DNA of 64,000 nt from Candidatus Fervidifonticultor secundus (GTDB lineage: Bacteria > Sysuimicrobiota > Sysuimicrobiia > Sysuimicrobiales > Humicultoraceae): positions 64,001 through 128,000 of the forward strand of contig JAVKIP010000005.1 of NCBI GenBank assembly GCA_031459385.1, written 5' to 3'. The position numbers were made by a program, and so were the translations under genes. The notes beneath the pieces were generated by a model that saw only the letters and a program-made list of their open reading frames with translations, was not told where the DNA came from and made no database searches. This document shows, one piece after another, positions 1-64,000 of this stretch. How positions within the stretch are numbered: the first letter of the stretch is position 1; each line of letters starts with the position of its first letter.

Positions 1-755
1 CCCACCAGGAAGTTGCCGCCCCGGTGCAGGTCCTCTCGCAGCAGGCTCCAGTGTGCCGGCGCGTTCGCCAGGGCCCAGAGCAGGCTGGCCTGCGTCGAGA
101 CGTCCACGTGCTGGCCGCGCCCGGTGCGCTGGCGGTAGAGGTGGGCCACCAGCGTACCGGCGGCCGCGTACATCCCCGCCCACATGGCTGCCTGGGGCAG
201 CGAGACCCGCAGGGGCGGCCGCCCGGGCTCGCCCACCAGGGACATGAACCCGCTGGTGGCCATGGCGACGAGGTCCGATCCGCGGTGATGGGCCCGGGGC
301 CCGGTCTGGCCGAAGGGCGTGATGGACGTCACGATCAGGCGCGGGTTGGCCTCGGCCAGCGCCCGGTACCCCACTCCACGGGCGTCCAGGTAGCCAGGCG
401 GGAACGACTCGACGAGGAAGTCGGCTCGCTGCGCCAGTTGCCGCAGCAGCGCCCCTCCCCGGGCGGTCTCCAGGTGAAGGGTGATGCCGCGCTTGCTGGC
501 GTTGTACGCCCACCAGCGCAGGCTCCGGTCAGGGCCGGCGACGTCGTGGCAGAACGGCCCGCGCAGGCGCCCGGGCTCCCCGCCTGGCGGCTCGACCTTG
601 ACCACGTCCGCGCCCAGGTCGCCCAGAATCCGGCCGCACAGCCAGCCAGCCTCGTCGGTCAGGTCCAGCACGCGGTAGCGCGACAGCACCCCGTCCTCTT
701 CGCCGCCGGATGGCCGGGGACCGGTTCCCCCTAGTGCGGCGGCCGGGTTCGCCAC
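1..755 (-). CDS. Class III (CaiB/BaiF) CoA-transferase, BbsE/PhtSa-like subunit; runs off the window edge
   Basis: Not in the ORF track. Manual minus-strand translation gives LSRYRVLDLTDEAGWLCGRILGDLGADVVKVEPPGG...NASKRGITL...TSITPFGQTGP...GQHVDVS. Putative GTG start at 755 with AGGGAG upstream. Confidence 0.9.
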   Translation of the reverse strand, partial: MANPAAALGGTGPRPSGGEEDGVLSRYRVLDLTDEAGWLCGRILGDLGADVVKVEPPGGEPGRLRGPFCHDVAGPDRSLRWWAYNASKRGITLHLETARGGALLRQLAQRADFLVESFPPGYLDARGVGYRALAEANPRLIVTSITPFGQTGPRAHHRGSDLVAMATSGFMSLVGEPGRPPLRVSLPQAAMWAGMYAAAGTLVAHLYRQRTGRGQHVDVSTQASLLWALANAPAHWSLLREDLHRGGNFLV

Positions 756-1525
756 CGGGTCGGTCTCCCTCGGCGCGCGCGCATCGTGCGCACCCGCCGG
801 GCGAAGTAGCGCAGGTGCTCGTGCATCAGGCGACGGGCCCGCTCTGAGTCGCGTGCGGCGACGGCAGTCAGGATCTCCTGGTGGTCGACGACGGCGCGCT
901 CGGCCATCTCGTCGTCAGGCAGCAGGCGCGCCACCGCCTCGTGGAACAGCGCGCGGAACGAGTTCACGGTGGAGAGCAGCACGGGATTCTTGGCGGCCTC
1001 GGCCAGGGCCAGGTGGAACGCCACGCTGTGCGGGATGAAGTCGGCCTGGCGGGCGGCCAGGCCTGCACGAGCCCGCGCGATCGCTCCGGCCATCGCCCGC
1101 AGGTCCGCGGCGGTGGCCCGCCGCGCCGCGAGTGCCGCCACCTCAGGCTCCACCAGCAACCGGGCCTCCACCAGTTGCGCCACCGTCGTCCGCCGCAGGC
1201 GCAGCAGGTTCGTCAGCGCCTCGCTCACCGGCCGCGTGCTGGGCCGGGCCACGAAGACGCCGCCGCGGGCACCGACCCGGATCTCGACCAGGCCCTGCGA
1301 CTCCAGCACTCGCAACGCGTCGCGGACCGTGGCCCGGCTCAGGCGGAACTGTCGGGCCAGCGCCTTCTCGGGGGCCAGCTGGTCTCCCGGGGCCAGCTGC
1401 CCGTCGAAGATCAGCGCCTTCACCTGCCGGACGACGGCGTCGGAGGCGCGGGCGAAGCGTACGGGCCGAAACGTCGCGCGCAGCGGCGCGCCCGCCCTCG
1501 GGGCCTGCGGCTGTGCGGAGCCCAT
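731..1525 (-). CDS. GntR-family (FadR subfamily) transcriptional regulator
   Basis: wHTH (PGDQLAPEKALARQFRLSRATVRDALRVLESQGLV) plus FCD domain (FHLALAEAAKNPVL, DHQEIL, MHEHL). Start set at MGSAQ, just below the operator-like site. Confidence 0.92.
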   Translation of the reverse strand: MGSAQPQAPRAGAPLRATFRPVRFARASDAVVRQVKALIFDGQLAPGDQLAPEKALARQFRLSRATVRDALRVLESQGLVEIRVGARGGVFVARPSTRPVSEALTNLLRLRRTTVAQLVEARLLVEPEVAALAARRATAADLRAMAGAIARARAGLAARQADFIPHSVAFHLALAEAAKNPVLLSTVNSFRALFHEAVARLLPDDEMAERAVVDHQEILTAVAARDSERARRLMHEHLRYFARRVRTMRARRGRPTRWRTRPPH

Positions 1526-1539
1526 CGCGAAAGATCGAA

Positions 1540-1550
1540 TGGTCAGACCT
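1540..1550. promoter_or_regulatory. FadR-type operator (TGGTCAGACCT)
   Basis: Near-match to the TGGT-N3-ACCA FadR-subfamily palindrome, 15 nt upstream of the gntR ATG, in the gntR/ubiX divergent region. Confidence 0.6.
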
Positions 1551-1752
1551 TTTTCCCCGGCCATGATTCGAGTCGGCGTCCCCCGTCTCCTGCCGGTCCG
1601 CCCCCGGGGCACAATGCGCGACACGGCGCATCCGCCGGCGTGATGCCCGACGGGTGCATCGCGTGCGCCGCCCGGTGCCGCGCCGCGCAGGAGTCGCCCC
1701 TGCCAGGGCGGAATTTCGGCCTGGCAATGACGACGCGCGGGGGCTCCCGGGC

Positions 1753-2349
1753 ATGCGGCTCGTGGTAGGGATCTCAGGCTCCTCGAGCCCTATCTACGGC
1801 ATCCGCACGCTGGAAGCCCTGAAGGCTGCCGGCGTGGAGACGCACCTGGTGGTCTCGGCAGGTGCCCGGCGCACCATCGCCCTGGAGACCACCTGGACCC
1901 TCGAGCAGGTGTGCGGCCTGGCCTCGGTGGTCCACGACGAGCGCGACATGGCCGCAGCCATCTCCAGCGGCTCGTTTCGCACCGGCGGCATGGTGGTCGT
2001 GCCCTGCTCCATGAAGACGGTGGCCGCCATCGCCCACTCGCTGGTCACCGACCTCCTCGTCCGCGCCGCCGACGTCACGCTCAAGGAGCGCCGCAAGCTG
2101 GTGCTGGTGCCCCGCGAGACGCCCCTCCACCTGGGTCACCTCCGCAACCTGGTGCGCGCGGCGGAGATCGGCGCCGTCATCCTGCCGCCGGTCCCGGCCT
2201 TCTACCACGCCCCCAAGACCATCGACGACCTCATCAACCAGACCGTCGGCAAGATCCTCGACCAGTTCGACGTGCCGCATGCGCTCTTCCGTCGGTGGAG
2301 CGGTGCGCCGGCCCGGGCCGGCGAGCTGCCCGCGCCCGACGACGACTGA
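1753..2349 (+). CDS. ubiX: Flavin prenyltransferase UbiX
   Basis: VVGISGSSS, ISSGS, PCSMKT, RAADVTLKERRKLVLVPRETP, PAFY motifs. Confidence 0.96.
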   Translation: MRLVVGISGSSSPIYGIRTLEALKAAGVETHLVVSAGARRTIALETTWTLEQVCGLASVVHDERDMAAAISSGSFRTGGMVVVPCSMKTVAAIAHSLVTDLLVRAADVTLKERRKLVLVPRETPLHLGHLRNLVRAAEIGAVILPPVPAFYHAPKTIDDLINQTVGKILDQFDVPHALFRRWSGAPARAGELPAPDDD

Positions 2350-2352
2350 CGA

Positions 2353-3843
2353 TCACCGCGACCCGCTCCCGAACGGGCCGGCGACGGGGGACCCGGCTGC
2401 CACGGGAACGTGCCCCTGCTCCCCAGGAAACAGGATGTGCCCCCACCGGCGCAGCGCCTCGGCGCGGTGCGTGGGGCTCGCCTGGGCCACCGGCGGGAAC
2501 CGGTCCCGCCATTCGAAGGGCCGGGTGGCATCGATGATGGCCCGGGAGTTGAACCCCTTGCGCTCGGGCGGGATGATGGGATCCAGCGGCCCGCTCCAGC
2601 ACCGGCGCAGGATCTCGATGTCCTGCGCGGGGTCGCAGCGGGTGCACACTGCCCACAAGACGTCTTCCAGGTTCATCACGTCCACGTCCTCGTCCACGAC
2701 GACGGTGAACCGCCCCAGGTACGCCGCAGCGTGACACTGCGTGGCCACCAGGGCCGCCTGGCGGGCATGCCCCGGGAAGCGCTGCCTGATGGCCACGACG
2801 TTCAGCAGGCGCGACCCGCCGACCTCGTGGCACCAGACGGCCTGCACGTCCGGAACGCCCGCCGCCGCCAGCTGCTCTTCGATGGCGGCGGCCCGCAGGA
2901 AGGCCCGGAAGTAGGCCAGTTCCGACGGCGGCTTGGTGGGCGGGCTGCCCAGGATGATGGGGTCGTCGCGGTGGTAGAGGGCCACCACGCGCACTACGGG
3001 CTCGGCGCGCATCTCGCTGGCGTAGTACCCCGTCCACTCGCCGAACGGCCCCTCCGGCGCGCGCTCATCGGGGTCGACGAACCCCTCGATGGCGATCTCC
3101 GCGTGCGCGGGAATGGGGAGCCCGGTCACCGGGCCCTCGATCACCTCCACGGGCGCACCCTGCACGGCGCCGCACCACTCGTACTCCGAGAGGCCCCACG
3201 GGATCTCGATGCCGCCGGCGAGGAAGATCAGCGGGGCGTGGCCGAACGACATGGCCACGGGCATCGGCTCCCGTCGGGCGAACCACTTGTCGCGGTGGAT
3301 CCGGCCGTGCTTGCCGGGCGAGATGTAGAAGCCGACCCGGTGGCGGTCGTGGAGCATGACCCGGTAGCAGCCCAGGTTGACCCAGCCCTGGTCGGGGTCA
3401 CGGGTGATGTCCACGCTCCCCGTGCCGATGTACCGCCCACCGTCCAGCTCGTGCCAGCGCGGCGTGGGGAACGTCAGGAGGTCCACCGCGTCGTCGCGGT
3501 AGACGTGTGCCATGACCGGTCCGTCGGCGACGACCCTGGGCGGGACGGGCCGAAGCGTGCGCTGCTTCTGCTGCCACAGCCGCAGCAGATCGCGCACGTC
3601 GCGATCCACGGGCAGCCCCAGCGTCAGGGCCAGGCGCCGGGGCCCCCCCAGGGCGTTGGTGACCACGCGGTGCCCGGACGGGTAGCCCGGGATATTGTCG
3701 AAGAGCAGCGCCGGCCCGTGGCGGTTCATCACGAGCTCGGTGATCGTGCCGATCTCCAGGTCCCAGTGTGCGCCGCGGACCGTCGTCAGTTCCCCGAGGG
3801 CTTCCACGTCTCGCAGCCAGCCGCGAAGATCGCTCCCGTTCAT
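2353..3843 (-). CDS. UbiD-family prFMN-dependent (de)carboxylase
   Basis: DGGRYIGT, NLGCYR, EGPFGEWTGYY, VVDEDVD, IIDATRP motifs. Confidence 0.95.
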   Translation of the reverse strand: MNGSDLRGWLRDVEALGELTTVRGAHWDLEIGTITELVMNRHGPALLFDNIPGYPSGHRVVTNALGGPRRLALTLGLPVDRDVRDLLRLWQQKQRTLRPVPPRVVADGPVMAHVYRDDAVDLLTFPTPRWHELDGGRYIGTGSVDITRDPDQGWVNLGCYRVMLHDRHRVGFYISPGKHGRIHRDKWFARREPMPVAMSFGHAPLIFLAGGIEIPWGLSEYEWCGAVQGAPVEVIEGPVTGLPIPAHAEIAIEGFVDPDERAPEGPFGEWTGYYASEMRAEPVVRVVALYHRDDPIILGSPPTKPPSELAYFRAFLRAAAIEEQLAAAGVPDVQAVWCHEVGGSRLLNVVAIRQRFPGHARQAALVATQCHAAAYLGRFTVVVDEDVDVMNLEDVLWAVCTRCDPAQDIEILRRCWSGPLDPIIPPERKGFNSRAIIDATRPFEWRDRFPPVAQASPTHRAEALRRWGHILFPGEQGHVPVAAGSPVAGPFGSGSR

Positions 3844-3912
3844 ACCCCTCAACCCCTCTGCCCGTCGTGGCGTCGGCCCGCACTGGCGTGCGGCAACGCG
3901 AGACGTCCCGTG

Positions 3913-4881
3913 CTAGCCATCCAGCCGCAGGAGGCTGACCGCCGTGCGCCCCAGCATGGCGTCCCGCGCGGGAGCCGGGAGGTCCAGCGTCTGCACGAGG
4001 CCGATGTAGCCGCGGATGTCTTCCACCCGCTTGCCCGTCTGGGTCGTGGCGCCGGTGAAGTCCTGCGGGTAGTCGGTGGCAAAGACCAGGCGGTCGGGCT
4101 CGATGCCTGTCAGCGCGCACGCCAGCGCGCCGGGGCCGCCCTCGAAGCCCGCCATGTCGAAGTAGAGCCGCCGGAAGTACTCGTCGAAGGGCCGCACCAG
4201 CGTGCCGAACCGTCCGGCTTTGGCCGCCAGGCGTTCCTTCACCGCGGCGATGCCCCCGCCGAAGTGGGCGATCACGAACGTCACGCCGGGGAAGGCCTCC
4301 AGCACGCCGCCGGCGATCAGGCGCGCCACCGCCAGCTGCAGGTCCAGCTCGCGGCCTAGGATCCGCGCCAGGTCATAGTCGCCCAGCAGTGCATAGCCAC
4401 GCGGGGCCATGGCCGGGTGGACGAAGATGGGGACCTCACGCGCCTGCGCCAGGGCGTAGAAGGCCGACAGGCGCGGGCTGTCCAGCGGCAGGCCCTCGAC
4501 CTGGGAGGCGATCGCCACCCCCCGCAGGCCCAGGTCGTCCAGCGCCCGCTGGATCTCCCGCAGACCCACAGACTCCAGCACGGGCGCATGCGCCAGCCCT
4601 ACGAAGCGTCCGGGGTACCGGTGCTGCAGGGCGGCCAGGTGGTCATTGATGAGCCGGCAGTCGTCCAGGGGCGCGTCCCAGCCCAGGTTGCACGACAGCA
4701 CCGCGGTGTCCACGCCGCCGGCGTCCATGTCGCGCAGCTGGACCGCCGGATCGTAGAGCCGGTCGTGCAGCGTGAACGTGGGCACCCCACCGTCGGCCAG
4801 GTCGCGGCGCTCCCCCCGACGCGCGCCGCGGCGCTCGGCCAGCTCCCACGGCACGAAGTGGTGCTGAAAGTCTACGACCAT
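3913..4881 (-). CDS. Amidohydrolase_2 family protein (ACMSD/LigW-like)
   Basis: DFQHH, FVHP, AHFGG, YFD, FATDYP motifs. Confidence 0.85.
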   Translation of the reverse strand: MVVDFQHHFVPWELAERRGARRGERRDLADGGVPTFTLHDRLYDPAVQLRDMDAGGVDTAVLSCNLGWDAPLDDCRLINDHLAALQHRYPGRFVGLAHAPVLESVGLREIQRALDDLGLRGVAIASQVEGLPLDSPRLSAFYALAQAREVPIFVHPAMAPRGYALLGDYDLARILGRELDLQLAVARLIAGGVLEAFPGVTFVIAHFGGGIAAVKERLAAKAGRFGTLVRPFDEYFRRLYFDMAGFEGGPGALACALTGIEPDRLVFATDYPQDFTGATTQTGKRVEDIRGYIGLVQTLDLPAPARDAMLGRTAVSLLRLDG

Positions 4882-5119
4882 GCACGGCTCCCTTCCCGCC
4901 TGCCGCGGCACGGCCCGTGCACGCAGCGGCCCCGCGGAGGAAAATACGCCCGCCCACCCGCGCCCCCTGCAGGCACGCGTGTGGCTCGCCTGGTGCTGGC
5001 GGGGTAGCCGATCCGGCCGGCGCCGGCCGGCGGGGCTCCGGCCGGATCGGCTAAACGCCGCGCAGGGCCTCGGCCGTCACAAGGAGTGGAATGCAGCGCG
5101 CGCACACGGGAGGACGGAG

Positions 5120-5620
5120 ATGCGAGGGAATGCAGTGTGGATGGCGAGCGTCGTTGTGGTGGCCCTGGTGGCCGGCGGCCTGACCGCCGCCGCAGCCGCC
5201 GGGCCCTGGGATGACGAAGGCCCGATCGGTGCAGACGACGTTGCGCCGTTCCTGGCGCAGGCGGCGCCAGCAGCACCGGCGCCCCCGGGTGCCGGGCCCG
5301 CCCTGCGCCGGCGGCTCAACCTCACCGACGAGCAGGCGCGGCGGGTGGAGCAGATCGCGATCGCCTTCCGCAGCCGCACGGCCCGCCTGCGCATCGACCT
5401 GGCCCGGGCGCGGCTCGATGCCCGCGAGGCGCTGCTGGAGAGCACGCCGGACCGCGCGCGCCTGGAGGCCATCGCGCGGCGCATCGGCGAGCTCCACGGG
5501 CAGCTGGCGCGGGCCCGGTTCGAGATGCTCGTCGAACTCAAGGCCGTGCTGACGCCCGAGCAGTGGATGCGGCTCCAGACGCTACGCTGGGGCCGCGGGG
5601 TGCGCGGGCTCAGACGCTAG
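5120..5620 (+). CDS. Spy/CpxP/ZraP-like periplasmic protein
   Basis: Signal peptide; two LTxxQ motifs (LNLTDEQ, VLTPEQ) around a helical core; GGAG RBS. Confidence 0.85.
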   Translation: MRGNAVWMASVVVVALVAGGLTAAAAAGPWDDEGPIGADDVAPFLAQAAPAAPAPPGAGPALRRRLNLTDEQARRVEQIAIAFRSRTARLRIDLARARLDAREALLESTPDRARLEAIARRIGELHGQLARARFEMLVELKAVLTPEQWMRLQTLRWGRGVRGLRR

Positions 5621-5636
5621 ACGCGCCGCCGGCGGC

Positions 5637-6641
5637 TCACTGGACGACGATCGTGCCCTTCATGCCCCACGGCGCGTGGATCACGCAGTAGTACTCGTAG
5701 CGCCCGGCACGGGTGAACGTCAGGCTGTAGCTCGACGGGAGTTTCATCGGGTTCCCCTCGGGGAACAGAATCCCGGAGTTCGCGTACCCCTTGCCGTCGT
5801 AGGTCTGGGTGCCGGCCGGCGCGCCCACCTTGGGGTTGAGGAGCAGCTTCGGCGGTCCCTGTGCCTGGGACTCCACGACGATGAACTCCGGCACCTTGCC
5901 GCCGGAGGTGAACGTCACCGTGTGGATCTCCAGCGGGTCGCGTACAACCCACGTCACGGTGGTCCCGCGCGCCACGACGACCGGCTCGCGCGAGAACCGG
6001 AAGTGCGACCACCGCTCCTTCACGTTGCCGAGCATCGGCAGCATCACCGTCGTGTCCTGGCGCTGCGGTCGCCACCCGGCAAACGCGGCCCGGCCGGCCT
6101 TCAGCACCGCGGCCAGCTCGCTCCTGCCCCGGGCGGCCGCCTGCGCCGGTGAGCCGGCCGCGCGGTCCCTCACGACGATGCGGCCGGCCTGCCCGGGGTG
6201 CAGCGCGCAGACGTAGTCGTAGGTCCCGGCCCGGGTGAACGTCAGCGAGTAGGAGAAGCGCGTCTTGGGGTCCTCCGGCGCCGGCGGAATGCCCGAGTTG
6301 CGGTAGCCGCTCCCGTCGTGGGTCTTGTCGCCCTTCGGGAAGAAGACATCTGGGTTGAAGTAGGTCTTGGAGCCCTCCTGCACCGTCAGCGGCGGTACCG
6401 GCTGCCCGCTGGTGAAGGTGACCGTGTGGAGTGGCCAGGGCTGCTGGAACTGCCACGTGACCGTGTCGCCCACCGCGACCTCGACTGACCGGGGCTGGAA
6501 CGCGTTGGATACCACCGCGGTCCCGGCGACGCCGCCGCCGACCAGCACCGTCCACGGGCGCGGGGCGCCCTGGGCCTGCGGGACCAGGACCACAGACAGC
6601 ACGACCAGTACGCCGAGCAGCATTGCTGTGCGAAGCCGCAT
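5637..6641 (-). CDS. Exported two-domain cupredoxin (type-1 copper protein)
   Basis: Signal peptide; repeated domain with HTVTF...CALHPGQ and HTVTF...CVIHAPWGM. Confidence 0.85.
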   Translation of the reverse strand: MRLRTAMLLGVLVVLSVVLVPQAQGAPRPWTVLVGGGVAGTAVVSNAFQPRSVEVAVGDTVTWQFQQPWPLHTVTFTSGQPVPPLTVQEGSKTYFNPDVFFPKGDKTHDGSGYRNSGIPPAPEDPKTRFSYSLTFTRAGTYDYVCALHPGQAGRIVVRDRAAGSPAQAAARGRSELAAVLKAGRAAFAGWRPQRQDTTVMLPMLGNVKERWSHFRFSREPVVVARGTTVTWVVRDPLEIHTVTFTSGGKVPEFIVVESQAQGPPKLLLNPKVGAPAGTQTYDGKGYANSGILFPEGNPMKLPSSYSLTFTRAGRYEYYCVIHAPWGMKGTIVVQ

Positions 6642-6746
6642 CTTCCCCCCACCTCCTCGACGCCGCAGTGGCCGCCGTCGTGCAGTTGTCGGATGCTGTT
6701 CGGATGCTGTGGAGTTGCGAGGCACGTAGCCTCGCGCAGTTCGCTT

Positions 6747-6775
6747 ACCATAGCACCGACACAGGTGGCGGTCAA
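6747..6775 (-). promoter_or_regulatory. Sigma70-type promoter of the cupredoxin gene
   Basis: TTGACC-N17-TATGGT on the minus strand, with TG extension. Confidence 0.6.
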
Positions 6776-6860
6776 GGCCCGACGGAATCCCGCGGACTCG
6801 TCGCCCCGCCGGGGCGAGACGTCAAGGCGTGGCGTAAACAGTGCTGCCCCACGCGGGCCA

Positions 6861-7946
6861 TCAGCGCGCCGTCAGGGGCAGGTCCACCCTGAGCACGTAG
6901 GTCTGCTCGCCGACCCGTATGTCGGGAAGCACCAGCGCCATCGCGATGACCGCGGGGGGCGGCGGCACCGGCTCGAAGACCAGCCGCGCGCGCGCCCGCG
7001 CCGCCGCCGGCAGGCGATCCGGAAACGTGCTGCGCAGGAGCCGTACGGCGAAGACGCGGCCCGTCCCCTCGGCCAGGGTGGCCCCGGCGACGGCGCTGAA
7101 GAGGTCGATCTCTGCGTCTCCCTCATTGGCCAGCGTCAGGCTGACCGTTGTGGCGTCGCGCGCGAACTCCACGGCCGCGACCGTGGCCCAAAGCGGGCCG
7201 GCGTTCGCCTGCGCACGCAGCGTGACGACCTTCGCCTCGGGCGAGGGCACCGCGCACCCGTGGGTGCGCTCCAGGCGCGCGATGCGCTCCTGCATCGACG
7301 GATGGTCGTCGAAGAGGTCGCCGGTGTTGGCGCGGCCGCGCGGGGCCAGCCTGACCATGAGCCGCACCCCGGCACAGGGGTCGAACCCGGCGTCCTGCGC
7401 CATGGAGGCACCGAGCCCGTCGGCCTCGATCTCCTGAGCCCGCCCGTACGACGCCAGGATGACGGCGGCTATGAGCGTGATGGCCGGGTCGAGCGCGCGG
7501 TCCCCGAAGAGGATATTCAGCAGCCGGATGGCCTGGGCGGTCTGCAGCCGGCTGATCTTCTGCCGGACGTGATTCAGCCGCATGTGCGCCAACTCGTGCG
7601 CCACGACGAAGGCCAGCTCGTCGGTGGCGAGATCCATCTCCATCAGGCCGGCGGTCACGCCCATGACGTGGATGATAGCCACCGCATTGGGGTCTTTGAG
7701 CTTCAGGCCGATGAGGTGTACGTGGTCGAGCCCGGCGCGGGCGCGCAGGGGCTCCGCGATCGGCTCCAGCCGTGCCCGCCAGGTCGCAAACGTCGGGTCC
7801 TCCGGGCGATAGCAGCGATTCCGCGCGCACAGCGCGTCGAGGATCACGCGCTCCCAGGGGTCCGTGATCTCGGCGCGGGCAGGCGCCGCGCTGCCGGCCA
7901 GGACAGCCACGAGCGCCAGCACCGCGAGCACCCGCATCTCACGCAT
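6861..7946 (-). CDS. Exported M48-family zinc metallopeptidase with C-terminal beta-sandwich domain
   Basis: Signal peptide; PNA, HELAH, EIEAD, DHP motifs; beta-rich C-terminal ~120 aa. Confidence 0.85.
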   Translation of the reverse strand: MREMRVLAVLALVAVLAGSAAPARAEITDPWERVILDALCARNRCYRPEDPTFATWRARLEPIAEPLRARAGLDHVHLIGLKLKDPNAVAIIHVMGVTAGLMEMDLATDELAFVVAHELAHMRLNHVRQKISRLQTAQAIRLLNILFGDRALDPAITLIAAVILASYGRAQEIEADGLGASMAQDAGFDPCAGVRLMVRLAPRGRANTGDLFDDHPSMQERIARLERTHGCAVPSPEAKVVTLRAQANAGPLWATVAAVEFARDATTVSLTLANEGDAEIDLFSAVAGATLAEGTGRVFAVRLLRSTFPDRLPAAARARARLVFEPVPPPPAVIAMALVLPDIRVGEQTYVLRVDLPLTAR

Positions 7947-8219
7947 CGCCTCAGCCCCCGCGGCCTCTCGGGATCAAGCGCCATTATACTCTTTTCCCCG
8001 TGCGCCGAGGCTTCCCCGGCAGGCTATGCGCGCCGTCCGCTCGGTGCTGGCCGCCGCAGGGGTCGGCGGAGGCGCGTCATTCGACGGTTCCTGAAAATCC
8101 GTCGAACGATAGGCACGAACCGGCGGCAGCCGCCGGTATCCTGAAAGACGGGACCCCGACACTCCAGACAGTTCGCCGCGGCCCCCTCGGGGGAGACGTA
8201 TCGCCACGTCTCGGAGGAG

Positions 8220-9824
8220 GTGGCACGACGGGTGCGATATGCTGTCAGTGCCGCAGTGCGGGAGGTCCGCGCGGGCCTGGGGCTTGCGGCGTTGCTACGC
8301 CAGCCCCCAGCCCCCATGGCGGGGCCCGAGGAAGAGATGCGCGCGCGGGTCGCCAGACGCGCGGAGAACTTCCTCTGGTCCGTCGAGCATCTAATCTTCG
8401 CCTACCCCGACAGCCCGTACCGGCCGTTGCTGGAGGTCGCCGGCTACGACCTGCCGCGGGTCCGGCACCTGGTGATGACGCTTGGCCTGGACGCGGCCCT
8501 CGACCGCCTCTGGCAGGACGGCGTGTACGTGCGCATCCAGGAGTTCAAGGGCCGCGAGCCCGTCACCCGTCACGGTCGCACGTTCCGGTTCCACGAGCGC
8601 GCCTTCGCCAACCCCGCGGCCCCCGGCGTGCTCCGCGGACGCAGCAGCGGCTCGCGCAGCGGCGGGACGCAGACAGAGGTGTCGACCGACGACCTCATCT
8701 ACCACGCGCGCCTGCTCTCCTGGCTGCTGGACGAGTACGGGCTGCGGGAGCGGGACGTGGTGGTGTGGTTGACGCCCGGGGCAGGGCTCGAGCGCATCGT
8801 CCGCTTTTCGCTGGCGGGCCACCGTCCGCTCCAGTGGTTCTCGCCCGTAGGGTTCATCGGGCGGGCAACCCCCCTGATGCTGGCGGTCGCGCGCGCGGCC
8901 GGCAGCGGGTACCTCCCGCGCCTGCGCGTCGTCCCGCCGGAGCGGGTGCTGGAGGTCGCCCGGTACATCGCCAGGGTGAACACGCGTCGCGGCCTCCTGG
9001 TGGCCGCGTTCGTCAACTCGGCGCTGCGCCTGGTGCTCACCGCCGAGGAGGCGGGGGTGGCCCTGGGCGACGTCGCCTTCCTGCTCCTGGGCGAGCCGGT
9101 GACGCCCGTCAAGCGGCGCCAGATCGAGGCGCGCGGGTTCACGGTCGTCCCGCGGTTCGGGTTCTTCGAGCTGGGCGAACCGGCGTGGGCCTGCCCCTCC
9201 CCCCGGGAGTCTGACGACCTCCACGTCCTGACCGACATGGTGGTGCTGCGGCAGTACCCGCGTGTGGTGGACCGCGATGGTACCACCGTGCCGGCGTACC
9301 TCTTCACCACCCTGCTGCCGCACGCCCGCCACGTCATGCTGAACCTGGAGACGGGCGACTACGGCGGCCTGGAGGAGCGGTCGTGCGGCTGCTTCCTGGA
9401 GCGCGCAGGGCTGCGGCTCCACATGCACACCATCAGGAGCTTCGAGAAGCTCACCGCCGAGGGCATCACCTTCCTGGGACCGGGCATCATCGACCTCCTC
9501 GAAGAGGTCCTGCCCAGGACGTTTGGCGGGGACAGCCGGCACTACCAGCTGGTGGAAGGCGAAGATGCCCGCGGCTTCACGAAGCTGTATCTCCTGGCCA
9601 GCCCGTGCCTCGGGCCTTTGGACGAGGCCGCGCTGCGCCGTACGCTCCTGGAGGAGCTCGGGGAGCGTCATCTCCACCCCGCCTACGGCCGCAGCGCCGC
9701 CACCGTCTGGCGTCAGGCCGACACCGTCCGGGTCCTACGCCGGGACCCGCTGCCCACGGCGGCGGGGAAGGTCCTGCACCTCCATCGCGTCAGCGGGGCG
9801 GTGATCGAGGCGGGCGGAGGTTAG
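8220..9824 (+). CDS. Divergent ANL-superfamily (PaaK/CapK-like) adenylating enzyme, copy 1
   Basis: SSGSRSG P-loop, GEP, FGFFE, ETGD, CGC, TAAGK (A10-like) motifs. Confidence 0.7.
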   Translation: MARRVRYAVSAAVREVRAGLGLAALLRQPPAPMAGPEEEMRARVARRAENFLWSVEHLIFAYPDSPYRPLLEVAGYDLPRVRHLVMTLGLDAALDRLWQDGVYVRIQEFKGREPVTRHGRTFRFHERAFANPAAPGVLRGRSSGSRSGGTQTEVSTDDLIYHARLLSWLLDEYGLRERDVVVWLTPGAGLERIVRFSLAGHRPLQWFSPVGFIGRATPLMLAVARAAGSGYLPRLRVVPPERVLEVARYIARVNTRRGLLVAAFVNSALRLVLTAEEAGVALGDVAFLLLGEPVTPVKRRQIEARGFTVVPRFGFFELGEPAWACPSPRESDDLHVLTDMVVLRQYPRVVDRDGTTVPAYLFTTLLPHARHVMLNLETGDYGGLEERSCGCFLERAGLRLHMHTIRSFEKLTAEGITFLGPGIIDLLEEVLPRTFGGDSRHYQLVEGEDARGFTKLYLLASPCLGPLDEAALRRTLLEELGERHLHPAYGRSAATVWRQADTVRVLRRDPLPTAAGKVLHLHRVSGAVIEAGGG

Positions 9825-9825
9825 T

Positions 9826-11382
9826 GTGGCCCACGCACACGCCAATGAGACTGCCGACAGCGGCGTCGACCGTCTGAGCGAGCTCGTGCGGCGCGGGGCG
9901 CTGTGGACCCTCCTCTACCAGATCTACACATGGGGCGTGGGGTTCGGCAGCCGCATCGTGCTGGCCCGGCTGCTGGCGCCGCACGACTTCGGCCTGGTGG
10001 CCCTCGTCACCCTGGTGCAGGGAGCCGTGCTGCTGTTCGGCCTGCGCGGCGTCTCTGCGGCGCTCATCCAGCGGCCCGACGACCTGGACGAACACGCCAA
10101 CGCCAGCTTCTGGCTGAATCCCCTGATCGGTGGCGCCATCGGCGTGCTGGTGGTGGTCATGGCGCCGCAGGTGGCGCAGGCGTTTGCCGAACCCCTCCTC
10201 GCCCCGCTGCTCCAGGTGGCGGCACTGAGCTTCTTCATCGTCCCGTGGGGCGCCACCCATGCGGCGCTCCTGGCGAAAACCCTCGACGTGCCGCGGATCA
10301 CGATGGCGCAGGCGCTCCTGGGCACGGCGACCAGCGCCGGCATGGTGGGCATGGCGCTCCTGGGCTACGGTGCCTGGAGCTTCATCGTGCCGGGCGTACT
10401 GGCCGACCCGTTCCGGGTCTACCTGCACTGGCGGTTGTGCTCGTGGCGCCCCCGCCTGGCCGTGACGCTTTGCCGGTGGCGCGAGCTCGTGAGGTACGCG
10501 CGGCACATCTGGGCAGCCGACGCGCTGCGTTACTGCGTGGACAACACCGACTACCTGCTGGTGGGCCGGCTGCTCGGCGCCAGCTCCCTGGGGCTGTACT
10601 CCTTCGCCTTCAGGCAGTCGATGTTCGCCGTGCACAACGCCACGCCCATCGCGGCCAGGATTGCCTTTCCGACGTTTGCCCTGCTGCAGACCCGGCAGGA
10701 GCTGCTGCGGCGCCACGCGGCCAGGAGCCTGCTGCTGCTGATGAGCGTCACGCTCCCGCTGCAGCTGGGGCAACTGGCCCTGGCCCCGGAGTACATCGCG
10801 GTCGTCTACAGCGCCAAGTGGCTGCCGGCCGTCGGCGCCTTCCGGGTGCTGCTCCTCTACGGTATCTCGGTGGCCGCCGCGATGCTGGTGCGCCAGGTGC
10901 TGACCGCGGTCGGGCACCCCCAGGTGGTGTGGAAGTTCCATGCGCTGGTCTGGCCCGCCCTCGGCGCCGGCGCGCTGGTCGGGGTACGGGCCGGCATCGC
11001 CGGGGTCGCGCTGGCCGTGGGCGTGAGCCTGGGGCTGGGCTCCTGGCTCTTCATCTTCTACGGGCTGCGCCTGCTGCGGTGGCCGGCCGGGGACCTGCTC
11101 GCCCCGCTGGTCGCGCCTGCCGTCGCCTCCGCCGCCATGTACGCCACGGTCGCGCTGCTGCGGCACCTCCTGCTGGCCGCAGGCGCCTCGCCGGCCACCG
11201 TGCTGGCGGTGTGCATTCCGGCCGGTGCCGCCGTGTACGCCCTGACCCTGGCCTGGCGCTTCCCGCAGGCCTGGGCCGACGTGACGGGCTTCGCGGCACG
11301 CTCCGTGGCCGAGTTCCGCAGGGACGCCGGCGAGGCGATGCGGTACCTCCGGCGCAGGCTCTCCCTCGGGGCTGCCGCGTGA
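9826..11382 (+). CDS. Wzx/PST-family (MOP superfamily) polysaccharide flippase
   Basis: IVLARLLAPHDFGLVAL, ALIQR, DYLLVGRLLGASSLGLYSFA, FPTFA; many TM segments. Confidence 0.9.
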   Translation: MAHAHANETADSGVDRLSELVRRGALWTLLYQIYTWGVGFGSRIVLARLLAPHDFGLVALVTLVQGAVLLFGLRGVSAALIQRPDDLDEHANASFWLNPLIGGAIGVLVVVMAPQVAQAFAEPLLAPLLQVAALSFFIVPWGATHAALLAKTLDVPRITMAQALLGTATSAGMVGMALLGYGAWSFIVPGVLADPFRVYLHWRLCSWRPRLAVTLCRWRELVRYARHIWAADALRYCVDNTDYLLVGRLLGASSLGLYSFAFRQSMFAVHNATPIAARIAFPTFALLQTRQELLRRHAARSLLLLMSVTLPLQLGQLALAPEYIAVVYSAKWLPAVGAFRVLLLYGISVAAAMLVRQVLTAVGHPQVVWKFHALVWPALGAGALVGVRAGIAGVALAVGVSLGLGSWLFIFYGLRLLRWPAGDLLAPLVAPAVASAAMYATVALLRHLLLAAGASPATVLAVCIPAGAAVYALTLAWRFPQAWADVTGFAARSVAEFRRDAGEAMRYLRRRLSLGAAA

Positions 11383-12200
11383 TGCCGTCGACCCGCGCCG
11401 CCGCTGCCGACGCTCGCCAGTCCGTCGAGGCGGTACCCGCGCCCCCGCGCACCGCGTGGTCCGTGGGCTACTGGCTCTGGCTCGCGTACCGGGTCTCCGC
11501 CGTCTGCGTGCCGGCGTGCGCGCGCCTGGGCGTGCACCCCAACCAGGTCACGGCGGTGGCGTTCCTCGCGGGCCTGACCGGCACGGCGCTGCTGGCGAGC
11601 GGCACCGCCGCGGGCGCCCTGGGCGGCGCGCTGCTGGTGAACCTCTACTATCTGCTGGATGCGCTCGACGGCGATCTCGCGCGCGCGACGCACCGCACCT
11701 CGGTGTACGGCAGCTACCTCGACGACCTGAACGGCCATCTGATGCCGGCGCTGCTGTTCGTCGCGCTCGGAGTCCACGTCTACCGGGCCGTCGAGGCGCC
11801 CCTGTGGGCCGTCGGGCCCGACGACGGGCGCACGGCGTTCCTGATCCTCGGCGGCGCCGGCGCGCTGGCTGCGGCCCAGCGCGCGCTGGGGGAGATGCGG
11901 ATGCGGGAAGGCGTGCGGAAGCTCGTGCGTCGCGGCCCGCCTGCGCGTCTCCTGACCGCCTCGCCGACGCCGTTCGCCGGCGCGCTGGGCCAAAGCGAGG
12001 CGTTCCTGCGCCACGTGGTCGGCAGTCACCTCATCGGGATGGACGGCAGCTTCCTTCCAGCGCTCGTGGTGGCAGCGCTGTGGAGGCGGGTGGACCTCCT
12101 GCTCATCGTCACGGCGCCCCTCTCGCTCCTGAGCCTCCTCTGGTACCTGGCCCGCACCACGGTGGCGCTCCAACGGGCAGACCGGCGCGAGGACCCCTAA
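11382..12200 (+). CDS. CDP-alcohol phosphatidyltransferase family protein
   Basis: HPNQVT and DALDGDLAR...YGSYLD signature; ATG overlaps the flippase stop. Confidence 0.88.
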   Translation: MPSTRAAAADARQSVEAVPAPPRTAWSVGYWLWLAYRVSAVCVPACARLGVHPNQVTAVAFLAGLTGTALLASGTAAGALGGALLVNLYYLLDALDGDLARATHRTSVYGSYLDDLNGHLMPALLFVALGVHVYRAVEAPLWAVGPDDGRTAFLILGGAGALAAAQRALGEMRMREGVRKLVRRGPPARLLTASPTPFAGALGQSEAFLRHVVGSHLIGMDGSFLPALVVAALWRRVDLLLIVTAPLSLLSLLWYLARTTVALQRADRREDP

Positions 12201-12955
12201 TGCGGGCCATCGTGCTGGCGGCAGGACGCGGCACCCGACTGCACCCGGTCTGGGCGCACCCCAAGTGCCTGCTACCGGTCGCGGGCCGACCGCTGCTGGC
12301 GCGCTACATCGACGCGCTGCAGCGGCTGGGGGTGGACGAACTGGTGGTCGTCACCGGCTTCGAGCACGAGCGCGTGGCCGCTCTGGCAGCTGCGACGACG
12401 TCTGCGGCGTTCCCGGTCCGGACCATCTTCAATCCCTGCACGGGGGGCAGCGTGTGCTCGCTGGACGCCGCCCGGACCTGCATGACCGGCGAGGTCCTGC
12501 TCATGGACGGAGACGTCTTTTGCGAGGACGAGGTCCTCGCGCGGGCATGCGACGGGCGGGGGGAAGCCCTGGTCGTCGACCCGTCCCGGCCGTACGACAG
12601 CGAGAAGTACCGGGCCGCAATGGCCGGGGGGCAGGCGGTCGGCATGGCGCGGGGGCTCCGGGGCGCGCCCGCGGCGGAATGGGTGGGGTTCGCCCGCCTC
12701 GCCCCGCCTCGCACCGCGCGGCTCGCGGCGCTGGCGCGCGACCGGGTGCGCCGGGGTGATGTCACCGCCGCCTACGAGGACCTGCTCAGCGCCACGATCG
12801 CGGAGGCGCCGATGCCATGGGTCTCGGTCGCAGGGCTGCGGTGGGCGGAGATCGACACGCCCGGTGACTACGTCCACGCAGAGGCGCTGGCGCGGCAGGT
12901 GGCCGGCCTGAGGCGACCCCGCCGGCTCCTGGCGCGCGCGAAGCGCCGACCATGA
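12200..12955 (+). CDS. LicC/IPCT-like cytidylyltransferase (NTP transferase)
   Basis: AIVLAAGRGTRL, PKCLL, DGDV, YED, WAEIDTPGD; TAATG coupling to the upstream gene. Confidence 0.88.
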   Translation: MRAIVLAAGRGTRLHPVWAHPKCLLPVAGRPLLARYIDALQRLGVDELVVVTGFEHERVAALAAATTSAAFPVRTIFNPCTGGSVCSLDAARTCMTGEVLLMDGDVFCEDEVLARACDGRGEALVVDPSRPYDSEKYRAAMAGGQAVGMARGLRGAPAAEWVGFARLAPPRTARLAALARDRVRRGDVTAAYEDLLSATIAEAPMPWVSVAGLRWAEIDTPGDYVHAEALARQVAGLRRPRRLLARAKRRP

Positions 12956-14565
12956 GCGCCGCGCGACGTCCGGGCGATGCGGCACGTCGGCTCATCTGGT
13001 CTGTCCGGGCCGGCGTGCGGGTCGGCCGGTTGCTGCGCCAGCCGGCGGTGAGCGCCGACGGGGTCGAAGACCGCCTGCGCGACGGCGTGGCCCGACGGGC
13101 CGAGCACTTCCTCGCCTGCGCCGAACGGCTCATCTTCGCCCACCCCCACAGCCCCTATCGGCCACTGCTCGAGGTGGCGGGCTACGACCTCCCGGCACTG
13201 ACCCGGCTCGTACGTACCCAGGGGCTCGACGCCGCGCTCGACCAGCTCCGGGCCGACGGTGTCTACGTCACGATCCAGGAGTTCAAGGGAATCGCGCCTG
13301 CGATCCGTCGCGGGCAGACCTTTCGCTTCCACCCGCGGGATTTCGCCAACCCCTCCGTCGTCGGGGCGCTCCAGACGACGAGCAGCGGATCTCGCGGCCA
13401 GCGGACCCCGAGTGCGATCTCGACCGACGAGCTGGCGGGCCGCGCCCGCCTCAAACGGTGGCTCGAAGCACACTACGGGCTGGCCGGGCGCGACACGCTC
13501 CTGTGGCGCAGCACCGGGACGGGCCTGAACTGGACGCTCGCCGCCACCCTGGCAGGCCAGCGCCCGATCCGGTGGTGTTCGCAGGTCCGGGACGCCGGGC
13601 TGAGCATCCGGATCCTCCAGGCGGTCGCGCGGGCGACCAGCCGCGTGCCGCTGCCGCGCATGGAGTTCCTGCCGGCGGAGCGGGCCGTGGACCTGGCCCG
13701 CTACATTGGACGGGTCAACACGCCCCGCGGCATGGTCGTGGAGACCTTCGTCAGTTCCGCGCTGCGGCTCGTCCTGGCCGCCGAAGAAGCCGTCATCGCC
13801 ATGGGCGACGTCGTCTTCATCGTCGGCGGCGAGCCGCTCACGCCGGTGAAGCGGCGGGAGATCGAGGCGCGGGGGTTCCGCGCTATCTCCCGCTTCGCGT
13901 TCGCCGAGTTCGGCGACTGTGCCTGGGCCTGCCCGGCCGGCAGGGAGGCAGACGATCTCCACGTCCTGACCGACCGCGTGGCCGTGCGGCAGCACGTGCG
14001 GTCGGTGGCGCCGGACGGCGCCCGGGTCGCCGCGTTCCTGTTCACCAGCCTGCTCCCACACGCCCGCAACGTCCTGCTCAACGTCGAGACGGGCGACAGC
14101 GGCGGCCTGGAGGAACGGTCGTGCGGCTGCTTCCTCGAGCGCGCCGGGCTGCGGCTCCACATGCACACTATCCGCAGCTTCGAGAAGCTCACCGCCGAGG
14201 GCATCACCTACCTCGGCCCCGACCTCGTCGACCTGCTGGACGAGCACCTGCCCCGTCTGTTCGGCGGCGACAGCCGTCACTACCAGCTCGTCGAGGGGGA
14301 GGACCGCAGAGGCTTCACCCGTCTCTTCCTGCTGGTCAGCCCTGCGCTGGGCGCGCTGGACGAGGAGGCCCTCAGGCGCACGGTGCTGACCGAGATGGCC
14401 CGCCGCCACCTGGTGCGGGCCTACGGGCGCGTCGTCGAGCGCGTCTGGGAGGACGCCGGGACGCTCCGGGTGCTCCGGCGCGATCCCCTGCCCACGGTCT
14501 CGGGGAAGATCCTGCCCATGCACCGACACCCGGGCAGGCTCGAGGAGGACGGTGAGGGCCCGTGA
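12952..14565 (+). CDS. Divergent ANL-superfamily (PaaK/CapK-like) adenylating enzyme, copy 2
   Basis: TSSGSRG, GGEP, ETGD, CGC, TVSGK; full-length paralogue of 8220..9824. Confidence 0.7.
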   Translation: MSAARRPGDAARRLIWSVRAGVRVGRLLRQPAVSADGVEDRLRDGVARRAEHFLACAERLIFAHPHSPYRPLLEVAGYDLPALTRLVRTQGLDAALDQLRADGVYVTIQEFKGIAPAIRRGQTFRFHPRDFANPSVVGALQTTSSGSRGQRTPSAISTDELAGRARLKRWLEAHYGLAGRDTLLWRSTGTGLNWTLAATLAGQRPIRWCSQVRDAGLSIRILQAVARATSRVPLPRMEFLPAERAVDLARYIGRVNTPRGMVVETFVSSALRLVLAAEEAVIAMGDVVFIVGGEPLTPVKRREIEARGFRAISRFAFAEFGDCAWACPAGREADDLHVLTDRVAVRQHVRSVAPDGARVAAFLFTSLLPHARNVLLNVETGDSGGLEERSCGCFLERAGLRLHMHTIRSFEKLTAEGITYLGPDLVDLLDEHLPRLFGGDSRHYQLVEGEDRRGFTRLFLLVSPALGALDEEALRRTVLTEMARRHLVRAYGRVVERVWEDAGTLRVLRRDPLPTVSGKILPMHRHPGRLEEDGEGP

Positions 14566-14678
14566 CCCCGTCCTCGGCCAGCGGATCTGCCGTGGGGACC
14601 GCAGACGCGCGAACCATGGCCGGGCGCTTGCCCGGTCGCACGCAGGCCTGGTGGCGTCACCGCGGGATGCGCCTGGGG

Positions 14679-15540
14679 TCAGCGCTTCACGAGGGCGGCG
14701 TACTCCAGTTCGCCGTAGACCGGCTTCCCGCCCACGATCGTCAGCACCGACCGGAGGTCTCTGATCCGGTCGACCGGGGCCGTCAGGTAGTCCGCGGTGA
14801 GCACGATCATGTCGGCGAGCTTCCCGGGCTCGATGGAGCCCAGCTTGTGGTCCGGCCACGTCAGGCCACCGCCGGCCGTGTCACCCACCGTGGTGAGGCC
14901 CAGACGGTTCAGCTCACGGAAGAAGCTCGCGGTGCTCTCCAGTTCCTGCTCGAAGGTCGGCTGCGGCAGCTTCAGCCACCAGTTGAGGATCCCGAAGAAA
15001 CCCAGCACCCCGATCGGCCTGCCGCTCGGATCGCGGAGCACGCGGCCCAGCGGCGGATCCGGCACGTCGGTCGTGATCCCCAGCGCCCTGAGCCCTGCGG
15101 TATTGAGAATCGCCCGCTCGTAGAGCCACTGGAACCAGACCGGGTGGTCGGGCGCGATCTAATCCAGTTCCTCGACGGTCGGCATCCGCCGCTCGCCGGT
15201 GAACTGCGTCTCGTGCCAGCCGCCCACGACCCGGATCCACGTCCCGGGCGGCGTCCGACGGGCCGCGTCCGCGATCATTCGGAGCCCGTCGGCCAGGGAT
15301 TGGACGTTCACCCAGTTCAGTTCCTGATTCCACGTGCGAGCCGCCCGGATAGCGTGGATGTGCGAGTCGATGAGCCGCGGCACCACGGTGCGCCCTTTGA
15401 GATCGACGACCCGCGTGCCGGCACCGGCCAGCCGACCGATCTCCTGATCGCTCCCGACGGCCAGGATCCGGCCACCCCCGATGTTCACCGCCTGGCGGAT
15501 CGAGAAGGCTCTATCCATCGTGACGACCTTGCCGCTTCTT
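14679..15540 (-). pseudogene. Amidohydrolase_3 (YtcJ-like) pseudogene
   Basis: One frame: SGKVVTMD...VDLKGRTVVPRLIDSHIH..., in-frame TAG at 15159-15161, then TWPD joined directly to the terminal GSIEPGKLADMIVL motif, so the barrel core is missing. Confidence 0.8.
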
Positions 15541-15644
15541 TCTGCCCTTGCTCTCCGGGCGGGCTGGTGTACGCCACGAACACGCCGCCAGTCTTCGTCT
15601 TCCCTGCGTCGCCCTCCCTGTGGACGGCCGGCGTCGCCTGTGGA

Positions 15645-16361
15645 TCACCCGCGCGGCGGCGGCGCGGCGTCCTCGGGCGGACAGGGCGCGTTGCTGTACC
15701 CCGACCGGAAGGGCGCCACGGTGCCGGCCGCCGGGTCGAACCGGTGCCGCCACACGCAGGCCGTGTCGTTGGCGAGCAGGTGGATGGAGATCGACGGGCG
15801 ATCCGACAGGGTCGCGACGTAGTGAATGTCGTCGCGAGGCGGCACGATGGCGTAGAACTCGCCGGTGCTCACCACGATCCGGCGTGAGATCTCCAGCACC
15901 GCCCGGCCCTTAACGTTCCCGTTGTCCAGCCGTCGGTAGAAGGTCTCCTCCTGCTGGCCCCGGTAGACGCCGACCAGGCCCCACGCCAGGTGATCGTGGA
16001 CCGGCGTCGCGGCGCCGGGCGAAACGACCAGGGCGAACAGGCACAAGGACCCGTGCAGCGCGCGGTAGAGCGCGTCCTGGCCGATGCCGCCACCCATGCG
16101 GCTATGCGCATCGGGCTGCGCGCAGAACGCGGGCAGCCACCCCTCCGCTGCCAGCAGCCGGGCAAACGCCGGCCGCAGGGCATCGACGCGCGCCGCGTCA
16201 TCTCCGATCGATTGCCGGAGCCGCCGCCCGGCCTCCGCGATGAGCGCGCGGACCTCCGGCGCATCGACGATGAACCCGTAGTGCGAGCTTCCGTGCGCGT
16301 GCGGCTGTCCCAAGTCGCACATCGCCAGCCTCCCTGTCTCCGGAACACCGTGCCGGCTCAC
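15645..16361 (-). CDS. Cysteine dioxygenase-like cupin (thiol dioxygenase family)
   Basis: TPVHDHLAWG, DDIHYV, SISIH 3-His cupin motifs. Start uncertain. Confidence 0.8.
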   Translation of the reverse strand: MSRHGVPETGRLAMCDLGQPHAHGSSHYGFIVDAPEVRALIAEAGRRLRQSIGDDAARVDALRPAFARLLAAEGWLPAFCAQPDAHSRMGGGIGQDALYRALHGSLCLFALVVSPGAATPVHDHLAWGLVGVYRGQQEETFYRRLDNGNVKGRAVLEISRRIVVSTGEFYAIVPPRDDIHYVATLSDRPSISIHLLANDTACVWRHRFDPAAGTVAPFRSGYSNAPCPPEDAAPPPRG

Positions 16362-16423
16362 CGCGTGTCCGCACCACGATGTTCCAGCGAGTTCTCAGCG
16401 GCATGCCGGGGGGAGGCCGGGCC

Positions 16424-17447
16424 TCACCGCCCCGGGAGGATCAGCCGCACCGCCCGCTCGTAGAACACGTAGTCCCACGCCCAGTTGATGAGGACCAGGA
16501 GCCGGTTGCGAAAGCCGATGAGGTCGACGATGTGCACGCCGAGCCAGAGCACCCACGCGGCGAATCCCGTGAACGTCCGCCCCCAGACGTGGGCCACGGC
16601 CGCGTTCCTGCCGATCGTCACCAGCGTCCCGGGATCCCGGTAGCGGAAAGGACGCGGCGCAGCGCCCCCGACCTGCAGCAGGACGTTCTGTCCCGCGGCC
16701 CTCCCCTGCTTGATGGCCACCGGCGCCACCATCGGCAACGGTCGGCCCCCATCCTGGACCCCTGCCAGGTCGCCGACCACGTAGACCTCCGGCCGGCCCG
16801 GAACCTGCAGCGTGGGCAGCACGTCCACCCGGCCGGCCCGGGTCACCGGCAGCCCCCACGTCCATCTCCAGCTCGGGGAAGTCCCGGGCCAGCGGGCCGC
16901 GCACCAGCTCCGCCAGCGCGCCGGCGAACTCCACGCCGGTGGGGCCGCCGCCGACGATCGCGAAGGTGAGCAGCCGCTGCCGGTTCGCGCGGTCTGCCTC
17001 GCACGTGGCCCGCTCGAAGCACGCCAGGACGTGGTTGCGCAGGCGGACGGCCTCCTCCAGGGTCTTGAGCGGGAACGCGTGCGCCGCGGCTCCTGGCAGT
17101 CCGAAGAAGTGCGACTCGCTGCCGGCAGCGACGATCAGGACGTCGTACGGCACCGTCCGGTTGGTGGTGCGCACCGTGCGGGCCTCCAGGTCGATCTGCT
17201 CCACTGCGCCCATCTCGAAGCGGGTGTGCGGCCACCCGCGCAGCACGCTCCGGACCGGATACGCGATCGCCTCCGGCTCGAGCTCGGCCGCCGCGACCTG
17301 GTAGAGCAGGGGCAGGAACGTATGGTAGTTCTGCCGGTCGATGAGCGTCACGCGCACCGGCGCCCGCGCCAGCGTCCGCGCAGCCCACAGGCCTCCAAAG
17401 CCTGCGCCCACGATCACCACATGGGGGTACGCAGTGGGGCGTGCCAC
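16424..17447 (-). pseudogene. ndh: Type II NADH dehydrogenase pseudogene (internal deletion plus frameshift)
   Basis: [18 protein letters not shown] and [11 protein letters not shown] in one frame; [16 protein letters not shown] and LIGFRNR in another. Junction near 16857; the VEA...WAAGV segment is absent. Confidence 0.85.
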
Positions 17448-17598
17448 GGGCTGGCTCGTTCGTGGAGCGCGGAGGGGACTCCTGTGCGCGGCGCCGCCTG
17501 TGGTATGTGCGTTCGCGCGGCGTGGGCTGCGGCATCGGACGGGCTGCAGTGGAGGAAGGCGAAAGCCGCGCGCCGAAGCGCGCCGGGACCACGCCAGG

Positions 17599-17704
17599 GG
17601 CGGAGCGCTGCTCGCACGTTGCCTGAGGTGGAGCGCCGTCCGCACGTTGCCTGAGGCGGAGCGCTGCGGCACGTTGCCTGCGGCTGAGCGCTGCCCGCAC
17701 GTTG
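17599..17704. repeat. Tandem repeat, ~28 bp x ~3.8
   Basis: Consensus GGCGGAGCGCTGCNCGCACGTTGCCTGA; invariant GCACGTTG at 17614, 17642, 17669, 17697. Confidence 0.9.
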
Positions 17705-17718
17705 GGAGGGCCGGCAGC

Positions 17719-19692
17719 ATGGTACAGACGGCGGACGTGGGGCGCTATCGCCTGCTCACGGGCCGCCCGCGCCGGGTCCAGCAGCTCCTGCTGGTGTTGC
17801 TCCCCGTGGCCGGCATCCTGCAGGCCGTCAATGCGCCCGCCGCCCTGGGCATCGCGATCTTCCGCGAGCAGTACCTGGGGCTCTTCATGGGGCTCGCGCT
17901 GCCTGTCACCTTCCTGAGCGTCCCGGCCACCGCCCGCGCCTCACGCACGTCCGCTCCCTGGTACGACTGGCTCCTGGCCGTAGCCGGGGCGGCGGCGGGT
18001 GGCTACGTGGCCGTGTTCTTTCCGGCCATCGCCCACGCCCTGGCGGTGCTCACGCCGGACAAGTGGGGGCTGGGGGCCGTGGCGGTCGTGCTCTTCCTGG
18101 AGGCGGCGCGCCGCGTGGCCGGGCGCGCCGTGGCCGGCCTGGTGCTGGCGTTCATCCTCTACGCGAAGTTCGCCTGGCTGTTCCCCGGCCTGCTGCAGGG
18201 CCCGCGGGTCGGCTGGGAGCGCCTGGCCGTCTACCTCTACCTGGACAGCAGTGGCCTGATGGGGCTCCCGCTCTCGGTGGCGGGCACCGTGGTGCTGGCG
18301 TTCATCGTCTTCGGGCAGGTGCTCTACGCCACCGGCGCGGCTGAGTTCCTCGTGGAGTTCGCGCGCGCGACGATGGGCCGCTTCCGGGGCGGGCCGGCGA
18401 AGATGTCCATCGTCTCGTCCAGCCTCTTCGGCACCATCTCCGGCAGCGCTGTCGCCAACGTGGCGGTCGATGGCCCGGTGACGATCCCGCTCATGAAGCG
18501 CGCCGGCTACCCGCCGCACCTGGCGGCGGCCATCGAGGCCGTGGCGTCCACGGGCGGACAGCTCATGCCCCCGGTCATGGGCGTCGCGGCCTTCATCATG
18601 GCCGAATTCCTCAACATGCCGTACGCGCAGGTCGCCGCCGCGGCGCTGCTGCCCGCAGCGCTCTACTACGTCTGCCTGTTCTTCCAGGTGGACTTCGAGG
18701 CGGCAAAGGCCGGCCTCCGCGGCCTCGCACGCGAGGACCTCCCGCGCACGCACGAGGTCCTGCGGCGGGGACTGGTGTTCGGGGTGGCCATCGCCGCCGT
18801 ACTGTACGGCCTCTACCTGGCGCGGTGGCGCGCGGAGAAGGCCGGCGTGGCCGCGGCGGCCCTCACCCTCGTGGCGGCAGTGCTCAGGCCGTCGACGCGC
18901 CCGGGCGGGCGGCAGCTGCTGCAGGCCCTGGAGGGCTCGGGCAAGGCGCTGCTGGACATCGCCGCTGTCACGGGCGTGGCGAGCTTCATGATCGCCGTCC
19001 TGAACTTCACCGGCCTGGGTTTCAAGCTGGCGCTGGTGCTGACGCGTATCGCAGGCGACAGCCTCGTCCTGCTGCTGGGCCTGACGGCGGCGGCGGCGAT
19101 GGTCCTGGGCATGGGGATGCCGACGGCGGCCGTGTACATCCTCCTGGCGGTGCTGGTGGCGCCGGCGCTGGTGCAGGCCGGCGTGCTGCCCCTGGCCGCG
19201 CACCTGTTCGTCTTCTACTTCGGCATGCTGTCCATGGTCACGCCGCCGGTCTGCCTGGCCACGTACACGGCCGCGTCGCTGGCCGGCGCCGACTTCTGGC
19301 GCGCGGGGTGGACCGGCATGCGTCTGGCCGGGGTCGCGTACGTGGTCCCCTTCCTCTTCGCGCTGTCGCCGGAACTGATCGGGCGTGGATCGGCCGGCGC
19401 CGTCACGGTCGCTGCCGCCACCGCCGTGACGGGCGCGGCCGTGCTGGCGGCGGCGCTCACCGGATACCTCCTGGGCCGCCTGGGCTGGGTCGAGCGCCTG
19501 CTGCTGGCCGTGGCGAGCCTGGGCCTCCTGACGCCCGCGAGCGGGCGCGGGCTGGCGTTCTCGTGGGGCGTCGAGGTCGCGGGCGCGGTCCTGGCCGCGG
19601 CCGTCCTGGTCGCACGCTGGTACCGGCAGCGCGCGTGGAGCCCGACGCCGCAGGCCGCAGCGGCGAGCCTCCGGGGCAGGGCGGTGAAGTAG
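17719..19692 (+). CDS. TRAP transporter fused 4TM/12TM permease (TAXI type)
   Basis: [45 protein letters not shown] motifs. Confidence 0.93.
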
Positions 19693-19708
19693 GTACCCAC
19701 GTGCGCCC

Positions 19709-20695
19709 ATGATCGTCGACGTCCACACACACTTCTACCCGCGCGAGTATCTGGCGCTGCTGGAAGCCCACGCCGAGGGGATCGCCATCAAGGTCGATGC
19801 GGTCGGGCGTCGGTACCTCGAAGCAGACGGCGCCCGGCTGGCCACCCTCACGGGCCCGATGCTCGACCTGGCAGACCGCCTCGCCGCCGTGGACGCCCAG
19901 GGCGTGGCGGTGCAGGTGCTCTCCCTCACGAGCCCCAACGTCTATGTGTTTCCCGATCACGTGGCCATCCAGGCCGCGCGGCTCGTCAACCGTGCCTACG
20001 CCCGGATCAAGGCCGAGTATCCCGGCCGGTTCTGCTGCCTGGCCAGCGTGCCCCTGGGAACCGGCGCCGAGGCCGACGAGCTGACCCGCGCCATCCAGGC
20101 CGACGGGCTGGACGGTGTCATTGTCGGCACCAACGTGCGTGGCCGGCCCATCGACGACCCGGCGTTCGCAGCGTTCTGGCGACGCGCCGACGAGCTAGCC
20201 CTGCCCGTCCTCCTCCACCCGATGGCGCCACCGCCGGCGTTGCCGCTCCGCGAGTTCAGCCTGGTGCCCCTCGTGGGGTTTCCACTGGACACGACGGTGG
20301 CGCTGGCGCGGCTGCTCTACGCCGGGTTCGTCGAGCAGTACCCCAGGGTCAAGGTGATCGCGACGCACGCGGGCGGAGCGCTGCCGTACCTCTTGGGGCG
20401 GCTCGACATCGGCTACAGCGCATATCCCGAGTGCCAGATCGCCGCCGCCCCGCCCAGCGCCTGCGCCCGGCGGCTGTACTACGACACGATCAGCTACCAC
20501 CCGCCCGCGCTGGCATGTCTGGTCGCCTCGGTCGGCGCCGACCGGCTGCTCTTCGGCTCGGACTTCCCGCACGTGATCGGGAGCGTGCCCAAGGTGGTCG
20601 AGTCACTGCGCCGCACCGGCCTCGAGTCGGACGCCCTGGACGCCATCTGCTGGCGCAACGCCAGAGACGGGTTGGGGCTGGCCATCGACGCATGA
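19709..20695 (+). CDS. Amidohydrolase_2 family (ACMSD-like) decarboxylase/hydrolase
   Basis: DVHTH, LHP, HAGGALP, YYDT, FGSDFPH motifs. Confidence 0.88.
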   Translation: MIVDVHTHFYPREYLALLEAHAEGIAIKVDAVGRRYLEADGARLATLTGPMLDLADRLAAVDAQGVAVQVLSLTSPNVYVFPDHVAIQAARLVNRAYARIKAEYPGRFCCLASVPLGTGAEADELTRAIQADGLDGVIVGTNVRGRPIDDPAFAAFWRRADELALPVLLHPMAPPPALPLREFSLVPLVGFPLDTTVALARLLYAGFVEQYPRVKVIATHAGGALPYLLGRLDIGYSAYPECQIAAAPPSACARRLYYDTISYHPPALACLVASVGADRLLFGSDFPHVIGSVPKVVESLRRTGLESDALDAICWRNARDGLGLAIDA

Positions 20696-22362
20696 GCCGC
20701 AGAGCCGCCGACCTGCTGGTCGAGGTGCTGCGGGCCCGCGGCGTGCGCTACGTCTTCGGCCTCCCCGGGACCACGGAAGCGGCGCTGCTGGACGCGCTCC
20801 GCGAGGCTGCCGAGGTGCGCTACGTCCTCACCCTGCAGGAGGGTGTGGCCGTGGCGATGGCCCACGGCTACGCGCTGGCCACCGGGCACCCCGCGGTGGC
20901 CAACCTGCACACCACGGTCGGGACGCTGGCGGGGCTCAGCCTGCTCTACGACGCCTGGCGCGATCGGGTGCCCGTCGTGGTCCTGGCCACCCACAAGCAC
21001 TCGCGCATCCTGGGGCGGGGCGGCTTCACCACCCTGCCGGACACGACGGCGCTCGCGCGTCCCCTGGTGAAGTGGGCCCACCAGACCCTGACGGCCGATC
21101 AGGTGGCGGAGGATGCGGAGCGCGCGTTCCAGCAGGCCGCAGCGCCCCCGCCGGGCCCCGCGTATCTGCTGGTGCCGGAAGACCTGCTGGCGAGCCTCGC
21201 CCCGGGACCACCACCCGTGCCGTCGCCGGTCCCGCTGCCGGCCCGGCCGCACCGGGACGCGGTCGTGGCCGCGCGCACGCGGCTGCTCGCTGCGGACCGT
21301 CCCGTGCTGCTCGCAGGGAGCACGCTCGCCCGCCCGGACGCAGTCGACGCCCTCGCCGACCTGGTGCGCCGCCTGACCCTCCCGATGCTGTGGGAACCTT
21401 GGCGTGCCCTGACGGCGGTGCCCTATCCGGCGGACGACCCGTACTTCGTGGGCACCTACGACGCAGGCCATCCGGCCGTGCAGCAGGCGGACCTGGTGCT
21501 GGCCCTGGGCGCGTCGCTGTTCGTGGAGTTTGCCCCGCCCCGCGCGCCGGAGGTGCCCCCGCACGCGGACCTGATCCACGTCCACGCGGAGGCCGGCGAG
21601 CTGGGACGGCTGTACCGGCCGGCGCTCGCCGTGCGGGCCGACCCGGCGCTGTTCGTGCGCGATCTGCTGGAGGATCCGCTGGTGGCCGTGCCCCACGGCG
21701 GGGACCACCGGGCGACGCAGCGCGCCGCCTGGATCGCGCGGCTGCGGCGCCTGCGAGACGAGCAGCGCGCCGCACGCCTGCGGACAGAGTGGCACGGCAC
21801 ACCGCTCTCGGCCCACCGGGTCGGCGCCGAGATGGCCCGCGTCCTGCCCGGGGATGCGGTGATCGTGGAGGAAGCCGTGCGTTCCTCCCCTGCCTTCCTG
21901 GACGGTTTCCCGCTGCGCCCCGGCCAGTTGTTCCGCACCGCAGGCGGCGCTCTGGGGTGGGGCGTGCCTGCGGCGCTCGGCGTGCAACTCGCCCGTCCCC
22001 ATCACGCTGTCGTCGCCGTGGTGGGCGACGGGAGCCTGCACTTCACACCGCAGGCGCTGTGGACCGGGGCCCGCGAGCGCCTGCCCGTGGTGGTGGTCGT
22101 GCTCAACAACCGCAAATACCTGGCCGTGGAAGCCGGCGTGCAGCGCCTGCGCGGCGCCGGGGAGACGCCCGCAGGCACCCCGGGCTTCGACCTCTCCGGG
22201 GTCGATCACGGTACGGTGGCGCGCGGCTACGGCGCGCTGGCCGCCGCCGTCGAGCACGCCGACCAGCTGGGCGACGTCCTGGCCGAGGCGCTGGCCCGCG
22301 CGCGCGCCGAGGCCCGGCCCTGCGTGGTGGACGTGCCCGTGCGCGACGAGCCGGGCGCCTGA
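20692..22362 (+). CDS. ThDP-dependent enzyme, benzoylformate decarboxylase-like
   Basis: FGLPGTTE, LQEGVAVAMA, NLH, GGALGWG, GDGS...NN ThDP motif. Confidence 0.85.
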   Translation: MSRRAADLLVEVLRARGVRYVFGLPGTTEAALLDALREAAEVRYVLTLQEGVAVAMAHGYALATGHPAVANLHTTVGTLAGLSLLYDAWRDRVPVVVLATHKHSRILGRGGFTTLPDTTALARPLVKWAHQTLTADQVAEDAERAFQQAAAPPPGPAYLLVPEDLLASLAPGPPPVPSPVPLPARPHRDAVVAARTRLLAADRPVLLAGSTLARPDAVDALADLVRRLTLPMLWEPWRALTAVPYPADDPYFVGTYDAGHPAVQQADLVLALGASLFVEFAPPRAPEVPPHADLIHVHAEAGELGRLYRPALAVRADPALFVRDLLEDPLVAVPHGGDHRATQRAAWIARLRRLRDEQRAARLRTEWHGTPLSAHRVGAEMARVLPGDAVIVEEAVRSSPAFLDGFPLRPGQLFRTAGGALGWGVPAALGVQLARPHHAVVAVVGDGSLHFTPQALWTGARERLPVVVVVLNNRKYLAVEAGVQRLRGAGETPAGTPGFDLSGVDHGTVARGYGALAAAVEHADQLGDVLAEALARARAEARPCVVDVPVRDEPGA

Positions 22363-22439
22363 CCGGCCACCCGCGGCAGGGAGTGGGCCGGTGGCCCGAG
22401 AAGCAGGCTGCCGATCGCGCGGGCAAGGGGGGGTCGGCG

Positions 22440-23480
22440 ATGTCTCGCGTAGGGCTCGTGCTTGCAGTCGCCCTGCTGGCAGGTGTCATGAGTGGCCCGG
22501 TGGTCCCCGCCGGCGCCGGGCCAGCACCCGGCCCGCTGCTCATCGGCAGCAACCCGCCGGGAACGCTCTTCTATTCGGTGGCCAGCGGTGTCGCCAAGCT
22601 CGTCGCGGATCACGCCGGCATGCAGGCCGTGGTCCAGCCGTATGCCGGCTCCAGCACGTTCCTGCCGCTGCTGAACACCGGCGAGATCACCTTTGGCGTG
22701 GTGAACGCCGTGGACATGGCCATGGCGTACCGGGGGCCGGAGCGACTCAAGATCGGCGGGCGCAATCCGTTCCAGCTGACCCCGAACGTCCGCCTCGTCT
22801 GGCGCGGAGGGCCGCTCTACCTGGTGGAATGGGTGCGGCGCGACAGCCCCTTCCGAACCATCGCGGACCTGCGCGGGCGCCGCGTCACCGGCGTGTACTC
22901 GGCGCACCTGGCGGTGTGGTTCAATCAGTTCGGGCTGCTGGCCTCGTGCGGCCTCACGTGGGACGACGTCCGCGTGGTGCCCGTCTCGACGGTCACCGAA
23001 GGCATCGATGCGCTGCAGGAGGGCCGCGCCGATGCCGCGCCCTTCGCGCTGGGGGCGGCCAAGCTGCACGAGGTGAACGCCGCCATCGGCATCCGCGGGC
23101 TCTCCATCTGCGCCGACGACGAGGGGAAGCGCCGCCTGCAGCAGGCGGTGCCCGGCTACTACCCGGTGCTGCTCAAGGCCGGGCAGTCGGTCGGCATCGT
23201 GAACGAGACGTGGGCCGTGGCCTACGACATCTACCTCGCGACCCACAGGGACGCGCCGAACGACATGATCCAGCGCGTGACCCGCGTCCTGTGGGAACAC
23301 AACCGGAAGCTGTGGCCCCTCCACGCGGCCTTCGAGGAGTGGACGACCCGCCGGGCCGCGGACCCCGGCGTGACGATCCCCTACCACCCGGGAGCCATCG
23401 CACTCTTCAAAGAGAAAGGGGCCTGGCCGGCGAGGATGGACGAGGTGCAAACGCACCTCCTGCGCGAGGCCGGGCGGTAG
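22440..23480 (+). CDS. TAXI-family TRAP solute-binding protein
   Basis: Signal peptide; GSNPPGTLFY, DLRGRRV, IPYHPGA motifs. Confidence 0.88.
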   Translation: MSRVGLVLAVALLAGVMSGPVVPAGAGPAPGPLLIGSNPPGTLFYSVASGVAKLVADHAGMQAVVQPYAGSSTFLPLLNTGEITFGVVNAVDMAMAYRGPERLKIGGRNPFQLTPNVRLVWRGGPLYLVEWVRRDSPFRTIADLRGRRVTGVYSAHLAVWFNQFGLLASCGLTWDDVRVVPVSTVTEGIDALQEGRADAAPFALGAAKLHEVNAAIGIRGLSICADDEGKRRLQQAVPGYYPVLLKAGQSVGIVNETWAVAYDIYLATHRDAPNDMIQRVTRVLWEHNRKLWPLHAAFEEWTTRRAADPGVTIPYHPGAIALFKEKGAWPARMDEVQTHLLREAGR

Positions 23481-23544
23481 TGCTCGCGGAGACGGCAGGG
23501 ACCGGGCGTCGCCCGGGAAGCATCACCGCCCGGGCGCTCGGCGG

Positions 23545-24999
23545 CTAGCGTGCCGGGCGCCCGTCAGGGTCCCACACCGGGAACGAGAGCGGGGACAGGG
23601 CCTCATGGCTCCGCGCTGCCCAATCCCGCTCGGGCACCGTGGCCAGAGCCTGTTCGGCCGCGCGCTGGATGCGCTCGCCCAGTTCGATCTCGTCCACCCC
23701 TATGACCTTCCCGTCCCGGACCACCTGCCGCCCGTCCACGAACACCATTTCCACGCTGCGGCTCGCGCCATAGTACACGATGTTCTTGATCGGATCCCGG
23801 AGCGGCCGCATGGGCATGCTGCGGCCGTCCAGCACCACCAGGTCAGCCTTCGCCCCCACCGCCAGGCGGCCCAGGTCCTCGCGCCCCAGCGCCCGGGCGC
23901 CGCCCAGCGTCGCGGCCGTGAAGGTCTCCGCCGCGGTGGGGCACGCCGTGTCGTTGGTGGCGTTCTTGGACAGCACGGCCGCCCACCGCATCTCCTCCAT
24001 CATGTCCTGCGGGCAGGTGTCGGTGCCGAGGCCGACGTTGACGCCGCGCCGCAGGTACCCGCCGAACGACTCCATGTGCAGCCCCCGGCGGCCGAAGACC
24101 CAGGGGCAGTGGGCCACGTGGGTGCCGGTCGAGGCCAGCAGGCCCAGGTCGTCGTGATCCGGGTAGCGAATCATGCTGTGGTGCGCCAGGAAGATGCCGT
24201 GGCCGACGATGACCTGGGGCCCGACCACACCGTGGCGGGCCAGGAACTCGACCGGGGTCTGGCCCCAGCGGCGCATCATCTCCAGATGCTCGCTGACGCT
24301 CTGGGCGGCATGGATCTGCACGCGCGCCCCGAGCTGACGCGCCGCCGCCATGGTCTCTCGCAGCAGGTCGGGCGTGCAGGTGTCCGCCTGCGCGGGACAG
24401 AGGACGCCCACCAGCCGGCCGCTCCAGGCGCCGCTGTTGCGCTCGACGAACTCCACGGCCGCCTGGAAATCCCGCCAGCCCTTCTCGATGTCCCACTCGT
24501 AGAGGACCTCGTGGCCGTTCCTCGTGTACCAGCGCGCCGAGCGGTACAGGGGCCCGGTGAAGACACGGAGCCCCGAAGCCTCGAGCACCTCCAGTGTGTC
24601 CGCGCTGAGCCAGCCCATCTCGAAGACCGTCGTGCATCCGCTCTTGACCAGTTCCACCAGGGCGAACCGCAGGACATCCACCAGCGCCAGCGGATCGAAG
24701 GCGCTCATGGCGGGCAGGTACTCAAAGAGGCCGGACATCCACAGCTTCCGGCTCCCCTGATCCTCGAGGAACCCCTTGTTGCGGCCCTCGGTCATCAGGT
24801 GGGCGTGGATGTCGATCAGGCCCGGGATCACCACGCGGCCGCGACCGTCGATGACGACATCGGCGGGCCCGGGGTCGCCCTTCCCGACGTACGTGATCGT
24901 GTTGCCTCGAAACGCCACGCTCCCGCCACGCAGCAGGCGGTGGCCGGTGCCGTCGAAGGCGACGACCCAGTCGGCGTCCTTGATCACCGTCGTGAGCAC
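23545..24999 (-). CDS. Amidohydrolase, chlorohydrolase/deaminase-like subgroup
   Basis: PGLIDIHAH, QIHAAQ, HCP, LGTD, GAKADLV motifs. Confidence 0.88.
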   Translation of the reverse strand: MLTTVIKDADWVVAFDGTGHRLLRGGSVAFRGNTITYVGKGDPGPADVVIDGRGRVVIPGLIDIHAHLMTEGRNKGFLEDQGSRKLWMSGLFEYLPAMSAFDPLALVDVLRFALVELVKSGCTTVFEMGWLSADTLEVLEASGLRVFTGPLYRSARWYTRNGHEVLYEWDIEKGWRDFQAAVEFVERNSGAWSGRLVGVLCPAQADTCTPDLLRETMAAARQLGARVQIHAAQSVSEHLEMMRRWGQTPVEFLARHGVVGPQVIVGHGIFLAHHSMIRYPDHDDLGLLASTGTHVAHCPWVFGRRGLHMESFGGYLRRGVNVGLGTDTCPQDMMEEMRWAAVLSKNATNDTACPTAAETFTAATLGGARALGREDLGRLAVGAKADLVVLDGRSMPMRPLRDPIKNIVYYGASRSVEMVFVDGRQVVRDGKVIGVDEIELGERIQRAAEQALATVPERDWAARSHEALSPLSFPVWDPDGRPAR

Positions 25000-25027
25000 T
25001 CCCCGTGCCTCCCTTCCGGTCTGCCAC

Positions 25028-25867
25028 TCAGGTGCCCAGCGTACCCCGCAGCCGGGGGTCGAGGAGATCCCGGAGCCCGTCCCCCAGCAGGTTGAACGAC
25101 ATCACCACCACGAAGATCGCCAGGCTGGGAATCGTGCTGAGGAACGGCGCTTCGCGCAGGTACGCCCGGGCCCCGCTCACCATGGCGCCCCACTCCGCGG
25201 TGGGCGGTTGCACGCCGAGCCCCAGGAAGCTCAAGATCGAGGCCGCCAGGATCGACCCGGCCATGTGGAGGCTGGCGTAGACAAGCACGGGCGGCAGCGC
25301 ATTGCGCAGGATGTGGCGGCCGACGATGTGCAGGTCGGTCGCGCCGATCGCCCGCGCCGCCTGCACGAACTCCATCTCGCGCAGGCCGAGCACCGCCGCG
25401 CGCGTGAGGCGTGCGAACGCCGGCAGGGCGCCCACGCCCACCGCGATCATGACGTTGTACAGCCCCGGCCCCAGCGCAGTCACGATCGCCAGCGCCAGCA
25501 AGATGCTGGGGATGGCCATCAGGATCTCGACGAGCCGCATGAGGAGGTTGTCCGCGCGACGGAAGTAGCCGGCGCACACGCCGACGAGCACGCCCGACAT
25601 CAGGCCGATGCCGGTGGCGACCAGCCCCACGGTCATGGAGATCCGGGCCCCGTAGAGCAGACGGCTGAACACGTCGCGTCCCAGTTCGTCGGTCCCCAGC
25701 CAGTGGGCGCGGCTCGGTGGTTCGAGCCGTCGCGGAGGGTCCACGGCGTGGGGGTCGTATGGAGCCAGCAGCGGTGCCAGCGCCGCCGCGGCCGCGATGC
25801 CCGCAATGAGCACCAGCGCCGTCAGGGTCACGCGGTCGCGGGCGAGGCGTCGGCCCACGTCGCTCAA
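25028..25867 (-). CDS. Peptide/nickel ABC permease (DppC-like)
   Basis: HWLGTDELGRD, EFVQAARAIGA, LSFLGLG, NLLGDGLRD motifs. Confidence 0.93.
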   Translation of the reverse strand: MSDVGRRLARDRVTLTALVLIAGIAAAAALAPLLAPYDPHAVDPPRRLEPPSRAHWLGTDELGRDVFSRLLYGARISMTVGLVATGIGLMSGVLVGVCAGYFRRADNLLMRLVEILMAIPSILLALAIVTALGPGLYNVMIAVGVGALPAFARLTRAAVLGLREMEFVQAARAIGATDLHIVGRHILRNALPPVLVYASLHMAGSILAASILSFLGLGVQPPTAEWGAMVSGARAYLREAPFLSTIPSLAIFVVVMSFNLLGDGLRDLLDPRLRGTLGT

Positions 25868-26805
25868 TGGTAGCGAATACGCGGGTCGAGCGCGGCGTAG
25901 AGTAGATCGACCAGCAAATTGATGGTGACGAAGCTCAACGCCATGGTCAGCACAATGCCCTGCACCAGGGGGAAGTCCTTGGACAGGATGGCCCGCACCA
26001 CCGTCCGGCCCATTCCCGGCCAGCTGAAGATCGTCTCGGTCACCACGGCGCCACCGAGCAGGTAGCCGACCTGCAGCCCCACCAGCGTGATGATCGGCAA
26101 CGCGGCGTTGCGCAGCGCGTGCAGGTACACCACACGGCGCTCAGCCAGCCCCTTCGCCCGCGCCGTGCGGATGTAGTCCTGCCGCAGCACCTCCAGCACC
26201 GTCGCTCGCGTCATCCGGGCCAGTGCGCCCACCAGGTTCGCGCCGAGCGTGAGCGCCGGCAGGATCGTGTAGTACGCGCCCTGCGCCGTCCAGATCGGCC
26301 CGCCCCAGCCTGAGATGGGGAACACTCCCCACCGGAACCCCAGCCACCAGATGAGCATCAGGCCGATCCAGAAGATGGGCAAGGACAACCCCAACAGGCC
26401 CGTGACCATGACCACCTTGTCCACCCACGTTCCCGGGTGGACCGCAGACGTCACGCCCAGAACGACCGCCACACTCACGGCCCAGGCCATGGCGGCCACC
26501 ACGAGCTGCAACGTCGCCCCGAAGACGCGCCGGATCTCCTCGGCCACCGGCTTCTTGCTGACGATGGACTGCCCCAGGTTACCCGAGAGCACGTTGGTCA
26601 GGTAGGCCGCAAACTGCACGTACACGGGGCGGGTGAGGCCCAGTTCCTCGCGCAACGCCTCCACGGCGTCCCGCGGCGCGTCGGGGCCGGCGATGATGAC
26701 GGCGGGGTCGCCAGGAGTCAGGTGGAGCATCGAGAAGCTGAACACCATGACCCCCACCATGACCGGCCCCAGCATCAGGAGGCGTCGAACGACGTACTGC
26801 CGCAC
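25864..26805 (-). CDS. Peptide/nickel ABC permease (DppB-like)
   Basis: PGDPA, DYIRTARAKGL, HALRNA, ETIFSWPG, DPRI motifs. Confidence 0.93.
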   Translation of the reverse strand: MRQYVVRRLLMLGPVMVGVMVFSFSMLHLTPGDPAVIIAGPDAPRDAVEALREELGLTRPVYVQFAAYLTNVLSGNLGQSIVSKKPVAEEIRRVFGATLQLVVAAMAWAVSVAVVLGVTSAVHPGTWVDKVVMVTGLLGLSLPIFWIGLMLIWWLGFRWGVFPISGWGGPIWTAQGAYYTILPALTLGANLVGALARMTRATVLEVLRQDYIRTARAKGLAERRVVYLHALRNAALPIITLVGLQVGYLLGGAVVTETIFSWPGMGRTVVRAILSKDFPLVQGIVLTMALSFVTINLLVDLLYAALDPRIRYH

Positions 26806-26831
26806 GCATCCCCCTGCAACTCGCCCCGCCG

Positions 26832-28463
26832 CTACCTGCGCTCGAGCCACACGTCGAGCAGCTTGTAGTACGCCTGTCCGTAGACGCCATGCGGCCGGAA
26901 CCCCCTCACCTCCACCCGCGTGGGGACCAGCAGCACGCGATGCCACAGGGGTACCCAGAGGTGGTTCTCGGCCACCACCTTCTGGAGGTCGTGCACCGCC
27001 CGCACGCGCTGCTCGTCGGTCCGCGCGCGGCGCGCGACGAGCAGCAAGCCATCGGTCCGGCGGTCGTCCCACATGACGCGGTTGGGCGACGGGATGTTAC
27101 CCGACCAGAAGTAGAGGTTGAGCATTTCCAGGATGCTGGCGTACGGGTAGTCCAGCGACCAGACGTCATAGTCCTGATTGCGCAGACCCGGAAAGTAGGC
27201 CGAGAGTGTGACTAACCGGATCTGCATGTCGATCCCGACGGCCTTCAGATGCGCCTGCAGCAGCGTGGCCAGCTCCTCTTGGCTCGCGGAGATCCCGAAG
27301 AACTGCAGCTGCAGACGCTGCCCGTCCCTGGTGCGGATACCGTCCGGCCCGGGCCGCCACCCGGCTTCCTCCAGCAGCGCCCGCGCCTGGCCGGGGTCGT
27401 ACCGTGGGAACACCTGTTCCTGCCCCGCCCAGTAGTCGAGGGTCGAGGGCTGCACGATGCCGTGTGCCACGGCCCCCTGACCCCGCTGTACGTCCTTCAC
27501 GAGCTCTGCCTTGTTGATCGCCGCGCTGATGGCCTTGCGCACCCTGACGTCGCCGAGGTTGGGGCGCGTGATCTTGAAGCTCAGGTACTGGATGTGCTGG
27601 TAGGGCTTGGCTTCGAGGATCTGCACGTCCCTGTTGCGCCGCAGCACGTCAATGTCGGGCGGGCGCACCCCGAAGCCACTGTGCACGTTGCCGCGTTCCA
27701 GCTCGAAAATGAGCGTCTGCGTCTCCGGAATCGTCCGGTAGACCACCTCGTCGACGTGGGCCGGCCCACGGTTGCGATAGTACTGCGGGCCCCACCGGTA
27801 CGCGTCGTTACGCCTGAGAACCGTACGGTCGTTGGGCACCCACTCGACGAACACGAAGGGCCCTGTCCCGCCGGCGCCGGCGCTCCCGTAGCGGTCGCCG
27901 AAGCGCTCGACGGCCTCGCGGTCGATGATGCCCAGGAACGGGATCGTGAGCTGCAACAGGAGGTCCGTCTGTGGCTCCCGGAGCCGCAGCACGACCGTCG
28001 TCTCGCTGGGCGTCTCGATGCGTTCCACGGCGCCGAGCCGGAAGCGGTGCGGCGAGGCGGTGCGCGGCTCGAGGAGTCGCTCGAACGTGTACTTCACGTC
28101 GGCAGAGGTGAACCGCCGGCCTGAGTGGAACCGGACATCGTTGCGTAACTCGAAAGTGTACGTCAGGCCGTCCCGCGACACGTCCCAGGACCGGGCCAGG
28201 CCCGGGGTGATGGTCTTCAGGTCATAGTCGAGGTGCAGCAGGGTGTCGTAGATGAGGCTGATGACGTACGCCGCGTTGATGGCCGTGACGCGGTGGGGAT
28301 CGTAGCCGTCCGGGTCGAGCGGTTTGCCGACGACCAGCCGGCCGCCGCGGACCGGGGCCCCCAGGGCCGGGGCGAGCGCGGGGGCTGAGAGCATGACCGC
28401 CGCCACGACCACCAGGACGGCGAGCAGGGACAGCCGGGCGTGACCGACTCGGGACGCTCGCAT
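26832..28463 (-). CDS. ABC solute-binding protein, family 5
   Basis: Signal peptide; LARSW, YTFELR, GTGPF, VRKAI, YDP...LLEEAGW motifs. Confidence 0.92.
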   Translation of the reverse strand: MRASRVGHARLSLLAVLVVVAAVMLSAPALAPALGAPVRGGRLVVGKPLDPDGYDPHRVTAINAAYVISLIYDTLLHLDYDLKTITPGLARSWDVSRDGLTYTFELRNDVRFHSGRRFTSADVKYTFERLLEPRTASPHRFRLGAVERIETPSETTVVLRLREPQTDLLLQLTIPFLGIIDREAVERFGDRYGSAGAGGTGPFVFVEWVPNDRTVLRRNDAYRWGPQYYRNRGPAHVDEVVYRTIPETQTLIFELERGNVHSGFGVRPPDIDVLRRNRDVQILEAKPYQHIQYLSFKITRPNLGDVRVRKAISAAINKAELVKDVQRGQGAVAHGIVQPSTLDYWAGQEQVFPRYDPGQARALLEEAGWRPGPDGIRTRDGQRLQLQFFGISASQEELATLLQAHLKAVGIDMQIRLVTLSAYFPGLRNQDYDVWSLDYPYASILEMLNLYFWSGNIPSPNRVMWDDRRTDGLLLVARRARTDEQRVRAVHDLQKVVAENHLWVPLWHRVLLVPTRVEVRGFRPHGVYGQAYYKLLDVWLERR

Positions 28464-28675
28464 GCAGCAGCCTCCTTCAACGCGGCAGCATGGCGTTCAG
28501 CGGTACCCGCCGCACGTACGATCGGATCATCTGCCGGAACGGTGGGGGGCGTTGGCCCACCGCTCCAGTGCCGCAACCCGTGCACCGGATGTTCGCCCAC
28601 AGGATGGGAAAGCCCTCCGCCGTGCGCGACGCGGGGAGCGTACCTCGTCCGAACCGTATCGCAGGAGGCGACGAC

Positions 28676-29203
28676 ATGGACGCGTATCTGGCAGTGATCG
28701 GGAAGCGGGAAGTCCGACGCTACGAGGACCGGCCCGTGCCGGAGGACGTCATGACCAGGATCCTCCAGGCAGGCCGCGCCACCGGGAGCAGCCGGAACCG
28801 GCAGCCCTGGCGGTTCATCGTCGTGACGGACCGGAGTCGCCTGCGAGACCTGAGCGGTCTGGTGTCCCGCCCGTCCAACCTGCAGGGGTGCCCGGTGGCC
28901 ATCGCTGTAGCCATGCTGGACCCTCGCGGCGCCTTCGACGCCGGCCGGGCCGCCCAGAGCATGATGGTCGCCGCGTGGGCGCTGGGGGTCGGGACGTGTC
29001 CCAACACTCCCACGGACGAAGCGGCGGTCAAGCGCCTGCTGGGGCTGCCCGACGAGGCGATCGTACCGACGATCCTGTCGCTGGGCTACCCGGCAGCCGG
29101 GGAGCCACGACCCCGGCCGGGCGCGGACCCTGCGCGTGTCCTGGCCCGCGTTCGCCGGTTACCGCTGGCCGAGATCGTAGGCCGGGAAGTGTACCGCCCG
29201 TAG
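28676..29203 (+). CDS. Nitroreductase family protein
   Basis: REVRRY, SSRNRQPWRF, AWALGVGTC, LGYP; GGAGG RBS. Confidence 0.88.
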   Translation: MDAYLAVIGKREVRRYEDRPVPEDVMTRILQAGRATGSSRNRQPWRFIVVTDRSRLRDLSGLVSRPSNLQGCPVAIAVAMLDPRGAFDAGRAAQSMMVAAWALGVGTCPNTPTDEAAVKRLLGLPDEAIVPTILSLGYPAAGEPRPRPGADPARVLARVRRLPLAEIVGREVYRP

Positions 29204-29367
29204 GGCCGGCGGCGTCACACCTTGTCGAGGGTATATTGCTGACCCGCGATGGCGTGATGCAGGCGCCGAACGGCCCCGACGAAAACGCGACGAGAGCACT
29301 CCGCACGGGAGAACCGCCCCGCTGGTGTCGAAATCTCCCTGGCATGAATTCCAGAGAGCGAACCGCG

Positions 29368-30582
29368 ATGCCTTACGGCTGGGGACGCGTGCCGTACGCG
29401 CTGCAGGACCGCCTCCCCTGGATGGACCTGCCGTTCCCGATCGAGGAGTACCACGCGCGCCTGGACCGTCTCCGCGCCCGCATGCGCGCCGAGGGCGTGG
29501 ACTGCCTGGTCGTGCTGGGCAACCGGGGCGAGAGCGCGAACGTCCGGTACCTCTCCAACTTCGAGGACTTCTATGGTGGCGAGACCGTCGTCGTCGTCCC
29601 CGCCTCGGGCCCGCCCGGCTTCGCGACCAACGCGGTGATGCACGGGGAACCGATGCATTCCGGCATCCAGCACTGCTGGATCGAGGACGTGCGGTGCGCC
29701 GCTGCACCGCGCACCGTCACCGGCAGCGCCCGGGCGGCGACGCTGACCGACCACCTGGAGGACCTCGTGCGCGAGCGCGTGGGCGAGGCCGCCCGCATCG
29801 GTGTGGAGGGCGAGCTCGACGTCGCTCCCCTCGCTGCTGCCCTGCAGCGCGCGTTCCCGCGGGCGCACGTGACGGTCGGTGTGCGTCTGGTGCACGCGCA
29901 GCGGACGATCAAGAGTCCGCGCGAGGTGGAGGCACTGCGCCGCGCGGCGCAGGCGGCGGATGCGGCGATGCAGGCGGCGATGATGGCGGTGGGCCCCGGC
30001 GTCACGGAGCACGACCTCGCGGCCGAAGCCAACTACGCGATGTTCAAGGCCGGCGCCGAGCACCCGGCCTTCGCCATCGCGGTCGCGGCAGGCCCGCGCT
30101 CAGGCTTCAAGCACCTGCCGCCCACCGCGTACCGAATGCGGGAGGGAGACTTCGTCTTCATTGACGTGGGGGCGCGTGTGCAGGGCTATTGCAGCGACGG
30201 TTCGCGCCAGCGGGTCTGCGGTGAGCCCGACGCCGAGCAGCGGCGGTTCATGGAGACGCAGATCCGCATCGTGGAGGAGGTCATGGCGGCCGCGCGCCCG
30301 GGCGCGGTCATTGGCGATCTCGCGCGCATCGGGACCGCGATCGCCCAGGCGGCCGGGTACGGAGCGTACTTCTACTTTCGTGGCCACGGCATCGGCGTGA
30401 GCGTCCAGGACCTGCCTGCGTTCGCGCCGGGCAATCCTGCTGTGCTAGAGGAGAACATGGTCTTTGCCTTCGAACCCATGCTGGTGCGCTCTGGATTCGG
30501 GACGGCGTGCTGGGAGGACATCTGGCGCGTGACGGCGGACGGCGTCGAACGCCTGAACACGTGCCCGGTGCGCTGGTGGTAG
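29368..30582 (+). CDS. M24 (Xaa-Pro peptidase/creatinase-fold) metallohydrolase, copy 1
   Basis: Creatinase_N domain; IKSPRE, DVG...YCSD, GHGIG, FEP, WED metal ligands. Confidence 0.85.
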   Translation: MPYGWGRVPYALQDRLPWMDLPFPIEEYHARLDRLRARMRAEGVDCLVVLGNRGESANVRYLSNFEDFYGGETVVVVPASGPPGFATNAVMHGEPMHSGIQHCWIEDVRCAAAPRTVTGSARAATLTDHLEDLVRERVGEAARIGVEGELDVAPLAAALQRAFPRAHVTVGVRLVHAQRTIKSPREVEALRRAAQAADAAMQAAMMAVGPGVTEHDLAAEANYAMFKAGAEHPAFAIAVAAGPRSGFKHLPPTAYRMREGDFVFIDVGARVQGYCSDGSRQRVCGEPDAEQRRFMETQIRIVEEVMAAARPGAVIGDLARIGTAIAQAAGYGAYFYFRGHGIGVSVQDLPAFAPGNPAVLEENMVFAFEPMLVRSGFGTACWEDIWRVTADGVERLNTCPVRWW

Positions 30583-30638
30583 GCGGCCGCGGGAGGTACC
30601 GGGATGCCCTGTCATCCGGCCGTCGTCCGGCCCCTCCC

Positions 30639-30962
30639 TCAGGTCCAGTCCACGAGACGGTAGTGCTCGCGCACCCAGCGGTCGAGCTGAGCGCCCTGGC
30701 GCATCCGGATGCGGTGAAACACCGGGTCGCCTTCCTGCAACGCCCGGATCCGCTCCCGCTCGACCAGGTCCGGGTACGTGCACTCCCAGACGACGTCCGG
30801 AGCGTCCGCCACCGAGAGCGCCGGGTCATCGCGCACCGGCGTCCAGATGGAGCCGGCTGGCACACCGAGTGCCGCCAGCCGCCGCGACGCCTCCACGCGT
30901 GTCTCGATCACCCGCTCCCGGAGGCCGGGCTTCGCAAAGTACCGCTGATGGACGAGGATCAT
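30639..30962 (-). CDS. Small dimeric alpha-beta barrel (NIPSNAP-like) protein
   Basis: RYFAKPG...PDVVWECTYPD pattern; 107 aa. Confidence 0.55.
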   Translation of the reverse strand: MILVHQRYFAKPGLRERVIETRVEASRRLAALGVPAGSIWTPVRDDPALSVADAPDVVWECTYPDLVERERIRALQEGDPVFHRIRMRQGAQLDRWVREHYRLVDWT

Positions 30963-31182
30963 GGCGTCTGGTTCGGTGCTCCGCGATCTGTTCCCTGCGT
31001 GGAGTGACCGGCAGGCCGATCGGCGCCGCGCGTGACAGATCAGCGCGACACGCTGCATGACAGAACAGAGGAGGCCTCCCCGCAAGTCCCGAACTTCTTG
31101 CAGCACATCACGGCCCCGTATCTGGAACGCCGTTGCAGCAGGGTGTGTCGGATTCGGTCACGGTCGAAAGGGGAGTACCGCT

Positions 31183-31905
31183 GTGGCGATCTGGGACGAC
31201 GTGGTGCCGCCTGAGGAACGGGCGCTTTACGAAGGCGGCGGATGGGGCGGGATCATGGGTTTCGGGCGCCGGCCCGCGCTCCTGGTCGTGGACATGTACA
31301 CGGCCTTCGTGGACCCGGCGTTCCCGTTCTCGAGCCCGGACGCGCCCGCCGCCGTGGCGGCGATCCGCCAGGTGCTGCATCAGGCGCGGGCGTCAGGCGT
31401 GCCGGTCATCTTCTCAAAGGCCGATCGACCGCGCAACGTCGCGGAGCGCGGTCGCTGGAAAGGCACGACCCGCCTGCATCCCACCATGTCACGGCCCGAG
31501 GCGTACGAGATCGTGGCGGACCTGGCGCCGCTGCCGGGGGAAACGGTACTGATCAAGGCGGCCGCGAGCGCCTTCCACGGCACCAATCTGGCGAGCCTGC
31601 TCGTCGTCTATGGGGTCGACACGGTGATCGTGACCGGCACCGTGACCAGCGGCTGCGTACGTGCCACCGTAGTGGATGCGTCAGCGTACGGGTTCATCCC
31701 GGTCGTTCCGATAGAGTGCGTCTACGATCGGGGACGGACGAGTCACAAGGTCGCGCTCTGGGACATCCACACCCGGTACGGGGACGTGCTGCCGACCGCG
31801 GACGTGCTCGCCTATCTCAGGACGGTCCGGGACGGCACGGCGCCCGTACCCGTCGACCACGGCAGGCATCCGATCGGCGCCTCGCAACTCCCGGGAGCGC
31901 GGTAG
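31183..31905 (+). CDS. Isochorismatase-family cysteine amidohydrolase (NicF/CSHase-like)
   Basis: GFGRRPALLVVDM, K...SAF and TSGCVRAT (D-K-C triad). Confidence 0.88.
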   Translation: MAIWDDVVPPEERALYEGGGWGGIMGFGRRPALLVVDMYTAFVDPAFPFSSPDAPAAVAAIRQVLHQARASGVPVIFSKADRPRNVAERGRWKGTTRLHPTMSRPEAYEIVADLAPLPGETVLIKAAASAFHGTNLASLLVVYGVDTVIVTGTVTSGCVRATVVDASAYGFIPVVPIECVYDRGRTSHKVALWDIHTRYGDVLPTADVLAYLRTVRDGTAPVPVDHGRHPIGASQLPGAR

Positions 31906-31935
31906 GCTCGCGGCCGCTGCCGCCACGGTACAGGG

Positions 31936-33957
31936 TTGCGCGTGCATCTCGGTCTCCGAACCCAGCGGGTTCCGCCGGACGAGCCGTTCCGCAGGGCCGT
32001 GGTGCGCGCCACGGAGGTCCGAGACGTGGACGACGTCAGGCTGAGCCCGGATGGCCGCCAGGTGGCCTTCGTCGTCTCGGACGGCTGGCGGCCGCCCGGG
32101 CGCTCTCCGGCCAGCGACCTGATGGTCGTGTCGGCATCCGGCGGCGTCCGGCGGGTGGCAGCCGACCGGCGAACCGTCCGCATGCCGCGCTGGCGGCCGG
32201 GCCGGTCGGGGTCGGATCCGTGCGGCTCGGAGAGGGATCTGCACGGCCTGGCGCCGAGCGTCTCCCTGGCGTTTGTCGAGCAGACGGAGCGCGACACGGT
32301 GATCGGACTCGCTTACGTGGAAGACGGATCGTCCACCGACCTGGCCCGCTTTCCGGGAGTGGTGTCCGCGGTGGAGTGGTCCCCTGACGGGCGCCTGCTG
32401 GCGGCGCTGCACACCGACCCTCCGACTGTCGGTGCGTTCCCCGGAGACGACGTCGTGCGCGGCGATGCCGCCGAGGGATGGACACGCCTGTGGGTCATCG
32501 ACGTCGAGGCCGCAGACGCGCGGCCGGTGAGCCCTCCGGGACTGCAGATCTGGGAGTTCGACTGGGCCCCGGACAGCCGGGGGTTCGCGGTCGTCGCCGC
32601 AGCCTCGCCCGGAGAAGGGGCATGGTACCAGGCGTGGCTCGCGGTGCTCAGCCTGGACGGCCGCCCGTCGCCCGAACTTGTGCGAGGCCACCGGCAGATC
32701 GTTCGGCCAGCCTGGTCGCCCGACGGACGGTGGATCGCGTTCCTGTCGTGTCTGTTGAGCGACCGCGACATGGGCTCGGGTGATATCTGGGTCATCCCGC
32801 CGTCGGGCGGGGCGGCGCGCAACCTGACCCCCGGCTACCCTGCGACGCCGACCTGGATCGCCTGGCTCGACGGGGCGCGGCTTCTGTGGACTGGATACGA
32901 GGATTGCGACGCGGTCGTCGGCACAGTGTCACTCGACGGCCGCATCCACCGGGTGTGGCGCGAGCATGTCGGGCTGGCGCACCCGCGCTGGCCGCGGGTG
33001 TCGGTCGCCGCCGGAGGCCGGCTGCTCGCTGCAGCCCGCGAGGCCTGGGACCAGCCCCTCGACGTCTGGCTCGCCGAACTGCGGGGAGGCGACGTTCTCC
33101 AATGGCGCCGGCTGACGGCCCTGCACCAGGACTGGGCGGCGTGGCCGCTGGGGCCGGCCGAGATCGTGGCCTGGGAGGCCCCGGACGGCCTCGAGGTCCA
33201 CGGGATACTGCTGCGGCCGCCCCACCCGCCCGCGGGAGGCGGTCCGATGCCGATGGTCACCGCGGTGCACGGCGGCCCCACGCACCTGTGGGGCTGCCGG
33301 CCGTACCTGCTGTGGCACCGACTCCTGACTGTGATGGGCGCGCTGGTGTTCCTGCCCAACCCGCGCGGCAGCACTGGCCGCGGCGTCGCCTTTGCAGAGG
33401 CCAACCACGCCGACTACGGCGGCGGCGACTGGCACGACATTCTCGCAGGCATCGACGCGCTCGTAACGCGCGGCGCGGCTGACGCTCGCCGACTCGGCAT
33501 CGGAGGCTGGAGTTACGGCGGCTTCATGACCGCGTGGGCTGTCACGCAAACCGACCGGTTTCGGGCGGCCGCGATGGGCGCCGGCATCAGCAACTGGGTC
33601 AGTTTCCATGGGACGACGCCCCTGCACACCTGGGATGCGCTGGCCTTCGACGCGGACCCGCACCGTGACCCCGCGCACGCGCGTCGCTCGCCCATCACGC
33701 ACGTGGGGCGCGCGCGCACGCCGACGCTCATCGTCCACGGCCTGAGCGACACCGTAGCACCTGCAGGGCAGTCGATGGAGTTCTTCCGAGCGCTGCGCGA
33801 CCGCGGCGTGCCTGCCGAACTGTACCTGTACCCGCGGGAGCCACACTTCTTCACCGAAAAGGCCCACCAGTGCCACCTCTACCAGCACACACTCGACTGG
33901 TTCGCCCGCCACCTCGACCTGGACGCCTCGGTCCTCGACCGGATTCCGGACGCGTAG
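31936..33957 (+). CDS. S9-family peptidase (acylaminoacyl/dipeptidyl aminopeptidase-like)
   Basis: WSPDG propeller repeats, HGGP, NPRGS, GWSYGG, D and H of the triad. Start uncertain. Confidence 0.9.
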   Translation: MRVHLGLRTQRVPPDEPFRRAVVRATEVRDVDDVRLSPDGRQVAFVVSDGWRPPGRSPASDLMVVSASGGVRRVAADRRTVRMPRWRPGRSGSDPCGSERDLHGLAPSVSLAFVEQTERDTVIGLAYVEDGSSTDLARFPGVVSAVEWSPDGRLLAALHTDPPTVGAFPGDDVVRGDAAEGWTRLWVIDVEAADARPVSPPGLQIWEFDWAPDSRGFAVVAAASPGEGAWYQAWLAVLSLDGRPSPELVRGHRQIVRPAWSPDGRWIAFLSCLLSDRDMGSGDIWVIPPSGGAARNLTPGYPATPTWIAWLDGARLLWTGYEDCDAVVGTVSLDGRIHRVWREHVGLAHPRWPRVSVAAGGRLLAAAREAWDQPLDVWLAELRGGDVLQWRRLTALHQDWAAWPLGPAEIVAWEAPDGLEVHGILLRPPHPPAGGGPMPMVTAVHGGPTHLWGCRPYLLWHRLLTVMGALVFLPNPRGSTGRGVAFAEANHADYGGGDWHDILAGIDALVTRGAADARRLGIGGWSYGGFMTAWAVTQTDRFRAAAMGAGISNWVSFHGTTPLHTWDALAFDADPHRDPAHARRSPITHVGRARTPTLIVHGLSDTVAPAGQSMEFFRALRDRGVPAELYLYPREPHFFTEKAHQCHLYQHTLDWFARHLDLDASVLDRIPDA

Positions 33958-33968
33958 GAGGAACGGTG

Positions 33969-34949
33969 ATGGACGCCGCCACCCAACGAGCGAAGACGCG
34001 ACGCGAACACAAACCCGTGACGCCGGAGCGCGTCGCCGCCCTGCAGGGCACGGACTGGGTCCACGCCTTCTTCGAGCGGTACCCCCGCCTGCGCACGCTG
34101 CGGGCCGGCGCCGAAGAGCCGTTCTTGCGGGACGCGATCGACGTCCACGTCCACGCCAACCCGGACACGCTGGGCCCCCGCAGCCAGGACATCAGCGCGG
34201 TAGCGGTGGACGCCGCGCGCGCGGGGATGCGCGCGATCCTCCACAAGGACCACCACCACTCGACCGTCGGCGTGGCCTATATGGCGCAGCGGCTGATCGA
34301 CCAGCTCGTGGAACGGGGCGAACTCCCGCGCCGGGTGGAGGTCTACGGCGGCATCGCCACGGCGTTCAGCACCGATCCCCGGCTCGTCCAGGTGCTGCTC
34401 GCCTCTCCGCAGATGCGCATGATCTTCTTCAACTGCATCTACAGCGAGCCGCTCGTGGAGGGTGGGCGGGTGACGGCGCAGGCGCGCGAGCTCATCCGGA
34501 TCGCGGCTGACCACGGGATCCCGATCACGCTGTGCCCGCCCAACCACAGCGTCAAGCAGGACCAGGACGATTTTGAGGGAACGCTGCCTCTGGTCGAGGC
34601 GATCGCCGACGCGGGGGCCAGGGCGCTGCTCGACCATCCGGTCAGCGCGTTCACCATCGACCAGACAGTGCGCCTGGTCGAGTTCGGCGTTTACGCCGGG
34701 GTCTTCTGCTATCCCGTGATCCCCACCGTGGCGAAAGCGCCGGCGGTCGATCCGGACTTGGTGTACGACATGATCCGTGCCGTGGGCCCGGAGCGGTGCG
34801 TGATCGGGAGCGACATGGGCCACATCCTGGAGCCGGATGCCGTGAGCGCGCTGCGACTGCTCGTCCGCCTGCTGCTGGCGTTCGCGCTCACCGACGAGCA
34901 GATCACGCGCATGTGCAAGACCAACCCGGAGCGATTGCTGTTCGGATGA
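33969..34949 (+). CDS. Amidohydrolase/PHP-like TIM-barrel metalloprotein (DUF6282-like)
   Basis: DVHVHANPD, KDHH, DHP, SDMG, NPERLL motifs. Confidence 0.65.
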   Translation: MDAATQRAKTRREHKPVTPERVAALQGTDWVHAFFERYPRLRTLRAGAEEPFLRDAIDVHVHANPDTLGPRSQDISAVAVDAARAGMRAILHKDHHHSTVGVAYMAQRLIDQLVERGELPRRVEVYGGIATAFSTDPRLVQVLLASPQMRMIFFNCIYSEPLVEGGRVTAQARELIRIAADHGIPITLCPPNHSVKQDQDDFEGTLPLVEAIADAGARALLDHPVSAFTIDQTVRLVEFGVYAGVFCYPVIPTVAKAPAVDPDLVYDMIRAVGPERCVIGSDMGHILEPDAVSALRLLVRLLLAFALTDEQITRMCKTNPERLLFG

Positions 34950-35000
34950 CAGGTCGCCGCGCACGGTGACGTCACGCATCGATTGGGGGGATGACGACGG

Positions 35001-36587
35001 ATGAGGATTCGATGGATGCACCTCACGCTGGTCACGGTGGCGGCGCTGGCCGCCCTGATCGGGAGCGGGTCGGCGGGGCCGGCCGGCGCGATCCTGCGGA
35101 TCTATATCCCCGGCGACGCCTTTAGCCTGGACCCGGCGGTGGCCTCGGACTTCCCGACTGCCATCAGCGCGTACATCACGCACCTGCGCCTGGTCCGGGT
35201 GGACAAGGACGGCAAGATCCAGCCCATGGGCGCGCGGAGCTGGAGCGTGACCGGCGGCGGACTCGTCTACGTGTTCGAGCTCGACCCTCGGGCGCGGTTC
35301 CACAACGGCCGGCAGGTGGGCGCCGAAGACTGGAAGTGGACGTTCGACCGCCTTGCACGCCCTGAGACCCGAAGCGGCGCGGCACCGGCAATTCTGGGTG
35401 GCGTGGTGGGCTTCGACGCGGTCCGGCGCGGCGAGACCGACAGTATCTCCGGTATCCGCGTGCTCGGCCCCACGCGGCTGCAGATCGTGCTGCGGCCCGA
35501 AGGCCGGGGCGGGTTCCTCAACCGGGTGAGCCACTACGCGGCTTCGGTCCTCAACCGTCAGGAGGTCGAGGCGGGCGGTGCGACGTGGTTCGAGAAGATC
35601 AGCGCGGGTGCCGGCGCGTTCCGGTTGGCGCGCTGGGAGCGGAACAGCCGCTTCGTCTACAGCGCGCACCCGGGCTTCGTGTACGGCCCGCCCGGCGTCG
35701 AGACGCTGGATATGGCCATCGTGCCGTCAGCCACGACACGGCTCAACCTCTACGACGCTGGCAACCTGGACATCACCGACGTGCCGCTGCCGGACTACCG
35801 CCGCGTCTCGTCCGACGCCAGGTACCAGGACCAGCTCAAAGTCTTCCCGCGCGCGCAGGTGCTCTGGCTCGGGTTGAACCCGGGGCACTATGAGCCGTTC
35901 CGCGACGCTCGTGTCCGGCGTGCCATCGCGCACGCCATCGACCGTGACCGGATCGCCCGGACGGTCTTCTTCGGCTTCTACACGCCGGCGCGCCACTTCG
36001 CGCCGCCGCAGGTCTCGGGCACCGACCCGAACTTCCGGGGGCTGGACTACGATCCCGAGCGGGCCAAGCGGCTGCTGGCCGAGTCGGGCTGGGCGGGCCG
36101 GCTGCCACCACTGGAGATGCCGGTGAACCCGGCCGCGCCCGACTACCAGATGGCCGGCGAGGCGGTCGCGGCGATGCTCAAGGAGACGCTGGGCCTGGAT
36201 GTGCGGGTCCAGCGGCAGGAAACCGTCGCCTGGTCCACCGGCCTCGTGCGTCGCACGCATCCGTCGATGCTGGCCGGATGGACGGCCGCCTACCTCGACT
36301 ACGGTTACTACCTGGACCTGCTCCTGGACAGCCGAAGCGGCCTCAACTTCACGAACTACAAGAACCCCGAGTTCGACAGGCTGATCGATCAGGCGAACAG
36401 CGCCCGCAGCGACGAGGAGCGGGAAGCCATCTACCGCCGAGCAGAGAAACTGGCGATCGAAGACGCCCACGTGGTGCCGATCGTCTTCACCCGCTTCGCG
36501 CTGCTGGTCAAACCGCACGTGACGGGCTTCGAGGGCGCGCCGCTCAACTTGGGCATCACCGACTTCTGGAAGCTCGGCCGTCGGTAG
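35001..36587 (+). CDS. ABC solute-binding protein, family 5
   Basis: Signal peptide; SLDPA, FHNG, RVRRAIAHAIDR, YDPERAKRLL motifs. Confidence 0.92.
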   Translation: MRIRWMHLTLVTVAALAALIGSGSAGPAGAILRIYIPGDAFSLDPAVASDFPTAISAYITHLRLVRVDKDGKIQPMGARSWSVTGGGLVYVFELDPRARFHNGRQVGAEDWKWTFDRLARPETRSGAAPAILGGVVGFDAVRRGETDSISGIRVLGPTRLQIVLRPEGRGGFLNRVSHYAASVLNRQEVEAGGATWFEKISAGAGAFRLARWERNSRFVYSAHPGFVYGPPGVETLDMAIVPSATTRLNLYDAGNLDITDVPLPDYRRVSSDARYQDQLKVFPRAQVLWLGLNPGHYEPFRDARVRRAIAHAIDRDRIARTVFFGFYTPARHFAPPQVSGTDPNFRGLDYDPERAKRLLAESGWAGRLPPLEMPVNPAAPDYQMAGEAVAAMLKETLGLDVRVQRQETVAWSTGLVRRTHPSMLAGWTAAYLDYGYYLDLLLDSRSGLNFTNYKNPEFDRLIDQANSARSDEEREAIYRRAEKLAIEDAHVVPIVFTRFALLVKPHVTGFEGAPLNLGITDFWKLGRR

Positions 36588-36595
36588 TCGCCGCA

Positions 36596-36622
36596 GGGGA
36601 GCCGCCCGTCGGGCGGCTCCCC
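36596..36622 (+). terminator. GC-rich stem-loop after the SBP gene (stabiliser/attenuator)
   Basis: GGGGAGCCGCCC-GTC-GGGCGGCTCCCC; perfect 12-bp stem; no U-tract. Confidence 0.6.
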
Positions 36623-36645
36623 CGCCTGGCTCGCGTTCCTGCGCC

Positions 36646-37566
36646 GTGGCCCGCTACGCCCTCCAACGCATCGGCCTGACCGTGCCGCTGTTCCTGGCCG
36701 CCGCGTTCCTCATCTTCATGGCTGGCCGGCTGGCGCCCGGCGACCCGATCGTGGTCCGTCTGGGCGACCAGTACGACGAGCGAGCCGCGCAGGTCATCCG
36801 TCGGGAACTGGGACTCGACCGGCCACTGCTTGTCCAGTTCGCGCACTACCTGACCGCGGCCGCTCGCTTCGACTTCGGGGAGTCGTTCGCCCGCCCGGGC
36901 CGGCGCGTCGGGGCGTTCATCGCCGATGCGCTGCCGATCAGCCTGCGGCTGACCTCGCTCGCGATCGGCGCGGCCGCGCTCGTGGGCCTGGTGGTCGGTA
37001 TCCTCGCTGCGGTCAACGCAGGCTCGGCGTTCGACCGCCTCATCCAGATCGGCATCGTCGTGCTGCTCTCGGTGCCCAACTTCGTGATCGCCGCGGTCCT
37101 CGTGCTCGTCTTCGCCGTGCGGCTGGGCGTGCTCCCGGTCGCCGGCCTGTCCGACGCCCGCGGCTACGTCCTACCGGTCGTCGTTCTGGCCCTGTTGCCC
37201 ACCGCCTACGTGATGCGCATCGTGCGCGCCGCCATGATGCAGGCGCTCACGGAGGACTTCATGCGCACCGCGTACAGTAAAGGGCTGGCGCGCTCCCGGG
37301 CGGTGCTGCACCACGCGCTGCGGAACGCCGCGCTGCCCATCATCACCCAGATCGGCCTCTCGTTCGGCTACGCGCTGACCGGCTCGTTCATCGTCGAGCT
37401 CATCTTCAATATCCCGGGCATGGCCCGCGTGGGTGTCGAGGCGATCTTCCAGCGCGACTACCCGGTCATCCAGGCGGTCGTCCTGGTCTACATGGCGGTG
37501 TTTACGCTCGTCAACCTGCTCGTGGACCTCTCGTATGCGGCCCTCGACCCTCGGGTTCGCTACTAG
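36646..37566 (+). CDS. Peptide ABC permease (DppB-like)
   Basis: APGDP, DFMRTAYSKGL, HALRNA, DYPVIQ, DPRV motifs. Confidence 0.93.
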   Translation: MARYALQRIGLTVPLFLAAAFLIFMAGRLAPGDPIVVRLGDQYDERAAQVIRRELGLDRPLLVQFAHYLTAAARFDFGESFARPGRRVGAFIADALPISLRLTSLAIGAAALVGLVVGILAAVNAGSAFDRLIQIGIVVLLSVPNFVIAAVLVLVFAVRLGVLPVAGLSDARGYVLPVVVLALLPTAYVMRIVRAAMMQALTEDFMRTAYSKGLARSRAVLHHALRNAALPIITQIGLSFGYALTGSFIVELIFNIPGMARVGVEAIFQRDYPVIQAVVLVYMAVFTLVNLLVDLSYAALDPRVRY

Positions 37567-38458
37567 CGCCGCGGGCCGTTCGGGTCCCACCGCCCGGCCG
37601 CGGGTCTGGTCGCCGTTCCGGCGCGACGTTCCTACGCTCGCCGCGGCGGCCGCGTTGCTCCTCATCGTAGCCATGGCCGTCACGGCGCCGGTGATCACGC
37701 CGTACACGTACGACCGGCAGAACCTCGAGGGCGCGCTGCAGGGCCCAAGCCCGACCCACTGGCTGGGCACCGACAACTACGGCCGGGACGTCTTCTCGCG
37801 CGTGGCCTACGGCGCGCGCATCTCGCTGGCCGTGGGCGCAGTCGCGGTGACGGCCGAGGCGACGATCGGGGCGCTGTGGGGCATGGTCGCCGGGCTCTAC
37901 GGCGGCCGGCTCGACGCCTGGATGATGCGCGTGGTGGACCTCCTCATCGCGTTCCCGGCGCTGCTGTTGGCGATCCTGATCACGGGCATCTTCGGCCGCA
38001 GCATGGTCAACGTCGTCCTCGCGCTGGTCTTGACAGCCTGGCCCGGCATCGCGCGCCTGGTGCGCAGCCACGCCGTGGTCCTGCGCGAGCGCGAGTTCGT
38101 GGAGGCGGCACGCGCCGCCGGCGCGACTCCGGGACGGGTCGTCCGCCGCCACCTCCTGCCGAACGTCGTGCACCTGGTCATCGCGCGCGCGACCCTCGAC
38201 GCCAGCGTCATCATCCTCCTGGAGGCCACGCTCAGCTTCGTCGGGCTCGGCGTGCAGCCGCCGCAGCCGTCGTGGGGGCTGATGATCAACGAGGCGTTCG
38301 GCTACCTGCGCAGCACGCCGTACCTGCTGGTCGCGCCGGCGGTCTTCCTCTCGCTCACCGTGATCTCGCTGAACATCCTGGGGGAGGCGCTTACCGTCGC
38401 ACTCGACCCCCGGCGCCGCCGCTCGCGGCTGACAGGGGCGCGGACGGAGCGGGCATGA
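37535..38458 (+). CDS. Peptide ABC permease (DppC-like)
   Basis: HWLGTDNYGRD, EFVEAARAAGA, HLLPN, LSFVGLG. Start uncertain. Confidence 0.9.
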   Translation: MRPSTLGFATSAAGRSGPTARPRVWSPFRRDVPTLAAAAALLLIVAMAVTAPVITPYTYDRQNLEGALQGPSPTHWLGTDNYGRDVFSRVAYGARISLAVGAVAVTAEATIGALWGMVAGLYGGRLDAWMMRVVDLLIAFPALLLAILITGIFGRSMVNVVLALVLTAWPGIARLVRSHAVVLREREFVEAARAAGATPGRVVRRHLLPNVVHLVIARATLDASVIILLEATLSFVGLGVQPPQPSWGLMINEAFGYLRSTPYLLVAPAVFLSLTVISLNILGEALTVALDPRRRRSRLTGARTERA

Positions 38459-38572
38459 GCACGAGCGCCAGACGCGCCGGCCTCGCCGGACGCAGGCAAG
38501 GCACCGGGCGCCGCCGGACCCGACGCGGCCGCCACGCCACGCGCCGTCCCATCCTGACCGCGGAGGATTCCG

Positions 38573-39781
38573 ATGCCCAGAGTCCCCTACGACCTCGAGG
38601 CCCGTCGCCCCTACCTGGTACAGACGTTCAGCGACGCCGAGTACGAGCGGCGGGTGCGCGAGACGTGCGCGGCGATGGCCGACGACAGCCTGGATGCCCT
38701 GGTCGTGTATGCGCCGGGCCGCGGCGACGCCGTCGCGCCGGTGACGTACCTCACCAACTTCACGCCAGTCTACGGCAACGCGTTCGTCATTGTGTCCGCC
38801 GACGGCCGGCTCGTGGTCGTCACCGACGGCATCCTGCACGCCGAGCCGATGCACTCGATGATCTGGACCTGCCGGGTGGCAGACGTGCGGGTCGCCCTAG
38901 GCCCGCTGTACGGACGCCCGCCGGACGAGGTGGCGACGCTGGCGGCGGACGCCGCCCGGGAGGTAGGGAGCGGCGGGCGGGCCGGGCGCGTCGGGCTCGT
39001 GGGCGGCGGGCTGTTGCCGTACGGGCTGTACGCACGGCTGGCCGAGCGCCTGCCCGACCTGCGGGTGGCGGACCATGTGCTCGGCCGCGTGCGTGCCCTC
39101 AAGAGCGACGAAGAGATCGCGGTCATGCGCGAGGCCGGCCGCATCGCCGACGAGGCGTACGCGGCACTGTTTGCTGCGATTGCGCCCGGCGTGGAGGAGA
39201 CCGCTGCAGCCGCGGCCGCGGTGCACCGGATGCACGTGCTTGGCGGCCGCGAAGGGTTCGCGACATGCGTCGTAAGCGGGGCGCAGGCCGGCCTCAAGCA
39301 CGGCCTCCCTCGACGGCGGCCAATGCGGGAGGGAGAGATGGTCTTCACCGACCTGGGCGTGGAGTTCCAGGGCTACATGTCCGACGTCAGCCGGTGCACC
39401 GTGGTCGGCGGCCGCGCGGAGGGCTGCGCCCGCGACCTCCTGCAGGTTGGCCTCGACCTCTATCATGCTGGCCTGCAGGTGCTGGGACCGGGCCGGACGA
39501 TCGACGAGGTCTCGCAGGCGCTGCTGGCGGTCGTCGAGGGCACGCCGTTCGAGCCGTACTACTGCCCCGGCGGATTCGGGCACGGCATCGGCATGGCCGT
39601 GCTCGAGGCACCCGGTCTGTACGCCGGTAGCGACACAGAGCTGCAGCCGCGCATGACTGTTGCCTATGAACCCATGGTGGTGGTCGAGGGCCTGGGCACC
39701 GGCGTCGTCGAGGACACCCTCCTGGTCACCGACACCGGATACGAGCGATTGTCGAACTACCCCGTGGTGACCTGGCTGTAG
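38573..39781 (+). CDS. M24 metallohydrolase, copy 2
   Basis: KSDEE, DLG...YMSD, GHGIG, YEP, VED; shares HxEPMHS with copy 1. Confidence 0.85.
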   Translation: MPRVPYDLEARRPYLVQTFSDAEYERRVRETCAAMADDSLDALVVYAPGRGDAVAPVTYLTNFTPVYGNAFVIVSADGRLVVVTDGILHAEPMHSMIWTCRVADVRVALGPLYGRPPDEVATLAADAAREVGSGGRAGRVGLVGGGLLPYGLYARLAERLPDLRVADHVLGRVRALKSDEEIAVMREAGRIADEAYAALFAAIAPGVEETAAAAAAVHRMHVLGGREGFATCVVSGAQAGLKHGLPRRRPMREGEMVFTDLGVEFQGYMSDVSRCTVVGGRAEGCARDLLQVGLDLYHAGLQVLGPGRTIDEVSQALLAVVEGTPFEPYYCPGGFGHGIGMAVLEAPGLYAGSDTELQPRMTVAYEPMVVVEGLGTGVVEDTLLVTDTGYERLSNYPVVTWL

Positions 39782-39829
39782 CCCGGACGGGCGGCGGGGC
39801 TCGGGGATACCGCTGAGGGGAGGAGCCGC

Positions 39830-40726
39830 ATGGCAAAGGTCGCGTTCTTCGGAGCCGGGATCATGGGCGAGCCCATGGCCGGGCACTTACTAGAGGCGGG
39901 ACACGAGGTTGTCGTCATGGCCCACCGCAACCGCGCGCCGATCGAGCGCCTGATCGCACGCGGCGCGGTGGAGGCGCGCACCCCGCAGGAGGCGGGCTGG
40001 AGGACCGATACCGCGATCATGATGCTGCCGACCGCGCGCGAGGTGGAGGAGATCGTCTTCGGCGCGGACGGCCTGGCCGCAGCGTTGGGCTCCGGCTATA
40101 CCATCGTGGACATGAGCACCAGCTATCCGCCCGACACGCGGCGCATCGCGGAGCGGGTCGTGGCGGCAGGCGGGCGGTTCCTCGACGCGCCGGTGACCGG
40201 CGGCCCGGCCGGCGCCCGTAACCGCACGCTGACCATCATGGTGGGCGGCGACCCCGAAACCCTGGAAGCGGCCCGCCCGCTCCTAGAGGCGATGGGGCAG
40301 CACGTCCACCACTTCGGACCGGTCGGCGCCGGCCACACCGCGAAGCTAATCCAGAACATGATCAGCATCGTGGCCAGCGCTGGCATCGCCGAGGGCTTCG
40401 CCCTCGCGGCGGCCGCAGGGCTGGACGTGGCCCAGTTCTTCGCGATGCTCTCCACCTCGACGGCCAACAGTCCCACGCTGCAGTACGTGGTGCCACGTAT
40501 CCTCAACCGTGACTTCGAGCGGGTCGGGTTTCGGCTGGACATGGCGTTCAAAGACATCAAGCAGGCGACCGCGCTCGCCCGCGAGCTGACCGTGCCGCTC
40601 TTGGCTGCCAATGGGGCCGCCGAACTTATGCAGCTGGCCCGCGCGCAGGGCTTCGGCCACCTCGACAGTTCGGCCCTGATCCGCGGCCTGGAGGCGGTGC
40701 TGGGAATCGAGGTGCGGCCGAAGTAG
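39830..40726 (+). CDS. NAD(P)-dependent beta-hydroxyacid dehydrogenase (3-HIBADH/GarR family)
   Basis: GAGIMG, DMST, DAPVTGG, MVGG, KLIQN, FRLDMAFKD motifs. Confidence 0.9.
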   Translation: MAKVAFFGAGIMGEPMAGHLLEAGHEVVVMAHRNRAPIERLIARGAVEARTPQEAGWRTDTAIMMLPTAREVEEIVFGADGLAAALGSGYTIVDMSTSYPPDTRRIAERVVAAGGRFLDAPVTGGPAGARNRTLTIMVGGDPETLEAARPLLEAMGQHVHHFGPVGAGHTAKLIQNMISIVASAGIAEGFALAAAAGLDVAQFFAMLSTSTANSPTLQYVVPRILNRDFERVGFRLDMAFKDIKQATALARELTVPLLAANGAAELMQLARAQGFGHLDSSALIRGLEAVLGIEVRPK

Positions 40727-40730
40727 GACC

Positions 40731-40911
40731 CTGCTGAGATTCCTTCTCCTCCACTTGTAGCGCGAGCGGCGCCGCGAGACCCAGATCACCGTCCTCGAAG
40801 CCCTCGCCGATCTGCATCCCACCTCATGCCGACGCCCTCGCTCGAAGCGATCGGCAGGCGGCAATCCGCGCGTACCTGACCTGCGAGCAGGCTCACAGGC
40901 CCGCGCTCTGA
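40731..40911 (+). pseudogene. Possible remnant of a SARP/BTAD-type transcriptional activator
   Basis: Fragments LLRFLLLHL*R...LEAL and, frameshifted, SDRQAAIRAYLTCEQA resemble SARP wHTH and BTAD segments. Weak, by-eye match. Confidence 0.35.
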
Positions 40912-40994
40912 CCCCTGCCTGAGGCATTTCACCCGGATTTCACCACCGTCTCCTATGCTCTCCCCCGACCGAGTGGATTCCGGCGGAGGCGGCC

Positions 40995-41177
40995 GTGGCA
41001 GGCGAGATTCAGTCCGCATCGTTTGTCGTCCGGCTCAGGGTAGACCCCCCAGCACGCCGGCGCTGGTGGGGAGAGGCTCAACATGTCGAGACCGGCGAGC
41101 GGATCGCCTTCCGCGACCAGGCAAAGCTCCTGGAGTTCCTGCAGCGGCACCTGCGGGAGCTGGAGGACACCCGGTGA
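40995..41177 (+). CDS. Small hypothetical protein (60 aa)
   Basis: GGAGG RBS; SFVVRL...W.G..QHVETGE...F...LLEFL pattern that I recall from small proteins near BTAD regulators. Confidence 0.65.
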   Translation: MAGEIQSASFVVRLRVDPPARRRWWGEAQHVETGERIAFRDQAKLLEFLQRHLRELEDTR

Positions 41178-41199
41178 GTCGCTGGCGGAGGTGAGGACG

Positions 41200-41973
41200 A
41201 TGCGGTGGATTGTGGCAGTGTGCGCCATGGTCGTCGGGATCGCCCTGACCGCGGGCGGGCTTGCCGGCGCCCAGACCGTGGCCACCATCATGGCGGCGAA
41301 GCTCATGGAGCCGAATCAGAAGACAGCAGAAGTTTCAACTGAGGAACTTCTCAAGATCCTCGCCGATGGAAGCGCCATCGTCTTCGATGCGCGGCCACAC
41401 CTGGAATGGGCCATCAGCCACATCCCAAGCGCCTACAACGTCGCTCCCAAACCCGGGGTGCCGATGTCGCAGTACGTGTCGGACGTGAACGAGGTCTTGC
41501 GAGCGGTCAACGGCGACAAAACCGCACCCATCGTCCTGTACTGCAACGGTCCCTTCTGCGGGAAGAGCAAGCGGCTGGGCGAGGAACTGGTGGCGGCCGG
41601 GTTCACCAACGTGCGTCGGTACCAGCTTGCTGCGCCGACCTGGCGGGCGCTGGTCGGCTACATGGAGATCGAACTCGACGGCGTTCTCTACACCTACCGG
41701 AACGACAAAACAGCCGTGTTCGTGGACGCCCGATCCTCGGAGGATTTCAAGGCCGGGTCGATCGCTGGCGCCAAGAGCATCCCCTTGGCCGATGTGAAGG
41801 CCGCGAAGGACGACGGCCGCCTGCCGATGGAGGACCACAACACGCGGATCATTGTCTTCGGGAAGGACAGCGCGCAGGCGCAGGCCGTCGCCAAGGCCAT
41901 CGCAAAGGAGGCCTTCCACAACGTCACATACTTCGTGGGGACCTACAGCACGCTGCGCTCGGTGATTACGTAG
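41200..41973 (+). CDS. Exported tandem-rhodanese-domain protein
   Basis: Signal peptide; DAR..EW..SHIP.A, LYCNGPFC; second domain DAR...GSIAGA without a loop Cys. Confidence 0.85.
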   Translation: MRWIVAVCAMVVGIALTAGGLAGAQTVATIMAAKLMEPNQKTAEVSTEELLKILADGSAIVFDARPHLEWAISHIPSAYNVAPKPGVPMSQYVSDVNEVLRAVNGDKTAPIVLYCNGPFCGKSKRLGEELVAAGFTNVRRYQLAAPTWRALVGYMEIELDGVLYTYRNDKTAVFVDARSSEDFKAGSIAGAKSIPLADVKAAKDDGRLPMEDHNTRIIVFGKDSAQAQAVAKAIAKEAFHNVTYFVGTYSTLRSVIT

Positions 41974-42277
41974 CAGGCAGGCCGGCAGCGTGGCGCTGAT
42001 GCGGCTCTTGTCGGCGCTGCATGCCGCATCGGCTACGGGAGGGCAAGAACGTTAGGAGCAGAGGCACGAATCGCACCAAGCAATGTGTACAAGAATCGCT
42101 CCGGACTTTCGGGAGTTTGGCTTGGTCGTCAGCCGACGGTGGAGCCGGACACGCAAGTATACCCTCGCCAGAGAGCATGTGCCCCACAGGCGTGTCCTCG
42201 CGATGTCGCTGAAGGACTCAGTCCCTTCCCACCCCTGAGGCGTGATGGTCTGATGCCAGCAACACCGAACAAAGACC

Positions 42278-42363
42278 TGGTGCCGGGAGGGGGATTTGAA
42301 CCCCCACGGGAAACCCCACACGCCCCTCAAGCGTGCGCGTCTGCCAGATTCCGCCATCCCGGC
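42278..42363 (-). tRNA. tRNA-Leu(GAG), CCA encoded
   Basis: GCCGGGA acceptor, D-arm TGGCGGAATCTGGCAGACGC, anticodon arm CACGC-TTGAGGG-GCGTG, long variable arm, GGTTCAAATCC T-loop, 3' CACCA. Confidence 0.97.
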
Positions 42364-42398
42364 GCGAGCACCCGACGACTCCTCTCGGGAGCAGCGTC

Positions 42399-42427
42399 AT
42401 TATAAAAACCGGCTGCGGCCCTGTCAA
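42399..42427 (-). promoter_or_regulatory. Consensus sigma70 promoter of tRNA-Leu
   Basis: TTGACA-N17-TATAAT, perfect consensus. Confidence 0.9.
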
Positions 42428-42461
42428 ACCGCGGTGTAAGTGATGCGAAACTCCTGGCGCG

Positions 42462-42809
42462 CTACCGCCCGGCAGCCCAGATCGTGTACCAGAACAGGAT
42501 CTCGACCGCGCGGGCGCTCTCGTTGATGATCTTCACCGGCCGTCCGGTCACCGTACCGGCCTGCCCGCTGGCGCGCATGCGCACCGGCACGCACCGGCCC
42601 TCCTCGGTGCACCGCTCCAGGAACACGAACGGCGGTGGCGGCGAGGGGCGGACGAAACTCCAGGTGAACGTCAGGGGCTGCCCGGGTGCCGCAGCCCGCG
42701 GGGGCAGGGGGAAGGTGACCTCCACCGTCCGCCTGGGGGGCACGTGTACCTGGTACGTGGCCGTGTGTGCTTCCACCCACGGCACAACCCCGGCGGCGAC
42801 GGCGAGCAT
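42462..42809 (-). CDS. Hypothetical small exported beta-rich protein
   Basis: Hydrophobic N-terminus, Cys pair (CTEEGRC); fills the secG-tRNA gap. Start uncertain. Confidence 0.5.
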   Translation of the reverse strand: MLAVAAGVVPWVEAHTATYQVHVPPRRTVEVTFPLPPRAAAPGQPLTFTWSFVRPSPPPPFVFLERCTEEGRCVPVRMRASGQAGTVTGRPVKIINESARAVEILFWYTIWAAGR

Positions 42810-42859
42810 GACGACGGGCGCCGGAGCCCGGCGCCCACTGGCACGCTGGCTGGTCGTCG

Positions 42860-43087
42860 CTAGCGCCAGAACGCCAGCACGCTTGCGATCAGCACGAACG
42901 CGATCGAGAAGCCGGCGGTGACCCTGGTGAGCAGCGTCTCGCGCGGGCGCGGGCCATGGAACAGCCGCGCGCTGCCGCCGATGGCGCCCAGGCCCTCGCC
43001 CTTGGGCCCCTGCAGCAGGATGATCCCGATGAGCGCCAGCGCGATCACCAGGTACACGATGTAGAGCGCAAGGGGGATGTCTGCCAC
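42860..43087 (-). CDS. secG: Preprotein translocase subunit SecG
   Basis: ILLQGPKGEGLGAIGG, LTRVT; two TMs; follows tpiA. Confidence 0.92.
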   Translation of the reverse strand: MADIPLALYIVYLVIALALIGIILLQGPKGEGLGAIGGSARLFHGPRPRETLLTRVTAGFSIAFVLIASVLAFWR

Positions 43088-43184
43088 CTGAGTGTCCTCC
43101 CTGTGACCGCCCCAAGACCAGCAGCGTCGCTGCCCGGAGCGCCCCTCATGCTAACACCCGCGGGCGCAGGCTTCAAGCGCTGCG

Positions 43185-43958
43185 CTACTCAGCACCGACC
43201 CGCACGCCGCGCACCGCCCGCACGATCGCCGCGAAGGCGTCGGCCTGCAGACTGGCGCCGCCGACCAGCGCGCCGTCCACGTCGGGCTGCGCGGCGAACT
43301 CCTCGATCGTCTGCGGCGTGACGCTGCCACCGTAGAGCACGCGGACGGCCTGGGCGGCCTCGCCGAACCGCTCGCGCAGCCAGGCACGTAGTAGCCCGGC
43401 CACGCGGCCGGCCTCCGCGCCGGTCGCGGGCCGGCCGGTCCCGATGGCCCAGACCGGCTCGTAGGCCACGACCAGGTGCGGGACCTGGGCCGCGGTCACG
43501 TCGGCGACGCCGGCGCGCACCTGCGCTTGCAGCACGGCCTCGGTGCCACCGGCCTCCCGCTCCTCCAGCGTCTCGCCCACGCAGAGGATGGGCACCAGGT
43601 CGTGCGCGAAGGCGGCCGCGATCTTTCGCTGCACCATGGCGTCGGTCTCGCCCAGGCCGTGCCGGCGCTCGGAGTGTCCGACGATCACATGGGTGCACGC
43701 CAGGTCCCGCAGCATCGGCGCGGCGATCTCGCCCGTGAACGCTCCCTGCGGGGCCCAGTGCACGTTCTGCGCGCCCAGCGCGAGCGACGAACCGGCCAGG
43801 GCGCGGCCGACGTCGGCCAGCGCCGTGTAGGGCGGGCAGACGACCACATCGATCCCCTCCAGGCCGTCGAGCATCTGCCGCAGCGCGGCGGCCAGGGCCA
43901 CGGCCTCGCGTACGGTCAGGTGCATCTTCCAGTTGCCGGCCACGAGCGGCGTGCGCAT
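43185..43958 (-). CDS. tpiA: Triosephosphate isomerase
   Basis: AGNWKM, GHSERR, AYEPVWAIGTG, YGGSV motifs. Confidence 0.98.
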   Translation of the reverse strand: MRTPLVAGNWKMHLTVREAVALAAALRQMLDGLEGIDVVVCPPYTALADVGRALAGSSLALGAQNVHWAPQGAFTGEIAAPMLRDLACTHVIVGHSERRHGLGETDAMVQRKIAAAFAHDLVPILCVGETLEEREAGGTEAVLQAQVRAGVADVTAAQVPHLVVAYEPVWAIGTGRPATGAEAGRVAGLLRAWLRERFGEAAQAVRVLYGGSVTPQTIEEFAAQPDVDGALVGGASLQADAFAAIVRAVRGVRVGAE

Positions 43959-44021
43959 CGCTACCTCCTGGCACGGACCGCGTGCGGTCGCACCGGGCGC
44001 GTCATGCGTGGACGGCGGGGG

Positions 44022-45203
44022 TCATGCGTCCTGCAGCGCTGCCACGCCCGGCAGCTCGCGCCCCTCCAGGAACTCCAGCGCCGCGCCGCCGCCAGTCGAG
44101 ACGTGCGTCATGCGGTCGGCCAGCCCGAACTCGTCCACTGCTGCGGCGGTGTCGCCGCCACCCACGATGGTGACGGCCGCCGAGCGGGCCATGGCCTCGG
44201 CCACGGCGCGGGTGCCGGCGGCGAACGCAGGGATCTCGAAGACCCCCATGGGACCGTTCCACAGCACCGTGCCCGCCTGGGCGATGACGCCGGCGAAGTG
44301 CGCGGCGGTCTCGGGGCCGATGTCCACCCCGGCCCAGTCCGGCGGGATGGCCGTGGCGGGCACGACGCGCCAGGGCGCGTCGGCACGCACGGCCTGGGCG
44401 ACCACGACGTCCACCGGCAGGTGCACGGCCACCCCGCGACTGACGCCGTCAGCCAGCAGGCTCGCCGCCAGTGCCAGCCGGTCGGTCTCGCAGATCGACG
44501 CCCCGATCTCGACTCCCCTGGCCCGCAGGAACGTGTACGCCATCCCGCCGCCGATCAGCAGCGCGTCGGCCCGCGTCAGCAGGTGCTGGATCACCGCGAT
44601 CTTGTCCGACACCTTCTTGCCGCCGAGGACGGCGACGAACGGGCGCGCCGGGTGCTCCAGCGCCTGGCCCAGGTGGCGCAGCTCCTTCTCCATCAGGAAG
44701 CCGGCGACGGCCGGCAGGAGCGCGGCGACGCCCGCCGTGGAGGCGTGCGCTCGGTGGGCGGTACCGAAGGCGTCGTTCACGTACAGGTCGGCCAGGGCCG
44801 CGAGCTGTGCCGCGAACGCCTGGTCGTTGGCCTCCTCGCCCGCGTGGAAGCGCAGGTTCTCCAGGAGCACGACCTGGCCGGGCTGCAGGGCCGCCACCGC
44901 GGCCGCAACCTCCGGACCGACGCAGTCCGGCAGCACCGGCACCTGCTGCCCCAGCAGCACACTCAGGCGCTTGGCCACCGGCCCCAGGTGGAAGCGCGGG
45001 TCGGGCCGGCCGCCAGGTCGCCCCAGGTGCGAGGCCAGGATGACCCGGGCCCCGCGTTCGACCAGGAAGCGGATCGTCGGAAGGGCCTCGCGGATCCGGC
45101 GGTCGTCGGTGATCGCCTCGCCGTCCATGGGGACGTTGAAGTCAACGCGCACCAGAACCCGCTTGCCGGCCACGTCCACGTCGCGAATCGTCTTCTTTGC
45201 CAT
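44022..45203 (-). CDS. pgk: Phosphoglycerate kinase
   Basis: [35 protein letters not shown] motifs. Confidence 0.98.
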
Positions 45204-45302
45204 GGCTTCTGCCCCGCGCGCCGGCGCGGGGCGCGCCGCGGCCCCTCGTCCGCGCGCGAGGGCCGCGGGCGGATCGCCCGCGGCCCCCCGCCACCCGCCG
45301 GG

Positions 45303-46316
45303 CTACAACCCGCGCTCGTACATGTACGCGACCAGGTCGGCCACGCGGCACGCGTATCCCCACTCGTTGTCGTACCAGGTCATGACCTTCACGAACGTGT
45401 CGTGCAGCACGGTGGTGAGCGGCCCGTCCACGATGCCCGAGCGGGGGTCGCCCTTGAAGTCCATCGAGACGAGTTCTTCCTCGGAGAACCCCAGGACCTT
45501 GCGCATGTCGCCCGCGGCGTGGCGCTTGAACGCCGCGTTGACCTCCTCGGCCGAGGCCGGCCGCTCCAGCTCGCACACCAGGTCGACGATCGACACCGTC
45601 GGGGTCGGCACCCGCAGCGCGATGCCGTGCATGCGGCCCTTGAGCTCGGGCAGTACCAGGAAGATCGCCTTGGCCGCACCGGTCGTCGCCGGGATGATGT
45701 TCAAGGCCGCGGCGCGCGCCTCGCGCAGGTTCTCCCCGACCACGTCCAGGATGCGCTGGGTGTTCGTGTACGAGTGCACGGTGGTCATGAAGCCACGCGC
45801 GATGCCAAACTCGCGGCTCAGCACCTTGGCGGTCACGGCCAGGGCGTTGGTGGTGCACGAGCCGTTGCTTACGATGGTATGCCGGGCCGGGTCGTACAGC
45901 TCGTGGTTGACGCCCATGTTCACCGTGAGGTCCTCGCCCTTGCCCGGCGCGCTGATCACGACCTTCTGCGCGCCGTGGACCAGGTGCCCGCGGGCCTTCT
46001 CGGCCGCGGTGAACCGCCCGGTGGACTCCACCACGATCTGGGCGCCCACCTGGTCCCAGGGGATCTGGGCCGGGTCGCGTTCGGAGAAGACGCGGATCTC
46101 GTGGCCGTCGATCACCAGCACGCTGTCCCGGGCTGTGACGGTCCCCGGATAGGTGCCGTAGTTGGAGTCGTACTTGAAGAGGTGCGCGTTCGTCTGCAGA
46201 TCGGCGATGTCGTTGATGGCCACGACCTCGATGTCTTCGGGGTACCGCTCGCGCATCGCCCGCAGGGACTGTCGGCCGATGCGCCCGAAGCCGTTGATTC
46301 CCACCCGAACTGGCAT
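45303..46316 (-). CDS. gap: Glyceraldehyde-3-phosphate dehydrogenase, type I
   Basis: [27 protein letters not shown] motifs. Confidence 0.98.
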
Positions 46317-46503
46317 CCTCCACCTCCTCGCCGCGGGCGCACACTCCCGCACGCCTCCAGGGTAGCGCACGCCGTCGCCGACTGTCATCGGGCCCCGACC
46401 CGATCCGCTCGCGCGCCGGCGCGCCCCGCGCCCGGCGCGGTCCGTCTACGGGTCAGTCAGCCGCGCCCGTGGGGCGTGGCCGGCCTCGCGCGCGGACCGT
46501 GGC

Positions 46504-46869
46504 CTACCCGCGACGCGCGTCGGACCGATCGACCTTCAGGTAGGTGGCCAGCACGTCGCGCCGGATGAAGCCGATGTTGTCGAAAATGCGGATGCTGAAA
46601 GCGATGACGGCGCCCAGGTAGATGTCCAGTCCCAGCAGGTCCCCGATGGCCGTCAGCAGGGCGGCGAACCCGGCGTTCACCACGAATCCCGAGAGGAAGA
46701 TCAGCAAGTCGAACCGCTCCTCGAGCTGGGCGCGCAGCCCGCCGAGCACCGTGTCGATCGCGGCCAGGATGGCGATGGCGGTGTACTTCACGTAGCCCAG
46801 CGGGATCTCCACCGACACCAGGAAGCCCAGCACGACGCCCACGACCAGGCCGAGCAGCGGCAGCCACAT
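46504..46869 (-). CDS. sbp: Small basic protein (DUF1290)
   Basis: AILAAIDTVLGGLRA, F.SGF..N, RIFDN pattern; adjacent to DUF881. Confidence 0.88.
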   Translation of the reverse strand: MWLPLLGLVVGVVLGFLVSVEIPLGYVKYTAIAILAAIDTVLGGLRAQLEERFDLLIFLSGFVVNAGFAALLTAIGDLLGLDIYLGAVIAFSIRIFDNIGFIRRDVLATYLKVDRSDARRG

Positions 46870-46881
46870 GGACGATCCCTC

Positions 46882-47631
46882 CTACTGCGGTAGGCCCGTG
46901 CGCACGTGCTCGAACCGGTAGATCCCGCGGTAGCCCGGCAGGGTGACGCGCGCCTGCCGCGAGATGCGCGCAGGGAAGTCAAAGGCCGCCAGCAGCTCCA
47001 GCGCGCCGCCTCGCCGGCGCAGGGCTGCCAGCAGTCGGTCGGGGTCGCCAATGGCGCTGATCACGTACGGCGGGGCCAGCCGCTTGGCGTTGCAGAGGAT
47101 GGTGGTGCCGACGCAGTTGATGCCGGTGCTGGACACGATTCGTTCGCCGTTGATCGCGATCGCCTCGGCCCCGGCCGCCCACAGCTCGGCCACCACGGCG
47201 TAGAGGTCCGAGTAGTGCAGGATGGTCTTGTTGGGATCCTCGCCGGGGCGGGGTGGTCGGGGGCTGTCGTTGAGCTCGACCACCACGCCGGGGCCCTCCA
47301 GCGGGGTGAGCCCGGCGCGGGCACGCAGCTCCTGGAGCGCGCGGTTCAGCCGGGCAGCCGCCGTTCGCCGTTCTGCCGCGGCCTTCTCATAGTCCTGGAG
47401 GCGGGCCCGCAGGTCGGCGATCTCGGCTTCCAGGGTAGCCCGGTGGCGCTCCTGATCCCGCAGGTTCACGGCCAGCTGTTCCAGCTCCGTCGGCGGAATC
47501 TGCAGAGTGCGCCGGACCTGCCAGACCGTGCGCACCTGGACGACCACGACGAAGCCGACCAGCGCCAGCAGCCCGGCCAGCCAGGCCTGCCACTGGTGCC
47601 CACGCGGCGCCGCTGCGGCGGGGTGCACCAT
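46882..47631 (-). CDS. DUF881 (YlxX/YlxW-like) protein
   Basis: TM plus coiled coil; GLTPLEGPGV, ELWAAGAEAIAINGER, PPYVISAIG motifs. Confidence 0.9.
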   Translation of the reverse strand: MVHPAAAAPRGHQWQAWLAGLLALVGFVVVVQVRTVWQVRRTLQIPPTELEQLAVNLRDQERHRATLEAEIADLRARLQDYEKAAAERRTAAARLNRALQELRARAGLTPLEGPGVVVELNDSPRPPRPGEDPNKTILHYSDLYAVVAELWAAGAEAIAINGERIVSSTGINCVGTTILCNAKRLAPPYVISAIGDPDRLLAALRRRGGALELLAAFDFPARISRQARVTLPGYRGIYRFEHVRTGLPQ

Positions 47632-47636
47632 GCGCG

Positions 47637-48278
47637 TCAGGCCCCCGCTTCCTTGGCCTCGAGCTTCTTCTTGATGCGCTTCAGGCGGAAGACGTCCTCG
47701 CGGGCACGCTGCTCCAGCACCGACGAGATGTACCGGGTCTCCATGCGCAGCCGCGGGATGACCACCTGCTCCAGGGCGTTGACCCGCCGCGTGGTCTTCT
47801 TGATCTCCTCGCCGATCTTGCGCAGCTTGATCTCGGTGGCCGCCACGGCCAGGATGGCGCTCACCACTTCCTCGAACTGGCTCGTGCTCTCCATGGTGCG
47901 CGCGCTGGTGGCCACCGGGTTCTGCCCGCGCTCCAGCAGCGGCCGCCGGACGTCGGTGATGGCCACCTCCGGGATCTTCGTGCCCCAGACGTTCCGGATC
48001 GCGATGTTCAGCAGCACGTCCCGCTGCGCCGGGATGGCGGCCGCCTCCAGCGCCTCGCGGCCCTCGAAGGCCTTGGCCAGGGTCAGCATCACGTAGGCCT
48101 CGCGACAGGCGGCACTGAGCCGTTGGCGGGCCTGGAGCGACTCGCGGACGATCTTGAAGAAGTCGGCCACCAGCGCGTCGCGCTTGCGCTTGAGCAGATC
48201 CACGCCCTGCTGCGCGACGCGCAGCTGGTTGCGCCGCTGCAGCAGGTTCATGCGAGTCGGGCTGATGACTTCCGCCAT
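47637..48278 (-). CDS. V/A-type ATP synthase subunit D
   Basis: PTRMNL, LLKRKRDAL, TRRVNALE motifs. Confidence 0.95.
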   Translation of the reverse strand: MAEVISPTRMNLLQRRNQLRVAQQGVDLLKRKRDALVADFFKIVRESLQARQRLSAACREAYVMLTLAKAFEGREALEAAAIPAQRDVLLNIAIRNVWGTKIPEVAITDVRRPLLERGQNPVATSARTMESTSQFEEVVSAILAVAATEIKLRKIGEEIKKTTRRVNALEQVVIPRLRMETRYISSVLEQRAREDVFRLKRIKKKLEAKEAGA

Positions 48279-48347
48279 GCGCGCTCCTCGGCTCCCGTCA
48301 GCGCCCGGGCCGTGGCGCCGCCCCCGGCGCGGCGCCGGCCCCCGACG

Positions 48348-49763
48348 TCACAGCCGGACCTTCTCCTCCCAGAGCTGCTCCATCTGCTCGCCGAAGTAGT
48401 ACCGGTCCACGTGATCCTGCTTGATGCGCTTGAGCTCGCCTTTGGGGAACATCGACAGCAGCTTCCAGCCCATCGTCAGGGTGTCCTCGATGGACCGGTC
48501 GGTCTGGCCCTGGCCCAGGAACTCGCGCTCGAACACCTCAGCGAACTTCAGGTAGAGCCGGTCCCGATCGGTCAGCGCCTCCTCGCCGATGATGGCCACC
48601 AGGCGGCGGAGGTCCACGCCGTTGGCGTACGACGCGAAGAGCTGGTCCTTGACGTTGGCATGGTCGGCGCGGGTCCGCCCGGGTCCGATGCCGTCGTTCA
48701 TCAGGCGCGACAGGCTCGGCAGCGGGTTGATGGGCGGGTAGATCCCGTTGCGGTGCAACGCCCGGCTCAGCACGATCTGCCCCTCGGTGATGTAGCCGGT
48801 GAGGTCCGGGATCGGGTGGGTGATGTCGTCGTCGGGCATGGTGAGGATCGGCAGCTGGGTGATGGAGCCTTTGCGGCCGTGGATGCGGCCCGCCCGCTCG
48901 TAGATCGTGGCCAGGTCGGTGTACATGTAGCCGGGGTAGCCGCGCCGGCCCGGGATCTCCTCTCGGGCGGCCCCGATCTCCCGCAGGGCCTCGCAGTAGT
49001 TGGTCATGTCCGTCAGAATGACCAGCACCTGCATCTCCAGCTCGAACGCCAGGTACTCGGCCGTGGTCAGTGCCACGCGGGGGGTCATGAGCCGCTCGAT
49101 GGCCGGGTCGTCAGCCAGATTGAGGAAGACGACGCTGCGGGCCAGGGCACCGGTCGACTCGAACTGCTCGATGAAGTACGCCGCCTCGCGTTGGGTAATG
49201 CCCATGGCGCCGAAGACCACCGAGAACTCCTCGCCCTCGCCGCGCACCTTGGCCTGGCGGGCGATCTGGGCGGCCAGCTCGTTGTGGGGCAGGCCGGCAC
49301 CCGAGAAGATCGGGAGCTTCTGGCCGCGCACCAGCGTGTTCAGGCCGTCGATGGCCGAGATGCCGGACTGGATGAACTCCTGGGGCCGCTGCCGCGCCAC
49401 GGGGTTGATGGGCGCGCCCACCACCGGCAGGCGCTTCTCGGGGATGATGGGCGGCAGCCCGTCGATGGGATCGCCCAGGCCGTTGAACCGGCGGCCGATC
49501 ATCTCCCGCGAGACGCCGATCCGCGCCACGTCCTCGCGCAGGCTCACCGACGTGTTGGCCAGGTCCAGTCCCGCCGTCTCCTCGAAGACCTGGATGACCG
49601 CCACCTTCTCCGAGGCCTCGATCACCTGCCCGCCCCGGGTGCTGCCGTCGGGCAGGTGGATGTTGACGATGGCGCCGTAGGGCAGGTCCGCTGCCCCTTC
49701 CACGAACAGCAGCGGGCCCGAGATGTACGAGATGGACTGGTACTGCTTGGTCGCCAGCTCCAT
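48348..49763 (-). CDS. V/A-type ATP synthase subunit B
   Basis: [41 protein letters not shown] motifs. Confidence 0.97.
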
Positions 49764-49768
49764 GCCCC

Positions 49769-51526
49769 CTACCCTCCCGCTGCGGCCTTGGCCCCGAACG
49801 CCTCCGGGAGCCGCTCGAACCAGGTCGTGATGTACGCGCCGAACTGGTCGTTGGGCACTTCCTTCATGCGGGCGATCTCCTCGATCTGCTTCAGGTTCAG
49901 GATCTCGTCCATGAGCACGCCCCGCCGCAGCGCCGCGCTGGCCTCGTCGTAGAACGCGATGATGGCCTTGAGCATCCCGTAGGCCTTCTCCATGGAGCAG
50001 TAGGCGTCCACCTCCGAGAACGACGACTGCTGCAGGAAGTCCTCGCGCAGCATCTTGCCGGCCTCGATCACCAGGCGCTGGTCGTCCTGCAGGGCGTCGG
50101 GCCCCACCAGCTGCACGATCTCCTGCAGCTCGGCCTCGCGCTGCAGCAGGGCCGAAGCGCGGTCGCGCAGGGCCTCGAACCCCTCGGGCATGTGCTCCTT
50201 GTACCACTCCCGGAACAGCGGCGTGTACAGGCTGTAGGAGCGCAGCCAGTGGATGGCCGGGAAGTGGCGGCGGTGGGCCAGGCTGGCGTCCAGCGACCAG
50301 AACGTGCCGACGATGCGCAACGTGGCCTGCGTGACCGGCTCGGAGAGGTCCCCGCCCGGCGGCGAGACCGCGCCCACGACGGTCACCGAGCCGTTGCGCT
50401 CCGGCCGTCCCAGGCAGACGGCGCGGCCGGCCCGCTCGTAGAACGCTGCCAGGCGGCTGGACAGGTACGGTGGGTACCCCTCCTCCGCCGGCATCTCCTC
50501 CAGCCGGGACGAGATCTCGCGCATCGCCTCGGCCCACCGGCTGGTGGAGTCGGCCATCAGCGCCACTTTGTAGCCCTGGTCGCGCCAGTACTCGGCCATG
50601 GTGATGCCGGTGTAGACCGACGCCTCCCGGGCCGCCACCGGCATGTTCGACGTGTTGGCGATGATGATCGTGCGCTCCATGAGCGGGCGGCCGCTGCGCG
50701 GGTCCTCCAGCTCCGGGAACTCGTCGAGCACGTGGGTCATCTCGTTGCCGCGCTCGCCGCACCCCACGTAGATGATGACGTCGGCGTTGGACCACTTGGC
50801 CAGCGTCTGCTGCATGACGGTCTTGCCCGAGCCGAAGGGGCCGGGAATGGCTGCCGCGCCGCCCATCGCCACCGGGAAGAGGACGTCGATGATGCGCTGG
50901 CCGGAGATGAACGGCTCCCGCGGGTCCAGCTTGCGCGCCACGGGCCGGGGGACGCGCACGGGCCAGCGGTGCGCCAGCCGGAGCTCCGTACCGTCGTCCA
51001 GGCGGCCGATCACCTCGTCCACGGTGAACTCGCCCGAGCGCAGGTCCGCCAGCGTCCCGCCCCGCACCCCCGGCGGCACCAGGATCCGATGCTGGAACCC
51101 GAACTCCTGCACCCAGCCCAGGACGTCGCCGGGGGCGAGCGCCTGGCCGGGCTGCGCCGTGGCGGTGAACGCCCATTTTTTCGTGCGGTCGAGGGCCTCG
51201 GTCATCGCGCCGCGTGCGATGAAATCGCCCTTCTGGCGCCGCACGCTCTCCAGCGGCCGCTGGATGCCGTCGAAGATCGACGTGAGCAGTCCGGGCCCCA
51301 GCTCCAGCGACAGCGGCGAGCCGGTGGTGACCAGCGGCTCGCCGACCTGCAGCCCCGAGGTATCCTCGTAGACCTGGATGAAGGCGGTGGCCCCGTCCAG
51401 GCGGATGATCTCACCCAGCAGGCCCTCGCGTCCCACGCGGACCAGATCGTACATCCGCGCCCCGGGGATTCCCCGGGCGATGACCGCCGGTCCGGCGATC
51501 TTGATGATCTCGCCCTGCGTCGCCAT
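49769..51526 (-). CDS. V/A-type ATP synthase subunit A
   Basis: [30 protein letters not shown]; no intein. Confidence 0.98.
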
Positions 51527-51537
51527 CGCCCTGCCTC

Positions 51538-51855
51538 CTACCGCAGCTTCACGTAGAACCCGATGTGCTCCTTGACCAGCCGCGCCACGTACTGCTCGGC
51601 GCTCTCGACTTCGGCCTCCGGCGCCGGGAACGGCACGATGATCGGCAGATCCCGGCCGCGCAGCAGCCGGGCCCGCTCATCGGCGGTGCCCTGGAGCAGC
51701 GCCTCGTTGATGGCCACCAGACCGTAGTCCAGGGCCACGAACTGCCGCAGGTGCTCCAGGGCCTCCTGCGGCGTGGCCGCCTCGTGCACCTCCACGCCGG
51801 CCAGCCGGAAACCCGTGGCCGTCTCGGGGTCGGTGATGACGCCGAACCTATACAA
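51538..51855 (-). CDS. V/A-type ATP synthase subunit F
   Basis: [15 protein letters not shown] at the C-terminus; TTG start. Confidence 0.92.
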
Positions 51856-52879
51856 GGAGCATCTCCCGGCGCACCTGCTCCTTCGGCAGGCCGAAGACCT
51901 TGCCCCGCGCAATCAGCCGCAGGTTCGCCACCTCCGCGGTCTTCATGGCCAGGAAGCCCACGACGATGTCGATACCCAGCGGGTCGCCTAGGTAGTAACG
52001 CACCAGCGTCCTGGCCACATGATAGTCCAGCTCCCGCTCGAACGCCACGAGATCGCGGGGCAGCTCCTTCACCGGGAAGCCGTGCACCCGCAGCCGCTCC
52101 CAGGCCGCAGCCTGCGTCTGGCTGCTCGACAGCCCCAGGAACAGCTTGTCGGTGACGATGGCACCGCCGGGGATGTAGAACTGCAGCCGCCGGGCCTCGG
52201 GCAGCGGTCCGGCCAGGGCCAGCTTGAGCGCCGTCTTGACGTCGGCGGCATCGATCTCGGCCCGGAAGACCTCGCGCAGCACCTCGGCGTCGTGCCCCCG
52301 TCTGGCCGCGCGCGCCAGGCCCCAGTCCGCGTAGGCACGCTCCAGCCGCAGCTCCAGCGCCATCAGGTCCTGGTCCTGCGCGTACGCCGCGACCCCTTCG
52401 GCCAGTGGGCCCGCCAGCGGGTGGTTGACGGCCTCCAGCGTGCCGGCCAGCGCCGCCATGTCGGGGTAGCCCGCCATCTCCTTCAGGAGCGTCTCGCTGA
52501 GGTTGCCGGCCGGCACCAGCGCCGCGACGATCTCATCTGCGGGGCGGCCGGCGTGCTTCCCGCGGACGATGGCCCGCAGGTTCTGCAGGTCCCAGCGCAG
52601 CAGCAGCGTCTCCAGCAGCGTGCGCGCCTGGCCGTCGGCGAAGCTCAGGATCGCCCGCGTCGTGCGCTGCAGGTTGTGGGCCAGCGCCTCGTCGACGGCC
52701 CGCACGCCCTGGGTGCGGACCAGCGCCTCCTGCAGATCCTCGCCGTAAGGCGTGGTCGCCAGCGCCTGGAGGAACGCGTCGAAGGTCGCGGCCCCCAGCA
52801 GCTCCTCCAGGCGTCCGGCCGACAACAGCCGGCTGCGCATGGCTCGCACCCGCGCGTTGATGTAGGGGAAGTCCGGCAT
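51848..52879 (-). CDS. V/A-type ATP synthase subunit C (d)
   Basis: YINARVRAMRSRLL, WDLQNL, EVANLRLIARGK motifs. Confidence 0.93.
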   Translation of the reverse strand: MPDFPYINARVRAMRSRLLSAGRLEELLGAATFDAFLQALATTPYGEDLQEALVRTQGVRAVDEALAHNLQRTTRAILSFADGQARTLLETLLLRWDLQNLRAIVRGKHAGRPADEIVAALVPAGNLSETLLKEMAGYPDMAALAGTLEAVNHPLAGPLAEGVAAYAQDQDLMALELRLERAYADWGLARAARRGHDAEVLREVFRAEIDAADVKTALKLALAGPLPEARRLQFYIPGGAIVTDKLFLGLSSSQTQAAAWERLRVHGFPVKELPRDLVAFERELDYHVARTLVRYYLGDPLGIDIVVGFLAMKTAEVANLRLIARGKVFGLPKEQVRREMLLV

Positions 52880-52891
52880 GCGCGCGGGCGC

Positions 52892-53470
52892 CTACTCCCA
52901 GAGCAGGCGTGCGATCTCGCCGGCGAGCATCGGGCGCGCGCGCTCCAGCCGCGACGCCAGGGTATTGGTGACGACGAACCGGCCGTCGGCCGAGGCGACC
53001 CGCGCGCCGCCCCGCACCGCCGGGTCGGTCGTGACCCGCACCTGCCAGCCGTGCCGGCGCACCACGGCCTGCGCCACCGGTGCATCCGCGGGGTGGACGG
53101 TGATCACCGCCGCGCTCCCCAGGCTGGCCACGGCTTCCTCGATGAACGTCTGCAGGGCCGCCGGGTAGGCCTGGGCATCCTGGCCCAGCCGCGCCAGTTC
53201 GGCCTCGGCCTCGGCGAAGACCTTCCCGATCTCCTCCTCTTTGGCCCGGAGCACCAGCGACGTGGCGCGCAGCTGCGCGGTGCTCTGCGCCTTGGTCATG
53301 GCCGCCCGGTACTCGGCCTCCAGCCGCTCGCGGTGGCGAGCCACCAGCTCAGCGGCCTGCTGCCGCGCCGCAGCCACGATGGCCTCGGCCTGGGTGCGGG
53401 CCTCGGCGAGAATCTGCTCGCGCTCTGCCTGGGCCTCCCGCTCGAGGAGGGCGATCAGCTCTGACGCCAT
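52892..53470 (-). CDS. V/A-type ATP synthase subunit E
   Basis: Coiled coil plus GG...NTL C-domain; operon position. Confidence 0.9.
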   Translation of the reverse strand: MASELIALLEREAQAEREQILAEARTQAEAIVAAARQQAAELVARHRERLEAEYRAAMTKAQSTAQLRATSLVLRAKEEEIGKVFAEAEAELARLGQDAQAYPAALQTFIEEAVASLGSAAVITVHPADAPVAQAVVRRHGWQVRVTTDPAVRGGARVASADGRFVVTNTLASRLERARPMLAGEIARLLWE

Positions 53471-53485
53471 GACGCCGCCCGGGGG

Positions 53486-53806
53486 CTAGAGCCGGCCGAC
53501 GATGAAGAAGGCCACGAGGAAGCCGAAGATGATGAGCGTCTCGGGCAGGACCAGGAAGATCAGCATCTGGCCGCCGATCTCGGGCCGCTCGGCCATGGCG
53601 CCCGCCGCCGCTGAGCCGATGCGCGACTGCGCCCACGCGGTGCCGATGGCGCCGCCGAAGACCGCCAGGGCGGCGGCCAGGGCCATCAGCCCGTGCGCCA
53701 TGGTGATCTGGCGCGCGCCCTCGGCCGGGGTCTCGGCCGCCAGGGCAGGGCTCGCGACCGTCAGCGCCACCAGGGTGAGCATCAGCGCAAGCAGGACCGT
53801 CTTCAA
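53486..53806 (-). CDS. V/A-type ATP synthase proteolipid subunit K (c)
   Basis: AQSRIG...AERPE...LPET; leader ending ALA; TTG start after GGAGG. Confidence 0.93.
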   Translation of the reverse strand: MKTVLLALMLTLVALTVASPALAAETPAEGARQITMAHGLMALAAALAVFGGAIGTAWAQSRIGSAAAGAMAERPEIGGQMLIFLVLPETLIIFGFLVAFFIVGRL

Positions 53807-53807
53807 G

Positions 53808-55778
53808 CTAGTCACCTCCTGTTTTCTGGAGCGGCTGGTACGACGTGCCGGTCTCATCGTGGTACTTGACCTTGGTGAGGAACTCGACCCAGTTGAGACG
53901 GGCGGGCTGGATGATGTGGCCGGCGATCGTGAAGAGGAAGAAGATCATCTGGAACGCGATGCCGGCCAGCACGCCGATCCACACCGGCCCCAGCTGGCCG
54001 CCCAGCTCATTGGCGACGTTGGCCAGCACGGCCGCGGCCAGCCCCACGCCGAACAACCGGGCGTAGGACAGCACGTTGCCCATGCCCGAGATCGCCTCGA
54101 GCAGCCACATCAGGGCGAACCGGCTCACCACGACGCCGAGGGCGACGAACACCACGAAGGCCCCCAACAGCAGCATCCCGGGCCGCTGCACCGCCGCCGG
54201 CAACTGCCCGCCCATGGCGCCCAGCACCGCCACGAGCCCGAGCACGCCGGTCAACATCGCCAGCGACTCGAGCACGCCGAAGGTGTGCCGGTGCCGCAGC
54301 GCCACGACCAGGTGCAGCACGTAGCCCAGCACGATCTGCACCAGCCCCAACGCCACGGTGAACTTGAAGAACGCAATGGTCAACTCGACGCGGTTGAAGA
54401 GCGGATGGAGCCCGAAGTAGTGCTCGAGCAGGTTCCCGAACACCTCGAGGTACAGCACGCCGAAGATCATCGCCCAGGCGGCCAGGATGCGGATGATCCA
54501 CGACGCGTCGGCCAGGGCCGCGGGCCCCAGCTTCATGCCCAGCTGCACCGGGCCGACCCCCACCTCCCACGTCTCGCCGCGCCGGGCCTTGGCGCGCAGC
54601 CACCAGCCGAACGCGAAGAGCAAGGCGCCGTAGGCTACGTCGCCGATGACGATGCCGACGAACAGGGGGAAGAAGACCGCCAGGAAGATCGTGGGATCCA
54701 GGCTGCCGTAGCGCGGCGGCTTGAACAGGGCCAGCATGCGCTGGAACGGCCGGATCGGCGCGGGATTGTCCAGCAGCACGGGCACGTGCGCCGCCTCGTG
54801 GGGGTCGGCCGGCGCGTCGTAGACGACCACGTCGTGGGCAAAGCGCCTGCGCAGCACGCCGCGCACCTCGGCGACGCGCGGTGCCGGCACCCAGCCGTGG
54901 AGGATGAAGGTGTAGCGCGACTGGGCCAGCTGCGGCAGCGCGCGCAGCTGTGCCAGGCGGTCGGCCACCTCGGCGCGGATCGCCGCCACCTGCGGCCGGT
55001 ACCGCCGGGCCACCTCCTCCAGCTGGCGGCCGATCGCCTCCAGCTCGGCCGGCAGCTCGGCCCGACGGCGCTCCATGAGCCGCACCGCCTCCAGCGGCGG
55101 GTACGACGCGTAGCGCGCCGGCAGCCGCAGTTCGGAGATGCCGGCCTGGGTGAGGAAGCCCCGGACGGCCTCGGCATCGCGGTGCAGGTAGGCCACCACC
55201 ACGCCGATCTTGCCTTCCTCGATGATCCGGCTGACGACCTCGACGCGCCCGCCCGTGAGCGCCGTGAGCTGGTGGCGCAGCGCCTGGACCACGGCCAGGT
55301 CTTTGCCGCGCATGATGAAGCCCACGGACTCGAAGTTCCGGCTGCCCTGGAGCGCGCCCAGCAGGGGGGAGAGGACGCGCACCGCGCCCTCGTAGGTCCG
55401 GATGAGCTCCAGCTCCTCCTGGGCGTCCAGCCGGCGGCGCACCAGCGCCTGCACGTCGGCCTCGATGGCGGCCACCGCGGCGTCCAGAGCGGCCTCGTTG
55501 GCCCCAGCGATCGCCGCGGCGTCGGCCGCCGGTCCGCCGCCCGCCAGGGGTCCGCCGGCCGGCAGCAGCTTCAGCAGCCCGTCGGCCCGCATCAGCAGCC
55601 GCTCGAGGACCTGCTGCCGGGCGGCCGTGGCGTCGTCCACCTCCACCGCGCCCGCCGGGGCTTCCTCGGCCTCGATGCGGTCGACGTGCACGACGCCCAG
55701 GCGCTGCACCTCGTCCAGCACCGAGCCCAGCAGCCGCTTGGGCCCGAACACCAGTACCCGGTGCATCTCGACGATCAC
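53808..55778 (-). CDS. V/A-type ATP synthase subunit I (a)
   Basis: DPT, GDVAYG, LSYARL, RLNWVEF motifs. Confidence 0.95.
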   Translation of the reverse strand: MIVEMHRVLVFGPKRLLGSVLDEVQRLGVVHVDRIEAEEAPAGAVEVDDATAARQQVLERLLMRADGLLKLLPAGGPLAGGGPAADAAAIAGANEAALDAAVAAIEADVQALVRRRLDAQEELELIRTYEGAVRVLSPLLGALQGSRNFESVGFIMRGKDLAVVQALRHQLTALTGGRVEVVSRIIEEGKIGVVVAYLHRDAEAVRGFLTQAGISELRLPARYASYPPLEAVRLMERRRAELPAELEAIGRQLEEVARRYRPQVAAIRAEVADRLAQLRALPQLAQSRYTFILHGWVPAPRVAEVRGVLRRRFAHDVVVYDAPADPHEAAHVPVLLDNPAPIRPFQRMLALFKPPRYGSLDPTIFLAVFFPLFVGIVIGDVAYGALLFAFGWWLRAKARRGETWEVGVGPVQLGMKLGPAALADASWIIRILAAWAMIFGVLYLEVFGNLLEHYFGLHPLFNRVELTIAFFKFTVALGLVQIVLGYVLHLVVALRHRHTFGVLESLAMLTGVLGLVAVLGAMGGQLPAAVQRPGMLLLGAFVVFVALGVVVSRFALMWLLEAISGMGNVLSYARLFGVGLAAAVLANVANELGGQLGPVWIGVLAGIAFQMIFFLFTIAGHIIQPARLNWVEFLTKVKYHDETGTSYQPLQKTGGD

Positions 55779-56137
55779 GCGGGCCTCCCGCGCACCACGC
55801 GATCCACCACCAGCCGGACAGCGCGTGCGCGGTGCGCGGCCGCCTGGCGCCGCAGCGCCTCCACCTCCTGCTGCGCCCGCGCGTGGTACTGCGCCTGGAT
55901 CTGCGCCGTCTCGGCCGCGAGCCGCTCCTCGTGCTGGCGCGACAGCGCCGCCGCTTCCTCCCGCGCCTGCTGGAGGATCTGCTCGGCCTCGGCACGCGCG
56001 CGGGCCAGCAGCGCGGCGGCCTCCTGCCGCGCCGCGGACACCGTGACCTCGAGTTCCTTTTCCTTGAGAGCGATCAGCTGAAGGAGATTCTCGTCTTTGC
56101 GGTCGTCGTGCCCATGACCAGCCTTCTGCGCGCTCAT
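55775..56137 (-). CDS. V/A-type ATP synthase subunit G/H
   Basis: Ala/Glu/Arg coiled coil; first gene of the operon; coupled to subunit I. Confidence 0.8.
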   Translation of the reverse strand: MSAQKAGHGHDDRKDENLLQLIALKEKELEVTVSAARQEAAALLARARAEAEQILQQAREEAAALSRQHEERLAAETAQIQAQYHARAQQEVEALRRQAAAHRARAVRLVVDRVVRGRPA

Positions 56138-56211
56138 TCGGCCTGCCCCTTGGGAACCCGTCGCAAGAAACCCCCAGGTCGCCTCACCCTGGGGGCACAC
56201 ACACCGCCCGC

Positions 56212-56240
56212 AGGATAGCAAACGCCCCGGGGGGCGTCAA
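56212..56240 (-). promoter_or_regulatory. Sigma70 promoter of the ATP synthase operon
   Basis: TTGACG-N17-TATCCT with TG extension. Confidence 0.7.
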
Positions 56241-56321
56241 GCCGCGACAGATGCGGGCGGACGCGCACTGCGTGCTGCCGTCCGCGCATCCGCGCGTCCG
56301 CGGCGCCGCCGCGGTCGACCG

Positions 56322-57764
56322 TTAGAACCGGGCCAGGAGCCCCGCCGTCCGCACCAGCTCGATGAAGGGCTGGGGGAAGACGCCCACGAGCAGCGTGCCC
56401 ACGGCCGCCACGCCCAGCGCCAGCCGCAGCGGCGCGGGCTCCCCCAGCGCCGTCGGCGACGTCGGCGGCAGCAGGTACATGACGCGGATGACGTTCACGT
56501 AGTAGTAGAGGGCGATCACGCTGTTCACCACGCCCACCGCCGCCAGCCACAGCAGCCCGTTGTTGATGGCGGCGCCGAACAGGTAGAACTTGCCGAGGAA
56601 ACCCGCCGTGGGCGGAATGCCCGTTAGCGACAGCATGAACAGCGCCATGAGGGCCGCCAGGCCTGGGGCGCGCTGGGCCAGGCCCGCGTAGTCGGGGATC
56701 GCGTCGGAGCCCAGCCGCTGCCCCACGACGATGGCCACGAAGAACGCGCCCAGGTTGGTGAAGGTGTAGGCCAGCACGTACAGCAGCAGGCCCGGGGTCC
56801 CGAAGTCGCCCTGGTAGGCCGCCACGCCGATGAGCAGGAAGCCGGCGTGGGAGATGCTGGAATAGGCCAGCATGCGCTTGATGTTCCGCTGGGGCAGCGC
56901 CAGCAGGTTCCCCAGGGTCATGCTCAGCGCCGACAGTCCGGCGATCAACGTGATCCAGTCCACGGAGGTGGGCGCCAGGGCCACCACCAGCAGGCGCACC
57001 AGCGCTGCGAAGCCGGCGGCCTTGGACGCCACCGAGAGGTAGGCGGCGATCGGCGTCGGCGCGCCCTCGTAGACGTCGGGCGTCCACTGGTGGAACGGCA
57101 CCATAGAGATCTTGAACCCAAACCCTGCCAGCGACAGCACCAGCGCCACCACCACGGCCGGCTGCGGCGCGGCCCGGAGCTTGGTGGCGATGGCGTACAG
57201 GTTGGTCTCACCGGTCAGACCGTAGAGCACCGAGAAGCCGTACAGCATCACCGCCGAGGCGCCGGCACCGAACAGGAAGTACTTGATGCCCGCCTCGGTA
57301 CTGCGCGCGTCGGCCTTCAAGTAGCCCGCCAGCACGTAGGACGTCAGGCTCACGAACTCGATGGCCAGGGCCAGGAGGATCAGATCAGCGCTGCCGGCCA
57401 TGAGCACGAGGCCCAGGGCCGTGAAGACCAGCAGCGCGTACAGCTCGCCCTCGTGGGCGGTCTGGCCCCTGAAGTAGTCCATGGCCGACAGCGTCACGAG
57501 CACAGTGGACCCCACGACCACCAGTTTGAAGAAGGTCGCGAAGCCGTCCACCGCGTAGGTGTTGAAGAAGACGGTGCGGACCGGCTCCCCCAGCATGCTC
57601 ACGATGGGCCCGAGCCCCAGCACGAGGCCCACCACCGCCGCCCAGCCCACCACCGTCTTGCGGCCCGCGGGCAGCGCCAGGTCCAGCACCAGCAGGACCA
57701 GCCCGAGGGCCGTCAGCCAGTACTCGGGGCGCAGCGCCCAGAGCTCTTCCCGCGGAAAGGGCAT
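56322..57764 (-). CDS. nuoN: Complex I subunit N
   Basis: EAGIKYF, FKISMVPFHQWTPDVYEGAP, KRMLAYSSISH motifs. Confidence 0.95.
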   Translation of the reverse strand: MPFPREELWALRPEYWLTALGLVLLVLDLALPAGRKTVVGWAAVVGLVLGLGPIVSMLGEPVRTVFFNTYAVDGFATFFKLVVVGSTVLVTLSAMDYFRGQTAHEGELYALLVFTALGLVLMAGSADLILLALAIEFVSLTSYVLAGYLKADARSTEAGIKYFLFGAGASAVMLYGFSVLYGLTGETNLYAIATKLRAAPQPAVVVALVLSLAGFGFKISMVPFHQWTPDVYEGAPTPIAAYLSVASKAAGFAALVRLLVVALAPTSVDWITLIAGLSALSMTLGNLLALPQRNIKRMLAYSSISHAGFLLIGVAAYQGDFGTPGLLLYVLAYTFTNLGAFFVAIVVGQRLGSDAIPDYAGLAQRAPGLAALMALFMLSLTGIPPTAGFLGKFYLFGAAINNGLLWLAAVGVVNSVIALYYYVNVIRVMYLLPPTSPTALGEPAPLRLALGVAAVGTLLVGVFPQPFIELVRTAGLLARF

Positions 57765-57776
57765 GGCGGCCGCCCT

Positions 57777-59282
57777 CTAGCGCAGCGCGGTGACCAGAAC
57801 GGTCATGGCGCCGTTGATCACGTCCAGCAGCGGGCGGGGGTAGACGCCGAAGACCAGCATCAGCGCCGCCAGCGGCACCAGCGCCATCGCCTCGCGCCGG
57901 TCGAGGTCGGCCAACATGGCCCACTTCGGGTTCAGCGGGCCGAGGAAGATGCGCTGGATCGTCCAGAGGAACATGGCGGCCGAGAAGATCACGCCGGTCA
58001 CGGCGATGACGGTCAGCTCCGGGAAGATGCCGAAGGCGCCCACGAAGATGAGGAACTCGGCGACGAAGCCCATGAGCCCCGGCAGGCCCAGCGACGCCAG
58101 CATGGCCATGGTGGTGATCCCGGTGTACACCGGCAGCACCGCACCCAGGCCGCCGAAGTCGTCCACCCCGCGGGTGTGCGTCCGGTAGTCGTAGATCACG
58201 CCCACGATGAGGAACAGCGCGCCAGTGATGATGCCGTGAGCGATCATCTCGAAGACCGCACCGTTGAGGGCCATGGTGGCAGCGGCCGCCTTCTCCGGCA
58301 TCCCCACGGCCGCGGCGGCCGCGGCCGTGCCCAGCATGACGTAGCCCATGTGGTTGACGCTGGAGTAGGCCACGAGCTTCTTCAGGTCGGGCTGCGCCAT
58401 GGCCACCAGGGCGCCGTAGACGATGCCCACCAGGGCCAGCACCGCCACCACCGGCGCGTAGGCTTTGAACGCCTCGGGCAGCATGGGCAGGCTGACGCGC
58501 ACGAAGCCGTAAGTGCCCATCTTCAGCAGGATGCCCGCCAGGATCACACTGCCCGCCGTGGGGGCCTCGACGTGCGCGTCGGGCAGCCACGTGTGGAACG
58601 GCCACATGGGCACCTTGATGGCGAACGAGAGGAAGAAGCCCCAGAACGCCAGGGCCGCCAGCAGCGGCGCCCTGGCCAGCGGCTGCTGCTTGATGAGGTC
58701 GAGGATGCTGAATGTGCGCGGGTCGCTGTTGAAATAGAGCAGCAGGATCGCCAGCAGCATGGCCAGCGAGCCCACCAGCGTATAGAGGAAGAACTTGATG
58801 GCGGCGTACTCACGCCGCGGCCCACCCCAGATGCCGATGAGGAAGTACATGGGCACCAGGGTGATCTCCCAGAAGACATAGAAGAGGAAGAAGTCCAGGG
58901 CCACGAAGACGCCGTTCATGCCCGTCTCGAGCAGCAGGAACAGGAACAGGTATTCCTTCACCCGGTGGTCAACGCGCCACGAGTAGACGACGGAGAGCGC
59001 CGTCAGCAGCGTCGTGAGGATCAGCAGCGGCAGGCTCAGGCCGTCGATGCCCAGATGGTAGTTGATCCCCGCCGCGGGGATCCACGGCACCAGCGTCTCC
59101 AGCTGCATGCCCGGCCGGCCTACCTCGAAGGGGACCAGCACGTATACCGAGACCAGGAACGTGGCCAGCGAGGCGACCAGCGCCACCCAGCGCATCGACT
59201 CCTCGCCGCCCTTGGGGATGAGCAGCACGATCGCCCCCCCGACCAGCGGGAGGAAGACCGTGGTCGTCAGCAGCCAGTCCAT
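57777..59282 (-). CDS. nuoM: Complex I subunit M
   Basis: FWEITLVP, KVPMWPFHTWLPDAHVEAP, LLKMG, FVAE motifs. Confidence 0.95.
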   Translation of the reverse strand: MDWLLTTTVFLPLVGGAIVLLIPKGGEESMRWVALVASLATFLVSVYVLVPFEVGRPGMQLETLVPWIPAAGINYHLGIDGLSLPLLILTTLLTALSVVYSWRVDHRVKEYLFLFLLLETGMNGVFVALDFFLFYVFWEITLVPMYFLIGIWGGPRREYAAIKFFLYTLVGSLAMLLAILLLYFNSDPRTFSILDLIKQQPLARAPLLAALAFWGFFLSFAIKVPMWPFHTWLPDAHVEAPTAGSVILAGILLKMGTYGFVRVSLPMLPEAFKAYAPVVAVLALVGIVYGALVAMAQPDLKKLVAYSSVNHMGYVMLGTAAAAAAVGMPEKAAAATMALNGAVFEMIAHGIITGALFLIVGVIYDYRTHTRGVDDFGGLGAVLPVYTGITTMAMLASLGLPGLMGFVAEFLIFVGAFGIFPELTVIAVTGVIFSAAMFLWTIQRIFLGPLNPKWAMLADLDRREAMALVPLAALMLVFGVYPRPLLDVINGAMTVLVTALR

Positions 59283-59330
59283 CCCGATGCGTTCCTCCTC
59301 GTTCCTCCTCTGTGGCGTCCCGCGCGCCCC

Positions 59331-61277
59331 TCAGCGGGCCAGCCCGACCGCTAGCAGGACGATCACGCCCAGCGCGATGGCCAGCAGGTAGTTCTGCGCA
59401 CGGCCGGTCTGCACGACCCGCAGCAGGGTCCCCACCGTGCCCACCACGTAGCCGAGCAAATTGACCAGCCCGTCGACAACGTGCAGGTCGATGATGCGGT
59501 AGAGTCGGGCCAGCCCCACGATCCCCAGCCCGATGAGGTTCACCGCGGTGTCGACGATGTAGGTATCGAAGACGCGCAGGGCGCCGGCCGCCCACAGCGT
59601 CGTGCGCACGAAGACCCAGCCGTACAACTCGTCGACGAAGTACTTCCGGCTCACCAGCACGTACAGCGGGCCCGCGGCCCGCCGCAGGGTCGCAGACGGC
59701 ACGACCTTCCAGTGGTAGACGGCGGCCGCGGCCAGCATCCCGACACCGGCGACGCCCAGCGAGGCCAGCGCCAGCGCCGGGTCGAAGGCCGCCGCTTCCA
59801 CGCCTTCCAGGTGCAGGAAGCCGTGGAAGGGGTTGCCCAGGGGGGGCGCGCCCACGAATCCGATGACCGCCGAGAAGGCCGCCAGGATCCACAGCGGCCA
59901 GGTCATCACGGGCGGGCTCTCGTGGGGGTGCGCGTCATGCGCCCACCGCGGCGTTCCCGTGAAGACGTAGAAGATCACCCGGAAGACGTAGAAGGCGGTG
60001 AAGAACGAGGTCAGGGCGCCCAGGGCGAACAACGCGGGGCTGCGATGGAGGGCCTCGAGCAGGATCTCGTCCTTGCTCCAGAACCCCGAGAACGGAAAGA
60101 CGCCAGCGAGCGCCAGTCCCCCGACAACGAAGGTCCAGTACGTCGACGGCATGAGTTTCGCAAGGCCGCCCATCGCCTTGATGTCGTTGGTGTGCATGGC
60201 GTGCAGCACGCTGCCAGCGGCCAGGAACAGCAGGGCCTTGAAGAAGGCGTGGGTGACCAGGTGGAACATCCCCGCCGTATACCCGCCTGCGCCCAGCCCC
60301 AGCATCATCAGGCCGAGCTGGCTGATGGTCGAATAGGCCAACACCCGCTTCATATCGTCCTGCGTCACGCCCATGGTCGCGGCCATGAGGGCGGTGATGC
60401 CGCCGACCCAGGCGACCACCTCTAAGGCCTCCCGGCCGGGCGACGACAGGAACAGCGTGAAGGTCCGCGCCACCAGGTAGACGCCGGCGGCCACCATCGT
60501 TGCCGCGTGAATCAGCGCCGAGACGGGGGACGGACCTTCCATCGCATCCGGCAACCAGGTGTGGAGCGGCACCTGGGCCGACTTGCCGACCGCGCCGCCG
60601 AAGAGGAGCACGGCGGCCACGGTGAGCAGCGGCAGCCCGCCCACGGTCCGGCCCTGCAGCGCGCCGTCGCGGACCCTGGCGAAGATCTCCTCGAAGCGGA
60701 ACGTCCCCAGGGTCGCGAAGAGCACGAGGATCCCCAGGAACATGAAGAAGTCGCCGACGCGGGTCGTGACGAACGCCTTCAACGATGCCCGCGCCGCCGA
60801 GGGCTTTTCGAAGTAGAACCCGATCAGCAGGTAGGAGCACAACCCCACCAGTTCCCACCCGGCATACAGGAACAGCAGGTTGTTGGCCAGGACCAAGAGG
60901 AGCATGGAGAAGCCGAACAGCGACACGTAGGCGAAGAACCGGGGAAAGCGCGGGTGGCCGTGCATGTAGCCGATGGAGTACACGAAGATGAGCGTGCCGA
61001 CCACCGTCACCACCAGCATCATGACCGTGCTGAGCGGGTCGACCCGGAGCCCCAGGTCCAGGGGGACGTCGCCCACCACCATCCACCGGAGGTTCAGCTC
61101 CAGCGGCTCGGGTGTTTGCAGCATCTCGGCAAACACGCCCAGGGCCAGCACACCCGAGAGCGCCATGGCCGCCACGGCCACGTAGGCGCCGCTTCCCGTC
61201 AGCCGCCGCCCGAAGGCGATGATGAGCCCGCACGCCGCCAGCGGGAAGAGCGGAATCAGCCAGGCCAGCTCACGCAT
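59331..61277 (-). CDS. nuoL: Complex I subunit L (extended transverse helix)
   Basis: GWE, RVGD, GKSAQVPLHTWLPDAMEGP, HAFFKALLF, SKDEI, QTG motifs. Confidence 0.96.
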   Translation of the reverse strand: MRELAWLIPLFPLAACGLIIAFGRRLTGSGAYVAVAAMALSGVLALGVFAEMLQTPEPLELNLRWMVVGDVPLDLGLRVDPLSTVMMLVVTVVGTLIFVYSIGYMHGHPRFPRFFAYVSLFGFSMLLLVLANNLLFLYAGWELVGLCSYLLIGFYFEKPSAARASLKAFVTTRVGDFFMFLGILVLFATLGTFRFEEIFARVRDGALQGRTVGGLPLLTVAAVLLFGGAVGKSAQVPLHTWLPDAMEGPSPVSALIHAATMVAAGVYLVARTFTLFLSSPGREALEVVAWVGGITALMAATMGVTQDDMKRVLAYSTISQLGLMMLGLGAGGYTAGMFHLVTHAFFKALLFLAAGSVLHAMHTNDIKAMGGLAKLMPSTYWTFVVGGLALAGVFPFSGFWSKDEILLEALHRSPALFALGALTSFFTAFYVFRVIFYVFTGTPRWAHDAHPHESPPVMTWPLWILAAFSAVIGFVGAPPLGNPFHGFLHLEGVEAAAFDPALALASLGVAGVGMLAAAAVYHWKVVPSATLRRAAGPLYVLVSRKYFVDELYGWVFVRTTLWAAGALRVFDTYIVDTAVNLIGLGIVGLARLYRIIDLHVVDGLVNLLGYVVGTVGTLLRVVQTGRAQNYLLAIALGVIVLLAVGLAR

Positions 61278-61280
61278 CGG

Positions 61281-61592
61281 CTACCACTTCAGCACGTTGA
61301 TCTGGTCCACATGCACGGTCTCCAGGTTGCGGTAGGCGGCCATGACCAGGGCCAGGCCCACCCCGGCCTCGCACGCCGCCAGCGTGATGACCACCAGCGC
61401 GAAGACCTGGCCCGAGAACGCCGCCGGGGCCACGTACTTGTTGAAGGCCACCAGGTTGATATTGGTGGCGTTCAGCATCAGCTCGATACCCATCAGGATG
61501 GCCACCGCGTTCCGCCGGGAGAGCACCGCGTACAGCCCCAGGCAGAACAGCAGGGCGCTCACCACCAGGTAGTGCGACAGCCCGACCTGCAC
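61281..61592 (-). CDS. nuoK: Complex I subunit K
   Basis: [21 protein letters not shown] motifs. Confidence 0.95.
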
Positions 61593-61604
61593 GGTCCGCC
61601 TCCG

Positions 61605-62096
61605 CTACCGGTCGCGCCTGGCGACGATGATGGCCCCTATCAGCGACACCAGGAGCACCAGGCTCGTCACCTCGAAGACCAGCACCGCGCTGGTCAGGAA
61701 GGTGGTGCCGATGTGCCGGGCGGTGTACTGGGGCAGCGTGCCGCCCGGCTGGGGCCATGTCGTGTTCCCCAGCACCCAGATCAGCAGGCCTGCCAGCGCG
61801 GCGGCCGCCAGCAGGCCCAGGGGCCGCTGTCCGCTGGCCTGCCGGACCCGGGTGCCGGTGCCCCCTTCGGTGAGCATGATGACGAACAGAATCAGCACCG
61901 TAATGGCACCGGCGTAGATCAGCACCTGGATGCCAGCGACGAACTCGGCCTGCAGGAGGATGTAGAGGCCGGTGACGCCCAGGAAGGTCGGGACCAGCGA
62001 GAGCGCCGCCCGGACGATGTTGCCCGAGGTGACCACGACCACCGCCGGTACCAGGGTCACCAGCGCGAGGACGATGAAGGCCGCCAGCTCGCCCAT
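61605..62096 (-). CDS. nuoJ: Complex I subunit J
   Basis: AEFVAGIQVLIYAGAI, FEVTS motifs. Confidence 0.95.
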   Translation of the reverse strand: MGELAAFIVLALVTLVPAVVVVTSGNIVRAALSLVPTFLGVTGLYILLQAEFVAGIQVLIYAGAITVLILFVIMLTEGGTGTRVRQASGQRPLGLLAAAALAGLLIWVLGNTTWPQPGGTLPQYTARHIGTTFLTSAVLVFEVTSLVLLVSLIGAIIVARRDR

Positions 62097-62099
62097 GGC

Positions 62100-63071
62100 T
62101 CAGAAGCTGATCCGGTAGCCGGTGATCAGGATCCACACCAGCCCCGCCGGCAGCAGCAGCTTCCACGACAGGTTCAGCAGCTGGTCCAGGCGCAGCCGCG
62201 GGTACGTCCAGCGCATCCACATCAGGAAGAAGACCACCGCGTACATCTTGAGGAGAAACCAGACGAGCGGCGGCAGCAGGGGGCCCTTCCAGCCGCCGAG
62301 GAACAGCGTGGTGGCCAGGGCCGCCATGGCGAACATCTCCGCGTACTCGCCGAGCTGGAAGAGCGCGAACCGCATGCCCGTGTACTCGGAGAAGTACCCG
62401 GCCACCAGCTCCGACTCCGCCTCGGGCAGGTCGAAGGGCACCCGGTTGACCTCGGCCGTAGCCGCCACCAGGAAGATGACGAACGCGGGGAACTGGCGGA
62501 TCGCGAACGAGCCCAACCAGCCCTGCTGGGCCTCGACGATCCCCACGGTGGACAGCGTGCCCGCCTCCATGGCCACCGCGATCAGAGCCATCCCCATGGG
62601 CAGCTCGTAGCTGATCATCTGGGACGCCGACCGCAGGCCGCCCAGCAGCGCGTACTTGTTGTTGGACGCGAACCCGCCCGCCAGGATCCCGATGACGGTC
62701 AGGGAGGCCATGGCCGCGAAGAACAGCACCCCGATGTTGAGGTCGCGCACGATGAGCCCGGGCCCGAACGGGATCACGACCCAGTCCAGCAGCCCGGCCA
62801 CCGCCACGATGAGCGGGGCGGTGTTGAAGACGGCCACATCCGCGGCGCGGGGAGTGATGTGCTCCTTCTGGAGGAGCTTGATGGTGTCCGCCACGGTCTG
62901 CAGCAACCCCTGGGGGCCCACGTGCTTGGGCCCCAGGCGCGACTGGATCCATCCGCCGATCTTGCGCTCCAGGAGGACGCCCAGCATCGCGGTCACGACC
63001 GCCAGGAACGTGAAGACGACCACGGTGAGGCCTGCGGCCTTGGCCACTTCGAGGGGCCAGTTCACCGTCAT
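62100..63071 (-). CDS. nuoH: Complex I subunit H
   Basis: ERK...Q.R.GP, ADTIKLLQKE, RSASQMISYE, NRVPFDLPEAESELVAG motifs. Confidence 0.97.
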   Translation of the reverse strand: MTVNWPLEVAKAAGLTVVVFTFLAVVTAMLGVLLERKIGGWIQSRLGPKHVGPQGLLQTVADTIKLLQKEHITPRAADVAVFNTAPLIVAVAGLLDWVVIPFGPGLIVRDLNIGVLFFAAMASLTVIGILAGGFASNNKYALLGGLRSASQMISYELPMGMALIAVAMEAGTLSTVGIVEAQQGWLGSFAIRQFPAFVIFLVAATAEVNRVPFDLPEAESELVAGYFSEYTGMRFALFQLGEYAEMFAMAALATTLFLGGWKGPLLPPLVWFLLKMYAVVFFLMWMRWTYPRLRLDQLLNLSWKLLLPAGLVWILITGYRISF

Positions 63072-63099
63072 CGCGCCGCTCCCGGCGCGCGCGCCCGCC

Positions 63100-63459
63100 C
63101 TACATCCATTCCAGCGCGCCCTTCCGCCACGCGTAGGCCAGGCCCACCAGCAGGATGACCAGGAAGATCAGCATCTCCACGAACGCGAACTTCCCCAGCT
63201 CCCGGAAGACGATGGCCCAGGGGTAGAGGTAGATGACCTCGACGTCGAAGATGACGAAGACCAGCCCGAACAGGTAGTAGCGCACGTGGAACTGGGCCCA
63301 GGCCTGCCCAAAGGGCACGACGCCCGACTCGTAGGTCATGGTCTTCTGCGGGTGGGGCATGCGCGGGGCCAGGGCCCACACGATCGCCAGCGGCAGGGCC
63401 GCCATAACCAGTCCGCCGACCGCGAACACCCCGACGTACAGCCAGTCCAGCAGCAGCAT
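63100..63459 (-). CDS. nuoA: Complex I subunit A
   Basis: [23 protein letters not shown] motifs. Confidence 0.96.
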
Positions 63460-63627
63460 TCAGATCCCCCGCGCGCAGTTCACCGCGCGCCGGTGCACCG
63501 GAGGTCGGGGCAGGCGCCCGCAGGCGCGCCGGGGCGGCCTCCGCCTCAGCCGCGGCATCTGTGAGATCTGCGTCAGAAGATCGGGCGAGCCCGTCCTGTC
63601 AGGACACGACGCGTCAGGACCCACGCC

Positions 63628-63656
63628 AGCGTACCGGGTTCGTCACCACGCGTCAA
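63628..63656 (-). promoter_or_regulatory. Sigma70 promoter of the nuo membrane-arm operon
   Basis: TTGACG-N17-TACGCT, about 170 nt upstream of nuoA. Confidence 0.7.
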
Positions 63657-63743
63657 GAATCCTACGCGGCGGCTGCGCGGCGCGGGGGCCGGCGTCCGGC
63701 GCAGCCGATGCGGGGGCCCGCGTCGGCACGGTGCGGAGCAGCC

Positions 63744-64000
63744 CTAGCGCCGCTGCGCCGTGGCCGGGCGCCGCGCGCGCGAGGGCCGTCGCCGGGGCCG
63801 GGGCGGGCGGCCCGTCGCCGTCACCCAGAGGTCCAGCACGGCGCGTGCCAGGCGCAGGGGGTCGTGGCGCAGCAGTTCCTCCTCGCTCACCAGGGGCGCG
63901 CCCACGGCCACCAGCCCCATCGCCTGGATTTCGGCCAGCGTAGGCGCCACGGGCTGGCTGCCCTCGGCGGCGTACCGCGCCAGCAGCGCACGGTTCTGCG
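63744..64000 (-). CDS. yvcK: YvcK/GlmR (CofD-like) protein, 3' end only
   Basis: RYAAEGSQPV...LVSEEELLRHDPLRLA resembles the YvcK C-terminal RHD motif. Confidence 0.65.
   Translation of the reverse strand, partial: QNRALLARYAAEGSQPVAPTLAEIQAMGLVAVGAPLVSEEELLRHDPLRLARAVLDLWVTATGRPPRPRRRPSRARRPATAQRR

Follow-up and report, generated by a model that had tools for sequence, protein, structure and literature searches.

The minus strand of the window (the whole stretch of 64,000 nucleotides analysed here) carries genes for the membrane arm of complex I with no gene of the quinone-reducing half among them. This raises the question of whether the cluster encodes a proton pump of its own or one half of an enzyme whose other half is encoded elsewhere. 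Comparison of the locus with the rest of the genome and with related genomes points to the latter. The cluster is very likely the membrane half of a second, 11-subunit complex I that lacks the NADH module and has its quinone-reducing half at another locus, and would then belong to an enzyme that is ordinary apart from the unusual division of its genes between two loci.

The membrane-arm cluster and its surroundings

Seven intact, closely packed open reading frames in the order nuoA-H-J-K-L-M-N extend from 63459 to 56322 on the minus strand. The features of the region are as follows.

63744..64000, minus strand: 3' end of a yvcK/CofD-family gene that runs past the window (PF01933, E 4e-109); not part of the complex
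63628..63664, minus strand: candidate promoter, conserved block TAGGATTCTTGACG-N17-TACGCT, about 170 nt ahead of the nuoA2 ATG (8-genome alignment)
63100..63459, minus strand: nuoA2, 119 aa; PF00507, E 1.8e-37, and NuoA NCBIfam models; TYESG loop kept
62100..63071, minus strand: nuoH2, 323 aa; PF00146, E 6.7e-118; NF004741 above cut-off; NRVPFDLPEAESELV at residues 209-223
61605..62096, minus strand: nuoJ2, 163 aa; PF00499, E 1.8e-35
61281..61592, minus strand: nuoK2, 103 aa; PF00420, E 2.1e-29; NF004322 above cut-off; two membrane glutamates by motif
59331..61277, minus strand: nuoL2, 648 aa with a long C-terminal extension; PF00361 and PF00662; NF005141 at 677 bits, above cut-off; charged-residue motifs
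57777..59282, minus strand: nuoM2, 501 aa; TIGR01972 at 598 bits; charged-residue motifs
56322..57764, minus strand: nuoN2, 480 aa; TIGR01770 at 407 bits; charged-residue motifs
53808..56136, minus strand: first genes of a V/A-type ATPase operon, one for a small coiled-coil protein (56136-55775) followed by subunit I (55778-53808), from the reading frames and their sequence

Pfam matches of all seven proteins cover nearly the complete profiles (E values summarised as 1.8e-37 to 6.7e-118, with nuoJ2 and nuoK2 as listed), and the top NCBIfam match of each is the corresponding Nuo subunit. All seven subunit families of the complex I membrane arm are present at full length. The intergenic gaps are 28 nt (A-H), 3 nt (H-J), 12 nt (J-K), 3 nt (K-L), 48 nt (L-M) and 12 nt (M-N). 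A motif search of NuoL2, NuoM2 and NuoN2, using charged-residue patterns that we take to mark the proton path and that have no curated alignment behind them, located the TM5 Glu, TM7 Lys, TM8 Lys/His and TM12 Lys/Glu; the TM5 Glu of NuoN2 and the two NuoK glutamates were identified by eye.

An earlier sequence-only reading of the locus had described seven intact and tightly packed hydrophobic subunits, the first two gaps of 28 and 3 nt, an acidic loop in NuoH and a YESG loop in NuoA, the absence of peripheral-arm genes and a yvcK-like gene upstream. The reading frames, family matches and coordinates bear out this description. Genes for NuoB, C, D or I do not occur between the seven membrane-arm genes, NuoE/F/G-type genes do not adjoin the cluster, and the CofD/YvcK-family gene lies on the same strand and is found upstream of the cluster in 22 of 26 related loci. 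The dedicated promoter of the same reading stands in part: a promoter-like site (TTGACG-17-TACGCT, 63656-63628) lies within the sole well-conserved intergenic block in an alignment of 8 genomes, but a consensus promoter scan upstream of nuoA returned nothing above threshold, this site scoring below it. A search for RNA elements against Rfam found none with an E value of 0.1 or less, either in the leader of about 170 nt or in the rest of 55000-64000.

Downstream of the cluster, the promoter scan places a promoter-like site at 56240-56212 ahead of the V/A-type ATPase operon, and PF00006 A/B subunits follow further along that operon. Among 18 related loci that extend to nuoN2, 15 have atpI as the gene after it. 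The position of the membrane arm directly upstream of a V/A-type ATP synthase operon is a layout kept across the whole candidate phylum.

Membrane arms and quinone modules across the genome

Family searches of the genome found exactly two genes each for NuoA, NuoH, NuoC and NuoD, and six antiporter-like genes, three of them on the contig with the present cluster (C45) and three on contig C23. The latter contig holds a canonical, complete 14-gene nuoA-N operon including E, F and G, and the organism thus possesses a full NADH-dependent complex I of 14 subunits in addition; since this operon has its own membrane arm, the canonical enzyme needs no second one. Besides the quinone module of this operon the genome has just one more, an ordinary nuoB2-D2-I2-C2 cluster (G000:C58:114074-116898), in which genes for proteins of 186 aa (NuoB2), 367 aa (NuoD2), 167 aa (NuoI2) and 206 aa (NuoC2) lie back to back in a neighbourhood of Fe-S assembly (suf) genes. 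A stand-alone module finds no support here: the genome has two membrane arms for two quinone modules, and one of the pairs is the complete operon. A simple split operon with an ordinary nuoBCDI locus elsewhere, the case that the sequence-only reading had set against its own proposal, is what the genome contains.

A module of the group-4 hydrogenase type, which this reading had suggested looking for, was not found in the genome, where PF00346 matches just D1 and D2 and the remaining three PF01058 matches adjoin standard [NiFe] large subunits. NuoD2 itself, aligned to Nqo4, has QHPSTHG at its N-terminal site and DVDR at its C-terminus in place of the Ni-Fe-binding cysteine motifs of a group 4 [NiFe] hydrogenase (Ech/Mbh/Hyc). 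The only NuoF homologues (PF01512) are those of the C23 operon and of a hydrogenase locus on contig C13. A search for NuoE/F/G-type genes beside the membrane half or the B2-D2-I2-C2 half found none, and no NuoEFG is dedicated to the pair.

The residues expected of a working quinone module are intact. Alignment to solved structures shows the N2 cluster ligands (CC...C...C) of NuoB2 in place, and NuoI2 has the CxxCxxCxxxCP motif twice, with eight cysteines. NuoD2 has its best match among solved structures in Nqo4 of Thermus thermophilus (PDB 4HEA, E 1.9e-117) and its second best in NdhH (E 5e-114); its His20 and the Tyr of its MDY motif align to Nqo4 H38 and Y87. A segment of about 25 residues (Nqo4 307-337) is absent from NuoD2. 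Among the NuoDs sampled, all seven whose loci have no E-F-G block separating nuoD from nuoH miss the same segment, whereas all twelve with a NuoF/G match between these two genes retain it, as does the organism's own D1. The deletion, which tracks EFG-less operons in this sample, could serve as a simple marker for annotation.

Conservation and ancestry of the two halves

The genome belongs to the lineage CSP1-3/Sysuimicrobiota (labelled Armatimonadota at NCBI). It is a 59-contig MAG with 5.5% contamination, and an artefact would mean either that the assembly collapsed at the junctions of nuoA with nuoH and of nuoH with nuoJ, or that contigs from other organisms were placed in the bin. We give this practically no weight. 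Contigs from all four public runs (one study, three of the runs being possibly the source of the assembly) bridge both junctions with no differences there, joints with sides of 22-25 letters having been set aside as likely cross-matches, and the gene order is the same in 26 of 26 independent assemblies; the assembly collapse that the sequence-only reading had allowed for is thereby excluded. G+C is nearly equal across the three contigs (72.1-72.8%). In a relative assembled into 4 contigs (G002), all three loci lie on a single contig, with H2 at 0.468 Mb, the canonical operon at 2.014-2.020 Mb and D2 at 2.197 Mb.

The A-H-J-K-L-M-N order, with B, C, D and I absent, holds in all 26 loci with a NuoH identity of at least 60%, which settles in the affirmative the question of synteny in relatives that the earlier reading had left to be checked. 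The B-D-I-C order is found in the loci of all 29 relatives, as far as each locus extends. NuoH2 and NuoD2 genes are never adjacent in the lineage and are separated by 1.73 Mb in G002, and the two halves have no common neighbourhood and no recognised shared regulatory motif. All 73 genomes of the GTDB phylum that are at least 85% complete have a NuoH2-type gene, and 71 of the 73 have one of the NuoD2 type. In a set of 40 relatives, every genome carries H2 and 35 carry D2; a further one has a piece of B2 at the end of a contig, and searches detected no D2 and no B2 in the remaining four H2-bearing genomes (G018, 92% complete; G026, 89%; G020, 76%; G029, 72%). About 3.5 such cases are expected from incompleteness, and the absence of the module in these four fits MAG incompleteness.

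These counts bear on the possibility that the cluster works with no peripheral arm at all, as an Mrp-like cation/proton antiporter, which we consider highly improbable. NuoH and NuoA form the quinone cavity of complex I, and Mrp has no counterpart of them. Both are present here, and the gene set differs from that of Mrp, which has MrpA/D with MrpB, C, E, F and G and no NuoH or NuoA; the best NCBIfam matches are all Nuo, while Mrp models stay far under their cut-offs (NF009287, for example, at 317 against 937 bits). The four relatives with H2 and neither D2 nor B2 could be read in favour of such an antiporter, but a fitting quinone module is present in 71 of 73 genomes. Its other support is a precedent in marine actinomycetes (Salinispora, Streptomyces SM17/SM18 and Kocuria), where passages of PMC6676996 describe a membrane-only nuoA-(hypothetical)-H-J-K-L-M-N operon that these organisms have in addition to a full nuo operon and read it as a proton pump for marine adaptation. 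That cluster differs in the additional hypothetical gene between nuoA and nuoH; the passages on it in PMC6676996 name no partner quinone module.

Trees of NuoD and NuoH (27 rows chosen by NuoH2 similarity, quick search, support by SH-aLRT only) agree with each other. In its own tree, each of NuoD2 and NuoH2 groups with EFG-less A-B-C-D-H-I-J-K-L-M-N operons, in a clade made up of the same 14 rows (SH-aLRT 95 and 99), whereas D1 and H1 both pair with a 14-subunit operon of Anaerolineales. The two halves share their ancestry with EFG-less operons, as seen in these 27-row trees and in the common NuoD deletion.

The proposal of the sequence-only reading was a stand-alone pump docking onto arms encoded elsewhere. 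Its second part stands, the peripheral genes being indeed elsewhere; interchangeable or non-canonical arms, such as both quinone modules in turn or a hydrogenase-type module, find no support in the two-to-two count and the congruent trees. A free-standing pump of this kind would agree with a transcription unit of its own behind a conserved promoter-like block, with a locus far from every peripheral-arm gene and with the loops of NuoA2 and NuoH2 that face the quinone module being kept. We nevertheless judge it very unlikely, as the canonical operon has its own arm, no group-4 hydrogenase-like large subunit was found in the genome, H2 and D2 are of one ancestry and H1 and D1 of another, and H2 and D2 are co-conserved throughout the phylum. 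A related idea seems to us similarly far-fetched: that separate transcription is more than a neutral rearrangement and may free production of the pumping arm from that of the quinone module, so that the arm could pair with B1/D1 or B2/D2 or act alone as an ion-translocating unit, with proton or ion pumping tuned to the output of the ATP synthase. The locus can be struck off as an orphan proton pump, a lead that had proved false.

The proposed split enzyme, its electron donor and known relatives

In the reading that we prefer, a second complex I in two halves, the seven membrane subunits (from C45) and NuoB2, D2, I2 and C2 (from C58), made from two transcription units, would form one L-shaped enzyme. 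A low-potential donor, most likely reduced ferredoxin, would pass electrons to the two clusters of NuoI, on to cluster N2 of NuoB and to quinone at the NuoD/NuoH site, and this transfer would drive proton pumping by the membrane arm. We infer from gene content and residues that the halves assemble physically into one complex, which donor it uses and in which direction it runs. The donor is probably ferredoxin. Six POR_N matches indicate several 2-oxoacid:ferredoxin oxidoreductases in the genome, which are a source of reduced ferredoxin.

The split enzyme might instead borrow the NuoEFG of the canonical operon and work as a second NADH:quinone oxidoreductase. A single NuoEFG set is available in the genome, and the donor of 11-subunit enzymes is unsettled in general, ferredoxin having been proposed, according to parts of PMC11238625. 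Such borrowing appears unlikely to us, given that NuoD2 and NuoH2 come from a lineage whose operons are missing E, F and G and that, in the same parts of PMC11238625, NuoE/F-like proteins of Desulfitobacterium do not co-vary with the 11-subunit enzyme.

Two neighbours of the quinone-module genes were considered as electron inputs. A Mo-co oxidoreductase (sulfite-oxidase fold, 567 aa) encoded just downstream of nuoC2 was rejected because it probably faces outward; it has N-terminal hydrophobic segments and then an RR-type signal-like motif ahead of the Mo domain, and clusters with its homologues in 15 of 21 loci. A Rieske [2Fe-2S] gene (PF00355) lies directly upstream of nuoB2, and its product is a weak lead as a donor to the split enzyme: it adjoins nuoB2 in only 9 of 29 relatives and falls into one cluster with the Rieske gene that belongs to the suf operon close by.

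NDH-1 of cyanobacteria and chloroplasts also has eleven Nuo-type core subunits, no NuoEFG, ferredoxin as donor and dispersed loci, together with extra photosynthesis-specific subunits. However, NdhH keeps the roughly 25 residues that are deleted in NuoD2, and the present lineage is not phototrophic. The closest likeness is to the EFG-less 11-subunit enzymes, with the same eleven subunits, no dedicated NuoEFG, the short form of NuoD and a common clade with NuoD2 and NuoH2. In contrast to their operons, the genes here are split into A-H-J-K-L-M-N and B-D-I-C, far apart in the near-closed relative described above, the second part has the order B-D-I-C and not B-C-D...I, and the organism has a full 14-subunit complex I as well. 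With the canonical 14-subunit Nuo/Nqo of Thermus thermophilus (PDB 4HEA), the split enzyme has in common the fold families, the N2 ligands and the His and Tyr of the quinone site; it differs in having no N-module, in the shorter NuoD2 and in its divided genes.

Among the papers found on the nuoAHJKLMN order, none concerns Sysuimicrobiota or Armatimonadota. The term 'nuo' is absent from the main text of PMC11604079, and 'complex I', 'NADH', 'nuo' and 'ATP synthase' from that of PMC11962464, while the supplements of both may list nuo genes. A whole uncultured phylum of hot springs and soil keeps two complex I enzymes, of which the second, with its genes stably split, is probably ferredoxin-linked. 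The lineage offers a natural case for studying how the halves of such an enzyme are co-regulated and assembled, and for the donor of 11-subunit enzymes as raised in parts of PMC11238625.

The membrane-arm cluster in the window

The source MAG spans 3.30 Mb in 59 contigs (completeness 97.6%, contamination 5.5%, G+C about 72%). ORF calling in the window identified seven ORFs on the minus strand, from 63459 to 56322, and the top NCBIfam match of each is its own Nuo subunit, with the Mrp, Hyf and Fpo models ranking below.

Table. The membrane-arm cluster (nuoA2 to nuoN2) and its flanks, in window coordinates
63664-63628, minus: conserved block TAGGATTCTTGACG-N17-TACGCT, the sole one of the 284-nt spacer upstream of nuoA2
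minus, NuoA: PF00507, E 1.8e-37
minus, NuoH: PF00146, E 6.7e-118
minus, NuoJ: PF00499
minus, NuoK: PF00420
minus, NuoL: PF00361 and PF00662
minus, NuoM: PF00361
minus, NuoN: PF00361
56240-56212, minus: promoter-like site TTGACG-17-TATCCT, about 80 nt past nuoN2
53808-56240 and onward (C45:112708-119778): V/A-type ATPase operon region

The spacers in the order nuoA-H-J-K-L-M-N are 28, 3, 12, 3, 48 and 12 nt. The seven-gene membrane arm described in the sequence-only reading, with gaps of 28 and 3 nt at its first two junctions, is thus borne out; the NuoH and NuoA loops named there are present, and the yvcK-like gene corresponds to a same-strand CofD/YvcK-family gene upstream of nuoA2, itself preceded by a RapZ-like gene. 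Two of the long plus-strand ORFs that overlap the cluster gave no Pfam or NCBIfam match, and such ORFs, lying in high-G+C DNA, are probably not genes.

An assembly collapse at the A/H and H/J junctions was not found. Both are bridged by contigs from 4/4 public hot-spring metagenome runs, which belong to one study; the assembly itself may derive from three of them. Metagenome pieces covering 62640-63800, 62207-63800 or 62640-63589 span A/H, and pieces covering 61500-62235 span H/J. They differ from the window at zero or one position, none at the junctions, and the independent assemblies agree; the cluster is not an artefact. The same gene order is kept in 26/26 loci of other assemblies (NuoH 60-96% identity), confirming synteny in relatives. 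In 25 of them nuoA lies directly upstream of nuoH (the remaining locus begins inside nuoH), in 25 nuoJ lies directly downstream (the remaining one stops after nuoH), and no match to NuoB, C, D or I was seen in any. Among 54 more distant loci (NuoH at most 56% identity) no cluster of this seven-gene kind was found; in most of them B-C-D, either alone or with E-F-G, precedes nuoH, and nuoI comes after it. In one subclade of relatives (L038, L047, L050) the nuoH2 orthologues encode 392-399 aa versus 323 aa, which implies a putative insertion of about 70 residues.

The dedicated promoter proposed earlier stands in part: the TAGGATTCTTGACG-N17-TACGCT block is compatible with a promoter, although it does not reach the cut-off of our consensus scan. 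Between this block and the start codon lies a leader of about 170 nt (63460-63627) with little conservation beyond the closest relatives and no Rfam family match. Downstream of nuoN2, on the same strand and after about 100-190 nt, follows the V/A-type ATPase operon with its own promoter-like site. Its atpI comes after nuoN2 in 15/18 related loci that include the latter gene; the remaining 3 break off no more than about 1.1 kb beyond it. Contig C6 holds a further pair of ATPase A/B-type genes.

A quinone module encoded elsewhere in the genome

Whole-genome family searches identified two genes each for NuoH, NuoD, NuoC and NuoA, two NuoF-like genes, six antiporter-like subunits (three on C45, the contig of the window, and three on C23) and five genes similar to NuoB or hydrogenase small subunits (PF01058). 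The two NuoD genes account for three PF00346 matches, two of which lie within the C58 gene. One set forms a complete operon on C23, and the other quinone-module genes, together with a Rieske gene, lie back to back on C58.

Table. Complex I genes outside the window
C23 about 62400-76780, minus: complete nuoA-B-C-D-E-F-G-H-I-J-K-L-M-N operon (nuoB1, D1 and H1)
C58 113762-114070, plus: Rieske [2Fe-2S] gene
C58 114074-114634, plus: nuoB2
C58 114659-115762, plus: nuoD2
C58 115778-116281, plus: nuoI2
C58 116278-116898, plus: nuoC2

Since PF00346 matches only D1 and D2, no group-4 hydrogenase-type module was found in this genome. The remaining three PF01058 matches adjoin standard [NiFe] hydrogenase large subunits (PF00374), and one of these loci also adjoins the second NuoF-like gene, a diaphorase-type gene. 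By these counts the genome therefore encodes membrane arms and quinone modules in equal number, two of each, with one arm and one module in the complete operon. The sequence-only reading had proposed a stand-alone pumping module docking on interchangeable or non-canonical peripheral arms; the search for nuoB, C, D and I which it suggested led to a single ordinary nuoB2-D2-I2-C2 locus, an outcome which that reading itself had named as refuting, and with two arms matching two quinone modules the proposal is not upheld.

In NuoC2 the conserved 30-kDa domain is preceded by some 45 residues of low complexity, rich in proline and alanine, and the Pfam match of the protein begins at residue 63. In relatives, as on C58 (C58:106066-118585; loci L136-L155), the locus is usually flanked upstream by a suf Fe-S assembly operon with its own Rieske gene, and downstream by a membrane-anchored Mo-co oxidoreductase of sulfite-oxidase fold followed by 2-oxoacid dehydrogenase genes. 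The Rieske gene directly before nuoB2 is a second one, seen in the source genus. The Mo-co protein is not taken as a partner of the split enzyme because it looks outward-facing.

Probable common descent of the two halves

Among the 73 genomes of at least 85% completeness in the GTDB phylum (Sysuimicrobiota, CSP1-3), all of which belong to one order, NuoH2-type genes are present in 73/73 and NuoD2-type genes in 71/73. Among 40 relatives taken without a completeness filter, H2 is present in 40 and D2 in 35; these counts take in the unpublished G010 and G019, and dropping both alters nothing. Of those without a D2 match, G023 retains part of B2 where a contig ends, and four have only canonical B1/D1: G018 (92% complete), G026 (89%), G020 (76%) and G029 (72%). 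From the stated incompleteness, summed over all 40, about 3.5 misses are expected; these four are thus what chance loss would give. The order B-D-I-C is kept in 29/29 relatives' loci as far as each extends. H2 and D2 are neighbours in no relative; on one contig of G002, an assembly of 4 contigs, H2 lies at 0.468 Mb, D2 at 2.197 Mb and the canonical operon at 2.014-2.020 Mb.

Quick maximum-likelihood trees were computed for NuoD and for NuoH, with 27 sequences each. Both place the split-type proteins in a clade whose 14 rows are identical between the trees (SH-aLRT 95 and 99, respectively), the other seven being operons without NuoEFG from Bacillota, Firestonebacteria and Omnitrophota and two odd-order Actinomycetota loci. 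D1 and H1 each pair with an Anaerolineales 14-subunit operon. NuoD2 also lacks about 25 residues corresponding to Thermus Nqo4 307-337. Where no E-F-G block separates nuoD from nuoH, this segment is absent in 7/7 of the NuoDs sampled; it is kept in 12/12 with a NuoF/G match there, as well as in D1. Because cyanobacterial NdhH retains residues at this place, the deletion is a lineage marker and does not prove that a contact is missing. Conservation, arrangement, trees and deletion therefore support a single 11-subunit operon as the ancestor of both halves.

Proposed electron path and known systems

No reading frame is interrupted. NuoB2 retains the tandem Cys-Cys and two further Cys of cluster N2, NuoD2 retains QHPSTHG and MDY (aligned to His38 and Tyr87 of Thermus Nqo4), NuoI2 has the CxxCxxCxxxCP motif twice and NuoK2 has both membrane glutamates. 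L2, M2 and N2 show what we take to be the expected charged-residue motifs. Electrons would pass from a low-potential donor through the NuoI clusters to N2 and quinone, with the membrane arm encoded in the window pumping protons; forward operation, or a reverse mode in which proton-motive force drives electrons from quinol onto ferredoxin, would both be compatible with the sequence.

Contigs C4, C13, C14, C15 and C58 bear six POR_N matches and the three [NiFe] hydrogenase loci. The POR_N matches represent several 2-oxoacid:ferredoxin oxidoreductases, and reduced ferredoxin is therefore available; we put the chance that ferredoxin is the donor at about even. The Rieske protein adjoining nuoB2 is a weak lead as donor, and it is very improbable that the split enzyme borrows NuoEFG. 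PMC11238625 states that the donor of 11-subunit enzymes is unknown and cites the proposal of Moparthi and Hagerhall (2011) that such an enzyme serves as a platform on which several donors dock.

The NuoEFG-less 11-subunit enzyme, as described in PMC11238625, is the closest family to the split enzyme. For marine actinomycetes, PMC6676996 reports an operon that is confined to the membrane arm and has this gene order, except that, unlike in our cluster, an extra gene lies between A and H. In the main-text literature searched, no description of a nuo split in this phylum was found. The new element is that A-H-J-K-L-M-N and B-D-I-C are stably separated throughout the phylum, which does not make the enzyme a new system.

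Two Thermoleophilia (Actinomycetota) MAG loci, L056 and L069, carry nuoA-B-C-D-H, then a NuoF-like gene, with I-J-K-L several kb later; their NuoD is short and clusters with the EFG-less sequences. Five further loci resemble 14-subunit nuo operons in other respects, but with our queries tblastn gave no NuoB or NuoI match in the four of Calditrichia type (L067, L074, L075, L080) and no NuoI match in the one from Eisenbacteria (L052), which suggests other partial splits of quinone-module genes.

What the first reader, a model, noticed from the sequence alone, without database searches (positions are those of the whole stretch)
59440..59640. NuoL has the 26-residue '2M-type' helix extension but the operon has only one nuoM
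Seen: the transverse helix contains a tandem duplication, FDTYIVDTAVNLIG and IDLHVVDGLVNLLG, offset by exactly 26 aa (78 nt). DELY to QTG spans 77 aa. Known (from recall): this span is about 50 aa in canonical NuoL, and a ~26-aa insertion marks complexes that carry an extra antiporter subunit (second NuoM) and are proposed to pump an extra proton. Inference: either a fourth antiporter subunit comes in trans (perhaps with the missing peripheral arm), or NuoM is built in twice, or this is a relic of a 2M ancestor.
Basis: partly seen in the sequence, partly recalled or inferred. Interest (0 to 1): 0.8.

Follow-up and report, generated by a model that had tools for sequence, protein, structure and literature searches.

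The report
Complex I ruler helix, reused NuoM
The side helix that straps together the proton pumps of respiratory complex I carries one extra 26-residue docking unit here although the operon has only one gene for the pump such a unit spans; this mismatch is common in several bacterial phyla, and the pump is likely built in twice from the single gene.

Summary
NuoL (59331-61277, minus) has two 26-residue units in its lateral helix (span 77 against about 51). The genome has no spare nuoM or mrpD: six antiporter-like genes, two L-M-N sets. The missing nuoBDIC lie on another contig with no pump gene.

It is not peculiar to this genome. Long helix with one nuoM is usual in Sysuimicrobiota and common in Anaerolineae, Zixibacteria and Omnitrophota; Yu 2022 noted it, and this scan found it before on other DNA.

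Added here:
(1) Spans fall on a 25+26n ladder, from MrpA up to six units.
(2) Both units keep the docking motif in single-nuoM operons but not in true 2M operons.
(3) nuoM has its own stronger Shine-Dalgarno site where a unit is spare (PGLS -3.2 kcal/mol; nuoN unaffected; the paired test was not significant).
(4) Chloroflexi 2M pairs did not arise by local duplication.

Best reading (0.55, inferred; no structure or stoichiometry exists): the helix is a ruler and NuoM is incorporated twice. Main rival: tolerated surplus helix (0.25).

The parts
63100..63459 (-). nuoA
   Evidence: ORF; best NCBIfam hits NuoA, below cut-off
62100..63071 (-). nuoH
   Evidence: ORF; NF004741 over cut-off
61605..62096 (-). 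nuoJ
   Evidence: ORF; best NCBIfam hits NuoJ, below cut-off
61281..61592 (-). nuoK
   Evidence: ORF; NuoK models over cut-off
59331..61277 (-). nuoL, 648 aa, with two-unit lateral helix HL
   Evidence: AlphaFold2 model
59403..59633 (-). lateral helix HL, D549 to G625 (77 aa; about 51 in one-unit NuoL)
   Evidence: predicted helix 545-597 and 602-623, then a final helix 627-647 (TM16 by position)
59493..59570 (-). HL unit 1 (aa 570-595) with D571, D576, V579-N580
   Evidence: D571 and V579 invariant in 53 aligned long NuoL
59415..59492 (-). HL unit 2 (aa 596-621) with D597, D602, V605-N606; Q623 follows 26 aa after D597
   Evidence: D597 and V605 invariant in 53 aligned long NuoL
59294..59310 (-). 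two tandem GAGGAGG Shine-Dalgarno-like motifs in the 48-nt nuoL-nuoM gap; strongest predicted site of the seven genes (-11.3 kcal/mol; nuoL -3.0, nuoN -6.6)
   Evidence: sequence; duplex energies
57777..59282 (-). nuoM, single copy, 501 aa; E139, K223, K254 and E409 invariant (TM5, TM7, TM8, TM12 residues by recalled homology)
   Evidence: TIGR01972 over cut-off; invariant columns
56322..57764 (-). nuoN
   Evidence: TIGR01770 over cut-off

Best explanation
This is the membrane-arm operon of an 11-subunit complex I (its nuoBDIC genes lie on another contig) whose NuoL lateral helix has two 26-residue units instead of one, and the helix likely acts as a ruler that lets the one nuoM gene product be built in twice (L-M-M-N). 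Shown: the duplication, the single nuoM, no spare pump gene, the 26-residue length ladder, motif retention in both units, and the separate strong nuoM ribosome-binding site. Inferred: each unit (about 39 A) docks on one NuoM; NuoM packs head-to-tail on itself, its TM12 Glu facing the next copy's TM5 Glu as in the normal M-L contact; nuoM is translated at more than 1:1; the enzyme would move about one more proton per turnover. That would suit a low-potential donor such as ferredoxin or reverse electron flow; the donor is unknown.
For: Ladder: MrpA (one neighbour) 25 (one sequence); ordinary NuoL 48-54; true 2M 78-80; single-nuoM forms 77-82, 103-104, 132; of 147 measured unique NuoL none lie at 55-76 or 83-99. 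In 150 family representatives found with the helix left out of the query, 110 were measurable: 49 long, 60 ordinary, 1 at 25 after correcting five mis-anchored rows by eye, none at 56-76. Motif D-x4/5-D-x2-V-[ND] intact in both units in single-nuoM operons: Sysuimicrobiota 40/40 and 40/40, Zixibacteria group 10/10 and 10/10, Anaerolineae 22/23 and 19/23, Omnitrophota 24/26 and 23/26; in 2M operons 0/10 and 1/10. Translation: nuoL overlaps nuoM in 2 of 80 spare-unit operons against 14-16 of 16 in the family that lost the unit; nuoM site at or below -8 kcal/mol in 69/80, against 0/16 in that family, 1/22 in the ordinary operons of the same phylum and 5/18 in 2M. PGLS on 238 operons: nuoM -3.2 +/- 0.8 kcal/mol, p 1.5e-4; nuoN p 0.3. 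Out-of-sample Omnitrophota -7.7 (n=26) against -4.4 (n=4). No other antiporter-like gene in G000, G112, G255, G243, G217. The Chloroflexi 2M pair is not a local duplication (Ma+Mb clade rejected, p 4e-54), and 2M NuoL lies inside the single-nuoM long-helix group (p 0.019).
Against: No structure, stoichiometry or proton count exists for any such complex; no solved chain matched both units. The independent-pairs test of the ribosome-site signal was not significant (7 pairs, median p 0.125-0.5); only about 10 state changes underlie the PGLS; the -8 cut was chosen after seeing data. Three- and four-unit operons show no further nuoM advantage (nuoM strongest in 2 of 5). Strong nuoM sites also occur with one unit: 13/13 in the phylum of the Limnochordales genome and 17-19 of 34 in other lineages; only 7 of 26 long Omnitrophota reach -8. 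Unit number is labile (three-unit close kin of a four-unit NuoL) and reaches 5-6, hard to credit as 7-8 pumps. HL tolerates looped-out hydrophilic inserts (spans 69, 100, 118). A degenerate +29 insert occurs in single-nuoM operons of the canonical G-H-I-J-K-L-M-N type.
Confidence: 0.55

Rival explanations
1. The complex is an ordinary three-pump L-M-N arm. The extra amphipathic unit bulges out or lies on the membrane surface, and further units arise by unequal recombination between repeats and are tolerated.
For: Unit number is labile and reaches 5-6, with near-identical neighbouring units in some. Hydrophilic loops are tolerated in HL. Units are amphipathic. The model has a low-confidence break at 596-601.
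Against: It does not explain why the first step is 26-27 in lineages that do not form one clade (10-13 state changes), why both units keep invariant Asp/Val across phyla while 2M units lose the motif, or why nuoM but not nuoN gains a stronger, uncoupled start. The model has unit 1 as a continuous helix.
Confidence: 0.25
2. The fourth pump comes in trans: NuoM of the genome's other (14-subunit) complex I, or an Mrp-type subunit, fills the second slot.
For: All 41 relatives searched have a second NuoM match. Many have further antiporter-like genes; in G002 the extra pair is Mrp-like. G026 has a third NuoM that I did not follow up. True 2M complexes do pair unrelated NuoM.
Against: G112, G255, G243 and G217 have a long helix and only three antiporter-like genes. 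G107, G140 and G088 (4, 3, 3 units) have L, M, N plus one distant partial hit. The short-helix family has the same second complex. These are MAGs and may miss genes.
Confidence: 0.08
3. Relic: the lineage descends from a 2M ancestor, lost one nuoM and kept the long helix.
For: Same split layout (membrane arm apart from nuoBCDI) as Chloroflexi 2M (PMC7117926 passage). The window's NuoM groups with the L-side M of 2M operons. A clade of single-nuoM Anaerolineae NuoL excluding 2M is not rejected (p 0.31), and a foreign origin of the 2M NuoN is not established (p 0.27).
Against: It needs repeated loss of the same second M in Zixibacteria, Sysuimicrobiota and Anaerolineae against one gain. Single-nuoM units are better conserved than 2M units. 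It cannot produce 3-6 units. No tandem nuoM in 41 Zixibacteria or 41 Sysuimicrobiota genomes.
Confidence: 0.07
4. The spare unit docks on something else, such as the NuoM of a second complex (a dimer) or an unknown small membrane protein.
For: It would account for motif retention. In family f1 the glycine of unit 1 is often replaced by a larger residue.
Against: It does not predict the nuoM-specific start signal or the match to 2M length. No extra nuo-like gene was annotated between L, M and N in the operons (only nuo genes were annotated).
Confidence: 0.05

Closest known systems
2M complex I (Chadwick et al. 2018, ISME J 12:2668; not held, known through passages in PMC9040806, PMC7117926, PMC6606698, PMC7300363)
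   Same: NuoL helix longer by about 26 aa (77 here, 78-80 in Anaerolineae 2M); membrane arm split from nuoBCDI as in Chloroflexi; no nuoEFG at either locus.
   Different: One nuoM gene. Both helix units keep the full motif, whereas 2M units have drifted. nuoM has its own strong start.
Complex_I_1 and Complex_I_2 NuoL of Ca. Manganitrophaceae (Yu et al. 2022, PMC9040806, passage)
   Same: [quoted passage not shown]
   Different: Different phylum. The passages read do not propose reuse of one NuoM, 3-6 units or a translation signal. Fig. S2 could not be seen.
Canonical NuoL/NdhF1 (E. coli 3RKO, T. elongatus 6HUM) and the genome's own 14-subunit complex on C23
   Same: Fold, conserved charged residues, one HL motif followed by QTG and TM16.
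   Different: One unit only (span 48-53); nuoM start often overlapping or abutting the nuoL stop.
Mrp antiporter MrpA (PMC7419157, passages)
   Same: HL from TM15 to TM16 braces the complex and links TM7 of neighbouring antiporter-like subunits.
   Different: Spans one neighbour; the MrpA-like protein of G002 has span 25, the zero-unit rung.

Membership tests
2M complex I | NuoL lateral helix lengthened by about 26 aa | tested here: met
   span 77 against 51-52
2M complex I | second nuoM gene in the cluster | tested here: not met
   A-H-J-K-L-M-N; six antiporter-like genes in the genome, two L-M-N sets
2M complex I | four antiporter-like subunits in the assembled enzyme / extra proton pumped | not testable with these tools
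   needs structure, stoichiometry or H+/e- measurement
2M complex I (Chloroflexi type) | nuoBCDI separate from the membrane-arm operon | tested here: met
   B-D-I-C on C58:114074-116880; same four-gene block in 5 of 5 relatives
2M complex I (Chloroflexi type) | subunits branch inside the 2M clade | tested here: not met
   Sysuimicrobiota L, M and N each form their own clade (99-100), next to Anaerolineae, not inside the 2M clade
11-subunit complex I without NADH module | A, B, C, D, H, I, J, K, L, M, N present, no nuoEFG at either locus | tested here: met
   pairing of the two loci is inferred from complementarity and co-occurrence
11-subunit complex I without NADH module | electron donor other than NADH (e.g. 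ferredoxin) | not testable with these tools
   a Rieske ferredoxin gene abuts nuoB only in this genus among 5 relatives; an E-F-G-like cluster on C13 was not analysed
Mrp antiporter | MrpA-type short HL and Mrp subunit set | tested here: not met
   span 77 against 25; best models are NuoL/M/N

The most novel reading that the evidence does not exclude
The NuoL lateral helix is a modular tape measure: each 26-residue unit admits one more copy of the same NuoM, so a 78-nt duplication alone turns a three-pump complex I into a four-, five- or six-pump one without a new gene. Such homo-repeated arms are widespread in uncultured anaerobes, and the published two-gene 2M complexes are later derivatives in which a foreign NuoM took a pre-existing slot.
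Probability: 0.5. Interest if true: 0.88.

Novelty: new variant of a known kind. Interest (0 to 1): 0.62.

Why it matters
If right, gene counting underestimates proton-pumping capacity. Close to half of the NuoL families nearest this query carry a long helix, and the operons inspected mostly have one nuoM. The H+/2e- ratio of complex I would then be tunable by one short duplication. It would give a natural series (3, 4, 5, 6 pumps) for the open question of how quinone chemistry couples to distant pumps, and a stepwise route to 2M complexes. If wrong, the long helix cannot be used as a marker of extra pumping, which corrects a published rule. The locus itself is an ordinary member of this class.

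Tried and rejected
Complex prediction of the NuoL helix with two trimmed NuoM copies: no answer, score 0.00 in both runs, controls not folded; not used as evidence either way.

Orphan nuoM/mrpD in G000: none at E 1e-3 or by PF00361.

Assembly artefact: rejected (conserved in 50 related sequences).

Promoter/terminator scan: nothing above shuffles.

The metagenome scan was run with the antisense frame of a four-unit NuoL; it still returned 80 nuoL-type loci, which I used only as a helix-blind sample. Operon context for most 3-6-unit proteins therefore stays open. The PDB search was out of frame and was repeated correctly.

repeat positions were mis-indexed; one search replaces them. The TM5 pattern was mis-anchored and is not used.

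Family search around the four-unit genome found no further NuoL in 3 relatives.

AU tests that failed to reject: single-nuoM Anaerolineae NuoL as a clade (p 0.31); 2M NuoN with single-nuoM Anaerolineae NuoN (p 0.27).

Chadwick 2018 and Li 2014 were not held, and Fig. S2 of Yu 2022 was not readable; either of the first and last may already discuss single-nuoM long helices in more detail.

Full report
Observation. The minus strand carries nuoA-H-J-K-L-M-N at 63459-56322. NuoL is 648 aa. The quoted repeats start at residues 570 and 596, and DELY to QTG spans 77. Relative to the solved NdhF1 the net insertion is 26; E. coli spans 48 and the genome's other NuoL 52. The offset-26 self-match beat 300 of 300 shuffles, and the two 78-nt units share 37-40 bases. 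D571, D597 and Q623 are each 26 apart; 26 helical residues are 39 A. AlphaFold2 with 53 sequences (mean pLDDT 87.8) gives a continuous helix 545-597, a low-confidence break, helix 602-623 and a final helix 627-647; the orientation of the tail is not reliable in a monomer.

Genome. G000 is 97.6% complete, 5.5% contaminated; record titles of its relatives place it in Sysuimicrobiota (CSP1-3). It has exactly two L-M-N sets: this one and a full 14-subunit operon on C23. The missing quinone module, B-D-I-C, is on C58 with no antiporter gene; the same block occurs in 5 of 5 relatives tested. Of 41 genomes, 37 have two NuoM matches and 4 have three: three are fragments or a broken gene, and one (G026) is unexplained. 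Ten of 31 genomes of the long-helix families have exactly six PF00361 hits; the rest have 7-12, inspected only in G002, where the extra pair is Mrp-like.

Distribution. Span 77 was found in 50 unique Sysuimicrobiota-type sequences from five families. Family f4 has the same operon with span 51 in 17 of 17. In the class of an Anaerolineae-titled genome, 15 of 61 genomes have tandem nuoM. I fetched 40 loci from that hit list, blind to helix length but favouring non-canonical NuoM: 10 were 2M (span 78-80), 27 single-nuoM with 2, 3 or 4 units (23, 3, 1), 2 ordinary, 1 unmeasured. None of 41 Zixibacteria-phylum genomes has tandem nuoM, yet 13 loci of that group span 77-78, ten with one M then N (two titles name other phyla). 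In Omnitrophota 26 of the 30 best loci are long, with N directly after M in 24 (two end at a contig edge); in Dehalococcoidia 1 of 28. G112, G255, G243 and G217 hold only three antiporter-like genes. Yu et al. 2022 noted such inserts in Manganitrophaceae complexes (PMC9040806, passages). This scan noted the feature on other genomes: one note read it as no fourth pump, several as unexplained. I treat those notes as leads only.

Length ladder. Among 151 unique NuoL, 147 were measurable: 41 at 48-54, 101 at 77-82, one at 100 (two units plus a hydrophilic loop), three at 103-104, one at 132. Among 211 proteins from two helix-region searches (biased to long forms; 8 unmeasured), 33 lie at 103-105, 16 at 129-135 and 3 at 155-181, with two off-ladder loop inserts at 69 and 118. 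A search with only the first 480 residues gave 150 representatives: 110 measurable, 49 long, 60 ordinary, 1 at 25 after five hand corrections. An MrpA-like protein spans 25, and in the Mrp structure HL links TM7 of neighbouring antiporter-like subunits (PMC7419157, passages). The rungs 25, 51, 77 thus match one, two and three neighbours where the neighbour count is known from structure or genes. Caveat: once a repeat exists, unequal recombination alone gives multiples of 26.

Motif. Both units keep D-x4/5-D-x2-V-[ND] in single-nuoM operons (40/40 and 40/40; 10/10 and 10/10; 22/23 and 19/23; 24/26 and 23/26) but not in 2M operons (0/10 and 1/10). D571, V579, D597 and V605 are invariant in 53 long NuoL. 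By position the first Asp matches E. coli NuoL D563, recalled as a NuoM contact; I found no held paper for it. Two identical docking sites fit two identical partners, and drifted sites fit two different NuoM. The 2M sample is essentially one lineage.

History. With the helix excluded, 2M NuoL nest among single-nuoM Anaerolineae. Holding Sysuimicrobiota plus single-nuoM Anaerolineae together without 2M is rejected (p 0.019); holding the Anaerolineae alone is not (p 0.31). The L-side M of 2M groups with single-nuoM long-helix M, and the N-side M with one-unit lineages; a joint clade is rejected (p 4e-54). 2M NuoN also falls outside, but not significantly (p 0.27). One gain of a foreign M in a long-helix lineage is more parsimonious than repeated loss. 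These were quick LG+G4 trees on 52-59 of the rows, rooted on E. coli.

Translation signal. Subunits needed in more copies are usually translated more (proportional synthesis, recalled; paper not held), so I tested this prediction after forming the hypothesis. In the window nuoM has a 48-nt gap with two GAGGAGG motifs, the strongest site of seven genes. Over 80 spare-unit operons nuoM is 3.8-4.0 kcal/mol stronger than the mean of nuoL and nuoN, against 0.2-0.3 in 72 one-unit operons and about zero in 18 2M operons (the three +29 operons were kept apart). nuoL overlaps nuoM in 2/80 against 14-16/16 in f4 (two ways of calling starts). PGLS on 238 operons gives -3.2 +/- 0.8 for nuoM (p 1.5e-4) and no effect on nuoN (p 0.3), with 10 minimum state changes. 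Against this: independent pairs on 173 operons gave 7 pairs, about 3.7 with and 0.1 against for the best criterion, median p 0.125. Three- and four-unit operons show no further rise (2 of 5 strongest). One-unit operons of the Limnochordales phylum have strong sites in 13/13, though 10 abut or overlap nuoL; long Omnitrophota average -7.7 against -4.4 in 4 short ones. Duplex energy is only a proxy for initiation.

Mechanism. Most likely (0.55) the helix sets arm length and one NuoM is placed twice, N-M-M-L. The charged relay would stay valid: NuoM keeps E139 and E409, and a TM12-Glu to TM5-Glu contact is the normal M-L junction (established knowledge; inter-subunit contact described). Shown: sequence features and correlations. 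Inferred: docking, self-packing, stoichiometry, the extra proton. Rivals: tolerated surplus helix (0.25), pump in trans (0.08), relic (0.07), another partner (0.05). The five- and six-unit forms are the hardest fact for the ruler reading.

Known systems and novelty. It works like 2M complex I by helix length but is not a member, because the second nuoM gene is absent. It is an 11-subunit complex I split over two loci, a layout described for Chloroflexi 2M (PMC7117926, passage; 2M also described in PMC6606698 and PMC7300363, passages). The phylum paper has no 'nuo' mention in its main text (PMC11604079, term search). Seven searches of the held library (listings only, apart from the papers named) showed no paper proposing reuse of one NuoM or helices of three or more units. 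Chadwick 2018 could not be read and may cover part of this. Verdict: a real, widespread, unexplained variant; ordinary as a locus, interesting as a class, now with a testable mechanism. Interest 0.62.

Noticed in passing
G000:C58:113762-116880 (L003:9763-12887): Rieske [2Fe-2S] ferredoxin gene directly before nuoB-D-I-C, the quinone module of the window's complex; adjacent in the same-genus G002 but not seen within 1.5 kb in 4 other relatives.
   Followed up: partly
G000:C23:62573-76696 (L001): A second, complete 14-subunit complex I operon with a one-unit NuoL helix.
   Followed up: yes
G000:C13:1399-4111 (L004): Separate nuoE/F/G-like cluster, possibly a formate dehydrogenase diaphorase module or an input module.
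   Followed up: no
window 47637-56221 (-): An A/V-type ATPase operon, by inspection of the ORFs, follows nuoN on the same strand; not scanned against families.
   Followed up: no
L046-L049, L143-L147, L296-L303 (family f4): One Sysuimicrobiota family has the same split operon with exactly one unit fewer (span 51, 17 of 17) and nuoM re-coupled to the nuoL stop; likely a secondary loss.
   Followed up: yes
L175 (G107), L172, L176, L177; proteins P0099, P0176, P0087: Three- and four-unit helices in single-nuoM Anaerolineae operons, and proteins with spans 155-181 (five to six units) without operon context.
   Followed up: partly
L218, L225, L310, L312: Operons of the canonical type (G-H-I-J-K-L-M-N where the flank is held) with a degenerate +29 helix insert and no second nuoM in view.
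   Followed up: partly
L212, L214, L216: An independent 2M arrangement (A-B-C-D-I-H-J-K-L-M-M-N where complete) with span 77 and degenerate unit motifs.
   Followed up: no
L076:10135-10908 (same locus as G003:C34): nuoM of the long-helix operon is broken into pieces in this one genome; assembly error or real loss not resolved.
   Followed up: no
protein P0325 (621 aa): NuoL-like protein with span 25 (zero units), suggesting a two-pump arm.
   Followed up: no
L040, L063 (family f2): NuoH carries an insertion of about 50 aa before its last helix.
   Followed up: no
G026:C49:100-1518: A third full-length NuoM at a contig start in one relative.
   Followed up: no
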